IMG/VR virus record: IMGVR_UViG_2703718872_000032
Origin: a virus
Taxonomy: Duplodnaviria > Heunggongvirae > Uroviricota > Caudoviricetes
Length of the DNA stretch: 25,173 bases
Strand: one strand, 5' to 3'
Shown: positions 1 through 25,173 of the stretch, in pieces
Position numbering within the stretch: the stretch's first letter is position 1
How the letters are laid out: each line of letters begins with the position of its first letter
Program-made: the position numbers and the translations under genes
Notes under the pieces: generated by a model
Seen by the model: the letters and a program-made list of their open reading frames with translations, nothing else
Database searches by the model: none
What the model was told of the DNA's origin: nothing

Positions 1-1020
1 ATGAAAAGCATATTAATTGAAAAACCGAATCAACTGGCGATTGTCGAACGTGAAATACCCACCCCGTCAGCGGGTGAAGTACGAGTAAAAGTGAAACTTG
101 CCGGAATTTGTGGTTCAGATAGCCATATTTATCGTGGGCATAATCCTTTTGCGAAATATCCGCGCGTCATTGGACATGAATTCTTTGGCGTCATTGATGC
201 GGTGGGTGACGGCGTGGAAAGCGCCAGAGTCGGTGAACGTGTTGCTGTCGATCCGGTGGTCAGCTGTGGGCATTGCTATCCGTGCTCTATAGGTAAACCG
301 AACGTTTGTACGACACTTGCTGTATTAGGTGTGCACGCTGACGGTGGTTTCAGTGAATATGCCGTGGTTCCGGCAAAAAATGCGTGGAAAATTCCTGAAG
401 CAGTGGCCGATCAATATGCGGTGATGATCGAACCTTTTACCATTGCGGCTAACGTAACCGGACATGGTCAACCGACTGAAAATGATACCGTTCTGGTTTA
501 TGGTGCCGGTCCAATCGGCCTGACGATCGTTCAGGTATTAAAAGGCGTCTATAACGTTAAAAATGTGATTGTTGCCGATCGCATTGATGAACGACTGGAA
601 AAAGCGAAAGAGAGCGGGGCAGACAGGGCGATTAATAACAGCCAGACACCGCTTGGCGAGATTTTCGCTGAAAAAGGCATCAAGCCGACATTAATTATCG
701 ATGCGGCTTGTCATCCTTCTATCCTGAAAGAGGCCGTAACGCTGGCTTCTCCAGCGGCACGTATTGTATTGATGGGCTTCTCCAGTGAACCGTCTGAAGT
801 GATTCAGCAAGGAATTACCGGAAAAGAACTCTCTATTTTCTCTTCACGCTTAAATGCAAATAAATTTCCGGTTGTTATCGACTGGTTAAGTAAAGGGTTA
901 ATTAAACCAGAAAAATTAATTACCCATACGTTTGATTTCCAGCATGTTGCTGATGCCATTAGTTTATTTGAACAGGATCAAAAACATTGCTGCAAAGTCT
1001 TACTCACTTTTTCCGAATAA
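1..1020 (+). CDS. rspB: Zn-dependent medium-chain alcohol dehydrogenase family oxidoreductase, RspB-like (339 aa)
   Basis: Complete ORF in the track. Zn-ligand motifs (CGSDSH, GHEF, CGHC) and NAD-binding GxGxxG (VYGAGPIGL). N-terminus matches my recollection of E. coli RspB, the chromosomal neighbour of the Qin integrase end. Confidence 0.8.
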   Translation: MKSILIEKPNQLAIVEREIPTPSAGEVRVKVKLAGICGSDSHIYRGHNPFAKYPRVIGHEFFGVIDAVGDGVESARVGERVAVDPVVSCGHCYPCSIGKPNVCTTLAVLGVHADGGFSEYAVVPAKNAWKIPEAVADQYAVMIEPFTIAANVTGHGQPTENDTVLVYGAGPIGLTIVQVLKGVYNVKNVIVADRIDERLEKAKESGADRAINNSQTPLGEIFAEKGIKPTLIIDAACHPSILKEAVTLASPAARIVLMGFSSEPSEVIQQGITGKELSIFSSRLNANKFPVVIDWLSKGLIKPEKLITHTFDFQHVADAISLFEQDQKHCCKVLLTFSE

Positions 1021-1077
1021 TACCAATAACGGCGAGTAAGTAGTACGCATCTTACCTCTTTTTTAGAGATAACCATT

Positions 1078-1188
1078 ATGACAATAGAAAAACATGAAAG
1101 AAGCACTAAGGATTTGGTGAAAGCAGCAGTATCGGGATGGCTGGGCACTGCGCTTGAATTTATGGATTTCAAGAGTCATGCGTGTTAA
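1078..1188 (+). pseudogene. ydfJ: 5' stub of an MFS transporter gene (ydfJ-like) truncated by prophage insertion
   Basis: Translates MTIEKHERSTKDLVKAAVSGWLGTALEF then diverges (MDFKSHAC, stop). I recall this as the YdfJ N-terminus; Qin is known to interrupt ydfJ. Divergence point near 1161 marks the host/prophage junction. Confidence 0.5.
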
Positions 1189-1207
1189 CTATTTGATAAA
1201 TATTAAA

Positions 1208-2503
1208 TTAATTTTTCATTGCTTCGTTATGGGGCATGGTTGGGGCAAACTCGCTTAACTGTGTATTTAACAAAGCTACCTGTGCATTATTGTTTTCAGA
1301 CATCCATTTTCCGTATACCTGAAATACCATTTGCGCATCTGCATGGCCCATCTGGTTTGCTATAAATGCCGGGTTAGCACCAGCTGTCAGCGACCAGCAG
1401 GCATAAGTATGTCTCGACTGATATGATTTTCGATGGCGGAGTCCGGCACGTTTTATCGCTGCGTCCCACATCTGCCTTATTGAGTCAACGGTAAAATGGT
1501 CACCATAATTTTTTACTCTCGCTGACACTTCAGGTTGAAAAACAAAGGTGCATTTTTGTTTTTCTGTTCTGCCATACTCTCTGAGGTGAACATCAATGAT
1601 ATGCTCTTTGCTCAGTCTCGTTAATGTCATCTGACTCCGGAGAGCGTCGATTGCTGGCTTAATAAGATGAATGACCCGATTGGTTCCCGCCTGTGTTTTT
1701 GGTACCGTGAAACGGTCTTTTGCTAAATTTCTCCTGATCATCATTGTTCCATTTTTCAGATCTATGTCCTCCCATCCAAGTGCACACAGCTCACCAGGGC
1801 GAACGCCAGTATAAACAGAAACACACCATAAATTTTTTGCTTGCTGATTTCTGCACGCATCGATAAGACGGATAAATTCTTCCCGCGAAAGAGGATCCGG
1901 AATGGTTCTTGATTCCTTTAATGGCGAGATCCCCTTAAACGGATTATCTGCCAGGTAACCGTTATCAACACCAAACTGGAACACGGCGTTAAGATTTGTC
2001 ATGTAATTATTTACAGTTACAGCCGATCTCCCTGGTTGTGTAACAATATAGTTACTTTTGGGGATCTGGTATCCAGTCAGTAACTCTTTACGAGCCTCCA
2101 GTAATTTTTCTTTATTAATCGATGAGGCAAGATTTTTTTCACCGATTATGCTCAGGATATTTTTGATGACGGCACGGTATGTGTTGAGTGATGTTTTGGC
2201 GACTTCAGTTTCTTTCAGTGCCAGAAATTTTTCAGCCAGTTCTTTTATGGTTAAATCTTGTCGGGCCTCACCAAATTTTTCCAGATTGCGTGAGGAGGGA
2301 AACTGTTTTGCATAGTCGAAAACACCAGTTTTTATTGCGTAACAAACAGAGGAGCGTAGTTCACCTGCAACGCGCCTGTTTTTTGCTGTGTCAGGAACCC
2401 CCAGATTTTCCCTGACTCTTACGCCTTTATAAACAAACCAGATACGTAATTTCCCTCCATGGTTTTCCACGCCTGTCGGATATTTCATTTCAACTTCTCT
2501 CAT
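1208..2503 (-). CDS. Phage tyrosine integrase (lambda Int family), apparently intact
   Basis: 431-aa ORF (426 aa if it starts at the second ATG, 2488). C-terminal catalytic region with conserved R...HxxR...Y pattern (RHRKSYQSRHTYA ... HADAQMVFQVY). Sits adjacent to the chromosome junction. Confidence 0.85.
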   Translation of the reverse strand: MREVEMKYPTGVENHGGKLRIWFVYKGVRVRENLGVPDTAKNRRVAGELRSSVCYAIKTGVFDYAKQFPSSRNLEKFGEARQDLTIKELAEKFLALKETEVAKTSLNTYRAVIKNILSIIGEKNLASSINKEKLLEARKELLTGYQIPKSNYIVTQPGRSAVTVNNYMTNLNAVFQFGVDNGYLADNPFKGISPLKESRTIPDPLSREEFIRLIDACRNQQAKNLWCVSVYTGVRPGELCALGWEDIDLKNGTMMIRRNLAKDRFTVPKTQAGTNRVIHLIKPAIDALRSQMTLTRLSKEHIIDVHLREYGRTEKQKCTFVFQPEVSARVKNYGDHFTVDSIRQMWDAAIKRAGLRHRKSYQSRHTYACWSLTAGANPAFIANQMGHADAQMVFQVYGKWMSENNNAQVALLNTQLSEFAPTMPHNEAMKN

Positions 2504-2522
2504 TAGTTAGTGTGGCTTTTAG

Positions 2523-2774
2523 TCAAGTAAGATGACGTCTTGGTCTCGCTGATGCCTGGCGCTCAATCCAGCGATCAATTTCTTCCAGGTTGTAAAAGCA
2601 TGGACTGTTATCCCATGGCATACCGTCATGAGCGACATGCTTATATTCCCTTCCTTCCATAAACGATTTTTCCCGGGCCTTTTTTAACGTACCTTTTTTT
2701 ATTCCTTTCAGCGCAATTAACTGCTCTTCGGATACCCATTTGCCGGGAGAGACAATCATGATTACTTCGCTCAT
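2523..2774 (-). CDS. Excisionase-like / small DNA-binding protein
   Basis: 83-aa ORF immediately upstream of int on the same strand, basic, in the canonical xis position. No specific family recognised by eye. Confidence 0.5.
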   Translation of the reverse strand: MSEVIMIVSPGKWVSEEQLIALKGIKKGTLKKAREKSFMEGREYKHVAHDGMPWDNSPCFYNLEEIDRWIERQASARPRRHLT

Positions 2775-2846
2775 CGATTTCTTTATCTCTTACATCAGAC
2801 GAGCGCCGGTTGCAGAATACCAGTCACAACCGGCGACAGTTGAACA

Positions 2847-5324
2847 TTAAGAATCAGCCTGACTCGGGATCAGTTTTTGCCAGATAACTGAAACGTATTT
2901 TGCCTGGTAACGGGCGTCATCAAGTGCATTATGGCGCTCACCTTCGAATGGAATAGCCGTTCTGGCATCGAAGTCTATGGCTTTCCCCAGCTCAACGATT
3001 GTGCGTACATCGCGATCGTTGTAGTAACGCCACGGGCAGGGGATCCCCTGCCGCTCGTATGAACGGCGCAAAATCGTGTTGTCGAAGTTGGCTCCATTTC
3101 CCCAGACCTGAACAAAAAATTCACCGGAGTTTTCGTCGATAAATTCCCGCAATTGTAACAGTGCATCATCTAACGGGATTTCATCGGTCATAATGGCAGA
3201 TTGCGCTTCGCGTGATTGCTTAAGCCACCATTTAATGGTGTCCCGATCAATGACTCCGCCAGCAGTTTCCAGATCGATAGTCTTACTAAATTCCGGTCCC
3301 ATATCTCCGGTTTGCGGATCGAAAAATATTGCACCTATTGAGATGATCGGGGCATCAGGATTTTTTCCCATGGTTTCAAGGTCGATCATTAGATGGTCAC
3401 ACGTCCTGCTGGTGGATGTGATTTCGTGATGACCGTTCACCTTAATTGAGCGATCTGCCGTCTCGCCAGTTTCATTATCGCTATCGTGATGCTGATTGCC
3501 GCCAGTGTTCTCCTTGTGTGGATGTTCAGCGCCTTCCATTTCCTCCGGATCATCTTCCTGAACTTCAACCTGATACTCTTCATCGAATGTTTCCTGGTAT
3601 GTTGCGTCGCCCATCACCGCGCCACAATCAGGGCAGTTGCCGCCGCCGGTCTGACCGCAGGCGGTGCAGACTTTTTCCACTTCCTGTTGCGCCACTGGTT
3701 CAGGCTGTTTCGTTTCTGGCTCGTTTTGTAACGCATTTGGGCTGTTTTGTTCCGCTTTTTGGTAGTTCCGTTCCGATTCATGCTGGTTCTGGTTCACAGA
3801 ATCGCGGGTCTGGATCCCCTTAACCCATTTCGGATCATTCGGGTCACTAATCCCTTCAACAAATTCACCACGTGATGCAGCAAGCAACTTATCGGCGTCA
3901 GGCTGGCTGATATTGGCTGCCTGCATAATTTTGTTTACTTCGTCAGCGGTAACTTTTATCGGCTCTGGTTGTTCTGAATCTTCAGCGGTATCTACATTTT
4001 GCGGTAAGCCCGTGTATGTGCCATTTTTTCGGGCAAAATATTCTTCTTTTGTGATTTCAGTGGCGCCAGCAGCCAGTGCCTTATCCAGACCAGAAAGTTT
4101 GTTTGCGCGACCGTATTTTTCTCCGTCCTTATCTGCGAAGAGGAAATAGAACGGCCCCTCACGCTCTACAGATGGTTCAGCTTCCGGCGCGGTTTCATTT
4201 TTTGGGATATCAGATACCTCGGTTTCCACTGCATCAGTTTGTGTTTCTGATGACTGGAGAACATCAACAGTGCCCGGGTCTGTTTCTTCATTCTCAAACA
4301 CGCCCTTTGTCGTCAGGTATTCGCAGATATATTTGTTCAGTGCTACGGGATCTTTGTGAATGTCGATCGGACGCTCACGGACAAGGCCAAAAATAGTTTG
4401 GCGGTCGTAGCGAAGGGCATCAGGCTGTTTGCGCATTGATGCCGAGATACGCTTCCAGTCTTCGCGGTCGTTGTCGATAACTTCTTTTTTTGCCCAGCGA
4501 TGGATGCTGCCGTCAATGTTTCCGGCATCCACATCACCAGGCCAGAGAGCGTAGGCCAGTTCGTCATCCAGTGTTTTCCATGTCTGCTTGTATTCGCGAT
4601 GAATGGCAGCAATGACCGGGCTGATTTTTCCTGTTGAATTTTCAGTGTACTGTTGATTGGCTTTGGCGCGGGCGAGATCAACAACAGACGTGTATTTTCC
4701 GGTTTCCTTGCGTTCACCTTCGCGACGTTTTTTCCAGATGCGCATCTCTGCCTGAATTTCGGGCCATTTAGCACCAGGAATACATTTATGCTTAACCCAC
4801 CCAATGGCGTGCAACTTAAGCTCCGGATACATGGCGTTAACTTCTGGCATTTTCATCAACGCTTCAACGATATGTCCGTCGAATGTTGCCATGTCTTCCT
4901 GCAACAATTCCTGTGCGCTAATAACCATATCAACGGTGATGTTTTCACATGTGTCGAACTTAACCATGACAGCGTTCTGTACTTCAGGGGCCAGCTTGTC
5001 AAAAGTGACGTTCATCGGATCGGATTCAGTCTCAACCGGGACAAAAGAAGCAGACTCCTCATCCCAGCGGTTTTCCTGCATATATTCAGCATCCCATGAA
5101 TCGAGGGCAGGGCGGGGTATGCCAGGTTTATCCTCGCAGACAATAAATTTATAAGCGCAGTCCTGAGCAGCCGGATAATGTTCCAGGAACTGCCAGTGAA
5201 ATTTTGCTCGAGCACGGCGTTCGTCGCCAGCTTCAATGGCTGTGGCTACAGCCACAGCCACAGCGCCTTCTTCCCTTGTTGCCAGTTCGTCAGGAATAGC
5301 GGCGCAAATAAAGACTTTACTCAT
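2847..5324 (-). CDS. ydfE: YdfE-family protein with C-terminal DnaQ-like 3'-5' exonuclease domain (annotated in prophages as exodeoxyribonuclease VIII-like), 825 aa
   Basis: N-terminus MSKVFICAAIPDELATREEG matches my recollection of YdfE. C-terminal region has DEDD-type motifs (MIDLETMG ... HNALDDARYQ). Long acidic low-complexity linker in the middle. Confidence 0.8.
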   Translation of the reverse strand: MSKVFICAAIPDELATREEGAVAVAVATAIEAGDERRARAKFHWQFLEHYPAAQDCAYKFIVCEDKPGIPRPALDSWDAEYMQENRWDEESASFVPVETESDPMNVTFDKLAPEVQNAVMVKFDTCENITVDMVISAQELLQEDMATFDGHIVEALMKMPEVNAMYPELKLHAIGWVKHKCIPGAKWPEIQAEMRIWKKRREGERKETGKYTSVVDLARAKANQQYTENSTGKISPVIAAIHREYKQTWKTLDDELAYALWPGDVDAGNIDGSIHRWAKKEVIDNDREDWKRISASMRKQPDALRYDRQTIFGLVRERPIDIHKDPVALNKYICEYLTTKGVFENEETDPGTVDVLQSSETQTDAVETEVSDIPKNETAPEAEPSVEREGPFYFLFADKDGEKYGRANKLSGLDKALAAGATEITKEEYFARKNGTYTGLPQNVDTAEDSEQPEPIKVTADEVNKIMQAANISQPDADKLLAASRGEFVEGISDPNDPKWVKGIQTRDSVNQNQHESERNYQKAEQNSPNALQNEPETKQPEPVAQQEVEKVCTACGQTGGGNCPDCGAVMGDATYQETFDEEYQVEVQEDDPEEMEGAEHPHKENTGGNQHHDSDNETGETADRSIKVNGHHEITSTSRTCDHLMIDLETMGKNPDAPIISIGAIFFDPQTGDMGPEFSKTIDLETAGGVIDRDTIKWWLKQSREAQSAIMTDEIPLDDALLQLREFIDENSGEFFVQVWGNGANFDNTILRRSYERQGIPCPWRYYNDRDVRTIVELGKAIDFDARTAIPFEGERHNALDDARYQAKYVSVIWQKLIPSQADS

Positions 5325-5417
5325 TTTGTTTTAACCTCATGACAGATTTAAGGATGAACAAATCCCTGCCATTGCTGGCATATAAGAATGAAACCGGATA
5401 TTTATTACGGAACTGTT

Positions 5418-5609
5418 TTAAAGACCTGCCGGGATTTCGATATTATCCTGGTGAATAACTTTATCGACCGGGTAACAGTTACCGGGAATTTTCTGTTCGG
5501 TTGCTGCAGTCATACACTCCTGCATTGTCCTGTGAACACTGACTGCAATATCAACTGGCTCTCCGGAAACAAGAAAAACTGTCAGAACAAGCGCAAATGC
5601 TGAATTCAT
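5418..5609 (-). CDS. ydfD: YdfD small protein with N-terminal hydrophobic segment (63 aa)
   Basis: Internal start MNSAFALVLTVFLVSGEPVD. 4-nt overlap with the dicB stop. Position downstream of dicB as in Qin. Confidence 0.7.
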   Translation of the reverse strand: MNSAFALVLTVFLVSGEPVDIAVSVHRTMQECMTAATEQKIPGNCYPVDKVIHQDNIEIPAGL

Positions 5610-5794
5610 TGTGCACATCCTTTTGGCATCAGACGTAAACGAGCCAGCATTGAAACAATGCATATTTTATTTAATAGCTCCCGTTCTTGTTTTCTCTTGT
5701 TAATGGCATCTTCAGTAAATACAGGGTTACTGATAGTGACACCAATTTCAAAACAACCTTCAGACGTATTAACGTTTGGTAATAACGTTTTCAT
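5606..5794 (-). CDS. dicB: Cell division inhibitor DicB (62 aa)
   Basis: Translation MKTLLPNVNTSEGCFEIGVTISNPVFTEDAINKRKQERELLNKICIVSMLARLRLMPKGCAQ matches DicB as I recall it. The track ORF 5606..5899 is an upstream in-frame extension. Confidence 0.85.
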   Translation of the reverse strand: MKTLLPNVNTSEGCFEIGVTISNPVFTEDAINKRKQERELLNKICIVSMLARLRLMPKGCAQ

Positions 5795-5963
5795 TATCGC
5801 GTCCTCAACAATGAATTTTGTGATGCAGTGCCTGGTGCCTCCAGGTGACGTTAACCAGTTAACAATTAACGCCGGATACAGAGAATCCACCCATAACACT
5901 GTTTTTGGTTTTAACTGTTCCGCGTGCGCTTAGCCGCATTCACCGCATCACAAAATTCACTTT

Positions 5964-6021
5964 AAAAACGGCGGTAGAGCAGTCACGGAGTAAAACTGAT
6001 ACTGCCAAACGTCACCAGAAA
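5964..6021 (-). ncRNA. dicF: DicF small regulatory RNA (ftsZ-targeting) with 3' stem-loop and U-tract
   Basis: Minus-strand sequence tttctggtgacgtttggcagtatcagttttactccgtgactgctctaccgccgttttt matches the DicF sRNA as I recall it; located just upstream of dicB. Confidence 0.8.
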
Positions 6022-6052
6022 ATTGATAACAGAGGGCGTTGCAGCGGGGTTG

Positions 6053-6244
6053 TCACTTAAGCGTATGGTCAACCTGACAACTCGGTGTCCTCAACGGGGA
6101 AGGAATAACCCCGCCATACTTACCGCCGCGCCATTTCGCGGGTTGCCACAACCGGAAGCGCACGGTCGAATTAAATTTAACGACACCGTACAGTGAGACG
6201 AACTTCGCCGTGCGCTTTCGTGTTGTGTGCCTGCTTTTAACCAC
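6053..6244 (-). CDS. Small ORF in the ydfC position (doubtful coding)
   Basis: 63-aa ORF between the ydfB-like ORF and dicF. R/S/P-rich and protein-unlike; a second ORF in another frame overlaps it (6091..6276). May simply be part of the dicF precursor transcript. Confidence 0.2.
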   Translation of the reverse strand: MVKSRHTTRKRTAKFVSLYGVVKFNSTVRFRLWQPAKWRGGKYGGVIPSPLRTPSCQVDHTLK

Positions 6245-6280
6245 GTCAGGCGAGGTGGTATCCTTAAAATCACCACAGTT

Positions 6281-6856
6281 TTAAGGATTCATTAAGCAAT
6301 GTCGCAACCACCAATAAATCCGCTTAAGAACATGAAAATTGATTACTGGTATAAAGCGCTTACAGTTGTTGGCGCTGCGTTGTTTGTCTTTAATGGAACG
6401 TCTTTTTTTGACAGATATCCCGTTGTTCCATTGGGTTTTTTGTCCTCCGGCATCTTTTTTATTGGTTTGGGGGAGTGGATTAATCACCCTCTCAAGGTGA
6501 GATTTATTGGTCCTGGAGTTTGGACTCGTGGATATAATCGTTCTTCGTGCGCACTCGGTATCATCTTCGACATACTTGGTTGTTTCCTGATTGTTACAGG
6601 AGTCGTCAAGTTCTTCTGATGTAAAACCGCAAATGGGGCACGTAACGGGAATTTTGAAAAGCGTTTCTCCGGGTTCCAGAACAAAATTTTCTGCGGTCTG
6701 ATTTTGCTTCTCATATTTGTGCTCCGCGTCATTGTGAGAGCACATTCTTATTCTGAGTGCCTGTTTAAACTCACTGAAGCTGAGAGCTTCTTCGCCTTCG
6801 GCAAGGCCTTCGAAGTATTCTTCGTAAGCCTTTTCCATGATTGTGTCGAAATCCAT
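6281..6856 (-). CDS. Hypothetical acidic protein with CPICG motif (YdfB-like N-terminus); 3' extent uncertain
   Basis: Start MDFDTIMEKAYEEYFEGLAEGEE lies directly after ydfA. The first ~100 aa look protein-like; the tail is low-complexity and overlaps a plus-strand ORF (6299..6619), so the true stop is uncertain. Confidence 0.4.
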   Translation of the reverse strand: MDFDTIMEKAYEEYFEGLAEGEEALSFSEFKQALRIRMCSHNDAEHKYEKQNQTAENFVLEPGETLFKIPVTCPICGFTSEELDDSCNNQETTKYVEDDTECARRTIISTSPNSRTNKSHLERVINPLPQTNKKDAGGQKTQWNNGISVKKRRSIKDKQRSANNCKRFIPVINFHVLKRIYWWLRHCLMNP

Positions 6857-6857
6857 A

Positions 6858-7013
6858 TCACTCACCTGAGTTTCTTTCCAGCCAGCGACGGGCACCATTT
6901 TCGGTTTTAAACGTTTTGCTTTTGGTATACGTCATCGCGGTGAACGTGCCGTCCTGGTTGGGGAACACGCCACATACCAGAGATTCGCTGTTGCCAAGAT
7001 CGATAGTATCCAT
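6858..7013 (-). CDS. ydfA: YdfA small protein (51 aa)
   Basis: Internal start MDTIDLGNSESLVCGVFPNQDGTFTAMTYTKSKTFKTENGARRWLERNSGE. First gene of the dicB operon, downstream of the promoter at 7091..7119. Confidence 0.65.
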   Translation of the reverse strand: MDTIDLGNSESLVCGVFPNQDGTFTAMTYTKSKTFKTENGARRWLERNSGE

Positions 7014-7090
7014 GCTGACCTCATTTCCCCTTAACGCCGGGGTGGCGGAACTGTTTGCTGAGAACACCGTGCGGTGTGTTGATGTAAACA

Positions 7091-7119
7091 AGATTAGCCA
7101 TGACTAACATATTGGTCAA
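7091..7119 (-). promoter_or_regulatory. Putative dicB-operon promoter with embedded DicA-type operator
   Basis: On the minus strand: TTGACC, 17-nt spacer, TAATCT. The spacer contains the 17-mer ttagccatgactaacat (7094..7110), which is identical to the operator copy at 7640..7656. Confidence 0.5.
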
Positions 7120-7179
7120 GTGATTTTGTATGTTATGGCTAACATAATTGATATAATAAAAGATAACTCATTGATGATG

Positions 7180-7587
7180 TTATCTTTTATTTGTCCGCTG
7201 ACGGGCTTTTAGTAATTCTTCAAAGAGTTTATTGAAATTTTTTACTCGAGCTCGCATTTCGGCGAGCTGGGTATCCTGTTCTGATTCTGGCAGTGCATTA
7301 AACAGCTCAAGGAGCTCTAGTTCTTTGGGGGCTAAGGCAACCGGCTTCTCAACAGGTGGTGTTGGTTGCTTGTCTTCATCGCCAAATAGAATCCATGTTG
7401 GTGAGCATTGCAATACTTTGCTGAGGGCAAAAAGGTTCTTCCCTGTAGGTTCACTATCATCCCGTTCCCATTGTGATACAGACACATGGGAGATTTTCAG
7501 GGCTTTAGCAAGAGACCTTTGGGTGTGTTTGAGGTTTTTCCGACGATACCTAATGCGTTCGCCGATGGTTAAATTTTTTGTATCCAT
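7180..7587 (-). CDS. dicA: Repressor DicA (XRE-family HTH, 135 aa)
   Basis: MDTKNLTIGERIRYRRKNLKHTQRSLAKALKISHVSVSQWER... matches DicA as I recall it. Divergent from dicC. Confidence 0.9.
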   Translation of the reverse strand: MDTKNLTIGERIRYRRKNLKHTQRSLAKALKISHVSVSQWERDDSEPTGKNLFALSKVLQCSPTWILFGDEDKQPTPPVEKPVALAPKELELLELFNALPESEQDTQLAEMRARVKNFNKLFEELLKARQRTNKR

Positions 7588-7670
7588 AGTTAGCTAATGC
7601 TAAATCGTATTGACTATGTTTTTGTTAACATCTATTTTGTTAGCCATGACTAACATCTAAGGTGTTTTAA
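7588..7670. promoter_or_regulatory. dicA/dicC divergent control region with operators
   Basis: Palindrome TTAGC-TAAT-GCTAA (7590..7603) abuts the dicA start. Plus-strand promoter TTGACT (7610..7615), 17-nt spacer, TATTTT (7633..7638), followed by operator gttagccatgactaacat (7639..7656) just before dicC. Confidence 0.55.
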
Positions 7671-7901
7671 ATGCTTAAAACTGACGCTCTTTTGTATTTC
7701 GGTTCAAAAACAAAACTTGCACAAGCAGCAGGTATTCGTTTGGCTTCGCTTTATAGCTGGAAAGGGGATTTAGTTCCCGAAGGTCGCGCGATGCGTCTAC
7801 AGGAGGCATCTGGCGGGGAGCTTCAGTATGATCCCAAAGTTTATGACGAATATCGTAAGACGAAGCGGGCGGGGCGGTTGAACAATGAAAATCACTCCTG
7901 A
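7671..7901 (+). CDS. dicC: Cro-like regulator DicC (76 aa)
   Basis: MLKTDALLYFGSKTKLAQAAGIRLASLYSWKGDLVPEGRAMRLQEASGGELQYD... matches DicC as I recall it. Confidence 0.9.
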   Translation: MLKTDALLYFGSKTKLAQAAGIRLASLYSWKGDLVPEGRAMRLQEASGGELQYDPKVYDEYRKTKRAGRLNNENHS

Positions 7902-8406
7902 ACAGGCTCGTGAGGCTCTGGATGCCTGGATATGTCGACCAGGAATGACACAGGAGCAGGCGACGATATTAATCACTGAAGCATTCTGGGCTTTGAAAGA
8001 GCGCTCGAACATCGATGTTCAGCGTGTCACATATGAAGGTGGCGCGGTTGATCAGCGAGCGCTTAGCGTTAATCGAGTGAAGATATTTGAACGCTGGAAG
8101 GCTATCGACACCAGGGATAAGCGTGAAAAGTTCACAGCGCTAGTGCCTGCAATTATGGAGGCTATCCGGATTAGTGATTTCAGGTTGTATCGTGAAATTA
8201 GTGACGGAAAGAGCATTACGTACATGATCGCTGGGTTAAATAAAGAATATGGCGATGTGGTGGAGTCCGGACTGCTTTTTGCAGATCCTGCCGTTGTAGA
8301 TCGTGAAACTGACGAACTTATAGAAAAAGCAATTGCTTTCAAGCTTGCGTATCGACAGCAATACCAACAAAAAGCTGGATGGAATTATGAGTCTTCTTTT
8401 TGCTGA
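7885..8406 (+). CDS. YdaT-like / CII-position regulatory protein (173 aa; full-length counterpart of K-12 ydfX?)
   Basis: Follows the cro-like gene. Motif FERWKAIDTRDKREKFTALVPAIMEAI resembles the Rac YdaT motif HRWLKGETKTQREKIQKLIPAILAIL (from memory). Confidence 0.6.
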   Translation: MKITPEQAREALDAWICRPGMTQEQATILITEAFWALKERSNIDVQRVTYEGGAVDQRALSVNRVKIFERWKAIDTRDKREKFTALVPAIMEAIRISDFRLYREISDGKSITYMIAGLNKEYGDVVESGLLFADPAVVDRETDELIEKAIAFKLAYRQQYQQKAGWNYESSFC

Positions 8407-9352
8407 ACGCCCACTGGTTATAAACACGCAGCTGGCAATGAAAATCGGCTTAAACGAAGCCATTGTTTTGCAACAACTGCACTACTGGTTGAGAGATACC
8501 AACTCCGGTATGGAATGTGATGGTGTTCGCTGGATTTATAACACAACGGAACAATGGCTGGAACAGTTCCCATTCTGGTCAGAGTCAACGTTAAAGCGCG
8601 CGTTTGCAAGTCTGAAAACGCTGGGGCTTTTGCGTTGTGAAAAGCTCAATAAATCAAAGCGCGATATGACCAATTTCTACACGATCAACTATGGGAGCGA
8701 GCTTTTAGATGGTGGCAAATTGAACGAATCCATCGGTTCAAAATGCGCCGCTCCATCAGGTCAAAATGACACGATGGAAGAGGTCAAAATGAAACGCTCC
8801 ATTGGTTCAAAACGACCCAATGTCATCGGGTCAAAATGGCCTGATGATCTTACAGAGAATACAACAGAGATTACTACAGAGAATAAAAACACTTTTCGTC
8901 CGGAAGCTTCGCAACCGGACCCGCAGACGACTGAACAGGATTTTTTAACCCGGAACCCCGACGCGGTTGTGTTTAGTGTGAAAAAACGCCAGTGGGGTAG
9001 CAGGGAGGATTTGGCGTGTGCGCAGTGGATTTGGGGGCGGATCGTGAACCTTTACGAACAGGCTGCCAGCGACGATGGAGAGATCATGCGACCAAAAGAG
9101 CCTAACTGGACAGCCTGGGCCAATGACGTGCGCACAATGCGGATGCTGGATGGCAGAAGCCATAGACAAATTTGCGAAATGTTTGGTCGGGTACAGCGGG
9201 ATCCATTCTGGGTAAAAAACATCATGAGCCCGTCAAAACTCCGCGAAAAATGGGACGAACTGGTCATCCGCCTGGGACGTTCACCTGAACAGCGTTGTGT
9301 GAATCATATTTCTGAACCGGATACAGAAATTCCGCCTGGTTTCAGAGGATAA
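8387..9352 (+). CDS. Phage replication initiator (lambda O-like organiser) containing the origin iterons
   Basis: Start at MSLLFAERPLVINTQ (internal Met of track ORF 8333..9352). Position after cro/cII-like genes. The gene body contains five 23-bp-spaced repeats that encode a repeated IGSK peptide motif, as in lambda O/ori. Confidence 0.7.
   Translation: MSLLFAERPLVINTQLAMKIGLNEAIVLQQLHYWLRDTNSGMECDGVRWIYNTTEQWLEQFPFWSESTLKRAFASLKTLGLLRCEKLNKSKRDMTNFYTINYGSELLDGGKLNESIGSKCAAPSGQNDTMEEVKMKRSIGSKRPNVIGSKWPDDLTENTTEITTENKNTFRPEASQPDPQTTEQDFLTRNPDAVVFSVKKRQWGSREDLACAQWIWGRIVNLYEQAASDDGEIMRPKEPNWTAWANDVRTMRMLDGRSHRQICEMFGRVQRDPFWVKNIMSPSKLREKWDELVIRLGRSPEQRCVNHISEPDTEIPPGFRG
8731..8838. repeat. 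Replication origin iterons: 5 direct repeats at exact 23-bp spacing (consensus catcggtcaaaatg)
   Basis: Copies start at 8731, 8754, 8777, 8800 and 8823. Followed by an A/T-rich stretch with acagaga repeats (8852..8885). Confidence 0.65.
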
Positions 9353-9392
9353 GTTTTGATTTCAGGTCATGAGGTAATTTTAAGGGGGACTT

Positions 9393-9794
9393 GTGGCAAA
9401 AGTTTTTACACAAGAAGAGCGGGAAAAAATTAAAGGGCAGGTGGTGGAACTCGTGCGCCAGAGTGGTCGTGAGACGTTACGGCAACTGGAAGCTAAAACA
9501 GGTGCGACTAGATATCTGATGAGCGTTCTTGCCAGAGAGCTGGTAGCCAGTGGCGATGTATACAACTCCGGCTACGGGTTATTCCCGTCTGAACAGGCGC
9601 GTAAGGACTGGCAAAACGCCCGCAAAAAACTATCGAGGGCAAAGGTGAAGAAAACAGCTGTGGTTGATCCGGACCTTATCTGGTCGTTACCTGATGGAGA
9701 AATACGTCGCTACGACAGTCGCCTAAACATAATCTGTCGCGAGTGCCGGATGAGTGAAGTTATGCAGCGCATACTGGCATTTTATCAGGGATAA
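9393..9794 (+). CDS. Hypothetical protein (133 aa), GTG start
   Basis: ORF preceded by taagggggac. Basic protein with a C-terminal CxxC. No family recognised. Confidence 0.45.
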   Translation: MAKVFTQEEREKIKGQVVELVRQSGRETLRQLEAKTGATRYLMSVLARELVASGDVYNSGYGLFPSEQARKDWQNARKKLSRAKVKKTAVVDPDLIWSLPDGEIRRYDSRLNIICRECRMSEVMQRILAFYQG

Positions 9795-9887
9795 TGTTAG
9801 GTATTTTAGACGTTACTAGATTAAAAAGCATTAGTTCAGGAGTGAATTGACATTCTCATTTTTCATGGCACAGGGTAGATCTGGCGT

Positions 9888-9917
9888 GGTTGTCCGCTTT
9901 GTGCCAGGAGCGGACGT
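9888..9917 (+). repeat. att-like site A: GGTTGTC + inverted repeat GTCCGC/GCGGAC + conserved 18-mer TGTGCCAGGAGCGGACGT
   Basis: 18-mer at 9900..9917 is identical to 12452..12469. Same GGTTGTC prefix as sites B and D. Confidence 0.5.
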
Positions 9918-10007
9918 TGCTAATGGCATGATGTATGAACCAATGGAGAACCGATCATCTATACACATATAGATCCCTAACGAAAATATTGTTTTCACTA
10001 GCCCTGT

Positions 10008-10044
10008 AATGGAAGCGTTAATTTTATATTCTAACGCTTCCATT
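10008..10044. repeat. Perfect 13-bp palindrome with 11-nt loop (aatggaagcgtta ... taacgcttccatt)
   Basis: Read directly. Lies 3' of the SDR gene but is not followed by a T-tract on either strand. Confidence 0.5.
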
Positions 10045-10096
10045 GAGCCTACCACTTTGGCAAAGCAATTCTTACACTTCAAAATAATGTGCTTTT

Positions 10097-10843
10097 TTAT
10101 TCAGCTAAATAACCGCCATCGATTGGATAAACGCCTCCGGTACAGAATGTAGAACTGTCTGACAGCAAGAACAATATGAAGTCTGCTATTTCCTGCATTT
10201 TTGCCATCCTTTTCATAGGGTGGCTATTTGCGAAACTACTTACAATATTTTCAGGGAACTCACTCATTCTTTGGGTTTGGACATAGCCCGGAGCGACTGC
10301 ATTGATTCGAATGCCTTGACATGCAAACTCTAGCGCTGCGGTTTGGGTTAAACCGATTATACCATGTTTAGCCACGGTGTAAGGTGCTAATCCAGGAATG
10401 CCAACCAGACCATTTACTGCAGATAAATTAACTATAGATCCACCAAACTTCATCATCTGGGGTATTTCATATTTTAGGCAGTGAAAAACGCCGCTCAATG
10501 AGGTAGCAATAACCTTATCCCAGTTTTCAACTGTCTGCTCTGTTATATTTTTACCATGTTCACCTGTTAAGCCTGCATTATTTACAGCATAATCAAGTCT
10601 GCCGAAATGTTTGATAACCTCATCTATCATTTGCCGTACTTGTTCGGGCTGTGACACATCACATCCGATCCCCATGGCTTGTTGTCCCTGTGAAGATAAT
10701 TGTTCCGCTTTTTGTTTAGCCTGTTCTGACGAGCGGGATACAATAACAACTTTTGCACCATGCTTATGTAATTGCTCTGCGACGGCCTCACCTATACCTG
10801 TAGTGCTTCCTGTTATAACGGCAATTTTATTCTGGAAATTCAT
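10097..10843 (-). CDS. Short-chain dehydrogenase/reductase (SDR) family oxidoreductase (248 aa)
   Basis: TGxxxGIG cofactor motif (ITGSTTGIGEA), NNAG, and catalytic YxxxK (YTVAKHG). ATG at 10843 preceded by AGGGGG. Confidence 0.85.
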   Translation of the reverse strand: MNFQNKIAVITGSTTGIGEAVAEQLHKHGAKVVIVSRSSEQAKQKAEQLSSQGQQAMGIGCDVSQPEQVRQMIDEVIKHFGRLDYAVNNAGLTGEHGKNITEQTVENWDKVIATSLSGVFHCLKYEIPQMMKFGGSIVNLSAVNGLVGIPGLAPYTVAKHGIIGLTQTAALEFACQGIRINAVAPGYVQTQRMSEFPENIVSSFANSHPMKRMAKMQEIADFILFLLSDSSTFCTGGVYPIDGGYLAE

Positions 10844-10914
10844 AACCACCCCCTATGAAGTAGAATTGAGTCTTTCATCTGGGATAGTATACAAACCATC
10901 TGTGACAGTTTTTG

Positions 10915-11604
10915 TCAGTACTCTTTCCCCTCGCAGATCCCTTCTTTTATTCTCCATTTTTTCAATAAAATTGTCCTGCTTTCACTATAGTTGGAGTCAA
11001 GTTGCACAATATCTTCAATTTTGTCAGTTCTAAAATGACGAAAATCATTTCTCATCTCGCACCATGCAACCAAAAGCCAGCACGATTCCATGTATACCAA
11101 TCCGATGGGCCATATGACTCGTGAAGTGTAAGAATCTTTTTTATCACAATAATTTATTTTGATTTTCTTTCTTTTTTTTATAGCATTGCGAATGTCTTCA
11201 AAAAAAATCTCATTGTTTTCTGATGGACCGATCAGATAGGATTGACTCTCAATAAGATTTTTCAATTCACTGGGAATGACGGCGTGTATTTTCGCAAGCG
11301 CATTCTTTGCGGTAATTTTGAAATTATAATCTGTATTGTGCGATACCCAATTTAACCCAAGTGTAATAGCATTAATTTCTTCATGAGAAAGATTTAAGGG
11401 GGGCAAATGAAAGTCAGATTTAACAATATAACCAATTCCAGCACCACCTTCAATGCATACTCCTTGATGCTGCAGCGTTTTTATATCTCTGTAAAGGGAG
11501 CGTACACTTATTCCCAATCTTTCTGAGAGGATGGATGCTGTGATCGGATATCTTTGTGCCCTTAATATTTGTAGTAACTCGAGAAGTCTTTCTGTTCTAG
11601 TCAT
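10915..11604 (-). CDS. HTH + WYL-domain transcriptional regulator (YafY-like), 229 aa
   Basis: N-terminal HTH (MTRTERLLELLQILRAQRYPITASILSERLGISVRSLYRDIKTL) followed by a WYL-like central region. Same strand as the SDR gene, immediately upstream of it. Confidence 0.75.
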   Translation of the reverse strand: MTRTERLLELLQILRAQRYPITASILSERLGISVRSLYRDIKTLQHQGVCIEGGAGIGYIVKSDFHLPPLNLSHEEINAITLGLNWVSHNTDYNFKITAKNALAKIHAVIPSELKNLIESQSYLIGPSENNEIFFEDIRNAIKKRKKIKINYCDKKDSYTSRVIWPIGLVYMESCWLLVAWCEMRNDFRHFRTDKIEDIVQLDSNYSESRTILLKKWRIKEGICEGKEY

Positions 11605-11822
11605 GTTGATAAATCCATTTTGAGGCGATTTCTTAAAGCATCTGTTAGATAAACATATTAGTACAAAGCAAGTGTACATGGCTAAGCTGAACTGCTACCG
11701 ATGATTAATACAGCGCTATGTTCGTAATGCGTACATAAGCGGTGATCATGAGTGTAAACATCCGCTTTTCGCTTATAAGGGACAACCATACTCAAATTTC
11801 CCACATTGCAGGAGATTTGAGT

Positions 11823-12425
11823 ATGAATACGTCACCGTGGAACAAAGACCGTATCATCGGCCAAAAAAGACCACTTCAGATATCTCATATCTGGGGGATC
11901 CGAATCCGGCTTGAACTGGAAGGTAAAACGCGCGATTTAGCTCTGTTCAATATGGCCCTGGACAGTAAGCTTCGAGGCTGTGATCTGGTCAAACTCAAAG
12001 TATCGGATGTGGCATATGGTAGTTCGGTTTCAAGCAGAGCAACGGTGTTGCAACAGAAAACCGGTAGCCCTGTGCAATTCGAGATAACCAAAGGGACAAG
12101 AGAAGCTGTTGCTGCATTGATAAAGCTTGGCAATTTGCACAGTAAAGACTTCTTGTTTCGGTCTCGGGTCGGAACTAACCAGCACATTTCAACCCGGCAA
12201 TACAACCGAATCTTTCATGGGTGGATAGAAAAACTTGGTCTCGAAGGTTCACTTTACAGCACACATTCAATGAGAAGAACAAAACCTTACCTGATCTACA
12301 AGAAAACCAAGAATCTCCGGGTGATCCAACTTCTGTTGGGTCATAAGAAACTGGAAAGCACAGTCCGTTATCTGGGCATTGAAGTCGATGATGCGTTAGA
12401 GATCTCTGAATCGATTGAAGTCTAA
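11823..12425 (+). CDS. Small tyrosine site-specific recombinase, FimB/FimE-like (catalytic domain only, 200 aa)
   Basis: ATG at 11823 preceded by AGGAGA. Alignable by eye to FimE: RDLALFNMALDSKLRGCDL vs ARDYCLILLAYRHGMRISEL; STHSMRRT vs THPHMLRH; LLLGHKKLESTVRYL vs DYLGHRNIRHTVRYT (conserved R, H-x-x-R, H, Y). Confidence 0.8.
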   Translation: MNTSPWNKDRIIGQKRPLQISHIWGIRIRLELEGKTRDLALFNMALDSKLRGCDLVKLKVSDVAYGSSVSSRATVLQQKTGSPVQFEITKGTREAVAALIKLGNLHSKDFLFRSRVGTNQHISTRQYNRIFHGWIEKLGLEGSLYSTHSMRRTKPYLIYKKTKNLRVIQLLLGHKKLESTVRYLGIEVDDALEISESIEV

Positions 12426-12469
12426 GGTTGTCAGGGCTGCAACAGCAGCCCTGTGCCAGGAGCGGACGT
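12426..12469 (+). repeat. att-like site B: GGTTGTC + perfect hairpin GGGCTGC-AACA-GCAGCCC + 18-mer TGTGCCAGGAGCGGACGT
   Basis: Starts right after the recombinase stop codon. 18-mer identical to site A; whole site is near-duplicated (degenerate) at 13971..14014. Confidence 0.55.
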
Positions 12470-12576
12470 CTAGTTCGCTGAACCACAAAAAGTCGTTTCT
12501 AGTTATATTACTGGCTCATTAGTATCTTTATGCGATAATATTTCATACAACCAAAATTATGATGAAGGGAGTTCAA

Positions 12577-13698
12577 ATGGCAATTACGGTCTATTCTCGT
12601 ACATTCAAAAAGGAATTGGACATGGTTCAATTGTTAAACCATTACTCATCAGATAACGCACTCAATTTCAGTGATTTCAAGGAATTTGTTGCCTTTGATG
12701 CAGAGTGCCCAATTTGCAATGTAAGCGGTGCGATTGTTGTTTCAGAAGGTTATTCGAAAAGAACAAATAAGATAGTCAGCCAATCTCATTTTGCGTTTAG
12801 AACAAAAGACGGAACTGATGCACACAAAGTATTTTGCGATCATTACAGTGGTGATGATAAGCAAATAGATTCATCAAGGGATGGTTTTATAAAATTCGGC
12901 ACCTCAGGTTCTGAGATTACAAGTATAATTCGCGAGCTTGTATGTAGAGGTATTGAACATGATGAGTTCAATCAGGAAGATATTCGAAACATGCGGCAAT
13001 GGTTTACAGAATTACGCCAGTCAGGCACTTTTTCTGTTAACTATAGCCCTCACATGATCAATCTAATAAGGGCCAGCATGTATTCCCGTAAGGGAGAAAG
13101 TAAATATATTGTAGATGAAGAGAGGAAAAATAAATCTTGGTTTGATATAAACGATGAAGTGTATCGTTCGTTAAGATTCAAATATCCATCATTGATGATC
13201 GACATGACTAATGAAAATAATTCTGTTTTCTATAATCTTGTGAATAGTACCACATTTACTAAACAAGCACATCGATTAGTAGCACGAGATCGAGGTTATC
13301 AGGTTTATGATAGAAGGTTGCTTAAAGAAAAATATGAAGCAACGATAAGAGTTGCACAAAAAATAACCAGGCATCACGAATTTCTTTTTAGGAAAATCAG
13401 GGGTATATCCGCTGTTAAAAAAAACAACCCCCTTTTGGCTGTATCTGCCTTGCTTCTTTTTGTCTCGGACTGGAATGAAACAACTGCAATCAACAAATTC
13501 ATCAAATTGTGTGGTGTAGGGAAATCTAAAAATAATGATGAGGGGAATGTAATTGGCTTAAATCCCTTTATTCATTACGATGTCTGGAATGTTATTCATC
13601 AACTTAAGGATTTAATGGTTACACTTCCAGACTTCTCAAATCTTGATGAAGAATTTGACAGAGAAAAATCCAGATTAATTGAACTTTACAAGCTCTAA
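12577..13698 (+). CDS. Hypothetical protein (373 aa), AT-rich cargo gene of unknown function
   Basis: Long ORF with AAGGGAG RBS 5 nt before the ATG at 12577. Visibly lower GC than the flanking phage genes. Contains CPICN and CDH motifs. No family recognised. Confidence 0.65.
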   Translation: MAITVYSRTFKKELDMVQLLNHYSSDNALNFSDFKEFVAFDAECPICNVSGAIVVSEGYSKRTNKIVSQSHFAFRTKDGTDAHKVFCDHYSGDDKQIDSSRDGFIKFGTSGSEITSIIRELVCRGIEHDEFNQEDIRNMRQWFTELRQSGTFSVNYSPHMINLIRASMYSRKGESKYIVDEERKNKSWFDINDEVYRSLRFKYPSLMIDMTNENNSVFYNLVNSTTFTKQAHRLVARDRGYQVYDRRLLKEKYEATIRVAQKITRHHEFLFRKIRGISAVKKNNPLLAVSALLLFVSDWNETTAINKFIKLCGVGKSKNNDEGNVIGLNPFIHYDVWNVIHQLKDLMVTLPDFSNLDEEFDREKSRLIELYKL

Positions 13699-13740
13699 CA
13701 TAAACTAGCAGGCTGCGTATACAGTCTGCTAATTTTCATA

Positions 13741-13970
13741 GTAAAGACTTCATGCTTCAGTCTCGAGTTGGAGCTATCCGTCACACATCACCCAGGCAAT
13801 TCAACCGAAATTTTTCATGGGGGGTAGAGAAGTTTTGTCTCGAAGATTTGCTTTACAGCATACTAATCATTGAACCTCTGTTGAACCATAAGAAACTGGC
13901 AAGCACAATCCGTTGCTTGGGCATTGAATTCGACGATGCGTCGTATAGCTCTGACTTGAACAAAACATAA
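13741..13970 (+). pseudogene. Degenerate duplicate of the recombinase 3' end (about 230 bp, with internal deletion)
   Basis: DNA from agtaaagacttc onward parallels 12141..12425. Translation FNRNFSWGVEKFCLEDLLYS...LNHKKLASTIRCLGIEFDDA parallels YNRIFHGWIEKLGLEGSLYS...LGHKKLESTVRYLGIEVDDA but lacks the catalytic H-x-x-R block. Confidence 0.65.
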
Positions 13971-14014
13971 GGTTTTTAGGGCTGCAACAGCACCTCTGTG
14001 TCATAGGCGGAAGT
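13971..14014 (+). repeat. att-like site C (degenerate copy of site B)
   Basis: ggtttttagggctgcaacagcacctctgtgtcataggcggaagt versus site B ggttgtcagggctgcaacagcagccctgtgccaggagcggacgt. Confidence 0.45.
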
Positions 14015-14311
14015 TAACAAACATTAAAATCTCTAAATCTGTAGGGATCAGACTCCTTCTATAAAAGGATACTGTTCATATCCTTAGTTGTATATAGGTG
14101 TGTTTAGAGTATTAGGATGCTAGTTTTGAAAATTAATTTTTTAAACATATTGAATTTTTTAAGAATTGGGAATAGTGTATAGCTTTGTCATGGCGGATTT
14201 TTTCTCTTCAAGTATTTATTTGAACACTACTTCTTGCACCTGCAAGGTTACAATATCGTGTAAATTTGTTCACAAAGACATAGATTATAATTTTTACTTA
14301 AAGGAAATTCA

Positions 14312-15565
14312 ATGTCAAAAAATCTCCCGGTTTTATTAAGCTCGCCATCAACAACTAATTTTCCTGCAACAGTTAATACTGAAATAGAATTCCTTTCGCA
14401 AGCTAGAAAGTTGTTAGATTCTGGCTTCCCTGATCATGCTCTTTTAGATATATGGAATGCATCCATTCATAATCTTAGGCGGCGAATTGAGGCTTATGGT
14501 TTAGACTTATTCCTTTCCGCAATAAAGGATGATAGTGGTCGTAAAAAATATGATAAAGATGGTGAAACAATAAACGAGAGATGGTCAGGTGTAGATGATT
14601 TAGTGCTAATAAGTGGAGCCACCAAATTAGGGGTTCTGCATAAGAAAGCTGGAAAATCATTAGAAATGATCAATTGGATGAGAAACCATGCCTCTCCAGC
14701 CCATGCAAGTGATAGTAAAGTAGAGTCTGAGGATGTGTTTGCTTTGGCTCTTATGCTCCAGAAGAATTTATTCGAATCTGATATGCCAGACCCTGGACAT
14801 TCGCCATCTGGATTATTTGAACCCATAAAAAAATCTGAACTATCAATTGAGAGCATAGACTTACTTAAAGATCAAATAAGAGCATTTAAGCAAGCTGATA
14901 TAAGAATAACATTTGGATTTTTATTGGATTTAATAACTAAGGGGGAAAATCCTGCTTATGTTAATGCTAGCAAGTTGTTTGAACAAGCATGGGAAAGATC
15001 TAATGATGACCTTAAAAAAACAGCGGGGGAAAGATATCACTCATTTATGCTGGAGCCCGAATCGGATACAAGTGAGGATAAAGGAGCAAAAATAAGAATT
15101 TTAGAGACTTTAGTAAAAGTTAATGGTGTGAAATTTATACCTGATGCTGCTAGGGCAAGTTTATACAGACATGCGGTTAAACAGCTAGCTAAAGCTAAGG
15201 ATACATCTTACGGCTGGAATGATGAAGAAAGAGCAGCCAAGGCACTTATACAATTTGGACCTCATGTTCCATCTATTGCTTTTGAAGATGTATATCAAGA
15301 AATACTTACTGTTTGGGTGGGGAATTACTGGGGAAGATCTGATGCACATTTAGTACTTCAACCATTTTTAGATGTGTTAAATAGTAATCAATTGATGGCT
15401 CTCTCACGGTTGTTCGTGGAGAATGAAAGAGCAAATTCAGAACTGGTGTCATCAAGGCCCAAAAGAAGAGCAATAGAATTACTTGAGATAATAAAAAATA
15501 ATCTAACAATTCAAGCAAGCATTGATGAAATTGATAGGATTATTTCTGAAATTGATAAAATGTAA
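14312..15565 (+). CDS. Hypothetical protein (417 aa), AT-rich cargo gene of unknown function
   Basis: Long ORF with AAGGAAA RBS and an AT-rich upstream promoter region. Intrinsic terminator directly downstream. No family recognised. Confidence 0.7.
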   Translation: MSKNLPVLLSSPSTTNFPATVNTEIEFLSQARKLLDSGFPDHALLDIWNASIHNLRRRIEAYGLDLFLSAIKDDSGRKKYDKDGETINERWSGVDDLVLISGATKLGVLHKKAGKSLEMINWMRNHASPAHASDSKVESEDVFALALMLQKNLFESDMPDPGHSPSGLFEPIKKSELSIESIDLLKDQIRAFKQADIRITFGFLLDLITKGENPAYVNASKLFEQAWERSNDDLKKTAGERYHSFMLEPESDTSEDKGAKIRILETLVKVNGVKFIPDAARASLYRHAVKQLAKAKDTSYGWNDEERAAKALIQFGPHVPSIAFEDVYQEILTVWVGNYWGRSDAHLVLQPFLDVLNSNQLMALSRLFVENERANSELVSSRPKRRAIELLEIIKNNLTIQASIDEIDRIISEIDKM

Positions 15566-15577
15566 TTTATTTGCAAT

Positions 15578-15610
15578 TAAGCCATGCTTTTTAGGTGGCT
15601 TATTTTTTTT
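15578..15610 (+). terminator. Rho-independent terminator after the 417-aa gene
   Basis: Stem taagcca/tggctta with 11-nt loop, followed by an 8-T run. Confidence 0.6.
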
Positions 15611-15682
15611 GAATCTACTACTTATATTGATATTAGCAATGTAATTGCTAAAGTATTCCTAGCCCACTATTCATCTAAATAT

Positions 15683-15741
15683 GGTTGTCGAAAGGCCCGC
15701 TTCTCGCTCAAAGCGGACTAGAAGGTTAGCTTGTGTCGGAC
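15683..15741 (+). repeat. Possible degenerate att-like site(s) D
   Basis: ggttgtc + inverted repeat ccgctt/aagcgg + agcggac (15683..15718), then aaggtt...tgtgtcggac (15722..15741). These resemble the outer motifs of sites A and B but without the intact 18-mer. Confidence 0.25.
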
Positions 15742-16183
15742 TTTGCGTATTAAATGACTAGTGGTTGAGCCCCATTTCCACAGAAAAAATCAGAGAAACT
15801 ATACCCAATAGTTGTATTGAATCACTGACGAGACAGCCTCATATTCATCAGGACTGGTGTACGTCCAATACAGGAGGTTGTGGTGCTGGTTCTCAAATGT
15901 GCGCTGGCTATTACGGCTGTAATGGCGATTTATTGTCTTGCTATTGTTCTTATGGATCGCCTTTCTGACTGATTTCACATTGGCGAGGTAACGGTAGTTA
16001 AGTAGAATGGCTGCGGGTGCTTGAGGCTATCTGCCTCGGGCATGAACACCAACGGCAGATAGAGAAAAGCCCCAGTTAACATTACGCGTCCTGCAAGACG
16101 CTTAACATTAATCTGAGGCCAATTTCATGCTAGACATATGTAGGTTAGCCTCTTACGTGCCGAAAGGCAAGGAGAAGCAGGCT

Positions 16184-16339
16184 ATGAAGCAGCAAAAGGC
16201 GATGTTAATCGCCCTGATCGTCATCTGTTTAACCGTCATAGTGACGGCACTGGTAACGAGGAAAGACCTCTGCGAGGTACGAATCCGAACCGGCCAGACG
16301 GAGGTCGCTGTCTTCACAGCTTACGAACCTGAGGAGTAA
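16184..16339 (+). CDS. hokD: Hok/Gef-family type I toxin (51 aa)
   Basis: MKQQKAMLIALIVICLTVIVTALVTRKDLCEVRIRTGQTEVAVFTAYEPEE matches HokD (RelF) as I recall it. An in-frame upstream ATG at 16127 gives the 70-aa track ORF. Confidence 0.8.
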   Translation: MKQQKAMLIALIVICLTVIVTALVTRKDLCEVRIRTGQTEVAVFTAYEPEE

Positions 16340-16409
16340 GAGACCCGGCGAGGGAGAAATCCCTCGCCACCTCTGATGTGGCAGGCATCCTCAACGCACC
16401 CGCACTTAA

Positions 16410-16436
16410 CCCGCTTCGGCGGGTTTTTGTTTTTAT
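16410..16436 (+). terminator. Rho-independent terminator downstream of hok
   Basis: cccgc-ttcg-gcggg hairpin followed by tttttgtttttatttt. Confidence 0.65.
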
Positions 16437-16555
16437 TTTCAACGCGTTTGAAGTTCTGGACGGTGCCGGAATAGAATCAAAAATACTTAAGTAGCGCGCA
16501 GGGATAAGAGGGATGGTCCCTTAAAGGGGAGAGCTAATTATCCGGAAGGATTCTG

Positions 16556-16807
16556 ATGATGAACATCGAAGAACTGCGTAAAATTTTTTGTGAAGATGGC
16601 CTCTATGCTGTGTGCGTTGAAAATGGAAATCTTGTTAGTCATTACCGCATTATGTGTTTGCGAAAGAATGGGGCTGCGTTAATTAATTTTGTGGATGGTC
16701 GAGTGACAGACGGATTTATCTTGCGCGAAGGTGAGTTTGTCACTTCATTACAGGCACTGAAAGAGATCGGAATAAAAGCAGGCTTTTCAGCTTTTGCAGA
16801 AGAATAA
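16556..16807 (+). CDS. rem: Rem-like small protein (83 aa)
   Basis: ORF with GGAAGGA RBS. Position between hok and ydfU as in Qin. Sequence identity recalled only approximately. Confidence 0.6.
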   Translation: MMNIEELRKIFCEDGLYAVCVENGNLVSHYRIMCLRKNGAALINFVDGRVTDGFILREGEFVTSLQALKEIGIKAGFSAFAEE

Positions 16808-16873
16808 ACTCATCTACAATCTTGCGCGGGGCTGAACTCCCGCTGAGTAACACCGTGCCACCGGAGAAAACCG

Positions 16874-17152
16874 ATGGCACGCAACGTAAAATATTACAAT
16901 TCTGATAATTCGCCCGTTCTTGTCTGCACGCACGAGCGGTATTCTCACGCATTCAAGTCTGAATGGTTCCAACACCCTCCATGCACTGAAGAGCAGGCTG
17001 AATGGATAATTCAGTGTTACCGCAGGCGCGGATACGAGGTTAAGAAAGCCCTTAGCCTCGACTACCGTCACTGGATAATCTCAGTCAGATTGCCTTACTC
17101 CGAACGCCCACCACGTGCGTCCCGCACTTTCCAGCAACGGATCTGGAGGTAA
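16874..17152 (+). CDS. Hypothetical protein (92 aa), translationally coupled to ydfU
   Basis: GGAGA RBS before the ATG. Stop at 17152, one nucleotide before the ydfU GTG start. Confidence 0.5.
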   Translation: MARNVKYYNSDNSPVLVCTHERYSHAFKSEWFQHPPCTEEQAEWIIQCYRRRGYEVKKALSLDYRHWIISVRLPYSERPPRASRTFQQRIWR

Positions 17153-17153
17153 C

Positions 17154-18203
17154 GTGCGGGTATTACTTAGACCTGTTCTGGTGCCTGAGCTTGGGCTGGT
17201 GGTCCTTAAGCCGGGCCGTGAATCCATACAGATATTTCATAATCCTCGAGTGCTGGTGGAACCGGAACCAAAAAGCATGCGTAATCTGCCATCCGGAGTC
17301 GTTCCTGCCGTTCGCCAGCCGCTGGCGGAAGACAAAACATTGCTGCCGTTTTTTAGTAACGAACGGGTGATTCGTGCTGCTGGCGGTGTTGGCGCATTGT
17401 CTGACTGGCTATTACGTCATGTTACATCCTGCCAGTGGCCTAATGGCGATTACCATCACTCTGAAACAGTCATTCACCGTTATGGTACCGGCGCAATGGT
17501 GTTGTGTTGGCACTGCGACAACCAACTGCGTGACCAGACATCGGAATCACTGGAGCTGCTTGCTCAACAAAATCTGACAGCATGGGTGATTGACGTCATC
17601 CGTCACGCAATAAGCGGTACGCAGGAGCGGGAATTATCTTTGGCTGAATTATCCTGGTGGGCGGTCTGCAATCAGGTGGTGGATGCACTACCTGAGGCTG
17701 TATCGCGTCGTTCGCTGGGATTACCAGCGGAAAAAATCTGCTCGGTGTACCGCGAAAGCGACATCGTACCGGGAGAGCAGACCGCCACCAGCATATTGAA
17801 ACAACGCACAAAAAATCTTGCACCGTTGCCTTACGCCCACCAGCAACAAAAAACACCACAGGAAAAGACGGTGGTAAGCATCACCGTTGATCCAGAGTCT
17901 CCGGAATCTTTCATGAAGCTGCCTAAACGTCGCCGCTGGGTTAAGGAGAAATACACACGTTGGGTTAAGACACAGCCGTGTGCTTGCTGCGGTATGCCAG
18001 CCGACGATCCGCATCATCTGATTGGTCACGGGCAGGGCGGAATGGGAACAAAAGCACATGATCTCTTTGTGTTGCCTTTGTGCAGAAAGCATCACAACGA
18101 GCTGCATACGGATACAGTGGCATTTGAAGAGAAGTATGGCTCCCAACTGGAGCTGATATTTCGTTTTATCGATCGCGCGCTGGCAATTGGCGTACTGGCG
18201 TAA
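17154..18203 (+). CDS. ydfU: YdfU-family protein (DUF968-like, 349 aa), C-terminal Cys/His cluster
   Basis: GTG start at 17154 preceded by GGAGGT. C-terminus CACCGMPADDPHHLIGHG...CRKHHNELH. Length and position match ydfU upstream of Q. Confidence 0.75.
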   Translation: MRVLLRPVLVPELGLVVLKPGRESIQIFHNPRVLVEPEPKSMRNLPSGVVPAVRQPLAEDKTLLPFFSNERVIRAAGGVGALSDWLLRHVTSCQWPNGDYHHSETVIHRYGTGAMVLCWHCDNQLRDQTSESLELLAQQNLTAWVIDVIRHAISGTQERELSLAELSWWAVCNQVVDALPEAVSRRSLGLPAEKICSVYRESDIVPGEQTATSILKQRTKNLAPLPYAHQQQKTPQEKTVVSITVDPESPESFMKLPKRRRWVKEKYTRWVKTQPCACCGMPADDPHHLIGHGQGGMGTKAHDLFVLPLCRKHHNELHTDTVAFEEKYGSQLELIFRFIDRALAIGVLA

Positions 18204-18216
18204 GTGGAGAACGAGC

Positions 18217-18969
18217 ATGAACCTTGAAGCCTTACCAAAATATTACTCCCCAAAATCTCCAAAATTGAGCGATGACGCTCCAGCGACAGGCACCGGTTGT
18301 TTAACAATTACGGATGTAATGGCAGCGCAGGGGATGGTGCAGTCGAAAGCACCACTTGGGTTGGCCTTATTTCTGGCAAAAGTTGGTGTTCAGGACGCTC
18401 AGTTTGCGATTGAAGGCCTGCTAAATTACGCGATGGCACTGGATAACCCGACATTGAACAAATTGAGTGAAGAAATCCGGTTACAGATTATTCCTTACCT
18501 CGTGAATTTTGCCTTTGCTGATTACTCCAGGTCTGCGGCAAGTAAGGCTCGCTGTGAGCATTGTTCAGGTACGGGATTTTATAATGTATTGCGCGAAGTG
18601 GTGAAACACTACAGACGCGGGGAATCTGTAATCAAGGAAGAATGGGTGAAGGAACTATGTCAGCATTGCCATGGTAAGGGCGAAGTCAGCACAGCGTGCA
18701 GAGGGTGTAAGGGTAAAGGGATTGTTCTGGATGAAAAAAGAACCCGGTTTCATGGCGTACCGGTATATAAGATTTGTGGGCGTTGTAATGGAAACCGGTT
18801 TAGTCGTTTACCGACCACGCTGGCACGACGTCATGTCCAGAAGCTGGTACCAGACCTGACCGATTATCAGTGGTATAAGGGGTATGCGGACGTCATTGGT
18901 AAACTGGTAACAAAGTGCTGGCAGGAAGAAGCATACGCGGAAGCGCAATTGAGGAAGGTGACGAGATAA
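18217..18969 (+). CDS. quuQ: Late-gene antiterminator Q (250 aa)
   Basis: Start [16 protein letters not shown] with GGAGA RBS. Zn-finger-like CEHCSGTG...CQHCHGKG...CRGCKGKG. Position immediately before the late promoter and lysis genes. Confidence 0.85.
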
Positions 18970-19000
18970 ATGATTTTTGCTGAAGATGGCGACATGATGT

Positions 19001-19029
19001 TTGCATTTTTCAAAAAACATGGATAAGAT
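19001..19029 (+). promoter_or_regulatory. Candidate late promoter PR' (TTGCAT, 17-nt spacer, TAAGAT)
   Basis: Sigma70-like hexamers about 30 nt after the Q stop; canonical location of the Q-dependent late promoter. Confidence 0.4.
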
Positions 19030-19076
19030 TTTCTCAACGATGGGCTTTGTGTATCCGACGTTTAGAAAAAAGTAGA

Positions 19077-19103
19077 AAACCCGCTTATAAGCGGGTTTTT
19101 GTG
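19077..19103 (+). terminator. Rho-independent terminator (candidate tR')
   Basis: cccgctt-at-aagcggg hairpin followed by tttttgtgcttt. Confidence 0.6.
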
Positions 19104-19644
19104 CTTTAAATGGGGCAATAGAGATATTGAATCTCATCCCGGGATAAACATTGGCAGTTGAAGGTCCACGCGAACCATTTATCCAGCAAAATTCCACGCG
19201 TAATCCTGTGGTAATTTCTTCTGCATCTCGAAGATTGAGAGCTGAAACGTGAAGCTGGGCATCGATACGCCATCGGATGGGAATATAAGACCTTTGCTGC
19301 TTTTGTAGTCAAAGTTTTTGACAATTCCTGTCATTTTAGGGGACAGAAAAACTCCTTAATACTGATAACCTGGTGCACCATACACACGTTCCTGGAGAAA
19401 ACTACTTTTTTGATAGGGTTGAAGGTGGCTGGATGTCTAAAATAAACATTGCTTCATATGTTCAACTATGAGTTAATGACTGTGTCGGTTTGAAGAACAG
19501 ACGATATACGAAGTAGTTTACTAAAGCAGTTCTCATTTCAGGTGTTATTCACTTATTCCTTCTTTGAGTCTCTCCAATTAAGTACGAAGTCGTTTCTGTT
19601 ATGCAAACCATTTATGCCGAAAGGCTCAAGTTAAGGAATGTAGA

Positions 19645-19860
19645 ATGTCAAATAAAATGACTGGTTTAGTAAAATGGTTTAACGCTGATAAAGGTTTCGG
19701 CTTTATTTCTCCTGTTGATGGTAGTAAAGATGTGTTTGTGCATTTTTCTGCGATTCAGAATGATAATTATCGAACCTTATTTGAAGGTCAAAAGGTTACC
19801 TTCTCTATAGAGAGTGGTGCTAAAGGTCCTGCAGCAGCAAATGTCATCATTACTGATTAA
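19645..19860 (+). CDS. cspB: Cold-shock protein, CspA family (71 aa), CspB-like
   Basis: [38 protein letters not shown]... with RNP1/RNP2 motifs. Long upstream 5' UTR. Confidence 0.85.
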
Positions 19861-20144
19861 AATTCATCGCTCGTCTGTATACGATAACGAAGAAGGCTGA
19901 TGCCTGAGTAGAGATACGGACAGAGTAGTGAATATTGGATCTCTTTAATAAAAAGTAAGGAGGTCCAATACATGAAACAATGGCCAGCATATTTGGCAAA
20001 ATCTTAATCAGGAAAAGTATGCTAACCATTGTGGTGAAGTGCAGGTTTGCTGCATGAATAGTTTCACAGCAGAAGCTAACTGCTGGCATCGCAAAACAAA
20101 GTGCGTAAGTGGATGACTCCCACAAAAAGCACCACAATCTCAAA

Positions 20145-20166
20145 CCCGCTCAGGCGGGTTTTTTAT
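20145..20166 (+). terminator. Rho-independent terminator
   Basis: cccgc-tcag-gcggg hairpin followed by ttttttat. Confidence 0.6.
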
Positions 20167-20223
20167 TATCTGCTTTAAATATATTATTAAAATATAAAAA
20201 ATACTTGTTACTAATAAAATCAA

Positions 20224-20394
20224 TCAGGCTACAGCTTTAAGATTTGTCTGGAATACTTTGTTGCAATGAGGGCAGATCAAAAGGGCACCTTTTTGTACTC
20301 TTGAAAAACTGTGTTCTGACTCTTGGGTGCAGTTTGGGCAGGAACATTTAACGAGATAATTACGGCGTGATTTTGAGTCTTTACGTTCTGACAT
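20224..20394 (-). CDS. Small zinc-ribbon protein (56 aa)
   Basis: MSERKDSKSRRNYLVKCSCPNCTQESEHSFSRVQKGALLICPHCNKVFQTNLKAVA, with two CxxC pairs. AGGAAA RBS. A related frame lacking a start codon exists at 22778..22942. Confidence 0.5.
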   Translation of the reverse strand: MSERKDSKSRRNYLVKCSCPNCTQESEHSFSRVQKGALLICPHCNKVFQTNLKAVA

Positions 20395-20613
20395 AGGCTT
20401 TTCCTGTATAAATGGCCGTATACAGTACACTAAATATGAAAACATTTCTCGTATTATTATTTTATATATGACTTTCTTTCAAAATAATTACCCACATTTT
20501 TAATGTGTATGTTTTTTTAGCGCCGTTGAGAACAACGTGTGCTGTCAAAACTACCCCGTAGACTCCGATCTTTTCAAACATATTGCACCATCCGTGTACA
20601 TCGGGGTGAGGAT

Positions 20614-20829
20614 ATGAAATCAATGGATAAGTTAACAACAGGTGTTGCCTATGGCACATCGGCGGGTAATGCTGGTTTCTGGGCATTGCAGTTACTCGAT
20701 AAAGTAACTCCGTCACAGTGGGCTGCAATCGGTGTGCTGGGTAGCCTGGTTTTTGGCCTGCTGACGTATCTGACAAATCTTTATTTCAAGATTAAAGAAG
20801 ACAGGCGTAAGGCTGCGAGAGGAGAATAA
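20614..20829 (+). CDS. essQ: Phage 21-type pinholin S (71 aa) with dual-start motif
   Basis: [71 protein letters not shown] closely resembles S21 as I recall it. Met1/Met4 dual start. Confidence 0.9.
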
Positions 20830-21140
20830 TCCAATGACTCAAGACTATGAACTGGTTGTGAAAGGAGTCCGTAATTTTGAGAATAAAGTTACGGTAACTG
20901 TAGCCTTACAGGACAAAGAACGCTTTGACGGTGAAATTTTTGGCCTGGATGTCGCCATGGACCGTGTTGAAGGAGCTACGCTGGAGTTTTATGAGGCAGC
21001 AGCCAGAATGAGCGTCCGGCAAGTCTTCCTGGAAGTAGCAGAAAAATTGTCAGAAAAGTTGAGTCTTATCTGCAGCATCAGTACTCCTTTAAGATTGAAA
21101 ATCCTGCCAATAAGCACGAGCGTCCTCATCATAAATATCT

Positions 21141-22168
<1,028 letters not shown>

Positions 22169-22530
22169 GGTAATATTAAATCGGAACATTTACATCGCGG
22201 AATGTAAAATTTAAATAAAAAGGACTCTTCCATGAGCCAAAATTCCTGAAATCTTAAGGGTAAGATAAAAGGTCTTAATCAGAATGACACGTTTTATTAA
22301 TAAATAAAGCTATTCTTTCATTGCTGTGTTTTTCTTTACAAAAGTAATCCTTGCTATGGGTGGTTAATCATGCGTTAATGGTGTTCTGGTTTGTTACAAA
22401 TTTATCTGAAGCAGTCATTGTTATAATTTTATTATTTGTACCTCTTGAGATTTCCTTGTTGGTTTTTCTCTCTGATATTTTTTTTCGGACCATTCTGCCC
22501 AAGGGCTAATTTCTTCAAAAGGTAATAATT

Positions 22531-22743
22531 ATGTCTAACAAAATGACTGGTTTAGTAAAATGGTTTAACCCTGAAAAAGGTTTTGGTTTCATCACGCCGA
22601 AAGATGGCAGCAAAGATGTGTTTGTCCATTTCTCAGCAATTCAGAGCAACGATTTCAAAACATTAACTGAGAATCAGGAAGTTGAATTTGGTATTGAGAA
22701 CGGACCTAAAGGTCCTGCCGCTGTTCATGTAGTGGCGCTTTGA
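22531..22743 (+). CDS. cspI: Cold-shock protein, CspA family (70 aa), CspI-like
   Basis: [70 protein letters not shown]. Confidence 0.85.
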
Positions 22744-22950
22744 GGTAGACAATATTACAAACCATATTCACTTTAGATGCCCGTGTTGTCATGGTTCCCA
22801 GTATAGAACATCATCTTTTGATGTTTCTGACATGAATCCTTTCGGGGCAAAATGTATCTTTTGTAAATCAATGATGATTACATTTGATAATATTTCACAA
22901 TACTTAAATGCTAGCCGTCTGTCGTTGGATTTAAAAAAGTGAAAATGAAG

Positions 22951-22969
22951 GCTCCTTCGGGAGCTTTTT
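22951..22969 (+). terminator. Rho-independent terminator
   Basis: gctcc-ttcg-ggagc hairpin followed by ttttt. Confidence 0.55.
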
Positions 22970-23014
22970 GGCTTGGTGTCTATTCGATGGATACTCACAT
23001 ACTACGGTAACATC

Positions 23015-23245
23015 ATGAAAAAAATCATAGTTTTTTTTAACTCTGAACCAGCAGTGGTAGTGCCAGCGATGACTGGAGTTAACACCATCATGCGTGAATA
23101 TCCAAATGGCGAAAAAACACACCTTACTGTAATGGCCGCAGGGTTTCCATCTCTGACCGGAGATCATAAAGTCATTTATGTAGCCGCGGATCGACATGTT
23201 ACTTCAGAAGAAATTCTGGAAGCAGCAATAAGGCTCTTGAGTTGA
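23015..23245 (+). CDS. Hypothetical small protein (76 aa), YnfN-position
   Basis: Internal start MKKIIVFFNSEPAVVVPAMTG of track ORF 22973..23245. Lies between cspI and gnsB. Confidence 0.45.
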   Translation: MKKIIVFFNSEPAVVVPAMTGVNTIMREYPNGEKTHLTVMAAGFPSLTGDHKVIYVAADRHVTSEEILEAAIRLLS

Positions 23246-23416
23246 TTTGATGCTATTGCATTGATAATTCAGGAAAATTCTCTTTGTCTGTTTGTGTAAA
23301 ATTTAGACTATCGTATGTTGATTATTGCGATGTTTCATCTTATCTTTTACACGTTTGCACCATATAATCGACTTACTGTGTAACTGGAAAGTCATAACAG
23401 ACTAAAAGAGGAAATG

Positions 23417-23590
23417 ATGAATATTGAAAACTTAAAAACAAAAGCAGAAGCAGATATTTCTGAATATATAACAAAAAAAATTATTGAACTTAAGAAAAAG
23501 ACCGGGAAAGAAGTTACCAGTATTCAGTTTACCGCACGGGAAAAAATGACGGGTCTTGAAAGCTATGATGTCAAGATTAATTTAATCTGA
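23417..23590 (+). CDS. gnsB: GnsA/GnsB-family protein (57 aa); below the track's length cutoff
   Basis: Hand-translated: MNIENLKTKAEADISEYITKKIIELKKKTGKEVTSIQFTAREKMTGLESYDVKINLI. AAGAGGA RBS. Confidence 0.7.
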   Translation: MNIENLKTKAEADISEYITKKIIELKKKTGKEVTSIQFTAREKMTGLESYDVKINLI

Positions 23591-23741
23591 TGTATTCAAT
23601 AATAAAATTTATCCATAAACCTCGTTTTTACGGGGTTTTGTTATATTTGAATGGTTCCGAATATCTAAATCACAATTGTTGATGGTTTTTATTAAACCAA
23701 TGCAGTCCGGCTCAGGAGTGAGAGAAGCCGGACGTTATGGT

Positions 23742-24152
23742 TTAGCGTGGTAAGATCTGTGTAGTTTTCTGGATGCTTTCAGTAAATAGTAATGAATTAT
23801 CAAAGGTATAGTAATATCTTTTTTGTTCGTGGATATTTGTAACCCACCGAAAAACTCCTGCTTTAGCAAGGTTTCTTCTGTATTCCTGAAATGTGATCTC
23901 TCTGGATTTCAGCTTATTAGAGGTCGTTTCTATAAGATGCCTATCCTTTGAAAATTTGACAGACACAATGTTTTTTAGGCCCTTTAATAACACTGTATTA
24001 TCATTTTTTAATACAATATGAACATTCTCTGTGGCTAAATAGTAAATGTAATGTGAGACATTGTGACGTTTTAGCTCAGAATAAAACCATTGATAGTTTA
24101 AATCGTTTCGAACTTTATCAAATATTTGTTTAAAAATGACTACCTGATCCAT
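23742..24152 (-). CDS. ydfO: YdfO-family protein (DUF1398-like, 136 aa)
   Basis: Internal start [31 protein letters not shown] matches YdfO as I recall it. Confidence 0.75.
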
Positions 24153-24209
24153 AGATAAACCTTCCATGTGATATGAGGGGGCGTAGTCTGCACGATTATC
24201 TAAATTGCT

Positions 24210-24443
24210 TCAATCTGGTCTGACCTGTTTTCTGAGCAATTCAGTAATGTCACTCTTTTCTTTGTTTGCTTCAGAAGAAACTCTTTTTTCTGAGCACAGT
24301 CTCCGGCGGCAGGCTTCAATGACCCAGGCTGAGAAATTCCCGGACCCTTTTTGCTCAAGAGCGATGTTAATTTGTTCAATCATTTGGTTAGGAAAGCGGA
24401 TGTTGCGGGTTGTTGTTCTGCGGGTTCTGTTCTTCGTTGACAT
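24210..24443 (-). CDS. ynfO: YnfO-like small protein with ribbon-helix-helix-like region (77 aa)
   Basis: MSTKNRTRRTTTRNIRFPNQMIEQINIALEQKGSGNFSAWVIEACRRRL... Confidence 0.65.
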   Translation of the reverse strand: MSTKNRTRRTTTRNIRFPNQMIEQINIALEQKGSGNFSAWVIEACRRRLCSEKRVSSEANKEKSDITELLRKQVRPD

Positions 24444-24599
24444 GAGGTTGCCCCGTATTCAGTGTCGCTGATTTGTATTGTCTGAAGTTGTTTTTACGTT
24501 AAGTTGATGCGGATCAATTAATACGATATCTGCGTCATAATTGATTGTTTGACGTGGTTTGATGGCGTAGATGCACGTTGTGACATGCAGATGATAATT

Positions 24600-24831
24600 A
24601 TTATCATTTTGCGGGTCCTTTCCGGCGATCCGACAGGTTACGGGGCGGCGACCTCGCGGGTTTTCGCTATTTATGAAAATTTTCCGGTTTAAGGCGTTTC
24701 CGTTCTTCTTCGTTGTAACTTAATGTTTTTATTTAAAATACCCCCTGAAAAGAAAGGAAACGACAGGTGCTGAAAACGAGCTTTTGGGCCTCTGTCGTTT
24801 CCTTTCTCTGTTTTTGGCCGTGGAATGAACA
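24600..24831 (+). other. Lambda-type cos region: cosQ, cosN (12-nt cohesive end GGGCGGCGACCT at 24643..24654) and cosB
   Basis: Sequence tccggcgatccgacaggttacg / gggcggcgacctcgcgggttttcgctatttatgaaaattttccggtttaaggcg matches the junction of lambda's right and left ends as I recall them, with a few substitutions. Confidence 0.85.
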
Positions 24832-25173
24832 ATGGAAGTCAACAAAAAGCAGCTGGCTGACATTTTCGGTGCGAGTATCCGTACCATTCAGAACTGGCAG
24901 GAACAGGGAATGCCCGTTCTGCGAGGCGGTGGCAAGGGTAATGAGGTGCTTTATGACTCTGCCGCCGTTATAAGATGGTATGCCGAAAGGGATGCTGAAA
25001 TTGAGAACGAAAAGCTGCGCCGGGAAGTTGAAGAACTGCGGCAGGCCAGCGAGGCAGATCTCCAGCCAGGGACTATTGAGTACGAACGCCATCGACTTAC
25101 GCGTGCGCAGGCCGACGCACAGGAACTGAAGAATGCCAGAGACTCCGCTGAAGTGGTGGAAACCGCATTCTGT
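24832..25173 (+). CDS. nu1: Terminase small subunit Nu1 (5' partial, runs off window)
   Basis: Hand-translated: [71 protein letters not shown]... Essentially lambda Nu1. Absent from the track because no stop codon lies inside the window. Confidence 0.9.

Follow-up and report, generated by a model that had tools for sequence, protein, structure and literature searches.

Engineered cassette exchange (loxP/lox2272, FRT/F3) relies on sites with the same arms and incompatible spacers, at which like recombines only with like, so that cargo is swapped instead of being flipped or lost. The pdif sites of Acinetobacter plasmids have an 11-6-11 layout, with the asymmetry in the arms. As outlined in two accounts that describe them as confined to Acinetobacter (PMC6449649, PMC13141974), they are Xer sites served by XerC/XerD, and cargo modules lying between these short, inversely oriented, alternating tyrosine-recombinase sites are shuffled between replicons. 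In P2-like phages, exchange of the fun(Z) cassette was ascribed to site-specific recombination (Nilsson, Karlsson & Haggard-Ljungquist, 2004, Mol Biol Evol 21:1; taken here from PMC8987985, through which alone we know that paper). We found no paper that gives a name to this enzyme or to the pair of site classes described below, the 2004 work being represented by that one source, and later papers on the hotspot mention neither a recombinase nor two spacer classes.

The window (the whole 25,173-nt stretch of DNA analyzed) resembles each of these systems. As in engineered exchange, cargo lies between same-arm sites whose spacers differ at two symmetric positions; whereas the former is a laboratory design, the arrangement here appears to have evolved naturally, with an incompatibility suggested by fixed spacer differences. 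In contrast to pdif, the arms are symmetric, the asymmetry resides in two spacer classes, and the traveling modules include one with a dedicated recombinase of 200 aa. The P2 fun(Z) flanks (GTCCACTC-TGTGCCAA-AAGCGGAC and TTCCGCTT-CTCGCTCA-AAGGAAAC) are literally the same T1 and T2 sites as those in the window, in a P2 tail-gene slot rather than in a lambdoid (Qin-like) replication-region hotspot, and the window adds the recombinase module and nested relics. This precedent tempers the novelty that the original prediction, made from the sequence of the window, had claimed for a cassette-capture system in lambdoid phages. Our preferred reading, to which we assign a probability of roughly 0.7, is that nested co-integrates are present in the window and arose through a tyrosine recombinase, consisting of the catalytic domain only, that acted on two heterospecific sites, which would be a natural analogue of cassette exchange.

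Table 1. Features of the cassette region and of the platform that carries it
Feature	Position	Strand	Evidence or remark
Left platform gene DUF977, ydaW-like, Qin-like prophage	9393..9794	+	PF06163, E = 6e-27
Site A, T1 core GTCCGCTT-TGTGCCAG-GAGCGGAC	9892..9915	+	Left arm and spacer from backbone, right arm from cargo 1
Cargo 1 gene 1, SDR-family oxidoreductase, 248 aa	10097..10843	-	PF13561, E = 4e-70; RefSeq SDR
Cargo 1 gene 2, HTH-WYL transcriptional regulator, 229 aa	10915..11604	-	WYL, E = 1.5e-16; HTH_11, E = 1.3e-13
Site E, T2 core ATCCGCTT-TTCGCTTA-TAAGGGAC	11760..11783	+	Upstream of recombinase
5'UTR hairpin pairing Shine-Dalgarno and AUG of recombinase	11787..11825	+	RNAfold -19.9 kcal/mol, z = -6.3
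Tyrosine recombinase, 200 aa, catalytic domain only	11823..12425	+	PF00589, E = 7e-18, residues 35-184
GC hairpin AGGGCTGC-AACA-GCAGCCCT	12433..12452	+	-12.6 kcal/mol, z = -3.1
Site B, T1 core AGCAGCCC-TGTGCCAG-GAGCGGAC	12444..12467	+	
Fused cargo 2+3 block	12452..15719	+	Recurs elsewhere at 99.7-99.8% identity
Cargo 2, 373-aa protein, unknown function	12577..13698	+	phrog_12525 (unknown function), E = 2e-147
Relic of second recombinase gene, 3' part (pseudogene)	13719..13970	+	74-77% identity to 12120-12469
Site C, decayed T1 core AGCACCTC-TGTGTCAT-AGGCGGAA	13989..14012	+	Degraded hairpin before it
Cargo 3, 417-aa protein, unknown function	14312..15565	+	phrog_27609, E = 7e-186
Site D, T2 core GCCCGCTT-CTCGCTCA-AAGCGGAC	15695..15718	+	Orientation opposite to T1 sites
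Right platform, sok RNA and hokD toxin locus	16015..16339	+	Rfam sok, 112.7 bits; HOK_GEF, E = 3e-23

Five core sites were identified in the window (Table 1), each with two 8-bp arms mutually inverted around an 8-bp spacer (GTCCGCTy-N8-rAGCGGAC; with flanking bases, ac-GTCCGCTy and rAGCGGAC-gt). Sites A and B and the decayed site C carry spacer class T1 (TGTGCCAG), and sites D and E carry class T2 (CTCGCTCA), in E as the variant TTCGCTTA. The general forms, nGTGCCAr for T1 and, on the opposite strand, TGAGCGAr for T2, differ at spacer positions 3 and 6. The original prediction had counted four sites, all direct repeats; it missed site E, and D and E form a second, inversely oriented class. The repeats from which it started were recovered: exact copies of the 18-mer TGTGCCAGGAGCGGACGT lie at 9900-9917 and 12452-12469 (0.01 expected by chance; two copies in 0 of 100 shuffles), GGTTGTC occurs at 9888, 12426, and 15683, and site B begins directly after the recombinase stop codon (TAA, 12423-12425). 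A degenerate copy at 13997 stands only as a match of 13 of the 18 bases, absent from a search at ≤3 mismatches, and the copies proposed at 15712 and 15732 do not exist, the real site there being D. Sites A and B have the 18-mer in common because both consist of the consensus T1 spacer plus the outer arm; that one was copied from the other was rejected, as the right half of B moves with the cargo block in other genomes. The internal hairpin once ascribed to all sites is a GC hairpin in B and C and merely the two inverted core arms in A and D.

From left to right, the window reads A>, SDR and WYL genes, <E, recombinase, B>, 373-aa gene with the truncated second recombinase, C>, 417-aa gene, <D. 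Each cargo segment has T1 at its left and an inverted T2 at its right, and the segments running from a T2 to the next T1 are phage backbone, a conserved 18-bp linker, or the 700-bp recombinase module. Across 1.3 Mb of related loci, 62 core sites were found versus 3 in shuffled sequence. Orientation and class were fixed in 64 of the 65 classifiable sites from 21 enterobacterial loci, and spacer position 3 separated the classes fully (T in 30/30 T1 sites, A in 34/34 T2 sites), position 6 nearly so (C in 29/30 and G in 33/34, respectively). A single hybrid T1/T2 spacer was present among the 65, at locus L090, and the spacer barrier is therefore not absolute. Sites were definable in Enterobacterales and in Pseudomonas and Xanthomonadales clades only; an arm-only scan of GC-rich loci returned 90 sites against about 63 in shuffles, which is near background.

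For cassette movement at these sites, we regard the comparative sequence data as decisive. The DUF977 gene forms the left border of the hotspot and is kept beside every cargo variant. Between it and hokD, more than 20 different cargoes were found, among them RelA/SpoT, DUF4209, ABC-3C, Sll1717 ATPase, QueH/methyltransferase, KwaB-like, AbiH, AIPR, NACHT, SMEK, and FRG proteins, with homology always breaking inside the spacers. At site A, the left arm and spacer belong to the phage backbone and the right arm to cargo 1: across 7 variants of the slot, the backbone half (GGTTGTCCGCTT-TGTGCCA) is invariant and homology ends after TGTGCCA, the right arm varying with its motif kept. Site D is the counterpart, with a left arm from the cargo and with the spacer from position 2 and the right arm (on into TAGAAGG) from the backbone; in 5 hotspot variants the left arm varies and CGCTCAAAGCGGACTAGAAGG is constant, and in the 7 variants of the DUF977/hokD slot the backbone half (CGCTCA-AAGCGGACTAGAAGG) is constant, with a variable arm of preserved motif on the cargo side. 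Gene content between the sites thus varies widely among homologous loci, and rearranged junctions are present in population data, two outcomes on which the original prediction had staked itself.

The same cargo was also found on unrelated platforms. The fused cargo 2+3 block recurs, at the identity given in Table 1, in 10 or more further E. coli genomes, of which a pair was inspected. In one (L091) it lies in a P2-like prophage between genes G and FI, and in the other (L089) in an ICE-like tRNA-Ser island with trb genes, at 99.8% identity in each; in both, the platform half-sites differ and the block ends within the T1 and T2 spacers. In strain ES5 it occupies the P2-type slot, and by this distribution the fused block behaves as one mobile unit. 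A second cassette (X1 of locus L001) was bordered in this manner in each of three contexts, and breakpoints lay within spacers in over a dozen independent comparisons. A search for the pre-integration state of the window (A-cargo 2/3-D in the lambdoid slot) did not recover it. As for the cargo proteins, the WYL regulator matched the PADLOC WYL model (E = 2.6e-61), the 373-aa protein had no Pfam, NCBIfam, or PADLOC match, and the 417-aa protein had no Pfam match and 435 homologs in many phyla.

The identification of the 200-aa open reading frame as a tyrosine recombinase proved correct. It has more than 8000 homologs, and with box II aligned to XerD all putative catalytic residues (R51, K79, H148, R151, H173, and Y183) are present, so that the enzyme looks intact, as the original prediction required. 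Integron-integrase models gave no match and DNA-invertase models only weak ones, with scores about a tenth of the cut-off. The FimB/FimE-like label did not hold (24 and 17 bits versus cut-offs of 222 and 221), the common ground being a catalytic-domain-only build of ~200 aa; judged by these models, the protein is neither an integron integrase nor a FimB/FimE member. Nor is the recombinase part of cassette 1, as first described: that cassette comprises only the SDR and WYL genes, and the recombinase is a module of its own, 700 bp long, which in four contexts is sharply delimited inside E and B. The left arm of E comes from cargo 1 and its right arm (on into ACAACCA) is the left end of the module; the left part of B is the right end of the module and its right arm comes from the cargo 2/3 block. 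Homology among the 4 modules begins at CGCTCATAAGGGAC, and BLAST matches span 11768-11770 to 12466-12469 in 773 E. coli genomes. The inner arms of the module fit the consensus poorly, and in B the inner arm is replaced by the GC hairpin directly 3' of the stop codon, a hairpin of other sequence standing at the equivalent position in other clades. The same end architecture was seen across the recombinase family from Enterobacterales to Pseudomonas; in a Pseudomonas/Stutzerimonas clade, the module terminates in inverted repeats of 16 nt that differ at 0-2 positions. A 5' hairpin equivalent to that of the window was found in 26 of 34 family members.

We infer that this recombinase is the acting enzyme and that the region is a cassette stack built by site-specific recombination in a hotspot of a Qin-like lambdoid prophage of E. 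coli. The protein would bind the arms, with strand exchange only between like-spacer sites. Recombination of T1 with T1 or of T2 with T2 between direct repeats would free a circle of one cargo plus one connector, and one crossover would suffice to insert this circle at any further T1 or T2 site; entry by one class and exit by the other would swap cargo between platforms, following the logic of loxP/lox2272, and T1/T2 heterology would block inversion of the cargo. An older co-integrate probably placed the 373-aa gene and recombinase 2 before the 417-aa cargo and later lost the site at its left end together with the 5' portion of this recombinase, and site C decayed; a newer one may then have brought the SDR-WYL cargo and the intact recombinase in at the backbone T1. 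Relics expected from such co-integrates exist. The stretch at 13719-14014, with the 13997 site copy at its end, is 75% identical to 12120-12469; in L090 the corresponding sequence bears the annotation of an N-terminally truncated recombinase and is accompanied by a better-preserved site C with other cargo (DUF4365) downstream and a homology break at the spacer. In the P2-like phage vB_YpM_22, the Z/fun slot contains a recombinase 5' stub adjacent to the cargo. Such exchange would provide a little-known route for probable anti-phage genes to move between mobile elements.

An alternative that we consider unlikely is that the module is a selfish element on existing palindromic sites (compare IS1202-family elements at pdif), with the cassettes moved by another enzyme of host or phage or by homologous recombination. 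The module has a translation-blocking hairpin of its own at the 5' side, as selfish elements typically do, and is present in only 872 of 5426 E. coli genomes. Cassettes flanked by T1 and T2 are far commoner, most of them in genomes without the module, and they are found in module-free phages and genomes (P2; K-12 flxA); therefore, trans action must be assumed or another enzyme could be responsible. Yet the module ends are half a T2 and half a T1 site with borders in the spacers, and the module would therefore have been inserted by the same reaction as the cargo swap. No other recombinase is regularly present in the neighborhood, the cores are to our knowledge unlike the E. coli dif site, and homologous recombination cannot account for one and the same cargo in backbones (lambdoid, P2-like, ICE) that have no flanking homology in common.

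The integron-like array of the original prediction survives in outline: acquired cassettes are bounded by site-specific recombination sites and adjoined by an intact small tyrosine recombinase. As in integrons (IntI, attI, attC), the cassettes are mostly single-gene and promoter-poor, and the cargoes include probable anti-phage genes. A literal version, in which the T2-linker-T1 junction (about 66 bp) is a single-stranded, folding, attC-like site with one crossover point, is very unlikely. attC sites are built of two simple sites, and here junction units of two simple sites 42 bp apart do recur between cassettes, and pairing of T1 with an inverted T2 would leave two spacer positions, 3 and 6, mismatched. 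However, the protein is merely 200 aa without an IntI signature, there is no attI/attC organization or fixed attI/Pc platform, and the recombinase is itself mobile; crossovers occur at both of the two inversely oriented site classes that flank the cassettes, not at one point. In single-stranded folding every core makes its own small hairpin without a long T2:T1 stem, and on many platforms T1 is separated from T2 by kilobases, without a junction unit.

The size of the enzyme, the weak invertase-model matches, and the short, inversely oriented sites flanking each cargo would also suit a FimB/FimE-type phase-variation switch that flips segments to change cargo expression. This is highly improbable: the model scores are low, the two sites around a cargo are invariably unlike at spacer positions 3 and 6, so that inversion would yield hybrid spacers (seen at 1 of 65 sites), and the same cargo on unrelated replicons is impossible by a local inversion switch. 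Finally, an origin of the repeats by chance, or a purely regulatory role for them as palindromic terminators or operators, is hardly credible and is already contradicted by the comparative data. The arms do fold into small hairpins, but none of the sites is followed by a T-tract, no site was called as a terminator, and the counts against shuffled sequence, the 18-mer expectation, and the breakpoints inside spacers all argue for a role in recombination.

The 18-mer TGTGCCAGGAGCGGACGT was confirmed as exact at 9900 and 12452 (chance expectation 0.01), but the original prediction of four direct att sites bounding three cassettes gave way to a different anatomy. Sequence inspection and an arm-spacer-arm template scan revealed five 24-bp cores (8-bp arm, 8-bp spacer, 8-bp arm), designated A to E, in two spacer classes (T1 and T2) and two orientations. 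The further 18-mer copies claimed at 15712 and 15732 have nothing similar at those positions; the degenerate copy claimed at 13997 is present as a 13/18 match but belongs to a decayed duplicate of the recombinase 3' end and its site. The T1 spacer is common to A, B, and C and the T2 spacer to E and D, and T2 approximates the reverse complement of T1 (CTGGCACA vs CTCGCTCA), with two symmetric positions differing. No terminator or known RNA was called at the sites; the only Rfam matches were sok and a weak isrK-like one (16348-16429, 25.7 bits, below the gathering score), both outside the array.

Features of the array and its right border (window coordinates)
Feature	Position	Sequence or content	Class or remark
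Site A	9892-9915	GTCCGCTT-TGTGCCAG-GAGCGGAC	T1
Cargo 1		SDR oxidoreductase and HTH-WYL regulator	both on minus strand
Site E	11760-11783	ATCCGCTT-TTCGCTTA-TAAGGGAC	T2
5'UTR hairpin	11787-11825	15-bp stem, pairs Shine-Dalgarno and AUG	-19.9 kcal/mol, z = -6.3
GC hairpin	12433-12452	directly 3' of recombinase stop codon	in place of site B inner arm
Site B	12444-12467	AGCAGCCC-TGTGCCAG-GAGCGGAC	T1
Shared cargo block	12452-15719	373-aa gene, recombinase relic, site C, 417-aa gene	first base of B spacer to end of D core
Recombinase 3'-end relic and site C	13719-14014	matches 12120-12469	74-77% identity
Site C	13989-14012	decayed	T1
417-aa gene	14312-15565
Site D	15695-15718	GCCCGCTT-CTCGCTCA-AAGCGGAC	T2
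sok antisense RNA and hokD	16015-16339	hotspot right border	Rfam sok 112.7 bits

Core sites were strongly enriched (62 in 1.3 Mb vs 3 in shuffles). The 65 sites with classifiable spacers comprised 30 T1, 34 T2, and one T1/T2 hybrid, and all T1 and T2 sites lay in one orientation relative to the recombinase gene. At spacer position 3, every T1 site had T and every T2 site had A; at position 6, C was found in 29 of 30 T1 sites and G in 33 of 34 T2 sites. It follows that a T1 and an inverted T2 bound each cargo, with each connector (be it backbone, linker, or recombinase module) running from a T2 to a T1. In three loci with related recombinase modules (L001, L002, and L003), as in enterobacterial loci of other genera, cassettes were separated either by a recombinase module or by a unit of ~66 bp consisting of T2, the conserved 18-bp linker cttcagctcagtgatatc, and T1, with the cores 42 bp apart start to start. 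This linker occurred at recombinase-less junctions in unrelated loci (L001 4033-4050 and L003 10739-10756, as well as L009, L010, L011, and L013). A 96-bp junction query (the 66-bp unit with 15 bp of flank per side) found at least a partial match in ~1490 of 5426 E. coli genomes, in many cases across one core only.

The array lies in a Qin-like lambdoid prophage that is integrated beside rspB in a Shiga-toxigenic-type E. coli; strains 2018-166 (NZ_CP075632), 2012EL-2448, and STEC2018-553 were 100% identical to the window. The prophage gene order was int, xis, exo, dicB, dicA/dicC, ydaT, replication gene, DUF977, array, sok/hokD, rem, ydfU, Q antiterminator, and lysis genes. Thousands of E. coli genomes carried the DUF977 and hokD flanks with other content between them, including RelA/SpoT, DUF4209, ABC-three-component, Sll1717 ATPase, QueH plus methyltransferase, KwaB-like, AbiH, AIPR, NACHT, SMEK, and FRG proteins. 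This slot is thus a hypervariable hotspot, and its breakpoints fall in the sites. In the seven left-junction variants compared, the backbone was invariant up to and including GGTTGTCCGCTT-TGTGCCA, the next arm was variable (GGAGCGGACGT, AGAGCGGACTT, GAAGCGGACGT, ACAGCGGACGT, and others), and unrelated DNA followed; at the right junction, a variable xTCCGCTxx arm preceded the invariant CGCTCA-AAGCGGACTAGAAGG. Retention of the motif on the variable side, together with homology that ends within the 8-bp spacer, is the classic footprint of site-specific recombination. Neither the pre-integration state of the exact window nor cargo 1 in any other context was found among the 5426 E. coli genomes.

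The decisive test of a cassette array, identical cargo on unrelated platforms, came from the shared block that carries the 373-aa and 417-aa genes. This block was found at 99.7-99.8% identity in ten or more other E. coli genomes: in strain ES5 it sits between the tail-fibre assembly and tail-sheath genes of a P2-like prophage (the G/FI slot), and in strain M3 in a tRNA-Ser island with trbJ/trbL and an integrase. On the left, each junction read as a platform-specific arm followed by TGTGCCAG and GAGCGGACgtctagttcgc; on the right, gaaagGCCCGCTT and CTCGCTCA were followed by a platform-specific arm. Cassette X1 of L001 had the same border behavior in three contexts, in one of them directly adjoining a recombinase module. 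The proposal that site-specific recombination built the array was right in spirit, with breakpoints in the spacers and cargo shared across platforms; of that first reading the cassette-array interpretation stands, but its anatomy and family assignments do not.

Sites of the same types flank genes in phage P2 and in K-12 Qin. In the genome of phage P2 (AF063097), a T1 at 15335-15358 (GTCCACTC-TGTGCCAA-AAGCGGAC) and a T2 at 17432-17455 (TTCCGCTT-CTCGCTCA-AAGGAAAC) enclose the lysogenic-conversion gene fun(Z) in the G/FI slot. The P2 Z/fun cassettes share their arms and spacers with window sites A, B, and D, and it is the G/FI slot of a P2-like prophage that also holds the window cargo block. According to the summary in PMC8987985, Nilsson et al. 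(2004) ascribed fun(Z) cassette exchange in P2-like phages to site-specific recombination; the phenomenon was thus recognized at this locus twenty years ago and, since the sites tie the window locus to it, is not of a wholly new kind. In Qin of E. coli K-12 (MG1655 1645981-1646995), flxA lies between a T1 (L094 5982-6005 in our extracted Qin locus, within the annotated ydfV ORF) and a T2 (L094 6973-6996), which makes flxA one of these cassettes; ydfV may be a spurious ORF overlying the recombination site.

The recombinase gene had been counted as part of cassette 1, but it forms a separate module with borders of its own. The 700-bp stretch from the E spacer to the end of B recurred at ~93% identity with both flanks unrelated: in the same hotspot with other cargo (L001), in an island near ypjA (L002), and in an island near dynamin/patatin genes (L003). 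Homology began at CGCTCATAAGGGACAACC and ended directly after GCGGACGT. The module was present in 872 of 5426 complete E. coli genomes and matched 781 plasmid records (565 from Klebsiella), most of which appear to be fragments, as only 99 of the 781 cover 80% or more of it; none of 50,697 phage records held a complete copy. Across clades, the recombinase gene was preceded by an arm-spacer-arm element and then a 5'UTR hairpin. Hairpins that sequester the Shine-Dalgarno sequence, and usually bury the AUG as well, were found with differing sequence in 26 of 34 family members from distant clades. A comparable case is IS10, whose transposase is shielded from read-through transcripts by fold-back inhibition. 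The GC hairpin after the stop codon was likewise kept across clades in structure and not in sequence, followed by a spacer-like element and an AAGCGG-type arm; its role could be to stabilize the 3' end of the mRNA or to serve as a portion of the site. The inner arms of the module matched the consensus weakly. The module ends were 16-nt inverted repeats (0-2 mismatches) in the Pseudomonas/Stutzerimonas clade, the only one in which this was clear. A scan of GC-rich Beta- and Gammaproteobacteria loci with the enterobacterial arm consensus gave counts near background, and several betaproteobacterial loci had no definable sites.

Judged from its sequence, the 200-aa product of the gene at 11823-12425 is a catalytic-domain-only tyrosine recombinase. 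It matched PF00589 at 65.3 bits (Pfam gathering cut-off 27.1; E = 7.4e-18; residues 35-184), and the catalytic residues anticipated for it were all present in the translation: R51 (LRGCDL), K79, H148-x-x-R151 (THSMRR), H173 (LLGH), and Y183, of which box II was aligned with XerD HVLRH...LLGH...Y and box I and K79 were assigned by eye only. Its family is another matter. The suggested FimB/FimE membership failed by a wide margin (24.4 bits for PRK09871 and 16.7 bits for PRK09870 vs NCBIfam cut-offs of 222 and 221), and identity as an integron integrase was not borne out either, as no such NCBIfam model, a class that covers the IntI-specific extra segment, matched at E <= 0.01 and the protein, at 200 aa, lacks an N-terminal domain. 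The best NCBIfam match was the archaeal XerA model (53.9 bits vs a cut-off of 220); XerC (47.5 bits vs 335) and XerD (29 vs 330) were rejected, and a PDB sequence search returned marginal XerD matches only. More than 8000 homologs were found, with identities to the window protein of 78-97% in Enterobacterales, Idiomarina, and Pseudoalteromonas, 64-67% in some Alteromonadales, and 59-65% in Pseudomonas, Xanthomonadales, and Burkholderiales.

These observations can be joined in one model. As the arms are symmetric, spacer identity and orientation would decide pairing. T1 sites are mutual direct repeats, and T2 sites likewise. Recombination of like with like would excise a circle that holds a cargo, a connector, and a single site of each class and that could integrate at any like site; entry via one class and exit via the other would then swap cargo between platforms. 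With spacer positions 3 and 6 fixed for different bases in the two classes, inversion through T1 x T2 should be barred. Both the circular intermediates and this spacer incompatibility are what we infer. Engineered cassette exchange with loxP/lox2272 uses such a heterospecific-site design, the same as that proposed here for T1 and T2. The window itself would represent two integrations at the backbone T1 that were left unresolved: an older one that left the 373-aa gene, a truncated recombinase, and a decayed site C ahead of the 417-aa cargo, and a newer one that brought SDR-WYL with the intact recombinase.

Under this model, cargo should have recombinase relics next to it, and such relics were found in the window, in strain SF-468, and in vB_YpM_22, a viable P2-like phage of Yersinia. 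In SF-468, the 373-aa gene and recombinase relic were followed by a better-preserved site C and then a different cargo (DUF4365), from which it follows that C was once an active T1. In vB_YpM_22 (L098 2990-3080), the Z/fun-slot cargo gives way to site E, the recombinase 5'UTR, and the first seven codons, after which a deletion extends to the region upstream of FI; this remnant reads as the trace of a recombinase module lost by later deletion. In strain STEC17-190, an agn43-linked island has a recombinase gene with an internal stop (L095 5240-5842) next to both cassette X1 and a gene for a restriction endonuclease, indicating that decayed modules persist in arrays.

At a probability of roughly 40%, we propose that the recombinase module and its two heterospecific core sites constitute a self-contained cassette-exchange system. 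As a natural counterpart to recombinase-mediated cassette exchange, extending over Gamma- and Betaproteobacteria, such a system would be an as yet unnamed engine shuttling anti-phage and other accessory genes among the hotspots of elements as unrelated as lambdoid and P2-like phages, ICEs, plasmids, and chromosomal islands. If true, this would be a second cassette economy alongside integrons. The 200-aa recombinase is the candidate enzyme by virtue of its association with the sites and of module ends that are half-sites. Most T1/T2 cassettes sit in genomes that lack the module, and it is conceivable, if rather improbable, that the module merely parasitizes sites served by another enzyme. An integron was rejected: the window has 24-bp cores of two classes with breakpoints at both cargo ends, in contrast to attC hairpins and a fixed attI with a single crossover point. 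Single-stranded folding of the T2-linker-T1 unit gave two separate small hairpins, and an attC-like fold was not favored. FimB/FimE inversion takes place between identical inverted repeats. In the locus sequences, the sites flanking a cargo always differed at spacer positions 3 and 6, and 1 of 65 sites was a hybrid. Xer/pdif sites are dif-like (11-6-11), unlike the 8-8-8 window cores with GTCCGCT arms, which presumably bear no resemblance to dif.

For the traffic of defence genes among hotspots of phages, satellites, and islands that are otherwise unrelated, two recent hotspot studies discuss homologous recombination or leave the mechanism open, without mention of such sites or a recombinase; one of them describes exchanges between elements without the sequence identity needed for homologous recombination. 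The open-access full-text literature yielded no description of the recombinase module, a name for it, the two site classes, or the site sequences, which is weak evidence confined to open access. No account was found there of the module, its two heterospecific classes of site, the use of a lambdoid hotspot as platform, or the sharing of cassettes between lambdoid, P2-like, and ICE-like elements. The locus offers a concrete, testable answer in the form of a defined 24-bp site, two classes, and a small candidate enzyme; together with the lambdoid platform and cross-element cassette sharing, these make a long-standing question directly testable. T1/T2 pairs, which flank both K-12 flxA and P2 fun(Z), might be used in annotation to find cargo, and the 373-aa and 417-aa cargoes would then be flagged as candidate defence genes. 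Both proteins belong to PHROG families of unknown function and had no Pfam, NCBIfam, or PADLOC match. The 417-aa protein had 435 homologs of near-constant length, the best 120 of which showed 57% to 94% identity, lacked any domain annotation, and ranged from Providencia and Vibrio to Burkholderia, Cyanobium, and Lentisphaerota, as is typical of mobile systems made of a single gene. A 200-aa recombinase with naturally heterospecific sites could also be developed for cassette exchange in genome engineering.

Three smaller features of the sites were observed. The motif GGTTGTC at 15683-15689, 5 nt left of the cargo-side arm of site D, moves with the cargo block (also in the ICE-like island of M3 and the P2-like prophage of ES5) and may derive from the 3' end of a former recombinase module (TCTAA..GGTTGTC) or have arisen by coincidence. 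The window's site E spacer, 11768-11775, reads TTCGCTTA and departs by one C-to-T substitution from the CGCTCA carried in the equivalent stretch by every other recombinase module examined; this change may impede resolution between E and D and may have frozen the window structure. The sole hybrid spacer, CTCGCACA at L090 6952-6975 (the SF-468 locus), combines a T2-type position 3 with a T1-type position 6, perhaps the mark of a rare T1 x T2 event.

Follow-up and report, generated by a model that had tools for sequence, protein, structure and literature searches.

A short-chain dehydrogenase/reductase (SDR) gene next to a gene for a WYL-domain regulator raises the question of whether such a pair, when carried by a prophage, is a ligand-responsive metabolic unit, or whether the regulator controls other genes around it. 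A preliminary description of the DNA analyzed here, a stretch of 25,173 nucleotides (IMG/VR record IMGVR_UViG_2703718872_000032, hereafter the window), had named both readings. To answer this question, the location of the pair, the two proteins, the predicted promoters and the ends of the inserted DNA were investigated by comparative analysis.

A gene pair inserted in a Qin-type prophage

Pfam searches confirmed the presence and the coordinates of both genes (Table 1). The regulator gene lies 5' of the SDR gene in the same direction, separated from it by a gap of 71 bp, and the pair is placed antisense to the prophage genes dicC, ydaT-like, replication-like and DUF977, as had been described. 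Its status as prophage cargo was borne out as well, as the pair is an insert in an E. coli Qin-type prophage and is missing from related Qin-like prophages that have both flanks. The features of a phage moron were found: insertion between conserved phage genes, promoter regions of its own, a downstream hairpin and a deviant GC content (38-41% in the cassette vs 45-48% in the flanking phage DNA). A scan of 9700-12700 with Rfam gave no meaningful match, and no copy of the cassette was found in the INPHARED phage records. Comparison of 10-11 orthologues gave dN/dS values of 0.07-0.25 for both genes, which indicates that both are under purifying selection and argues that they are functional genes and not chance ORFs.

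In all 15 species-representative genomes having a regulator at least 63% identical, an SDR gene was located 70-75 bp downstream, and the pairing was also detected in Cronobacter, Citrobacter and Shewanella contexts. The pair was found across prophages, plasmids and chromosomes of enteric bacteria. Its exact proteins are encoded on at least 1000 contigs, and only 3 of 5426 complete E. coli genomes harbor it.

Table 1. Positions of the features discussed in the text, numbered from the first nucleotide of the window
Feature	Position	Strand	Description or basis
Site A	9892..9915	+	left (SDR-side) module boundary, GTCCGCTTTGTGCCAGGAGCGGAC; '>' orientation, 0 mismatches to consensus
Hairpin	10000..10049	-	strong, about 50 nt past the SDR stop codon, no T-tract; RNA fold
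SDR gene	10097..10843	-	classical short-chain dehydrogenase/reductase, 248 aa; Pfam, structural relatives, motifs, dN/dS
-10-like hexamer	10886..10891	-	TATACT, predicted SDR promoter; TAnnnT 11 nt past the box
Predicted operator	10903..10917	-	perfect palindrome TGACAAAAACTGTCA; overlaps the regulator TGA stop, in the place of the -35 element
Regulator gene	10915..11604	-	transcription factor of 229 aa with a short wHTH-linker-WYL layout (YafY/COG2378 type) and no WCX; Pfam, PADLOC, AF2, Foldseek
Conserved region	11605..11700	-	5' of the regulator, presumed regulator promoter; alignment of 16 cassette copies
Site B	11759..11782	-	right (regulator-side) boundary of the pair module and left boundary of the recombinase module; '<' orientation, degenerate, 6 mismatches
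Recombinase gene (context)	11823..12425	+	200-aa tyrosine recombinase, catalytic domain only; PF00589, 1.1e-17; divergent from the regulator
Site C (context)	12444..12467	+	'>' orientation; 18/18-nt direct repeat in common with site A
Site D (context)	15695..15718	-	right end of the whole variable cargo region; '<' orientation, 1 mismatch to consensus

Pair and recombinase belong to separate modules

The pair occupies a 1.9-kb module (9892-11782) between two inverted 24-bp sites with the consensus GTCCGCTYTGWGCSAGRAGCGGAC, for which no match at five or fewer mismatches was obtained in 30 shuffles of the window. By eye, this 24-nt consensus does not resemble the dif sequence of E. coli. Site A is composed of 7-nt inverted arms and an asymmetric 10-nt centre. 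Here, the homology shared with E. coli 042 and further Qin-like prophages stops (9915-9924) and homology to the cassettes of Klebsiella, Cronobacter, Serratia and Pectobacterium begins (9887-9902). At site B, cassette homology stops at 11763-11783 in at least 10 contexts, and homology to the recombinase module begins at 11757-11761. At least 10 unrelated flanking contexts showed the same module ends, the break lying within the site at GTCCGCTTTG^WGCSAG. Since site B has six mismatches, this copy of the module may no longer be mobile.

It had been stated that the cargo reading would fail if the pair were a conserved chromosomal operon present here through rearrangement. The first part of this holds, as versions of the pair that lack the sites were detected in ordinary chromosomal neighborhoods of Shewanella and Rosenbergiella; a random rearrangement does not agree with the precise position of the pair between recombination-type sites. 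Similarly, the pair and the recombinase had been placed together in one att-bounded cassette. The 18/18-nt direct repeat (9900-9917 and 12452-12469) is real, but the two do not share a cassette: the recombinase forms a module apart, located between sites B and C. The pair keeps its ends in 14 of 15 species that have no recombinase gene within 6 kb of it, and about 1087 E. coli genomes carry the recombinase module (11757-12469) and lack the pair. This module was detected at 93-97% identity in 1090 of the 5426 E. coli genomes and on many enterobacterial plasmids. A basic unit of SDR, regulator and recombinase between the repeats of sites A and C was therefore rejected, as its parts occur independently with ends of their own, and a 2552-bp A x C excision product is possible.

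At least 8000 protein clusters match the recombinase at E < 1e-10. Two suggested connections of the recombinase were discarded. K-12 ydfW is not a remnant of it, as tblastn with the recombinase gave no match in the 7.5-kb stretch of K-12 Qin containing ydfW, and the IntKX subgroup of Smyshlyaev et al. is a coincidence of names, that subgroup comprising ICE integrases. For the neighboring 379-aa and 417-aa cargo genes, no matches were obtained with PADLOC, Pfam or NCBIfam.

The same 24-bp sites were detected around at least 54 further types of cargo (DarG, TIR and HAD+NUDIX among them), and the arrangement > cargo < was found in the window and in the related loci scanned. Backbone homology (042, K-12 and about 29 IMG/VR prophages) restarts at 15692-15697, at site D. 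Qin-like prophages have a common backbone to approximately 9915 and from approximately 15697 and differ in the cargo between; the slot flanked by the DUF977 gene and hokD serves modules as a general docking place. Elsewhere it contains defence genes (DarG, TIR-TM and PDC-S31, in other phages) as well as plainly metabolic cargo (HAD+NUDIX, ChaC, MFS, LysR and CDF). Tentatively, we regard the pair as a member of a large and apparently undescribed pool of exchangeable modules (at least 54 types) in Enterobacterales and other Gammaproteobacteria. These modules, each between inverted copies of the one 24-bp site, dock in prophage slots, plasmids and chromosomes, and would be swapped by the widespread and highly conserved 200-aa recombinase, itself packaged in the same way.

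A tight linkage of recombinase and sites was not observed among viral sequences, as the recombinase was present in only 1 of 80 site-bearing IMG/VR stretches, and its role in exchange is for this reason proposed conditionally. The same count would agree with a reading of the 24-bp elements as conserved hairpins at module boundaries (insulators, terminators or short patches of homology), in which homologous recombination or recombination of the RecET/Red type swaps the modules and the recombinase is unrelated cargo. Each site could form a 7-bp stem, the prophage encodes a RecE-like exonuclease, and K-12 Qin, which in the stretch examined shows no homology to the recombinase, has kept a flxA module flanked by the sites. 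We nevertheless consider such boundary hairpins less likely than not. Site orientation was opposite in 79 of 92 consecutive pairs, back-to-back pairs are about 18 nt apart, and the core is laid out like a tyrosine-recombinase site (inverted arms, asymmetric centre) with breakpoints at one position inside the centre. Further, the sites bracket the recombinase gene in nearly all of the 24 loci examined, and modules are also present in non-phage chromosomal and plasmid contexts.

A short WYL regulator of the YafY type

The start of the regulator was set at 11604; a longer ORF to 11679 is unsupported, as orthologues diverge and carry indels upstream of 11604. The presence of a WYL domain was confirmed by profile search (Pfam WYL, 1.8e-16), and the generic WYL profile of PADLOC (229 positions) matched at 2.6e-61. 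A winged HTH was indicated by Pfam (HTH_11, 1.6e-13) and by helices at residues 3-46 and a beta-wing at 51-61 in the AF2 model (pLDDT 78), in which the WYL strands span residues 146-205. After the WYL barrel, the model has only about 24 residues with one helix (210-221), so the WCX domain (about 75-100 aa), which had been expected along with WYL, is absent. With approximately 230 aa, HTH_11 and WYL and no further domain, the protein corresponds to the short YafY type, and its orthologues are labelled 'YafY family' in RefSeq and PLSDB.

Foldseek identified PafBC (1.8e-10), DriD (2.9e-9) and BrxR/CapW (6e-8 to 4e-7; BrxR 6e-8, CapW 2e-7) as structural matches. These have 266-347 aa compared with the 229 aa of the regulator, which is 40-100 aa shorter than BrxR, CapW, PafBC and DriD. 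Because the WCX domain is absent, the modelled structure identifies the regulator as a short form and not as a BrxR/CapW-type protein, one of the two kinds of WYL regulator that had been named. The regulator profile aligned to the WYL core of PafBC with conserved basic pocket residues, and R162, R185, R189 and R192 were invariant across 31 homologues. A recognised defence operon was not found beside the regulator, whose conserved partner is the SDR, and PADLOC gave no match in the SDR or the neighboring genes.

The SDR enzyme

The SDR gene starts at the ATG at 10843, as supported by orthologues and PGAP, while the mechanically called ORF begins with a GTG at 10849. The protein, a classical SDR of the cd05233 type, matched the Pfam families adh_short_C2 (4.2e-70) and adh_short (6.4e-56), and its closest solved relatives are the ketoreductase-type structures 5x8h/6ixm (2e-59) and the cyclohexanol dehydrogenase 4ure; full-length E-values against 5x8h/6ixm, 8y7r and 4ure ranged from 2e-59 to 3e-54. 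No NCBIfam equivalog attained its cutoff. The motifs TGxxxGIG (TGSTTGIG), NNAG, the Ser (in NLSAV) and YxxxK (YTVAK) are present and conserved in 16 orthologues. As in the ketoreductases, they are found in a protein of about 250 aa, and two differences to these enzymes were detected. After strand beta-2 an Arg (VSRS) replaces the Asp, and because of this replacement the enzyme is probably NADP(H)-dependent. In addition, the Asn of the N-S-Y-K tetrad (xxNLxG, helix 4) is lacking: the SDR has ATSLSG, compared with NLDG or NFNG in the three best solved relatives among the alignments shown (5x8h, 8y7r and 5h5x), and Ser or Thr occupies this position in all 16 members of the clade. The hairpin downstream of the gene (-30.6 kcal/mol, z = -4.2) was equalled in stability by none of 200 shuffles. 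It resembles a terminator or stabiliser, and no Rfam family matched it.

A conserved palindrome at the predicted SDR promoter

The predicted operator between the regulator stop codon and the SDR gene contains a box common to the regulator family, TGACA-N5-TGTCA. In all orthologous cassettes (66-100% nt identity) this box was invariant, including copies at only 66-70%; its conservation is partly non-independent, as its first 3-8 nt are coding sequence. In all 24 distinct sequences, drawn from eight diverged lineages that differ in their hexamers, a TAnnnT hexamer follows the box at a distance of exactly 11 nt. The box also follows regulators only 39-49% identical that have another downstream gene. 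In seven of eight such box-carrying relatives a glyoxalase/VOC gene is in the position of the SDR gene, and these genes adjoin housekeeping or DNA-alkylation repair genes. In most of 60 more distant YafY loci the box (CTCCTGACA-N5-CTGTCAGGAG) recurred one to four times per locus. The complete feature, CTGACA-N5-CTGTCA at 11-12 nt upstream of a -10-like hexamer, was derived here and not taken from the literature.

It had been suggested that a palindromic operator might be found upstream of 11604 and upstream of the neighboring cargo genes. The family box was detected at neither place: the cargo region contains one copy, and the regulator, the recombinase and the 379-aa and 417-aa genes have none upstream. 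Because this sole family operator of the cargo region is located at the SDR promoter, the SDR gene is most likely the regulated target of the WYL regulator. A second TGACA-N5-TGTCA at 19319-19333 was rejected as a target, as it lacks the CTGACA flank and a TAnnnT at +11, and about one match is expected by chance.

In the conserved region 5' of the regulator, a palindrome GTACA-N7-TGTAC (11661-11677) lies between TAGCCA and TAATAT, and each of these motifs occurs once in the window. This palindrome, together with a direct repeat of AGATGCTT, was considered as an operator of the regulator gene and rejected, being conserved among enterobacterial copies only. In the cassettes of Rahnella and Citrobacter the palindrome has decayed, in that of Cronobacter half of it is deleted, and a single match is at chance level (40 of 100 shuffles). 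Both elements were retained only as presumed parts of the regulator promoter. As the family box is missing 5' of the regulator, autoregulation, if any, would occur via another site.

Discussion

Of the two readings, the ligand-responsive metabolic moron is the better one, and we find it reasonably probable that the pair is a self-contained operon of sensor and enzyme that is packaged as a mobile cargo module. The regulator would be expressed from its own conserved promoter, and a regulator dimer would bind TGACA-N5-TGTCA, overlapping the stop codon of the regulator gene. The palindrome, 11 nt ahead of the SDR -10 hexamer, would replace a -35 element, and the regulator may adjust SDR transcription depending on a ligand held by the WYL domain. 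Activation seems somewhat more likely than repression because the geometry corresponds to the '-26 region' promoters on which two WYL activators, PafBC and SiwR, act from position -26 (PMC10693628). By analogy with CapW and BrxR, a palindrome covering the -35 position would fit a repressor equally well. The ligand might be ssDNA, as for PafBC, DriD, SiwR and CapW, or a small molecule. In CapW, the ssDNA 3' end docks against the WCX domain (PMC11662680), and the analogy is weakened because the regulator has no such domain. The SDR would probably act as an NADPH-dependent carbonyl or alcohol oxidoreductase. The unit 9892-11782 would have entered the Qin-type prophage through exchange at the 24-bp sites. 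The most likely role is stress response or xenobiotic detoxification for the lysogen and not phage defence, as suggested by the glyoxalase/VOC genes that hold the SDR position in distant relatives, an indication drawn from neighboring genes in relatives only.

The pair might instead be an undescribed anti-phage or anti-induction system, in which the WYL protein senses ssDNA of infection or induction and the SDR subsequently depletes or modifies a metabolite needed by the phage. This would agree with the DarG, TIR-TM and PDC-S31 modules in the same prophage slot, with the binding of ssDNA by the WYL domains of CapW, DriD, PafBC and SiwR and with the invariant canonical basic residues of the regulator. 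We regard it as improbable, since the site-free versions reside in ordinary chromosomal neighborhoods, relatives regulate VOC/glyoxalase genes that adjoin genes for housekeeping or DNA-alkylation repair, PADLOC gave no match for the SDR and the slot also holds metabolic cargo. Very unlikely is a role of the BrxR/CapW type, in which the WYL protein represses the neighboring cargo (the 379-aa gene, the 417-aa gene or the recombinase) until infection and the SDR is a bystander. WYL regulators of the same fold family do govern BREX, CBASS and other defence systems (PMC9122601, PMC9122588, PMC11662680), Foldseek finds BrxR and CapW at 1e-7, and defence genes occupy the same slot elsewhere. However, the regulator lacks WCX and has 229 aa compared with 266-299 aa, the family operator is found at the SDR promoter only, and the neighbors gave no match in PADLOC, Pfam or NCBIfam. 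The regulator is always accompanied by the SDR (15/15) and never by these neighbors, without which the pair travels in every other genome examined, and the proposed control of the neighboring cassettes was therefore not upheld. That the pair is decaying, non-functional hitch-hiking DNA of a cryptic prophage, as several pseudogenes in the Qin-like prophage and the degenerate site B might suggest, is contradicted by the selection analysis and hardly credible given the intact reading frames of both genes, the exact proteins on so many contigs and the conserved promoter and operator.

Compared with known systems, the sensor-plus-enzyme operon proposed here is similar to AntJ of Photorhabdus luminescens, a short WYL regulator that activates an adjacent nine-gene anthraquinone cluster in a ligand-dependent manner (PMC5133734). 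By description, both have the same HTH_11/WYL two-domain architecture with a C-terminally short WYL region, and the closest homologues of AntJ are reported to belong to Legionella and Pseudomonas (PMC5133734), where distant relatives of the regulator are also found. The targets differ, being a nine-gene cluster there and a single co-directional SDR gene here. With SiwR, PafBC and DriD the regulator shares the wHTH-linker-WYL fold (Foldseek 1e-10 to 1e-9) and the canonical WYL arginines (PMC10693628, PMC6789036, PMC11804915). SiwR also controls small enzymes encoded next door, and the sites of PafBC and SiwR lie at approximately -26 in the place of the -35 element, comparable to the position of the box 11 nt upstream of TAnnnT. 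In contrast, these proteins have 317-347 aa (664 aa in the fused PafBC of Arthrobacter), carry WCX and come from actinobacterial or alphaproteobacterial hosts, while in the regulator one helix follows the WYL barrel. BrxR and CapW share the HTH and WYL folds, a predicted palindromic operator and the location on mobile DNA (PMC9122601, PMC9122589, PMC9122588, PMC11662680). They differ in having WCX and an adjacent defence operon, and the operator predicted here is at the promoter of the downstream metabolic gene and not at a divergent or own promoter.

The module system is comparable to the dif modules of Acinetobacter, which are modules of one to three genes between inverted sites, alternating in orientation, present in many contexts and mixed in cargo (resistance, toxin-antitoxin, metabolic) (PMC13141974, PMC9947245, PMC11705084). 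Those modules depend on 28-bp XerC/XerD sites and host Xer on Acinetobacter Rep_3 plasmids, whereas the 24-bp site described here occurs in prophages, plasmids and chromosomes of enterobacteria, in some cases together with a dedicated 200-aa recombinase. Integrons resemble it in having a recombinase-associated platform, interchangeable cargo of mostly one to three genes, imperfect palindromes and defence genes in the pool. In integrons, the integrase IntI has approximately 320 aa with a specific insertion, each cassette has one attC, and the cassettes are promoterless and lie in one orientation after Pc. The recombinase here has 200 aa, is catalytic-only and is not IntI (53.9 bits with the NCBIfam XerA/integron-integrase model, cutoff 220). 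Further, the modules described here have inverted 24-bp sites at both ends and promoter regions of their own, and the pair module is located upstream of, and divergent from, the recombinase. In open-access papers, no published description of the site system or the recombinase, or of integron- or dif-like systems in Enterobacterales, was found.

Taken by itself, the gene pair is a routine regulator-plus-enzyme moron of little importance. The comparative footprint, on the other hand, yields a concrete layout of operator and promoter for the short YafY-type WYL regulators, a very large group that has hardly been studied. CTGACA-N5-CTGTCA in the place of the -35 element would tie this group mechanistically to activation of the PafBC and SiwR type and may allow regulons to be predicted from sequence. 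The reused, exact cassette ends expose a 24-bp site system that packages many cargo genes, known anti-phage genes included. If the pool of exchangeable modules exists as proposed, recombinase-mediated cassette exchange would have a counterpart in nature, comparable to and yet distinct from integrons and the Acinetobacter dif modules, and this would spread defence genes (DarG, TIR, PDC-S31) as well as genes for metabolism or detoxification. Should the neighboring 200-aa recombinase drive this exchange, temperate phages and plasmids would have a new way of trading accessory genes, and the 24-bp site may serve as a simple marker in sequences by which new cargo, new defence systems among it, could be found.

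The SDR-regulator pair in the Qin-type prophage

The window corresponds to an E. coli chromosomal segment that starts at rspB and extends through a Qin-type lambdoid prophage, and three STEC genomes were 100% identical to it. The left part of the prophage carries, in this order, int, xis, a recE-like exonuclease gene, dicB, dicA, dicC, a ydaT-like gene, a replication-like gene and DUF977, and the right part hokD, rem, ydfU, a Q-like gene, lysis genes and nohA. The preliminary description had placed an SDR enzyme and a WYL-domain regulator antisense to the early phage genes, and this pair proved to be real, as judged by the domain matches, the layout antisense to the rightward early genes, a GC content of 38-41% in the cassette versus 45-48% in the phage, and purifying selection on both genes (dN/dS 0.07-0.25 against 10-11 orthologues).

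Table. Positions of the features in the window; > and < give the orientation of the 24-bp sites
Feature	Position	Strand or orientation	Description
Site A	9892	>	
SDR	10097-10843	minus	248 aa, classical SDR, adh_short_C2 at 4.2e-70
Hexamer	10886-10891		TATACT, 11 nt after the box
Box	10903-10917		predicted operator, overlaps the regulator stop codon
Regulator	10915-11604	minus	229 aa, WYL at 1.8e-16, HTH_11 at 1.6e-13
Site B	about 11760	<	degenerate
Recombinase	11823-12425	plus	200 aa, tyrosine recombinase, catalytic domain only
Site C	12444	>	
379-aa cargo protein	12559-13698		PHROG 12525, 2.3e-147
Recombinase remnant	13719-14014		3' end of a second recombinase gene
417-aa cargo protein	14312-15565		PHROG 27609, 6.9e-186
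Site D	15695	<	
Second palindrome	19319-19333		cold-shock gene region

In an AlphaFold2 model of the regulator (31 homologues, pLDDT 78), a winged HTH (residues 1-61), a helical linker (74-119) and a WYL barrel (146-205) are followed by a single C-terminal helix. Foldseek matched this model to PafBC (1.8e-10), DriD (2.9e-9), BrxR (6e-8) and CapW (2e-7), each of which is 40-100 residues longer, the extra length being the WCX domain. The canonical WYL arginines R162, R185, R189 and R192 were invariant and the profile could be aligned to the WYL core of PafBC. Thus, of the WYL/WCX architecture that was to be checked by domain search, the WYL domain was found, whereas model and Foldseek comparison revealed no WCX domain. 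This places the regulator among the short YafY-type WYL factors and outside the BrxR/CapW type. Functional analogues in the literature are AntJ, an activator with a short HTH_11/truncated WYL architecture that targets its adjacent metabolic operon (PMC5133734), and SiwR, which senses ssDNA, activates small enzymes encoded next to it and, like PafBC, acts at the -26 region (PMC10693628).

The SDR contains the cofactor and catalytic motifs of its family, and its nearest solved structures were ketoreductase-type SDRs (5x8h/6ixm at 2e-59, 8y7r, 5h5x) and the cyclohexanol dehydrogenase 4ure; no NCBIfam equivalog was reached. By established SDR rules an Arg after strand beta-2 indicates NADP(H), and this residue suggests the same cofactor here. 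The Asn of the catalytic tetrad is replaced by Ser (ATSLSG, residues about 113-118), with Ser or Thr in all 16 orthologues, unlike in the closest solved relatives, which retain the Asn.

A predicted operator at the SDR promoter

Linkage of the two genes was scanned using one genome per species. Wherever the regulator was at least 63% identical (15 of 15 genomes), the SDR gene lay 70-75 bp downstream and in the same orientation; none of the 64 more distant relatives had this arrangement. Regulators of 39-49% identity with the same layout were usually followed by a glyoxalase/VOC protein of ~125 aa, among others in Legionella, P. aeruginosa, Microvirga, Rhizobium and C. malonaticus, and at some of these loci a GyrI-like or EVE-domain gene lay alongside or alkB/ada-type genes lay near. 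Since related regulators have such VOC-type partners, our best guess for the SDR is a role in carbonyl, aldehyde or quinone detoxification.

Within the 71 bp that separate the regulator from the SDR lies a perfect palindrome, TGACAAAAACTGTCA, which was unchanged in every orthologous cassette, even in Shewanella and Rosenbergiella copies of only 66-70% overall identity, and the same palindromic box also follows the paralogous regulators of 39-49% identity. Exactly 11 nt after the box a TAnnnT hexamer was present in 24 of 24 distinct sequences, which cover eight diverged lineages with differing hexamers. Because of this fixed spacing, the predicted operator would occupy the -35 position, an arrangement known from PafBC and SiwR. 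The same box, as the strong palindrome CTCCTGACA-N5-CTGTCAGGAG, occurred in one to four copies per locus in most distant YafY loci of Alpha- and Betaproteobacteria (L039-L099 of the compared loci). These boxes usually lie in divergent promoter regions adjoining the YafY gene, and GATAGT or GATACT follows them at a distance of 12 nt. Box and spaced hexamer together look like a general operator/promoter signature of the YafY family.

In a pattern search of the window, none of the regulator, the recombinase, the 379-aa gene and the 417-aa gene had such a box upstream. The only other TGACA-N5-TGTCA match, TGACAATTCCTGTCA, likewise perfect, has neither the family flanks nor a hexamer at +11; one such match is expected by chance, and it probably arose that way. 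The proposed search for a palindromic operator upstream of the regulator and of the cargo genes thus turned one up at the SDR promoter, and by its position this predicted operator points to the SDR as the regulated partner rather than to neighboring cassettes.

The pair as a site-bounded module

Compared with E. coli 042, the prophage backbone was common as far as 9923 and from 15697 onward, and between these positions only the recombinase segment 11761-12469 was shared. The SDR-regulator segment ended constantly at 9887-9902 and 11763-11783 in many unrelated contexts: in another lambdoid remnant on Klebsiella plasmids, between IS elements on a Rahnella plasmid, adjoining fliE in Cronobacter chromosomes, in chromosomes of Citrobacter, Serratia, Raoultella and Pectobacterium, and at further loci with mutually unrelated flanks. 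It is bounded by two copies of a 24-bp element in inverted orientation (consensus GTCCGCTYTGWGCSAGRAGCGGAC), each with an asymmetric centre between 7-nt inverted arms; shuffled sequence gave no match to the consensus at up to five mismatches. Homology breaks inside the site centre, at GTCCGCTTTG^WGCSAG. In Klebsiella spallanzanii the same module lies on the opposite side of the recombinase gene, its polarity relative to the sites unchanged. The Shewanella and Rosenbergiella copies share only the coding region and carry no 24-bp sites; these may be examples of the native operon that gave rise to the module.

On Rahnella aquatilis plasmid CP042359.1 (L003, 7760-9024), an IS110-family transposase gene directly adjoins the truncated regulator-side site, with a second IS110 copy 5 kb away. 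IS110/IS1111 elements target palindromic sites and, because of this preference, may target the 24-bp element. In Raoultella planticola ATCC 33531 (L026, 11.5 kb), at least nine sites surround the module as back-to-back < > pairs about 18 nt apart, and no recombinase was found within 6 kb; the array resembles an integron cassette array without integrase.

The recombinase and the wider site system

The window reads > SDR-regulator < recombinase > 379-aa gene, recombinase remnant, 417-aa gene <. Identity of the recombinase was 78-97% among copies from Enterobacterales, Idiomarina, Pseudoalteromonas and Cycloclasticus; it matched at least 8000 protein clusters, and 1090 of 5426 complete E. coli genomes carry it; DNA of its module (11757-12469) was 93-97% identical in E. 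coli, Klebsiella, Pantoea, Lelliottia and Kosakonia. It is bracketed by 24-bp sites (< int >), typically with one cargo module per side (L005-L007, L100-L128). Outer > cargo and cargo < sites flanked it at 24 loci wherever both flanks were captured; the degenerate recombinase-adjacent sites reached the five-mismatch threshold in only some of these. The remnant is 74-77% identical to 12120-12469, has a degenerate site of its own on the downstream side and lies between the 379-aa and 417-aa genes. In many IMG/VR loci, too, nothing but pieces of the recombinase are present (e.g. residues 162-200 or 25-103). Neither cargo protein matched Pfam, NCBIfam or PADLOC; their genes occupy the position 3' of the recombinase where other prophages hold DarG, TIR or PDC-S31.

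The exact degenerate 24-mer occurred in at least 120 IMG/VR contigs. Sites were far commoner than the recombinase, which was found in one of 80 site-bearing stretches, the window's own prophage, and neighboring sites were opposite in orientation in 79 of 92 consecutive pairs. Megablast homology to this prophage was detected in 29 of the 80; in most stretches spanning the slot between DUF977 and hokD it stopped near 9915 and restarted near 15697, with a single module in between. The other 51 lacked backbone similarity and reached 57% GC, and the site system thus extends beyond Qin-like phages. In K-12 Qin (L168, MG1655 NC_000913.3 1643000-1650500), flxA and, by coordinates, ydfV lie between > and < sites at about 3996 and 3005 of the stretch, in which no recombinase homology was detected; the remaining slot content is relBE and hokD.

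Eighty > ... < modules (0.6-3.7 kb) fell into 54 types. The commonest, with 10 copies, encodes a HAD and a NUDIX hydrolase; others that were sampled carry a TIR-transmembrane protein, a trypsin-like protease, a RelA/SpoT-like protein, DarG (PADLOC 1.9e-79), DUF2971/PDC-S31, a ParA-like ATPase, a VOC/bleomycin-resistance-like protein and ChaC and, apparently, upon inspection of the sequence, MFS, LysR and CDF proteins. In organisation the system comes closest to Acinetobacter dif modules or to engineered cassette exchange between inverted sites, and it does not show the defining properties of integrons or of Xer/dif sites. The searchable literature, of incomplete coverage, yielded no description of recombinase, site or system. 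The recombinase may be the enzyme that moves the modules.

Significance of the pair

Of the roles proposed for the pair, control of a defence system is not supported, as the regulator lacks WCX and the predicted operator lies at the SDR; control of neighboring cassettes fares no better, with no box upstream of the recombinase, 379-aa or 417-aa genes. The more modest proposal, a ligand-responsive metabolic moron, was right. Our confidence is high for the operon, its operator and the ends of the module, and moderate for activation rather than repression of the SDR; it is low as to the ligand, the substrate and which enzyme mobilises the modules. Taken together, it is rather likely that the pair is both a regulated operon and a mobile module. 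It goes beyond the routine because it offers a clean operator/promoter architecture for short YafY regulators, whose box signature could serve for predicting regulons, and because its ends expose a site-bounded module system.

Follow-up and report, generated by a model that had tools for sequence, protein, structure and literature searches.

A small tyrosine recombinase set between two types of palindromic site in a cryptic lambdoid prophage, and its probable role in the shuffling of gene modules

A cryptic prophage of Shiga-toxin Escherichia coli encodes, besides its own integrase, a tyrosine recombinase of only 200 residues (hereafter rec), which lies between palindromic sites bounding swappable gene modules and which, from that position, probably drives an integron-like system of module shuffling. 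In our reading, which we put at a probability of roughly 0.55, rec is the dedicated recombinase of a modular gene-exchange system built on two heterospecific 24-bp core sites. We advance more tentatively, at a little under even odds, the broader proposal that rec and its two sites constitute an unrecognised platform, widespread in the Proteobacteria, by which multi-gene modules, often with defence functions, would be inserted and swapped among prophages, ICEs, islands and plasmids. The evidence for both proposals is comparative: the conservation of the recombinase, the layout and strict order of the sites, and the distribution of identical modules among otherwise unrelated replicons.

The recombinase and its family

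The window, by which we mean the whole stretch of 25,173 nucleotides analysed here, is a Qin-like cryptic lambdoid prophage integrated beside rspB. It is 100% identical to sequence in NZ_CP075632.1 and two other genomes. The prophage comprises, in order, integrase, excisionase, exonuclease, dicB, DicF, dicA/dicC, an O-like replication gene, a Ren-like/DUF977 gene, a 5.8-kb insert, sok/hokD, rem, ydfU and an antiterminator. The insert (9916-15694), which carries rec, has a GC content of 37.8% as against 46-49% in its flanks. Its terminase is frameshifted and it contains pseudogenes, so that the prophage is defective. Rfam models place DicF at 5969..6020, the sok antitoxin RNA of hokD at 16015..16189 and two cspA-type thermoregulator leaders at 19484..19876 and 22385..22770, the last two of which account for a 200-nt direct repeat at 19645 and 22531. 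Four tandem 23-nt units (CATCAGGTCAAAATGACACGATG-like) at 8754..8846, within the O-like replication initiator gene, are probably the iterons of the prophage origin. The features that bear on rec and its sites are collected in Table 1.

Table 1. Coordinates of the two recombinases, the sites and the modules within the window
Feature	Position	Strand	Remarks
Prophage integrase, lambda-type	1208..2503	-	Arm-DNA-bind_2 and catalytic domain; adjoins excisionase, abuts rspB; outside the module system
T1 site A	9892..9915	+	GTCCGCTT-TGTGCCAG-GAGCGGAC; PWM score 45.4
Module 1 cargo	9916..11759	-	SDR oxidoreductase (10097..10849), HTH-WYL regulator (10915..11679)
T2 site upstream of rec, partly degenerate	11760..11783	-	minus strand GTCCCTTA-TAAGCGAA-AAGCGGAT; PWM score 19.2
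rec, intact catalytic-domain-only tyrosine recombinase, 200 aa	11823..12425	+	ATG after AGGAG; R51, K79, H148, R151, H174, Y183
9-bp GC hairpin	12432..12453	+	immediately 3' of the rec stop codon; stands where site B would have its T1 outer arm
T1 site B	12452..12467	+	spacer TGTGCCAG and inner arm GAGCGGAC; direct repeat with site A
Module 2 cargo	12468..15694	+	379-aa (12559..13698) and 417-aa (14312..15565) proteins; decayed rec junction between them
Dead copy of rec 3' half	13719..14012	+	about residues 100-191; HxxR box lost, catalytic Tyr to Cys; repeat families D2, D3
Degenerate T1 site (site C)	13997..14012	+	TGTGTCAT-AGGCGGAA; behind dead rec copy and hairpin
T2 site D	15695..15718	-	plus strand GCCCGCTT-CTCGCTCA-AAGCGGAC; PWM score 37.8

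The presence of a 200-residue recombinase, noticed in an earlier note on this DNA, is confirmed. The reading frame is intact and has a good ribosome-binding site, and RefSeq annotates a 'site-specific integrase' (WP_024178309.1) at identical coordinates. The protein matches Pfam Phage_integrase (PF00589) with E=7.4e-18 and 65.3 bits (curated cut-off 27.1) over residues 35-184, so that only about 34 residues precede the catalytic domain, and Pfam reveals neither an arm-binding nor a core-binding domain in it; it also matches phrog_216, 'integrase', at 8.7e-32. All six catalytic residues are present, they align with the motifs of FimE and XerD, and across 26 relatives they are invariant save for R151, which is retained in at least 90%. 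Judged by its sequence, rec is a member of the tyrosine recombinase superfamily; lacking a core-binding domain, it may require cofactors. An AlphaFold2 model computed from a shallow alignment had a mean pLDDT of 48, too low for the fold to be judged. The lambda-type integrase of the prophage is, as the earlier note had also held, a separate protein: it possesses the N-terminal arm-binding domain that rec lacks, has an excisionase adjoining it, and shows no meaningful pairwise similarity to rec. These results support the view that rec is a second, minimal tyrosine recombinase with a role distinct from prophage integration.

A word-indexed search returned more than 8000 relatives of rec, and the 120 matches listed are 78-97% identical to it, almost all of 200-203 residues, and derive from genera including Escherichia, Proteus, Providencia, Pantoea, Idiomarina, Pseudoalteromonas and Cycloclasticus. 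An exhaustive search over 1.84 billion cluster representatives gave 560 rec-family clusters (50% identity) at E<=1e-30, the full-length ones being of about 200-210 residues. Among species-level genomes, relatives at 60-66% identity occur even in Pseudomonas, Burkholderiales and Methylophilaceae, and copies 95-98% identical to rec in Pectobacterium, Buttiauxella, Pantoea and Klebsiella point to recent horizontal spread. Because the relatives are natively of about 200-210 residues, with the catalytic residues intact, we rejected the possibility that rec is a truncated fragment of a larger integrase or a pseudogene. We also rejected a remnant of the K-12 'intK'/YdfW type, to which rec has no similarity, YdfW being the protein formerly named intK. 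The IntKX group, for its part, comprises the PAPI-1-type ICE integrases (Smyshlyaev et al. 2021, PMC8138268). The rec family is large, consists of the catalytic domain only, and is apparently undescribed; full-text literature searching, with a coverage too incomplete to prove novelty, found no description of the family or of the T1 and T2 sites discussed below.

The description of rec as 'FimB/FimE-like' in the earlier note holds for size and architecture and does not hold for family. The NCBIfam invertase models NF007371 and NF007370 score 24.4 and 16.7 bits on rec, as against cut-offs of 222 and 221, and BLASTP gives no match to FimB and 26% identity over 155 residues to FimE. On this evidence rec lies outside the FimB/FimE family. 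Its best partial matches are to the catalytic domains of the Xer/integron type, at 53.9 bits for the NCBIfam XerA/integron-integrase model (cut-off 220) and at 47.5 and 29 bits for the XerC and XerD models (cut-offs of about 330). A profile of the 26 relatives matches XerD, the nearest solved structure though a distant one, at 4.6e-5.

Sequence related to rec is present in 974 of 5426 complete E. coli genomes (~18%), nearly full-length in 773, usually as a single copy per genome and at many different loci. It is also found in 401 PLSDB plasmids, 172 of them conjugative, with hosts that include Pantoea, Sinorhizobium, Escherichia, Vibrio and Cupriavidus (pMOL30). In 50,697 deposited phage genomes the family is all but missing, with three distant matches. 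When its contexts are compared two by two, rec has different neighbours in 376 of 378 pairs, and the comparison furnished no instance of an upstream module with rec, or of rec with a downstream module, inherited together as a unit. Clustering of the open reading frames within 6 kb of rec at about 80 loci revealed no conserved partner gene, only rec itself being conserved. Many draft-assembly contigs, among them those of eight of the loci collected, stop within a few hundred bases of the 3' end of rec, which suggests repeated sequence or heterogeneity at the junction in those genomes.

Two types of site in ordered arrays

The insert is organised by imperfect palindromes of 24 bp with an 8-8-8 layout of arm, spacer and arm, which fall into two types according to the spacer. 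T1 sites conform to GTCCGCTT-TGTGCCAG-RAGCGGAC and T2 sites to GTCCGCTK-TGAGCGAG-RAGCGGAC, the two spacers differing at positions 3 and 6. Over 410 kb of enterobacterial rec loci a weight matrix picked out 119 sites, whereas shuffled sequence gave none. The direct repeats to which the earlier note had drawn attention are real: TGTGCCAGGAGCGGACGT (18 nt) occurs exactly at 9900-9917 and 12452-12469, with 0.01 matches expected by chance.

The two outermost sites of the window straddle the boundary between phage and insert. Site A draws its outer arm and spacer from the phage backbone and its inner arm from module 1, and the backbone half is also present in phages mEp460 and Tritos. At site D the spacer and outer arm belong to the backbone, and homology to phages Evi, Tritos and mEp460 begins within the site. 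The T2 site upstream of rec stops 39 nt before the rec ATG, and in near-identical rec loci the shared identity stops after TGTGCCA at site B. Neither of the arms adjoining rec is well preserved: both are degenerate, the hairpin after the stop codon taking the place of the T1 outer arm. Such a GC-rich hairpin follows rec in nearly all relatives, and across 96 non-redundant contexts its sequence varies (about 70 stem sequences, with no T tail); folding of each sequence separately gave a median z of -3.3, with 76% below -2; the alignment of these contexts was too poor for a consensus fold. Structure is retained while sequence changes, and the hairpin may form the 3' end of an mRNA or stand in for the missing T1 outer arm. 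Pseudomonas-type relatives of rec (62% identity) are flanked by an inverted repeat of their own, GTCGCTAACCGGCCARAAGCGGMC, in which the RAGCGG half-site is kept.

Each T1 or T2 site can fold alone as a small hairpin, likewise without a T tail. A single attC-like hairpin extending over a whole junction is less likely, as folding favours two separate hairpins and the T2 and T1 outer arms do not covary by eye. A REP- or MITE-like swarm was rejected because the junction is low-copy, with 1-3 copies in each of 695 E. coli genomes. E. coli SF-468 has the same 379-residue gene as module 2, followed by a better-kept rec fragment (residues 104-200, 93% identical) and then by a different module, with DUF4365.

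Comparison of about 280 related loci revealed a strict order: T1, cargo of 0.4-6 kb, an inverted T2, 44 bp, and T1 again. In the loci found via rec, T1 on the plus strand was followed by T2 on the minus strand 32 times, across 0.6-5.7 kb of cargo, and the step from that T2 to the next T1 measured 41-44 bp in 18 cases and 684-686 bp in 4 cases, the latter with rec inside. IMG/VR contigs found via rec have the same array order and include junction intermediates with a spacing of 387 bp, in which only rec residues 162-200 are left. An independent sample of 120 IMG/VR stretches, retrieved by the exact T1 pattern alone, contained the step from T1 to inverted T2 104 times, and the following step to T1 was exactly 44 bp in 19 of 28 instances and 33-45 bp in 26 of the 28. 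The fixed spacing across loci implies that the junction, which consists of an inverted T2, a 16-nt linker and a T1 (72 bp in all), is a unit, and that rec sits at the position of the linker; in the arrays such junctions alternate with cargo modules, each of which extends from one inner arm to the other. Furthermore, in 29 non-redundant contexts of close rec relatives a T2 spacer lies upstream of the gene in 21 and a T1 spacer downstream in 24, and rec always points the same way along the arrays. The window fits this order: the weight matrix places T1 at 9891, T2 (minus) at 11757, then, beyond rec, T1 at 12443 and T2 (minus) at 15692. In the T1-pattern sample rec is present in only 7 of the 120 loci, the other 113 having no rec nearby. 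The arrays extend beyond phages to plasmids, ICEs and islands of many genera.

In the Qin prophage of E. coli K-12 (NC_000913.3 1645980-1646999), flxA lies between a T1 site, itself inside the annotated ydfV ORF, and a T2-like site whose spacer matches neither type exactly; relative to the phage backbone this arrangement is inverted with respect to that of the window. A search of 7.5 kb around the K-12 sites revealed no remnant of rec. In the lambdoid phages HannyBb and PhiR42_1 the hotspot has other content and no clear T1/T2 pair.

Shared modules, breakpoints and cargo

Three modules are shared, at 96-99.8% identity from site to site, between loci whose flanks are unrelated: 1) Module 2 of the window recurs, at 99.8% identity over the entire 3221 bp from site to site, in an ICE at a tRNA-Ser gene in other E. 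coli; both flanks are unrelated, and the two proteins travel together. 2) A one-gene module of the E. coli 042 prophage is 99.84% identical, site to site, to the sole module of phage mEp460. 3) A third module is common to a Pectobacterium plasmid and a viral contig. At the same position of the phage backbone mEp460 and Tritos have one module each, E. coli 042 has three and the window two.

The positions at which identity breaks point to the spacer. Where two sites have only the outer flank in common, their identity most often extends to spacer position 7 and is lost at position 8 or at the first base of the inner arm (46 of 99 T1 pairs and 28 of 68 T2 pairs), the remaining pairs diverging earlier; where only the module side is shared, identity extends back through the spacer and the break falls at the last outer-arm base in 12 of 15 T2 pairs and is scattered in the T1 pairs, all these pairs being phylogenetically non-independent. 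This maps the crossovers to the 8-bp spacer, where a tyrosine recombinase would be expected to exchange strands. The earlier note had weighed cassette exchange or excision at the direct repeats against inversion; the comparative data favour the former reading and speak against the latter, as all 81 pairs of shared modules are in the same orientation and that of rec is fixed. The precise product of a T1xT1 deletion of the locus was found in no E. coli genome searched.

Module 1 carries an HTH-WYL regulator (PADLOC WYL model, 3.8e-61) and an SDR oxidoreductase as an operon-like pair. WYL regulators are controllers of defence systems. SDR and LysR genes recur beside rec in other genera. The two proteins of module 2, of 379 and 417 residues, have no match in Pfam, NCBIfam or PADLOC and match only PHROG families of unknown function (phrog_12525 and phrog_27609). 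Over the arrays, modules contain 1-6 genes, and 39 cargo ORFs lie on the minus and 36 on the plus strand. The 20 cargo proteins sampled from other loci include SIR2 with HerA (twice), a deaminase with an AAA domain, a Lit-type Peptidase_U49, a dGTPase-like HD protein, HNH, DUF4365, DUF4238 and NUDIX proteins, MFS transporters and DJ-1. Among these, we take the SIR2-HerA, deaminase-AAA, Lit-type Peptidase_U49, dGTPase-like HD and HNH proteins to be of anti-phage families; the roles of the DUF4365, DUF4238 and NUDIX proteins are less certain. The modules are often anti-phage, with a cargo rich in defence genes, and this richness in the sister modules makes the genes for the 379- and 417-residue proteins candidate anti-phage genes.

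A proposed exchange mechanism, its alternatives and its parallels

In the mechanism that we propose, the RAGCGGAC half-sites would be bound by rec, strand exchange would take place across the 8-bp spacer, and each site would recombine only with its like, T1 with T1 or T2 with T2. By one such crossover a circle comprising a module and a junction would be integrated or excised. The structure of the window is exactly that expected if a phage with the module for the 379- and 417-residue proteins had taken up, at its T1 site, a circle made up of the SDR-WYL module, T2 and rec; sites A and B would then be the two products of integration. A T1xT1 crossover followed by a T2xT2 crossover would swap modules between two replicons, in the manner of engineered recombinase-mediated cassette exchange. 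The differing spacers of T1 and T2, in inverted orientation, would prevent both self-excision and inversion of a module, which fits the absence of inverted modules. Junctions and phage loci without rec would be served in trans, as are integrase-less attC arrays in integrons; since most T1/T2 phage modules and the K-12 sites are without rec, another enzyme or homologous recombination could act at these sites.

Several other explanations deserve consideration. We think it unlikely that the palindromes are conserved boundaries, such as terminator-like or protein-binding hairpins, between segments rendered mosaic by homologous or phage Red/RecET recombination at such short homologies, with rec a passenger or a protein with an unrelated job. 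Such an explanation would accommodate the ability of every site to fold as a hairpin, the absence of rec from most T1/T2 phage loci (113 of 120) and from isolated phages with sites, namely mEp460 and Tritos, and its near-absence from the 50,697 deposited phage genomes. However, the arrangement of arm, spacer and arm is the layout of a tyrosine-recombinase core site, with breakpoints confined to the 8-bp spacer, the two spacer types alternate strictly about a fixed 44-bp junction in which rec is regularly embedded, and the arrays occur on plasmids, ICEs and islands of many genera; the hairpins, moreover, have no T tail.

We accord a similarly small likelihood to the possibility that rec with its flanking inverted repeats is a selfish, IS-like element of about 0.75 kb, with 72-bp derivatives devoid of rec, which targets the palindrome GTCCGCTY|RAGCGGAC; the 'modules' would then be unmoved by rec and merely the DNA between insertions. 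The occurrence of whole modules, intact from site to site, in unrelated replicons argues against this, as do the low copy number of the junction (1-3 per genome in 695 E. coli genomes), unlike that of a proliferating MITE, and the usual single copy of rec; besides, recombination between inverted ends would not excise the element. Yet inverted repeats flank rec in both the enterobacterial and the Pseudomonas-type subfamilies, the contexts of rec are nearly all unique, many assemblies break just 3' of it, and partly deleted forms exist, all of which speaks in favour of such an element.

Less probable again is the notion that the present copy of rec is an inert relic in a cryptic prophage, of a family perhaps active elsewhere. 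The frameshifted terminase and the pseudogenes mark the prophage as defective, site C has decayed, as has the T2 site that precedes rec, and the arrangement is identical in the three STEC genomes; but the ORF is intact and 95-98% identical to the copies in Pectobacterium, Buttiauxella, Pantoea and Klebsiella, every catalytic residue is retained, and sites A, B and D match well. Finally, it is very improbable that rec is an invertase in the style of FimB/FimE, flipping the T1-T2 segment for phase variation of neighbouring genes: although it has in common with these and related invertases a size of about 200 residues, a catalytic-domain-only architecture, tyrosine-recombinase chemistry and inverted flanking sites (T1 and T2 being mutually inverted around both rec and cargo), and is 26% identical to FimE, the relation is remote, with the NCBIfam invertase models far under their cut-offs, the sites are unlike the fim inverted repeats, no inversion is seen in any of the 81 pairs of shared modules, rec keeps a single direction with respect to the arrays, and spacers that differ at two conserved positions should block T1xT2 exchange.

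A module-exchange system driven by rec would have parallels in several known systems. Like integrons, it links a tyrosine recombinase to an array of exchangeable gene units set apart by imperfect palindromes some 70 bp long; the recombinase is missing from many arrays, as it is from CALINs, the cargo is rich in defence genes, and insertion of a circular unit beside the recombinase gene may be envisaged in both. The differences from integrons are equally distinct: 1) rec has 200 residues and no core-binding domain, its length presumably leaves no room for the IntI-specific insertion, and it scores under the XerA/integron-integrase cut-off (53.9 versus 220 bits). 2) The junction consists of two 8-8-8 core sites of the duplex type with heterospecific spacers, and folding favours each site alone over one attC-like hairpin. 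3) A unit carries 1-6 genes, which may run either way, unlike a promoterless cassette of one gene. 4) rec lies inside the junction, and is not divergent from an attI.

The pdif modules of Acinetobacter likewise carry accessory genes, which may face either way, between core sites of opposite orientation; a given module can be found in different replicons, and formation and resolution of cointegrates has been proposed. In contrast to the 11-6-11 XerC/XerD sites of pdif, which are served by the host Xer proteins, the T1/T2 sites are 8-8-8 sites of two spacer types, paired in a 72-bp junction with a dedicated small recombinase embedded in it; their hosts are Enterobacterales and other Proteobacteria, and their carriers include prophages and ICEs. 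T1 and T2 have no evident similarity to dif. Nor is rec, unlike the Xer recombinases, a two-domain protein of about 300 residues, and its scores against the XerC and XerD models are under the cut-offs. Engineered cassette exchange with heterospecific lox or FRT pairs offers a further likeness, in that the flanking sites differ only in the spacer, an arrangement that favours exchange over excision or inversion; the T1/T2 system would be a natural one, and the parallel is drawn from sequence alone.

Were rec to drive T1/T2 exchange, this would explain how defence and accessory modules jump, with breakpoints exact to within a few bases, from one lambdoid prophage, ICE or plasmid to another. The succession of T1, cargo and inverted T2 would then furnish a sequence rule for finding such modules and, with them, new candidate defence genes, of which the 379- and 417-residue proteins of the window would be two. 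Integrons and Xer/dif modules would thereby gain a third natural companion, which would also be the equivalent in nature of recombinase-mediated cassette exchange; and a recombinase as small as 200 residues, with naturally heterospecific 24-bp sites, might serve as a tool for genome engineering.

What the first reader, a model, noticed from the sequence alone, without database searches (positions are those of the whole stretch)
12577..13698. AT-rich 373-aa cargo protein of unknown function (cassette 2)
Visibly lower GC than the surrounding phage genes, own promoter-like AT-rich leader, strong RBS. No motif I can assign to a known family (it has CPICN and CDH Cys/His motifs). Single-gene cargo at a prophage moron site bounded by recombination sites is typical of anti-phage or superinfection-exclusion genes, but that is inference only.
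Basis: inference. Interest (0 to 1): 0.6.

Follow-up and report, generated by a model that had tools for sequence, protein, structure and literature searches.

The report
Orphan zinc protein on mobile cassette
This is a real, conserved gene for a zinc-binding protein whose fold matches nothing solved, carried as a swappable gene cassette inside an E. coli prophage, and the company it keeps suggests, but does not prove, an anti-phage role.

Summary
The ORF at 12577-13698 (+) is real. It encodes 373 aa, has 35.5% GC against 48-50% in the flanking Qin-type prophage genes, a strong Shine-Dalgarno site and a hairpin terminator. Its dN/dS against a 90%-identical E. coli copy is 0.11.

The gene is the payload of a 1.5-kb cassette. 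The cassette sits in an array bounded by 24-bp sites (GTCCGCT-NN-GTGCCA-RR-AGCGGAC) that belong to a 200-aa tyrosine recombinase encoded next door. The same cassettes occur at 99.7% identity in a conjugative element. A precise empty site exists in a sister prophage. In another strain the same array position carries PD-T7-1, a validated defence gene.

Family members always sit on mobile elements, and about half lie within 10 kb of defence-type genes. A stand-alone defence role is the best guess (about 0.4). It is not shown, and the mechanism is unknown.

The parts
9892..9915 (+). Full A-type recombination site GTCCGCTTTGTGCCAGGAGCGGAC. It is the left boundary of the cassette array and the left copy of the 18-nt direct repeat (9900-9917).
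   Evidence: 0 expected by chance. Homology to other Qin-like prophages ends at 9917-9923.
10097..11679 (-). SDR oxidoreductase (10097-10849) and HTH-WYL regulator (10915-11679). These are cargo of the recombinase module.
   Evidence: Pfam and PADLOC hits; RefSeq annotation.
11823..12425 (+). 200-aa tyrosine recombinase with an intact R...HxxR...H...Y set. It is the enzyme the flanking sites most likely belong to.
   Evidence: PF00589 at 1e-17. It falls far below every named NCBIfam cut-off, integron integrase included. Present in 900/5426 E. coli genomes and in more than 576 loci across species. Alignment.
12432..12469 (+). GC hairpin (12432-12453) followed by the half-site GTGCCAGGAGCGGAC (12453-12467). 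It is the right copy of the 18-nt direct repeat (12452-12469) and the left boundary of the target cassette.
   Evidence: The 99.7% identity to the ICE segment starts at 12452. A precise empty site exists in L119.
12531..12571 (+). Candidate extended -10 (TGcGATAAT, 12531-12539) and Shine-Dalgarno AAGGGAG (12565-12571).
   Evidence: Read from the sequence. The promoter scan did not report it, so the promoter is inference.
12577..13698 (+). The 373-aa protein. It has an N-terminal alpha/beta domain of about 100 aa with C44-x2-C47...H83-x3-C87, and a helical C-terminal domain with invariant R140, W142 and G323-N-x2-G-x-N-P-F.
13706..13731 (+). Terminator-like hairpin (10 pairs) followed by ATTTTC.
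   Evidence: z = -3.6.
13719..14014 (+). Decayed 3' end of a second copy of the recombinase gene (about 75% identical to 12120-12469, with an internal deletion), with a degenerate hairpin and half-site (TGTGTCATAGGCGGAAGT, about 13997-14014). It is the right boundary of the target cassette.
   Evidence: In SF-468 the remnant is 93.5% identical to the intact gene.
14312..15565 (+). 417-aa protein of the next cassette. It is also an orphan (PHROG 27609 only).
15695..15718 (+). B-type site GCCCGCTTCTCGCTCAAAGCGGAC, whose reverse complement is 81% identical to the A site. It is the right boundary of the array.
   Evidence: Identity to the ICE ends at 15719, and prophage homology resumes at 15697.

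Best explanation
Window 12577-13698 encodes a soluble, cytoplasmic 373-aa protein of a rare, uniform, uncharacterised family.

Shown:
- It is a self-contained transcription unit (Shine-Dalgarno site, terminator hairpin) under purifying selection.
- It has an invariant C-x2-C...H-x3-C set in a small N-terminal alpha/beta domain, with invariant E13, Q18, D41 and nearly invariant H71. Invariant R140/W142 and a G-N-x2-G-x-N-P-F loop lie in a helical C-terminal domain.
- Its predicted fold has no neighbour among solved structures.
- It is the payload of a 1.5-kb cassette in an array delimited by 24-bp sites that accompany a 200-aa tyrosine recombinase. These cassettes are exchanged between prophages and a conjugative element.

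Inferred:
- The Cys/His set binds zinc.
- The protein works alone as a conflict (anti-phage or anti-mobile-element) factor that benefits whichever element carries it.
- The N-terminal zinc domain and its acidic/His cluster recognise or process an invading nucleic acid or nucleotide, and the helical domain supplies the binding surface.

The role is a guilt-by-association call. The biochemical step is a guess.
For: Real and constrained:
- 128 homologues.
- 214 clusters in 1.84 billion representatives, all about 370 aa, with no fusions.
- dN/dS of 0.11.
- Invariant residues are kept in the 28%-identical SSU5 clade.

Self-contained:
- Always a solo gene with varying neighbours.

Mobile cargo:
- Window 12452-15719 is 99.7% identical to a segment of an ICE-like element, and the identity ends exactly at the sites.
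- The gene alone, with its recombinase remnant, lies next to a DUF4365 gene in SF-468.
- Family members occur on IncX1 and IncFII plasmids, on Yersinia and Rhizobium plasmids, in a P4-like element, in ICE-like elements and in SSU5 phage-plasmids.

Defence company:
- A NACHT protein next door on IncX1.
- An AAA+UvrD pair directly upstream and a reverse transcriptase downstream in Rhizobium.
- TIR_2, KAP NTPase, OLD-like TOPRIM, DUF3644 and DUF5677 in Vibrio.
- A NADAR/PRTase-CE/ORC-CDC6-like operon.
- Zeta toxin and HATPase_c_3+DUF6685 in Acinetobacter.
- At the very same prophage position in strain JS316, the cassette beside the recombinase is full-length PD-T7-1 (4e-156). PD-T7-1 is an experimentally validated single-gene system (PMC9519451).
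- Other cassettes of this platform carry SIR2-HerA, HEC-08/DUF3644 and a type IV restriction enzyme.

Distribution:
- Rare and patchy: 19 of 5426 E. coli genomes.
Against: - No defence HMM matches, even at E<=1.
- No nuclease, NTPase or other catalytic motif could be assigned.
- Cargo of this cassette system is mostly not defence: of 54 cassette ORFs only about 6 hit defence models, and the rest include MFS, ArsB/C, NUDIX, GNAT and SDR proteins.
- One clade is a syntenic, apparently fixed gene of SSU5-like phage-plasmids, sitting among early or accessory genes. That pattern is less typical of swappable defence genes.
- I ran no background control for the neighbour counts.
- Zinc binding is inferred from sequence only.
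Confidence: 0.4

Rival explanations
1. It is a counter-defence or establishment factor that helps an incoming mobile element survive host or resident-element immunity (for example by binding or modifying a host defence component), rather than a defence.
For: - The SSU5 clade is a conserved, syntenic gene in about 110-kb phage-plasmids. It sits in a block with an orphan DNA methyltransferase, an anti-repressor and many small early-type ORFs.
- Homologues lie on conjugative IncX1 and other plasmids.
- Defence and anti-defence genes share islands, so the neighbour evidence does not separate the two.
Against: - Many copies sit in chromosomal variable spots and decayed islands with no transfer or phage genes nearby (Shewanella and Pectobacterium). 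A factor acting at entry would have little use there.
- At 373 aa, with its own promoter-like leader and terminator inside a resident prophage cassette, it looks like a lysogen-expressed gene.
Confidence: 0.2
2. It is an accessory protein unrelated to phage conflict, for example a zinc-dependent regulator, a stress-response or metabolic enzyme, or a DNA-metabolism helper. It would be just one more item in a cassette system that carries all kinds of adaptive genes.
For: - Most cassette cargo on this platform is transporters, detoxification and small-molecule enzymes.
- The neighbouring module here is an SDR plus a WYL regulator.
- Two family members sit beside umuDC/umuC.
Against: - No similarity to any enzyme or regulator family by sequence or fold.
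- No conserved partner genes or operon.
- The recurring company is defence-type, not metabolic.
Confidence: 0.25
3. It is an accessory factor of the cassette recombination system itself (a directionality factor or a site-binding protein for the 200-aa recombinase).
For: - In E. coli the gene is always followed by a remnant of the recombinase gene.
- In Vibrio a 46%-identical recombinase lies beside the module that contains the homologue.
- A 55%-identical homologue in L123 has a site 1 kb away.
Against: - Most family members have no such recombinase or site within 8-10 kb.
- Most recombinase loci (900 E. coli genomes, 80 species loci) lack this gene.
- At 373 aa it is large for such a factor.
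Confidence: 0.03
4. It is a decaying or non-functional ORF that hitch-hikes on the cassette.
For: The neighbouring recombinase copy is a remnant, so parts of the array are decaying.
Against: - Full-length conservation across classes of Proteobacteria, with invariant residues.
- dN/dS of 0.11.
- An intact Shine-Dalgarno site and terminator.
Confidence: 0.02

Closest known systems
PHROG 12525 / gp107 (SSU5_107, YP_006906739.1) of Salmonella phage-plasmid SSU5 and its Klebsiella, Enterobacter and E. coli phage-plasmid relatives
   Same: Same family. The PHROG match is full-length at 2e-147. The tblastn match is 28-29% identical over 92% of the protein. All invariant residues are shared.
   Different: The phage-plasmid proteins are about 400-408 aa with a C-terminal extension. 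They occupy a fixed syntenic position rather than a cassette. Their function is equally unknown.
PD-T7-1 and other single-gene anti-phage systems found in E. coli prophages and mobile elements (Vassallo et al. 2022, PMC9519451)
   Same: Both are single genes of about 370-450 aa, rare and patchy in E. coli, and carried on prophages or mobile elements. PD-T7-1 occupies a cassette of the same array at the same prophage position in strain JS316.
   Different: There is no sequence similarity (PADLOC), and no phenotype is known for the 373-aa protein.
Integron gene cassettes (IntI plus attC; defence cassettes in sedentary chromosomal integrons, bioRxiv 10.1101/2024.07.02.601686)
   Same: - Arrays of short one-to-few-gene units.
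- Each unit is bounded by recombination sites.
- The arrays lie next to a tyrosine recombinase gene.
- Cargo is mixed and includes defence systems.
- The same cassette is found in different arrays.
   Different: - The recombinase is 200 aa and scores 14-15 bits against integron-integrase models whose cut-offs are 265-435 bits.
- The sites are 24-bp near-palindromes, not 60-140-nt attC hairpins.
- Cassettes carry their own promoter-like leaders and terminators.
- The recombinase gene lies inside a cassette-like module that itself inserts and excises.
dif (pdif) modules of Acinetobacter plasmids (e.g. PMC13141974)
   Same: Both are small gene modules bounded by short (24-28 bp) tyrosine-recombinase core-type sites, sometimes in inverted orientation, and shuffled between replicons.
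   Different: pdif modules use the host XerC/XerD and dif-like sequences. Here the site sequence is unrelated, and a dedicated small recombinase travels with the array.

Membership tests
PHROG 12525 / SSU5 gp107-like family | Full-length profile match | tested here: met
   2.2e-147, residues 1-372 against profile positions 1-356 of 399.
PHROG 12525 / SSU5 gp107-like family | Shared invariant residues (C44, C47, H83, C87, E13, Q18, D41, R140, W142, G323-N...G-x-N-P) | tested here: met
   Alignments of 60 and 65 members.
Known anti-phage defence systems (PADLOC-DB 2.0) | Match to a defence-protein model | tested here: not met
   0 families at E<=1.
Known anti-phage defence systems (PADLOC-DB 2.0) | Recurrent location beside defence genes or on mobile elements | tested here: inconclusive
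   All of about 19 contexts are mobile or variable, and about half have defence-type domains within 10 kb. No background control was run.
Known anti-phage defence systems (PADLOC-DB 2.0) | Protection from phage when expressed | not testable with these tools
   Needs a plaque or liquid-infection assay.
Integron gene cassette | IntI-type integrase adjacent to the array | tested here: not met
   The recombinase scores 14.7 bits (cut-off 435) on NF011946 and 13.8 bits (cut-off 265) on TIGR02249. It is 200 aa, whereas the integron-integrase profiles are 315-337 positions long.
Integron gene cassette | attC site at the cassette 3' end | tested here: not met
   The boundaries are 24-bp GTCCGCT-N10-AGCGGAC sites or a hairpin plus half-site. 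No attC-finding program was available.
Integron gene cassette | Array of exchangeable cassettes | tested here: met
Acinetobacter-type dif module | Flanking XerC/XerD (dif-like) 28-bp sites, with the host Xer as recombinase | tested here: not met
   The site sequence bears no resemblance to dif as I recall it. A dedicated recombinase gene, always followed by a half-site, accompanies the arrays.
HNH / His-Me finger or other zinc-finger nucleases | Profile or fold match to a beta-beta-alpha-metal nuclease | tested here: not met
PARP-type CCHC zinc finger (pattern recalled from memory: C-x2-C-x28-30-H-x2-C) | Profile match and spacing | tested here: not met
   The spacing here is C-x2-C-x35-H-x3-C. 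There is no Pfam match and no fold match.

The most novel reading that the evidence does not exclude
The 373-aa protein is the founding member of a new single-gene anti-phage or anti-plasmid defence family built on a zinc-binding fold not yet seen in solved structures. It rides on a cassette-capture platform that I could not find described: a 200-aa tyrosine recombinase plus 24-bp GTCCGCT-N10-AGCGGAC sites. That recombinase is present in about 17% of complete E. coli genomes, with close relatives across Proteobacteria and beyond. The platform would act as a non-integron, integron-like distributor of defence and other adaptive genes among prophages, conjugative elements and plasmids.
Probability: 0.2. 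Interest if true: 0.85.

Novelty: new variant of a known kind. Interest (0 to 1): 0.6.

Why it matters
If the protein is a defence (or counter-defence) factor, it would add a family with no detectable relative and no known fold to the E. coli immune repertoire. It is already sitting in Shiga-toxin-producing strains, in conjugative elements and in the widespread SSU5-type phage-plasmids of Klebsiella and Salmonella.

The cassette context matters independently of the protein's function. Prophage 'moron' sites are usually treated as unexplained hotspots. Here the variable block has exact boundaries at recombinase sites, a precise empty site, and the same cassettes in unrelated elements. That gives a concrete, testable mechanism for how single-gene systems such as PD-T7-1 move between mobile elements. 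The recombinase and its site could also serve as bait for finding further cargo genes.

Tried and rejected
Searches that returned nothing:
- Sequence families. Pfam (E<=10), NCBIfam and PADLOC (E<=1) gave nothing. Only a PHROG of unknown function matched.
- A profile built from 60 homologues, searched against all PDB sequences, gave only chance hits (best E 0.19).
- A profile search of 1.84 billion representative proteins found no distant relatives with other domains and no fusions.
- The AlphaFold-database library was not available.
- Rfam found nothing in or around the gene.
- Literature searches by protein accession, by PHROG or locus tag, by keywords for a small-recombinase cassette system, and by the site sequence itself all returned nothing relevant.

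Ideas considered and dropped:
- The longer start at 12559. Homologues and RefSeq start at 12577.
- A two-gene system with the 417-aa neighbour. SF-468 has a different neighbour.
- A membrane or exclusion protein. There is no hydrophobic span; the maximum KD19 is 1.5.
- A classical integron cassette, a dif module, an HNH nuclease and a PARP-type finger (see the membership tests).
- The upstream partner gene of the P0100 clade as a general partner. It is one element seen repeatedly.

Full report
**Where the window comes from.** The window is an E. coli Qin/DicB-type lambdoid prophage next to a chromosomal alcohol dehydrogenase gene.
- It is 99.96% identical to the Shiga-toxin-type strain 2012EL-2448 over 15 kb.
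- It carries an integrase, a RecE-like exonuclease, dicA/dicC, ydaT, a DUF977 gene, hokD, rem, ydfU, an antiterminator Q and lysis genes.
- Rfam finds DicF, sok and two cspA-type leaders.

The ORF is real and its coordinates are right.
- An ORF runs from 12559 to 13698.
- The start at 12577 is the RefSeq start and the start of nearly all homologues.
- AAGGGAG lies 5 nt upstream of that start.
- GC is 0.355 (GC3 0.316) against 0.48-0.50 in the flanking phage genes. The whole 9.9-15.7 kb block is AT-rich at 0.378.
- A 10-pair hairpin followed by a T-run lies 8 nt after the stop codon.
- The promoter scan reported nothing on the + strand of the leader. By eye there is an extended -10, TGcGATAAT, at 12531-12539. 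The promoter is therefore plausible but not demonstrated.
- dN/dS against the 90%-identical copy in strain SF-468 is 0.11.

**The protein has no assignable family.**
- Pfam, NCBIfam and PADLOC give nothing. The only hit is PHROG 12525, of unknown function, at 2e-147.
- The large protein collection holds 128 homologues, all about 370 aa and all unnamed. They come from Enterobacterales, Vibrio, Shewanella, Acinetobacter, Aeromonas, Pseudomonas, Brevundimonas and a flavobacterial MAG.
- A profile search of 1.84 billion representatives finds only 214 clusters. The complete ones have the same length and none has an added domain.
- A further clade, 28-29% identical, is gp107 of phage-plasmid SSU5 and its counterparts in about 110-kb Klebsiella, Salmonella, Enterobacter and E. 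coli phage-plasmids. There it sits at a fixed position.
- In all, 266 plasmid records carry a family member.

**Conserved residues point to a zinc site.** Together with H83 they form an invariant C-x2-C-x35-H-x3-C set, which I read as a zinc site. That reading is an inference from sequence. The following residues are also invariant or nearly so, including in the SSU5 clade:
- E13, Q18, D41, Q69, H71, F72 and F74
- C123, Q133, R137, R140 and W142
- D245 and Y253
- an A-x2-A-L-L-L-F helix and W299
- G323-N-x2-G-x-N-P-F

The protein has no membrane span. Its N-terminal part is mildly acidic and its C-terminal part is basic.

**The predicted fold has no solved neighbour.**
- AlphaFold2 with the 60-sequence alignment gives a confident model (pLDDT 89.9, pTM 0.86). 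It has a small alpha/beta domain (residues 1 to about 100) and an all-helical remainder.
- Foldseek against all PDB chains gives nothing below E=2.
- A profile search of PDB sequences gives only chance hits, with a best E of 0.19.
- The AlphaFold-database library was not available, so the claim is limited to 'no relative among solved structures'.

**The gene is the payload of a mobile cassette.** This is the clearest result.
- The 18-nt string TGTGCCAGGAGCGGACGT occurs at 9900 and again at 12452.
- The first copy is part of a 24-bp near-palindrome, GTCCGCTTTGTGCCAGGAGCGGAC (9892-9915).
- A related site with a different centre, GCCCGCTTCTCGCTCAAAGCGGAC, lies at 15695-15718. None is expected by chance.
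- Between them lie three units:
  1. 9916-12451: an SDR, an HTH-WYL regulator and a 200-aa tyrosine recombinase with an intact catalytic set.
  2. 12468-13998: the target gene plus a decayed 3' end of a second recombinase gene, ending in a degenerate site.
  3. 14013-15694: a 417-aa orphan ORF.

**Comparison with other genomes shows that these units move.**
- Window 12452-15719 is 99.7% identical to a segment of an ICE-like element (traJ/trbJ/trbL) in strain Ecol_AZ147. The identity starts and stops exactly at the sites.
- In a sister prophage (L119), window 9290-9917 is joined directly to 12452 through a single intact site. This is a precise empty site for the recombinase module.
- In strain SF-468 the target cassette alone is followed by an unrelated DUF4365 gene. 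It consists of a site, the gene, and a recombinase remnant 93.5% identical to the intact gene.
- In strain JS316 the same prophage position holds a different cassette set. Homology is lost at 9923 and regained at 15697.

**The recombinase and its sites are widespread.**
- The recombinase gene is in 900 of 5426 complete E. coli genomes, including Nissle 1917, each time beside different genes.
- More than 576 relatives at 60-99% identity were found among species-representative genomes. They span Gamma-, Beta- and Alphaproteobacteria, Flavobacteria and some other phyla.
- In the Enterobacterales copies and many of the more distant ones, the gene is followed by a GC hairpin and a GTGCCA-RRAGCGGAC-type half-site.
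- In Enterobacterales the full sites recur in the same orientation every 0.6-4 kb, separating units of one to four genes.
- The recombinase is far below the cut-offs of integron-integrase, Xer and Fim-type invertase models. It has no PDB relative by sequence.
- I found no paper describing this system, by keywords or by the site sequence. That search covers open-access text only, so I cannot exclude a description elsewhere.

**What the cassettes carry.** Of 54 cassette ORFs from 12 arrays, most are transporters, arsenic resistance, NUDIX, GNAT and SDR proteins and the like. Several are defence systems:
- full-length PD-T7-1, beside the recombinase at the same prophage site in JS316
- SIR2-HerA
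- HEC-08/DUF3644 in Nissle
- a type IV restriction enzyme

PD-T7-1 is an experimentally validated single-gene system. The study that found it concluded that prophages and mobile elements are the main defence reservoirs in E. coli, often with only an integrase nearby (PMC9519451).

**The family's neighbours.** The gene is always solo, with no conserved partner.

| Host / element | Neighbourhood |
|---|---|
| Pectobacterium | beside two serine recombinases |
| Shewanella | variable spot after the hut operon |
| Pseudomonas viridiflava | between umuDC and P2-type tail genes |
| Acinetobacter island | integrases, zeta toxin, AcrVA2-like gene, HATPase_c_3+DUF6685 |
| Salmonella IncFII plasmid | beside K88-type fimbrial genes |
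| E. coli IncX1 plasmid | next to a NACHT protein |
| Yersinia plasmid | DUF4145 and an AAA ATPase |
| Rhizobium plasmid | directly after an AAA-ATPase/UvrD-helicase pair and before a reverse transcriptase |
| P4-like element | beside the primase |
| Vibrio (three contexts) | 3.84-kb four-gene module with TIR_2, KAP NTPase, OLD-like TOPRIM and DUF3644 neighbours; once beside a 46%-identical small recombinase |
| Metagenomic contigs (P0100 clade) | at the end of a NADAR/PRTase-CE/ORC-CDC6-like operon |

Small serine recombinases, which flank the Pectobacterium and IncX1 copies, have been proposed as markers of defence loci (PMC13552941). These counts are qualitative, because I ran no matched control.

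**Verdict.** The defence reading is the best-supported hypothesis (about 0.4) but rests only on association. Three other readings remain open:
- a counter-defence or establishment role (0.2)
- an unrelated accessory role (0.25)
- a role in cassette recombination (0.03)

No biochemical mechanism can be assigned. The invariant Cys/His set, with an acidic/His cluster and conserved Arg/Trp/Asn residues, suggests a zinc-stabilised binding or catalytic pocket, but that is inference. I rate the finding moderately high. It is an orphan-fold family on clinically relevant mobile elements, delivered by a cassette system that appears not to have been described.

Noticed in passing
window 9892-15718; also L035 (Nissle 1917), L036 (JS316), L003, L042, L044, L045, L047: An integron-like array system. 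A 200-aa tyrosine recombinase is accompanied by 24-bp sites (GTCCGCT-NN-GTGCCA-RR-AGCGGAC, plus a second class with centre TCGCTC) that separate cassettes of one to four genes. The recombinase is in 900/5426 E. coli genomes and has more than 576 relatives at 60-99% identity across Proteobacteria and other phyla. I found no description of it in the searchable literature.
   Followed up: yes
window 9916-12451, compared with L119 5868-5891: The SDR + HTH-WYL + recombinase module is flanked by an exact 18-nt direct repeat. It is missing, with one intact site left, in a sister Qin-like prophage. This is a textbook insertion/excision footprint.
   Followed up: yes
L036 5334-6683 (-), E. coli JS316: Full-length PD-T7-1 (4e-156) sits in the cassette beside the same recombinase, at the same prophage position that holds the SDR/WYL genes in the window.
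   Followed up: yes
window 14312-15565 (+): The next cassette encodes a 417-aa protein that is also an orphan: no Pfam, NCBIfam or PADLOC hit, only PHROG 27609. It travels with the target gene in the prophage and the ICE-like element but not in SF-468.
   Followed up: partly
window 13719-14014: A decayed 3' third of a second recombinase gene with an internal deletion and a degenerate hairpin/half-site. This suggests the target gene once formed a two-gene element with its own recombinase.
   Followed up: partly
L038-L117, 0-75 nt after the recombinase stop codon: In the Enterobacterales loci and many more distant ones (Pseudomonas, Vreelandella, a Cellvibrionaceae MAG, a Flavobacterium), the recombinase gene is followed by a GC-rich hairpin and then a (G/C)GCCA-NNN-GCGG-type half-site. 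The stem sequence varies between lineages while the pairing is kept. Some distant loci show no clear half-site.
   Followed up: partly
L026, L027, L029 (Vibrio), about 9740-13615; repeats at L026 4348-4445 and L029 13607-13686, 15574-15670: A 3.84-kb module (target homologue plus three small ORFs) is 99.4-99.9% identical in three different genomic contexts. It ends at TTTTGTCCA. Repeats of 80-97 bp (TGTCCAGAGGC...GCCCCAAAG, ending near GTTAGAY) lie between neighbouring genes. This could be a related site type or integron attC-like elements.
   Followed up: partly
L032 862-8897: One clade of the family (P0100) lies 80 nt after a tightly packed NADAR / hydrolase-like / PRTase-CE / ORC-CDC6-like / 390-aa gene cluster. 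A 5'-truncated copy of the 390-aa gene plus the homologue also sits in an ICE-like element (L030).
   Followed up: partly
L009/L010 6178-7879 and L011 6427-7716: Two distant family members (Pseudomonas, Acinetobacter) sit immediately beside umuDC/umuC error-prone polymerase genes. This may be coincidence, since both are common mobile-element cargo.
   Followed up: no
window 5969-6020 (-), 16015-16189 (+), 19484-19876 (+), 22385-22770 (+): Rfam matches to DicF, sok (with hokD) and two cspA-type thermoregulator leaders. These confirm the Qin-type prophage backbone.
   Followed up: no

Follow-up and report, generated by a model that had tools for sequence, protein, structure and literature searches.

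How has the 3' end of a recombinase gene, together with the site that follows it, come to lie a second time behind the neighbouring gene, and what does this duplicate reveal about the assembly of the variable region in which it is found? The question is raised by a 274-bp segment (positions 13741-14014) of the stretch of DNA analysed here, which is 25,173 nucleotides long and is referred to below as the window. The window corresponds to a Qin-like lambdoid prophage of E. coli and is 100% identical to NZ_CP075632.1. The segment resides in the variable stretch between the replication module, whose DUF977 gene ends at 9794, and hokD/rem, where the genes follow each other in the order: SDR oxidoreductase and WYL/HTH regulator (both on the minus strand), the recombinase gene (hereafter rec), the genes of a 373-aa and a 417-aa protein, and hokD. 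In the existing annotation rec is described as a 'site-specific integrase' and the 373-aa and 417-aa proteins as hypothetical. Taken alone, the segment is a pseudogene fragment, and its value is that of a fossil connector, which marks rec as one interchangeable piece of an array. With good confidence we propose that the interval 13719-14016 represents the neutrally decayed wreck of a second rec gene and of the rec-proximal site of a class termed A, and that it lies in an array of modules bounded by short sites of two classes, A and B.

The recombinase gene and the remnant of its second copy

The intact rec gene (11823-12425; like its remnant, the cargo genes behind it, their hairpins and all core sites, on the plus strand) encodes a tyrosine recombinase of 200 aa that consists of the catalytic domain only. 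The protein matches PF00589 in Pfam over residues 35-184 at 7.4e-18, and the whole catalytic set (R51, K79, H148, R151, H174 and Y183) can be read from the translation. NCBIfam models give only sub-threshold matches to Xer proteins and invertases: the best of them, the XerA/integron integrase model, scores 53.9 bits against a cut-off of 220, and the FimB/FimE-type model NF007371 reaches 24.4 bits where 222 would be required. A search of PDB sequences returned no relative of rec at E <= 0.001, and the isolated phages of INPHARED contain no close homologue, the best match being 58% identical. The family comprises at least 7,989 clusters at E <= 1e-20 (in round figures at least 8,000, defined at 90% identity and distributed over Gamma- and Betaproteobacteria), which bear generic annotation only, and at least 547 of 600 candidate loci could be confirmed across GTDB species. 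We also considered 'intK/ydfW' of E. coli K-12 as a candidate remnant of rec; tblastn reveals no homology to rec in the K-12 Qin prophage. Rfam yielded no match within 9.8-15.8 kb of the window.

The gene is framed by two hairpins. The one in its 5' UTR (11787-11825) pairs both the Shine-Dalgarno sequence (GGAG) and the ATG; it is formed by an inverted repeat (I10) of 93% complementarity, has a folding energy of -10.7 kcal/mol (z = -6.1) and is kept in all close homologues. Because the start codon and the Shine-Dalgarno sequence are locked in this conserved structure, the arrangement suggests that rec is under tight translational control. The other hairpin (CAGGGCTGC-AACA-GCAGCCCTG, 12432-12467) follows the stop codon and overlaps A1, the rec-proximal site of class A. 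We compared 93 distinct downstream flanks of rec homologues of 60-100% protein identity, drawn from many genera. A perfect stem of at least 7 bp is found after the stop codon in 67% of them, as opposed to 3% of shuffled sequences, and 40 different stem sequences are represented; thus, across these flanks the sequence of the hairpin varies and its pairing is kept.

The second copy comprises the 3' part of rec and the downstream site: 13719-14016 parallels 12120-12469 with approximately 75-80% identity and a net deletion of 54 bp. An alignment of 12120-12500 with 13720-14040 by MAFFT has a mean column identity of 80% and one gap of 54 columns. A gap-free repeat finder resolves the same similarity into two blocks, 12120-12264 with 13719-13863 (74%) and 12328-12469 with 13873-14014 (77%), between which the 63 nt at 12265-12327 face only the 9 nt at 13864-13872, a net loss of 54 bp. 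Finally, tblastn reads the second copy as residues 100-191 of rec (E = 4e-17). The similarity is not of the low-complexity type; it spans codons ~100-200 of rec and continues through the stop codon into the palindrome and the conserved motif that follow. These results confirm the original prediction, in which a duplicate of the rec 3' end and its site had been recognized behind the 373-aa gene at 13741-14014. The right end holds, the start lies about 20 bp further to the left (at ~13719), and the internal deletion, initially estimated at roughly 60 bp, amounts to 54 bp net. The gene-derived part of the remnant extends from 13719 to 13970, with the deletion between 13863 and 13873. Its left edge is right behind the stop codon, at 13698, of the 373-aa gene (12577-13698; no assigned function), and its right edge falls at 14012-14016. 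A terminator-like hairpin at 13706-13731 overlaps the start of the remnant.

The remnant differs from rec at 20, 20 and 22 sites in codon positions 1, 2 and 3, respectively (79 sites each), while the corresponding figures are 3, 1 and 4 for an intact rec allele (locus L002) and 4, 3 and 9 for a fresher remnant found in SF-468. The motif VRYL has become IRCL, with the catalytic Tyr (position 183) replaced by Cys, and the 54-bp deletion has taken out the HxxR box (HSMRRT), leaving the remnant without H148 and R151. The post-stop palindrome has a folding energy of -12.6 kcal/mol (z = -3.0) behind rec versus -4.1 kcal/mol (z = -0.14) behind the remnant. The decayed hairpin, no better than shuffled sequences, and the decayed class A site A2, from 13989, together occupy 13977-14012 (AGCACCTC-TGTGTCAT-AGGCGGAA); A2 departs from the consensus by two changes in its spacer and two in its right arm. 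The even distribution of substitutions, the Tyr to Cys replacement, the loss of the HxxR box and the degradation of both the hairpin and the A site all favour reading the remnant as a second rec that has become a pseudogene. It is a dead fragment with a neutral pattern of substitution, and A2 is presumably inactive.

Two classes of core sites and the arrays bounded by them

The sites that accompany rec belong to two classes of 24-bp cores, with the consensus GTCCGCTY-TGTGCCAN-RAGCGGAC for A and GTCCGCTY-YTCGCTCA-MAGCGGAC for B. Both have the same inverted 8-bp arms (GTCCGCTT / AAGCGGAC) and differ in the 8-bp spacer, TGTGCCAN in A and YTCGCTCA in B, of which the latter matches the reverse complement of the former at 6 of 8 positions. 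Inverted 8-bp arms around an asymmetric 8-bp spacer are the layout typical of a tyrosine-recombinase site. Three full cores are observed in the window versus 0.01 expected from shuffled sequences; they are not due to chance.

The left end of the array is the core A0 (9892-9915; GTCCGCTT-TGTGCCAG-GAGCGGAC), just past the DUF977 gene, and it is here that homology with other Qin-like prophages stops. A0 has 18 nt (TGTGCCAGGAGCGGACGT) in common with the site 3' of rec, a 16-mer of which recurs at 9900-9915, where it is preceded by GTCCGCTT. The first cargo module (9916-11759, A to B, on the minus strand) carries the genes of the SDR oxidoreductase (10097-10849) and of the WYL/HTH regulator (10915-11604), assigned according to Pfam and, for the WYL protein, also PADLOC (2.6e-61). 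It is followed by the core B1 (11760-11783; ATCCGCTT-TTCGCTTA-TAAGGGAC), which lies directly 5' of rec, and, on the other side of rec, by A1, which starts at 12444 with a non-canonical left arm (AGCAGCCC) and continues with the spacer TGTGCCAG at 12452-12459 and the right arm GAGCGGAC. The rec-proximal sites are in general non-canonical in the left arm of A and the right arm of B. Past the 373-aa gene, the remnant, A2 and the 417-aa gene (14312-15565; no assigned function), the right end of the array is reached at B3 (15695-15718; GCCCGCTT-CTCGCTCA-AAGCGGAC), where on the hokD side homology with many other prophages starts. Beyond B3, at 15719-15756, a linker-like stretch (tagaaggttagctt) and a degenerate A-like stretch can be seen. 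Throughout the window the alternation of A and B is broken only once, by the succession of A1 and A2 with no B between them, and this break is at the place of the remnant.

The association of rec with the two cores extends far beyond the window. A B core is found in each of the 28 distinct flanks upstream of close rec homologues; its spacer, its right arm (TAAGGGAC) and the 5' UTR hairpin are kept with rec, whereas its left arm and the sequence beyond are variable. On the 3' side, TGTGCCAN-RAGCGGAC comes next after the hairpin in the enterobacterial lineage, and it is right behind this sequence that close relatives diverge. Among the rec homologues of at least 80% identity, none lacks the B core on its upstream side or the hairpin with an A site on its downstream side, and homology between loci stops at the outer arms. 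Since the B core is present in all 28 upstream flanks and kept with rec, and the A site lies downstream, rec is itself a B-to-A module. The arm sequences are kept with rec homologues as distant as those of Pseudomonas and Betaproteobacteria; the spacers differ between lineages.

In most of more than 30 independent loci, which come from prophages, plasmids and chromosomes, the two classes of core alternate with each other and point in the same direction as rec (e.g. L003, L006, L007, L008, L009 and L115), and no variant with an inverted module was found among these loci. The cargo mostly occupies the A-to-B intervals, while the B-to-A connectors usually consist of a conserved linker of 15-18 nt or of the rec gene; composites of B core, linker and A core are represented by nine examples. 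Exceptions are long B-to-A intervals (4.1 kb in L008) and some successions of A and A, i.e. the placement of cargo is a tendency, not a law. Three loci (L004, L012 and L041) carry complete tandem copies of rec separated by cargo, in the intact order rec, cargo, B core, second rec. Conversely, the arrays of PBS4, of a genomic island and of a P2-like prophage have no rec nearby, and most cargo modules contain no rec fragment. We also considered an attC-like fold of the composite of B core, linker and A core, which forms an imperfect 24-bp inverted repeat. Single-strand folding prefers two separate core hairpins, and the attC model was not adopted for this reason.

The cargo itself is very diverse. 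In 33 arrays, 111 open reading frames of at least 150 aa fall into 84 clusters at 50% identity, thus almost every cargo is unique. Proteins of the defence type include OLD, NsnB, AAA_15/AAA_21 ATPases, HEPN, SIR2, HerA, HNH and peptidase U49, as well as Septu/Gabija-like ATPases and Lit-like proteins; others are related to transport, metabolism and regulation (MFS, BCCT, ArsB, SDR, LysR and GNAT). The 373-aa protein belongs to phrog_12525 (2e-147) and the 417-aa protein to phrog_27609 (7e-186), both of them PHROGs of unknown function. The former has no match in Pfam, NCBIfam and PADLOC, the latter none in Pfam and PADLOC.

Movement of the modules and the history of the remnant

The interval from the A1 spacer to B3 (12452-15719, 3,268 bp, plus strand), which comprises the 373-aa gene, the rec remnant, the dead A2 and the 417-aa gene, constitutes today a single composite A-to-B module. 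It is 99.7% identical to 4983-8248 of L154, a genomic island beside trbL in strain AZ147, and to 4479-7750 of L158, a P2-like prophage of strain ES5, in which the module is flanked by gene G (tail-fibre assembly) and gene FI (sheath), i.e. in the Z/fun locus. In all three contexts the homology runs from the first base of the A spacer to the B core, and the outer arms and flanks are unrelated. The composite block is present in 13 complete E. coli genomes (three in the Qin-like, nine in the island and one in the P2-like context), and in all 13 the 417-aa gene directly follows the 373-aa gene and the remnant. This is direct evidence that a module of 3.27 kb has moved, base-exact at two cores, between a lambda-like prophage, a P2-like prophage and an island.

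Other modules and flanks exhibit the same behaviour. For the flank with the P2 gene G (1,766 genomes) and the flank with DUF2254 (1,380 genomes), homology ends at the end of the A core (query 499-505) among the matches listed, and beyond the core these matches have other content. The SDR-WYL module recurs with 88-90% identity in Klebsiella and Rahnella plasmids/replicons, where homology extends from 9900/9901 to ~11783; in the Klebsiella locus L156 it is bounded by an A core at 5992 and, at 7860, by a B core, which is followed by a linker and an A core. In PBS4, a near-identical Qin-like prophage, the same A and B positions enclose one unrelated gene for a 340-aa protein and no rec. When the DUF977 flank and the hokD flank were joined into a synthetic junction and used as query, no empty site was detected, the smallest fillers being a QueH gene and a hypothetical gene; the locus of BL21, which had been a candidate for an empty site, carries an unrelated deletion from within DUF977 to window position 15860. 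No excised circle was found either. The lack of an empty site is consistent with a swap by double crossover, which leaves none.

An earlier stage in the history of the remnant is preserved in SF-468. There the junction between the 373-aa gene and the remnant is the same, a homologue of the 373-aa gene being joined past the A site to a different downstream cargo (DUF4365), and the remnant, 93.5% identical to rec, has no 54-bp deletion. It follows that the truncation is old, that A2 was once a working joint, and that the 54-bp deletion and the heavy decay are specific to the lineage of the window. Despite the common junction, the two remnants differ in their divergence from rec (93.5% identity versus ~77%), which calls for gene conversion in SF-468 or, alternatively, for rapid decay in the lineage of the window.

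Truncated copies of rec in other loci start at various codons (~104, 127, 157, 162, 170, 176 and 179), and a distant lineage (L112) has rec followed downstream by a 3' fragment of it. Since remnants start at so many codons, there is no fixed crossover point within rec, and varied starts across lineages are what would be expected from ordinary deletions. Aberrant cleavage by the recombinase at the left arm of a B core was also considered as the origin of the 5' junction. Such a junction does exist in L135-138, in which GTCCGCTG continues directly into rec at codon ~161; in the window, however, the arm-like GTCTGCT is itself derived from rec, and the same reading fails for L112, L143-147 and L149.

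We propose the following scenario. The ancestral order would have been A, 373-aa gene, B, a second recombinase gene (rec'), A, 417-aa gene, B; the tandem rec copies of L004, L012 and L041 are plausible representatives of such a precursor state. An ordinary deletion may then have taken out ~95-100 codons at the start of rec' together with the B core; a deletion of the B core with the 5' part of the second rec is the simplest reading of the succession of A1 and A2. The rest of rec' would have decayed by the 54-bp deletion, the change of Tyr to Cys, the breaking of the hairpin and the mutation of A2, and this decay would have fused two cargo genes into the one A-to-B module at 12452-15719. The module would subsequently have moved as a block among the Qin-like prophage, the P2-like prophage (at Z/fun) and the island, by crossovers in the spacers of A and B. 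As to the enzyme, the anatomy and the breakpoints suggest that rec may catalyse the exchange of A with A and of B with B, i.e. a natural cassette exchange, or else the excision and integration of circles at A cores. The anatomy, the alternation of the cores, the exact breakpoints and the pseudogene state are, for their part, directly observed.

The rival that survives best assumes no dedicated system at all: the cores would be short conserved boundaries, between which modules are swapped by homologous recombination or by phage-encoded recombination of the Red/RecET type. The length of the cores lends it some credit, as 24 bp is close to the lower length limit for RecA-dependent exchange, and so do the many arrays without a nearby rec. 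A similar proposal exists for the P2/P4 hotspots: according to Rousset et al. 2022, the driver of prophage hotspot turnover is unknown, and a role of homologous recombination has been suggested (PMC9122126). Yet mere boundaries would hardly be expected to display the core layout of tyrosine-recombinase sites, to fall into two alternating spacer classes co-oriented with rec, to have rec always set precisely between a B and an A core, or to combine lineage-specific spacers with arms conserved up to distant rec homologues. Moreover, DNA resembling rec occurs in 865 of the 5,426 complete E. coli genomes and might exert its action in trans. On balance we regard this explanation as unlikely.

Less probable still is the mechanism put forward in the original prediction, according to which a circle carrying the 373-aa gene and a copy of the rec 3' end integrated into a resident rec and pushed the original end downstream. 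It explains why a direct repeat of the rec 3' end and site brackets the 373-aa gene, and it predicts an intact upstream and a decayed downstream copy, as seen. However, relatives diverge in the A spacer (12452-12459), past the stop codon, and not where the repeat has its left edge; the breakpoints lie in the cores upstream (B) and downstream (A) of rec, never inside it. The remnant, moreover, accompanies the 373-aa gene even where element and chromosome are devoid of rec: together with both cargo genes it is found at 99.7% identity in the chromosomes of AZ147 and ES5, in which no rec is detectable and only a single place is matched by a query that detects rec genes in ~850 other genomes. This is an outcome that the original prediction had itself named as refuting its mechanism. 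The variability of the remnant starts is equally at odds with integration at one point, and the mechanism predicts incoming cassettes with a rec 3' end, which most of them do not have. The expected state before the insertion, with rec directly preceding the later cassette, i.e. the 417-aa gene, is absent from the 5,426 complete E. coli genomes. What stands of the prediction is that the duplicate is a relic of site-specific recombination at a former cassette boundary: the 373-aa gene has its left edge exactly in the core at 12452, and its SF-468 homologue, with the same remnant, is joined to other cargo. Integration into the 3' end of rec does not stand. The weakest alternative, that the remnant is kept for a function, either as accessory recombinase-binding sites or as a promoter/terminator region for the flanking cargo, might draw on its near-identity across three element types, on the hairpin at 13706-13731 and on the recurrence of 3' fragments with hairpin and site in several lineages, but we consider it highly improbable, as the substitutions are distributed evenly, both among codon positions and over the length of the remnant, the likeliest recombination parts (hairpin and A core) are themselves degraded, and the 99.7% identity is explained by a recent transfer of the block in its entirety and not by selection acting on the remnant.

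Returning to the array of A/B-bounded modules with a decayed second rec, it is tantalizing to consider the observations jointly as the trace of a natural two-core cassette exchange, driven by a widespread family of tyrosine recombinases of ~200 aa that consist of the catalytic domain only, and turning over accessory and anti-phage genes at hotspots; we give this wider interpretation about an even chance. If it is true, the system would serve hotspots as different as Z/fun of P2, the interval between the lambdoid replication module and hokD, sites proximal to tail-fibre genes, islands and large plasmids; identical modules would be carried between otherwise unrelated elements, and the rec gene itself would be one B-to-A module among them. 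The two 24-bp sites and the candidate enzyme of 200 aa make the question of hotspot turnover testable. Should rec prove active, it would represent a very small natural cassette-exchange system and a possible tool.

Comparison with known systems

The closest precedent in the literature concerns phage P2. [quoted passage not shown] In phage P2, fun(Z) is enclosed by an A core (15335) and a B core (17432); as far as the account in the review permits a comparison, these repeats appear to be the same sites as the A and B cores, and it is in this locus that the composite module is located in the ES5 prophage. Relative to the literature accessible to us, the recognition of rec as a B-to-A module, the two alternating spacer classes, the rec remnants as fossil connectors and the arrays in lambdoid prophages, islands and plasmids appear to be new: in that literature, with the 2004 study represented by the review, we found no description of the link to rec, of alternating arrays, or of arrays in lambdoid prophages, islands or plasmids.

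Islands at the 3' ends of tRNA and other genes also leave a direct repeat of the gene 3' end downstream of the inserted DNA; there, the repeat begins at the crossover point within the targeted gene, which the incoming element restores, whereas here the crossovers fall outside rec and the repeat is a leftover copy. With invertases of the FimB/FimE type rec has only its size in common (~200 aa, no N-terminal domain), as the cores are co-oriented and the score is under the cut-off. [quoted passage not shown]

In concept, integrons and the dif modules of Acinetobacter come nearest to the arrays. Integrons, like these arrays, place a tyrosine recombinase beside an array of diverse cassettes, many of which are promoterless and many related to defence, and in both there are arrays without a recombinase, cf. 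the CALINs (attC clusters without an integron integrase). On the other hand, IntI has ~320 aa and rec only 200, with scores far below the integron and Xer cut-offs; the joints contain no GTTRRRY; and the cores are ordinary palindromes of the double-strand type with no long attC stem. The integron integrase is, in addition, divergently oriented at the end of its array, while rec is situated within the array and co-oriented with the sites.

The A and B cores differ in sequence and geometry from the dif/pdif consensus, as represented by the E. coli dif sequence. At the level of organization, the dif modules of Acinetobacter are nevertheless a close parallel: accessory modules lie between short sites of two alternating configurations, and the same module is found in different backbones (PMC13141974, PMC9455709). 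There, as here, the mechanism of movement has been deduced mainly from comparative genomics. The pdif sites are 28 bp long (11-6-11) and are served by the host XerC and XerD, whereas the sites described here have an 8-8-8 layout, an unrelated sequence and a dedicated recombinase that is itself borne as a module. The A/B arrays are found not only in plasmids, as the Acinetobacter modules are, but also in prophages and genomic islands.

There is a likeness, too, to engineered cassette exchange with heterospecific lox or FRT sites, in which two sites with common arms and incompatible spacers flank a cassette. In the arrays described here the system would be a natural one, the incompatibility of the A and B spacers is presumed, and the breakpoints of the modules point to an exchange of the same kind.

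Recombinase expression and the right end of the array

Translation of rec, the gene for the 200-aa tyrosine recombinase, looks locked by its own leader, in which a hairpin (window 11787-11825) with a 15-bp stem pairs both the Shine-Dalgarno sequence (GGAG) and the ATG start codon. Folding of this stem yields -10.7 kcal/mol (z = -6.1), and it is kept in all close homologues of rec. The RNAs that Rfam matches in the window (5969-6020, 16015-16189, 19484-19876 and 22385-22770) are DicF, the sok antitoxin of hokD and two cspA-type thermoregulator leaders (cspB and cspI), all of known types and none of them unexpected.

At the right end of the array, 3' of the terminal B core, window 15719-15756 comprises the linker-like tagaaggttagctt (compare the linker consensus, CTTCAGCTCAGTTAGCTT), followed by a degenerate A-like stretch. 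It may be what is left of a composite site there, in which a B core and an A core were connected by a linker.

The cargo pair and rec alleles at other loci

The 373-aa (12577-13698) and 417-aa (14312-15565) proteins have no match in Pfam, NCBIfam or PADLOC. In E. coli neither is found apart from the other, and every such pair lies in a hotspot that is occupied by defence genes elsewhere; we regard their genes as a candidate anti-phage system of two genes. Strain SF-468 instead combines a homologue of the 373-aa protein with a DUF4365 protein.

An 8.4-kb "plasmid" record (NZ_CP148379.1) is a lambdoid prophage fragment in circular form that extends from cI/cro to rem. Its array includes, besides a DUF5677 gene, an allele of rec and an ATPase and HNH pair resembling Septu. 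Compared with the rec product of the window, this allele is only 66% identical over its first 132 residues and shows a short gap at 133-135; the same allele recurs in L116-L124 and L133. On four viral contigs (L135-L138, about position 7990-8001) the left arm of a core is joined directly to a rec remnant, GTCCGCTG|ACCAAGAATC, which corresponds to residues 162-200 and is 97-98% identical. This fusion, which other rec remnants do not share, could be an aberrant deletion mediated by the recombinase.

Core sites in other prophages and at other hotspots

The Qin prophage of E. coli K-12 (NC_000913.3) lacks homology to rec. Its flxA gene is bracketed by two core-like sites (at about 1646995 and about 1646004), one being GTCCGCTA-AGAGCAAG-AAGCGGAA and the other an inverted A core, GGCTGCTC-CTGGCACA-AAGCGGAC, within the ydfV ORF, and the stretch that spans flxA and relBE could represent a decayed array. 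The Qin-like prophage of BL21-Gold(DE3) (L151, 2480-2600), where the middle of DUF977 is fused to about window position 15860, was considered as an empty recombination site and rejected, because this plain deletion takes out the entire array.

Another recurrent hotspot is the position 3' of tail-fibre and tail-fibre-assembly genes, directly after which lies an A-type site, GGACTGCTA-TGTGCCAG-AAACGGAT, in SF-468 (L153, 1758-1790), with equivalents in L114 and L135; the phages concerned also encode a serine invertase of the Pin/Cin type. In phage P2 (NC_001895) an A core (15335-15358) directly follows gene G and a B core (17432-17455) precedes gene FI, so that the two bracket fun(Z), the classic lysogenic-conversion gene of this phage. 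Therefore, these sites are common to the Z/fun hotspot of P2 and the lambdoid array of the window.

Follow-up and report, generated by a model that had tools for sequence, protein, structure and literature searches.

The locus analysed here raises the question of what an AT-rich gene of 417 codons, whose sole match in curated libraries is PHROG 27609 (function unknown; E 7e-186), is doing in a cryptic prophage of E. coli. The window, by which is meant the whole stretch of 25,173 nucleotides analysed, is a Qin/Kim-type lambdoid cryptic prophage, 100% identical to NZ_CP027586, carrying int, exo, dicB, dicA/dicC, a ydaT-like gene, DUF977, hokD, rem and ydfU together with the Q antiterminator, lysis genes and nohA/terminase. 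An AT-rich insert of about 5.8 kb (GC 0.32-0.46) sits between the DUF977 gene and hokD, in which an SDR gene and an HTH-WYL regulator gene (both on the minus strand) are followed by the gene of a small tyrosine recombinase, a 379-aa gene, a decayed recombinase remnant and the 417-aa target gene.

The gene, its family and its transcription signals

14312-15565, + strand: target coding sequence with an ATG start, encoding a putative HEPN-solenoid protein of 417 aa (WP_000042049.1; PHROG 27609)
14015-14311, + strand: AT-rich 5′ leader or regulatory region of the cassette, with an inverted repeat and the Shine-Dalgarno sequence AAAGGAAA
15578-15611, + strand: intrinsic terminator, a hairpin followed by a U-run, identified by its fold and kept in Providencia

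The 417-aa ORF is, on the evidence of its homologs, a real gene, since full-length relatives at 48-100% identity are found in many phyla, nearly all of them 412-420 aa in length. In keeping with this the ORF at 14312-15565 proposed by an earlier sequence-only reading is borne out on the + strand, with AAAGGAAA at 14300-14307 placed 6 nt 5′ of the ATG. The AT-richness noted in that reading also holds, the coding sequence having a GC content of 0.36 vs 0.42 in the 5-kb flanks, with 500-nt windows over the gene at 0.32-0.37. Pfam gave no match to the target even at E <= 10, NCBIfam gave none and PADLOC v2.0.0 no family at E <= 0.1, while PDB sequence searches with full-length and N-domain profiles returned nothing meaningful and literature searches by accession number and PHROG id found nothing.

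The target family has 435 matches in a set of 5.8 billion proteins and forms 420 clusters at 50% identity among 1.84 billion representatives, falling into two length classes of about 417 aa and, with an N-terminal extension, about 470-495 aa. The gene is present in 13 of 5,426 complete E. coli genomes, on four IMG/VR contigs and in 31 of 185,579 species-representative genomes, 29 of the 31 at an identity of at least 48%; a tblastn search of deposited phage genomes gave no match. The species-representative carriers belong to the Gammaproteobacteria, Campylobacterales, Betaproteobacteria, Syntrophales, Bacteroidota, Acidobacteriota, Chloroflexota, Spirochaetes, Firmicutes, Lentisphaerota and three CPR lineages, and one Serratia copy is 100% identical to the target. 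Of 11 loci compared, 8 showed a lower GC content in the gene than in the flanking DNA (by 0.05-0.15 in the four GC-rich hosts), with values of 0.53 vs 0.68 at the Cyanobium locus. For a defence gene, the identity of at least 48% kept from phylum to phylum is unusually high, and it counts against a defence reading.

Conservation of the leader (65-73%) is limited to the closely related cassette of Providencia, and the leader holds a conserved inverted repeat CCTTCT..AAGGATACTGTTCAT. Folding of the leader RNA revealed no significant structure (z = -0.54), Rfam gave no match and none of its small ORFs is conserved, with indels breaking these ORFs in Providencia. The promoter-like region that had been placed at 14030-14310 is unsupported, as no sigma-70-like site of at least 9/12 was found there on the + strand and the number of such sites in the wider region (13) matches that expected from shuffles (12.5). 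A TATAAT at about 14286-14291 has a poor -35, and the segment bearing it is deleted in one Providencia variant.

The terminator, which had been located at 15578-15610, fared better. The hairpin at 15578-15602 is followed by A+U8, with energies of -9.9 (centroid) and -12.2 kcal/mol (MFE) and z = -1.8, and it was accepted because of this fold and because it is kept in Providencia although the flanking DNA is just 73% identical; a consensus terminator scan did not call the hairpin. A terminator-like hairpin at 13706-13731, 3′ of the upstream gene, supports a separate transcription unit for the target. The self-contained transcription unit suggested earlier is backed in part, by the terminator and by the upstream hairpin.

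The two predicted domains and their known counterparts

14363-14782, + strand: N-terminal domain, aa ~18-157, assigned to HEPN
14681-14704, + strand: predicted RNase active-site motif R124-N-H-A-S-P-A-H131 (Rx6H), aa 124-131
14810-15562, + strand: C-terminal alpha-solenoid (HEAT/ARM/TOG-like) domain, aa 167-417

An AlphaFold2 model of the target built from 44 homologs (pLDDT 88.6) is all-helical, with two domains separated by a disordered linker at residues 161-166. The N-domain of the model contains the HEPN-type all-alpha core of four helices, with R124-N125 closing helix 111-126, H131 in a loop and helix 139-154 following, and with an insert at 64-110. In a survey of HEPN proteins the Rx4-6H motif was defined at the end of a helix and in the following loop, with a spacer of six residues in some families, N, D or H usually following the Arg and a variable insert lying between helices 2 and 3 (PMC3710099). 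As modelled, the placement of the target motif matches each of these points.

The RNx5H form of the HEPN Rx4-6H motif, with N125 after the Arg, is invariant in an alignment of the 417-aa subfamily (A1), where R124-N125-x5-H131 falls in the invariant block LEMINWMRNHASPAH. In an N-domain alignment reaching down to 19% identity (A2) only W48, R124, N125 and H131 are invariant, while R124-N125-x5-H131 is at least 90% conserved in a further alignment (A3), and R124, N125 and H131 are retained in about 85% of 81 superfamily representatives. The earlier statement that the protein has no recognisable catalytic motif was therefore wrong. Many HEPN families also have a second conserved acidic residue, in helix 2 (Ex3[KR]). 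In the target, E60 is kept throughout the 417-aa subfamily but varies across the superfamily, without a clear Ex3[KR] motif, and D41 is 79% conserved across the superfamily.

Curated HEPN-clan models gave no above-threshold match to the target. Among 105 diverse members of the family, the commonest sub-threshold Pfam matches were to DUF4145 (9), Abi_C (4) and HepT-like (2), all of them HEPN-clan families, with each other Pfam family matched by at most 3 of the 105; in two relatives checked individually, the DUF4145 and Abi_C matches cover the motif. On fold and motif together the N-domain is very probably a HEPN domain, and this assignment is much firmer than that of a phenotype. Proteins that appear to consist of the N-domain alone are at least partly split or fragmentary genes and were excluded from the evidence, the 'stand-alone N-domain' example from B. 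ubonensis being a full-length homolog.

The most conserved positions of the superfamily lie in the C-domain and are N218 (95%), W227 (99%), E305 (99%), P320 (96%), N338 (96%) and G341 (99%). Inactivated members are common within HEPN families (PMC3710099), and in the target superfamily the 13 of 81 representatives without the HEPN Arg/His still retain all of the near-invariant C-domain residues. Because some 15% of representatives have lost the Arg/His and kept these residues, some members would do without RNase activity, and the core function of the family may reside in the solenoid. A profile of the C-domain recovered the target family only, such that HEPN domain and solenoid form a fixed pair; profile searches found no other architecture containing the C-domain. 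A Foldseek search of the PDB with the full model returned generic solenoids only (E >= 0.02). The solenoid is read here as a sensing or targeting module, with its very high conservation suggesting a conserved ligand.

The best-characterised counterpart of this arrangement is BxaP, a single-gene Akkermansia protein giving about 1000-fold protection against T4 with an Abi-like phenotype, in which an N-terminal DUF4145/HEPN domain is joined to a weak C-terminal HEAT-like match (PMC10799925). BxaP was discovered via its structural similarity to PD-T7-3 (TM 0.656), and its gene sits within type 3 BREX and type I R-M loci (PMC10799925). Defence is weakened by a P121A mutation (PMC10799925), P121 lying six residues past the motif His when counted from the BxaP sequence. 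Alignment with hhalign of the N-domain profile (A2) to BxaP residues 20-142 gave a probability of 94.2% (E 1.1e-7, 122 columns), placing the family's MRN..SAAHP over MRCLY--GHP of BxaP with Arg on Arg and His on His. The remote-homology and structure search that the sequence-only reading had recommended has yielded a HEPN-type N-domain homologous to that of BxaP as well as a solenoid C-domain.

A profile of the C-domain (A4) showed no similarity to BxaP (probability 0.4%, E 0.14), and with no sequence similarity between the C-domains the target does not qualify as an ortholog of BxaP. What the two share is the architecture, with a homologous effector domain, the two C-domains both being HEAT-like by fold only. 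Both are single-gene systems of about 400-440 aa in which an N-terminal HEPN-type domain (DUF4145/HEPN in BxaP) precedes a HEAT-like helical one, and both are rare, patchy and horizontally spread, BxaP occurring in or near type I R-M loci and in phage genomes and the target family adjoining type I R-M genes in three lineages. They differ in the spacing of the motif (Rx4H in BxaP, Rx6H in the target), in the near-invariant C-domain residues, which are the target family's own, and in the kind of evidence, with the anti-phage activity of BxaP coming from experiment whereas the target is known from sequence and a predicted model. No BREX association of the target family was seen among the loci examined.

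PD-T7-3, a single-protein system encoded by an E. coli accessory gene, came from a screen of the E. coli pangenome in which 6 of 21 systems have remote HEPN similarity (Vassallo et al. 2022). It probably shares the architecture of HEPN and helical domains, a likeness reached via BxaP, the target itself having been compared by the PADLOC model of PD-T7-3 only, with no match at E <= 0.1. With the classical HEPN Abi proteins and anticodon nucleases (AbiD/F, AbiJ, AbiU2, AbiV, Abi_C proteins, RnlA/LsoA, PrrC/RloC and HepT) the target shares the HEPN fold, an Rx4-6H motif and carriage by mobile elements, and it is predicted to act like them as a metal-independent RNase halting translation upon infection. 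It differs from them in giving no above-threshold match to their Pfam, PADLOC and NCBIfam models, in having no ATPase, unlike PrrC, in having no antitoxin partner, unlike RnlAB or HepT-MntA, and in its distinct solenoid C-domain.

In RNase L and Ire1 a repeat or sensor domain governs the dimerisation-dependent activation of a HEPN RNase. These eukaryotic proteins combine ankyrin repeats or a lumenal sensor with a pseudokinase and the target shares their logic only, the comparison being an analogy in which no homology is claimed beyond the HEPN fold; KEN, the type of RNase to which both belong, has been classed as HEPN (PMC3710099). The target is of a kind that is already known from BxaP, PD-T7-3 and the HEPN Abi proteins, and its family is new to Pfam, NCBIfam and PADLOC v2.

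Neighbours, cassette borders and the recombinase

In the E. coli Qin prophage and in Photobacterium and Pseudomonas prophages the target is a moron between replication and lysis/packaging genes, while in a Cyanobium prophage it lies between the portal and terminase genes. In Providencia it is found at the edge of an integrative island, with at least four insertion sites, beside a NucC/PD-(D/E)xK-like gene. In Lentisphaerota a family member lies 44 nt 3′ of hsdR in an hsdM-hsdS-prrC-hsdR operon, and in Lachnobacterium and Lujinxingia a family member adjoins type I R-M genes, giving type I R-M adjacency in three lineages, with most copies of the family in prophages, ICEs or islands. The Burkholderia member lies beside a helicase+DUF2290 pair and IetA, and at the Steroidobacter and C. 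botulinum loci neither mobile element nor defence genes surround the family member.

The neighbours of the target gene vary across the lineages examined, in which no conserved partner gene, small ORF or structured RNA was found beside it. The gene had earlier been described as sharing its context with its neighbour; the 379-aa gene is found in E. coli and Serratia only and is not a conserved partner. As an obligate partner it was rejected, being missing from all non-enterobacterial loci and showing no profile similarity.

The borders of the mobile unit are defined by copies of one site and by a small recombinase, as follows.

11823-12425, + strand: 200-aa tyrosine recombinase, catalytic domain only (Pfam Phage_integrase, E 1e-17)
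13752-13970, + strand: decayed second copy of the small tyrosine recombinase, of which a C-terminal remnant is left (BLASTP; DNA repeats D1, D2)
13971-14014, + strand: left cassette border, a degenerate site copy GGTTTTT...TGTGTCATAGGCGGAAGTT ending the decayed recombinase copy (repeat families D2, D4)
15683-15718, + strand: right cassette border, a full recombination-site motif GGTTGTCGAAAGGCCCGCTTCTCGCTCAAAGCGGAC

The remnant, which stands between the 379-aa cassette and the target cassette, is 43% identical by BLASTP to aa 138-218 of the recombinase with an internal deletion. The recombination site has the form GGTTGTC-N(5-30)-TGTGCCA-NN-AGCGGAC, also written GGTTGTC...TGTGCCAGGAGCGGAC, with copies at 9888-9915, 11760-11787 (minus strand), 12426-12467, 13971-14014 (degenerate) and 15683-15718. 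Homology between E. coli and Providencia is confined to ~14010-~15714, while the block shared by the Qin prophage and an ICE covers 12452-15719 at 99.8% identity, and the end points of both all fall on copies of this one motif. The target travels as a 1.7-kb cassette of leader, ORF and terminator bounded by the sites of the 200-aa recombinase, which upholds and sharpens the cassette first proposed from the letters of the sequence, both homology blocks stopping at repeated site motifs. Genome H14, which shares just 14000-14104, was rejected as evidence for a cassette boundary, being an IS1 deletion remnant.

Most other E. coli carriers have the 379-aa gene and the target at the end of an ICE, in the order trbL...betT-DUF2254-[379]-[417]-vbhA-int-tRNA-Ser. 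On the IncY plasmid pEco-CTX-M-15 the betT-DUF2254 flank runs up to TGTGCCA, past which lie a distant target homolog of 476 aa and a 200-aa recombinase 95% identical to that of the window. The recombinase was found, at several loci, in 872 of 5,426 E. coli genomes (16% of complete genomes), and in other E. coli strains its neighbours include PD-T7-1, PD-T7-5 and HEC-08/DUF3644, with PD-T7-1 occupying the same Qin slot as the target in strain F070. PD-T7-1 is an experimentally validated defence system (Vassallo et al. 2022). The target cassette lies in a recombinase-marked hotspot where defence genes are found in other strains. Kinship of the target to the hotspot genes PD-T7-1 and PD-T7-5 was rejected, hhalign giving no reliable relation, and the hint of a link to HEC-08/DUF3644, at an hhalign probability of 5%, is too weak to build on.

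The arrangement resembles integron cassettes in its single-gene units, its short, partly palindromic sites, its tyrosine recombinase and the exchange between replicons, and also in cassettes carrying defence genes, a concept known for integrons from a preprint, the neighbouring cassettes of the hotspot being defence genes. It differs from them in a recombinase of only 200 aa, in sites that are not attC-like in sequence, in cassettes of the target type bringing their own leader and in recombinase genes or remnants interspersed between the cassettes. An integron was rejected, with IntI models scoring 13-14 bits (E 0.017-0.036) vs cut-offs of 265-435.

Proposed function and rival explanations

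On balance the target is most likely a stand-alone, two-domain anti-phage effector of the BxaP/PD-T7-3 type, in which a HEPN RNase is combined with a sensing or targeting solenoid. A defence role is supported by the HEPN fold and motif, the homology of the N-domain to that of BxaP, the single-gene mobility, the defence contexts and the hotspot shared with PD-T7-1 and PD-T7-5; from these we infer RNase activity, activation as a dimer, the trigger and an anti-phage phenotype. The abortive-infection or exclusion factor put forward in the sequence-only reading gains from the same evidence, although it stands as inference and part of its original basis was wrong.

The gene could instead encode an addiction or stabilisation toxin, a HEPN RNase restrained by a cis antitoxin (the leader RNA) or by the solenoid, with post-segregational killing keeping the ICE, prophage or plasmid in the cell. 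Copies at ICE and island ends lie near vbhA/Fic-like modules, hokD/sok is near the Qin copy and relB is on the IncY plasmid, and in K-12 Qin the equivalent slot is occupied by relBE, all of which would favour such a toxin. HEPN toxins are also common in TA systems (PMC3710099) and ORF5348, a BxaP-like candidate, was toxic in the absence of phage (PMC10799925). Against this, no conserved adjacent antitoxin gene was found in any lineage examined and the leader has no significant structure, Rfam match or conserved ORF and is not conserved beyond Providencia, such that an addiction toxin appears unlikely. A hidden antitoxin was rejected on the z score of the leader (-0.54), the lack of an Rfam match, the indel-broken small ORFs and flanks that are unconserved beyond Providencia. 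TA and defence roles are not mutually exclusive.

Alternatively, as in sacsin and NTase-associated HEPN domains, on which this explanation is modelled, the protein could be a non-catalytic scaffold or regulator, with the solenoid binding a cellular or element partner and the HEPN-like domain serving as a helical binding or dimerisation module, modulating host physiology (lysogenic conversion). This is improbable given that R124, N125 and H131, invariant in the 417-aa subfamily and kept in about 85% of the superfamily, show the pattern of a catalytic site, published mutagenesis having found Arg/His-type motif residues to be essential in HEPN RNases (PMC3710099). A role in counter-defence or inter-element competition, with a phage- or ICE-encoded RNase hitting host defence RNAs or the transcripts of rival elements, would be in keeping with carriage by prophages, ICEs and the four IMG/VR contigs and with the anti-Pycsar-like gene near the copy in the Photobacterium prophage, but is very unlikely, as copies are also found inside type I R-M operons of chromosomes and in islands that hold further defence genes, the target is absent from deposited phage genomes and the characterised protein nearest to it by N-domain and architecture is the host defence protein BxaP.

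As an anti-phage effector, the target protein would be expressed at low, constitutive levels by the cassette that carries its gene, and held inactive. The trigger could be phage infection itself, or it could be that phage or stress alters a conserved partner in the cell, which would be bound via the invariant N218/W227/E305/N338/G341 surface of the solenoid. Two HEPN domains would then pair, a step in line with what is established for HEPN enzymes (PMC3710099), to generate a composite metal-independent RNase site with R124, N125 and H131 as the putative catalytic residues. Such a site may cut cellular and/or phage RNA (tRNA, rRNA or mRNA), which would stop translation and abort the infection, protecting the host of the prophage or ICE along with neighbouring cells of its clone.

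If confirmed, this would add to the anti-phage repertoire a compact family of single-gene HEPN effectors that is horizontally spread over more than 10 phyla, including CPR bacteria, and unusually strongly conserved. This strong conservation suggests that what is sensed is universal to cells and not specific to phages, in which case the protein would be a convenient model for the off-state of a HEPN RNase and its switching.

Least expected were, first, how strongly the solenoid dominates the conservation pattern and, second, the cassette system of the recombinase. A bolder reading combines the solenoid as the family's conserved module, which may bind a universal machine (ribosome, tRNA or translation factor) and so make the protein a translation-surveillance immune sensor with a new trigger logic, with the gene as a cassette of an undescribed, integron-like exchange system in which the 200-aa recombinase would shuffle single-gene defence cassettes among the prophages, ICEs and plasmids of Enterobacterales; taken as a whole this is rather doubtful. 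The recombinase does mark exchangeable slots, which hold PD-T7-1, PD-T7-5 and HEC-08 along with several uncharacterised genes, including the 379-aa neighbour, and this offers a practical route to more genes of this type.

Exchangeable cassettes and their recombinase

The AT-rich array between the DUF977 gene and hokD, in which the gene for the 417-aa HEPN-solenoid protein lies, carries a tyrosine recombinase together with repeated sites belonging to it.

11823-12425, +: tyrosine recombinase, 200 aa, catalytic domain only
9888-9915: recombinase site copy
11760-11787, -: recombinase site copy
12426-12467: recombinase site copy
15683-15718: recombinase site copy
13752-14014: recombinase gene remnant and degenerate site

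The sites follow the pattern GGTTGTC-N-TGTGCCA-NN-AGCGGAC and mark the limits of exchangeable single-gene cassettes; the observation covers the window and the compared loci L015, L026-L028, L033 and L040. Shared cassette blocks occur in the Qin prophage, in an ICE, on an IncY plasmid and in Serratia and Providencia, and break off at the recombinase sites; the cargo of recombinase-linked cassettes includes PD-T7-1, PD-T7-5 and HEC-08. Among 5,426 E. coli genomes, 872 carry the recombinase itself; it occupies several loci and is also present on plasmids. As a recombinase/site cassette system it is similar to an integron, yet it is not one, and no account of it was met in the literature searched. 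In Serratia montpellierensis NZ_VOSN01000013.1 (locus L040) a protein 100% identical to that of E. coli is encoded together with the 379-aa gene of the adjacent cassette and a 99.5% identical downstream recombinase, indicating that the cassette block moved between genera very recently.

Neighbouring cargo and the prophage slot

The genes and RNA beside the recombinase and the 417-aa gene are as follows.

10097-10849, -: SDR-family oxidoreductase
10915-11679, -: HTH-WYL regulator
12559-13698, +: 379-aa gene, adjacent cassette; PHROG 12525, function unknown
16015-16189, +: sok antitoxin RNA (Rfam RF01794, 112.7 bits, E 9e-26), from the type I toxin-antitoxin system hokD/sok

The 379-aa gene, annotated as 373 aa from an internal start, has its own terminator-like hairpin (13706-13731) and accompanies the 417-aa gene only in E. 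coli and Serratia. Its product had zero matches in Pfam, NCBIfam and PADLOC and was unrelated to the 417-aa protein by profile comparison; the gene is a further uncharacterised candidate defence gene. Across the recombinase from this gene, the SDR and HTH-WYL genes form a divergent pair, the regulator matching the PADLOC 'WYL, CRISPR-associated signalling' model (E 3.8e-61), with PD-T7-1 taking the place of the pair in strain F070. WYL regulators frequently have defence genes under their control.

The DUF977-hokD slot (9795-16000) is a variable moron hotspot in Qin-like prophages, holding, in other E. coli strains (genomes H45-H49), either QueH (epoxyqueuosine reductase) or a hypothetical gene of 195 aa, and, in K-12, relBE/flxA. 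Directly right of the array lies the sok RNA, followed by a sub-threshold isrK-like match (16348-16429) overlapping a strong terminator (16408-16425).

Distant homologs and the two domains

In Lentisphaerota CP151801 (L021 1-8242) the hsdR gene of an hsdM-hsdS-prrC-hsdR operon, whose PrrC was matched at E 2.8e-138, has a homolog of the 417-aa protein 44 nt downstream, such that one type I R-M locus holds two different HEPN-type effectors, the type of the homolog being predicted. In Lachnobacterium and Lujinxingia (L059, L062), too, the homologs have type I R-M genes directly upstream. The Providencia homolog has as its neighbour a lone nuclease resembling NucC, where an integrative island has its edge.

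L002 9560-10276, -: 'DUF6602' gene (PADLOC PD_DExK E 1e-29, NucC nuclease E 4e-16)

The HEPN Arg/His is gone in about 15% of the 50%-identity representatives of the family (P0185, P0228, P0237, P0239, P0243, P0246, P0247, P0251, P0252, P0258, P0262, P0263 and P0268), with all conserved residues of the C-terminal domain (N218, W227, E305, P320, N338 and G341) retained, suggesting that the solenoid has a role not depending on RNase activity. The N-terminal domain may already be covered by the very recent Pfam family PF27235, which lies outside the Pfam copy searched and is a precomputed tag on two matches containing this domain (P0359 and P0367).
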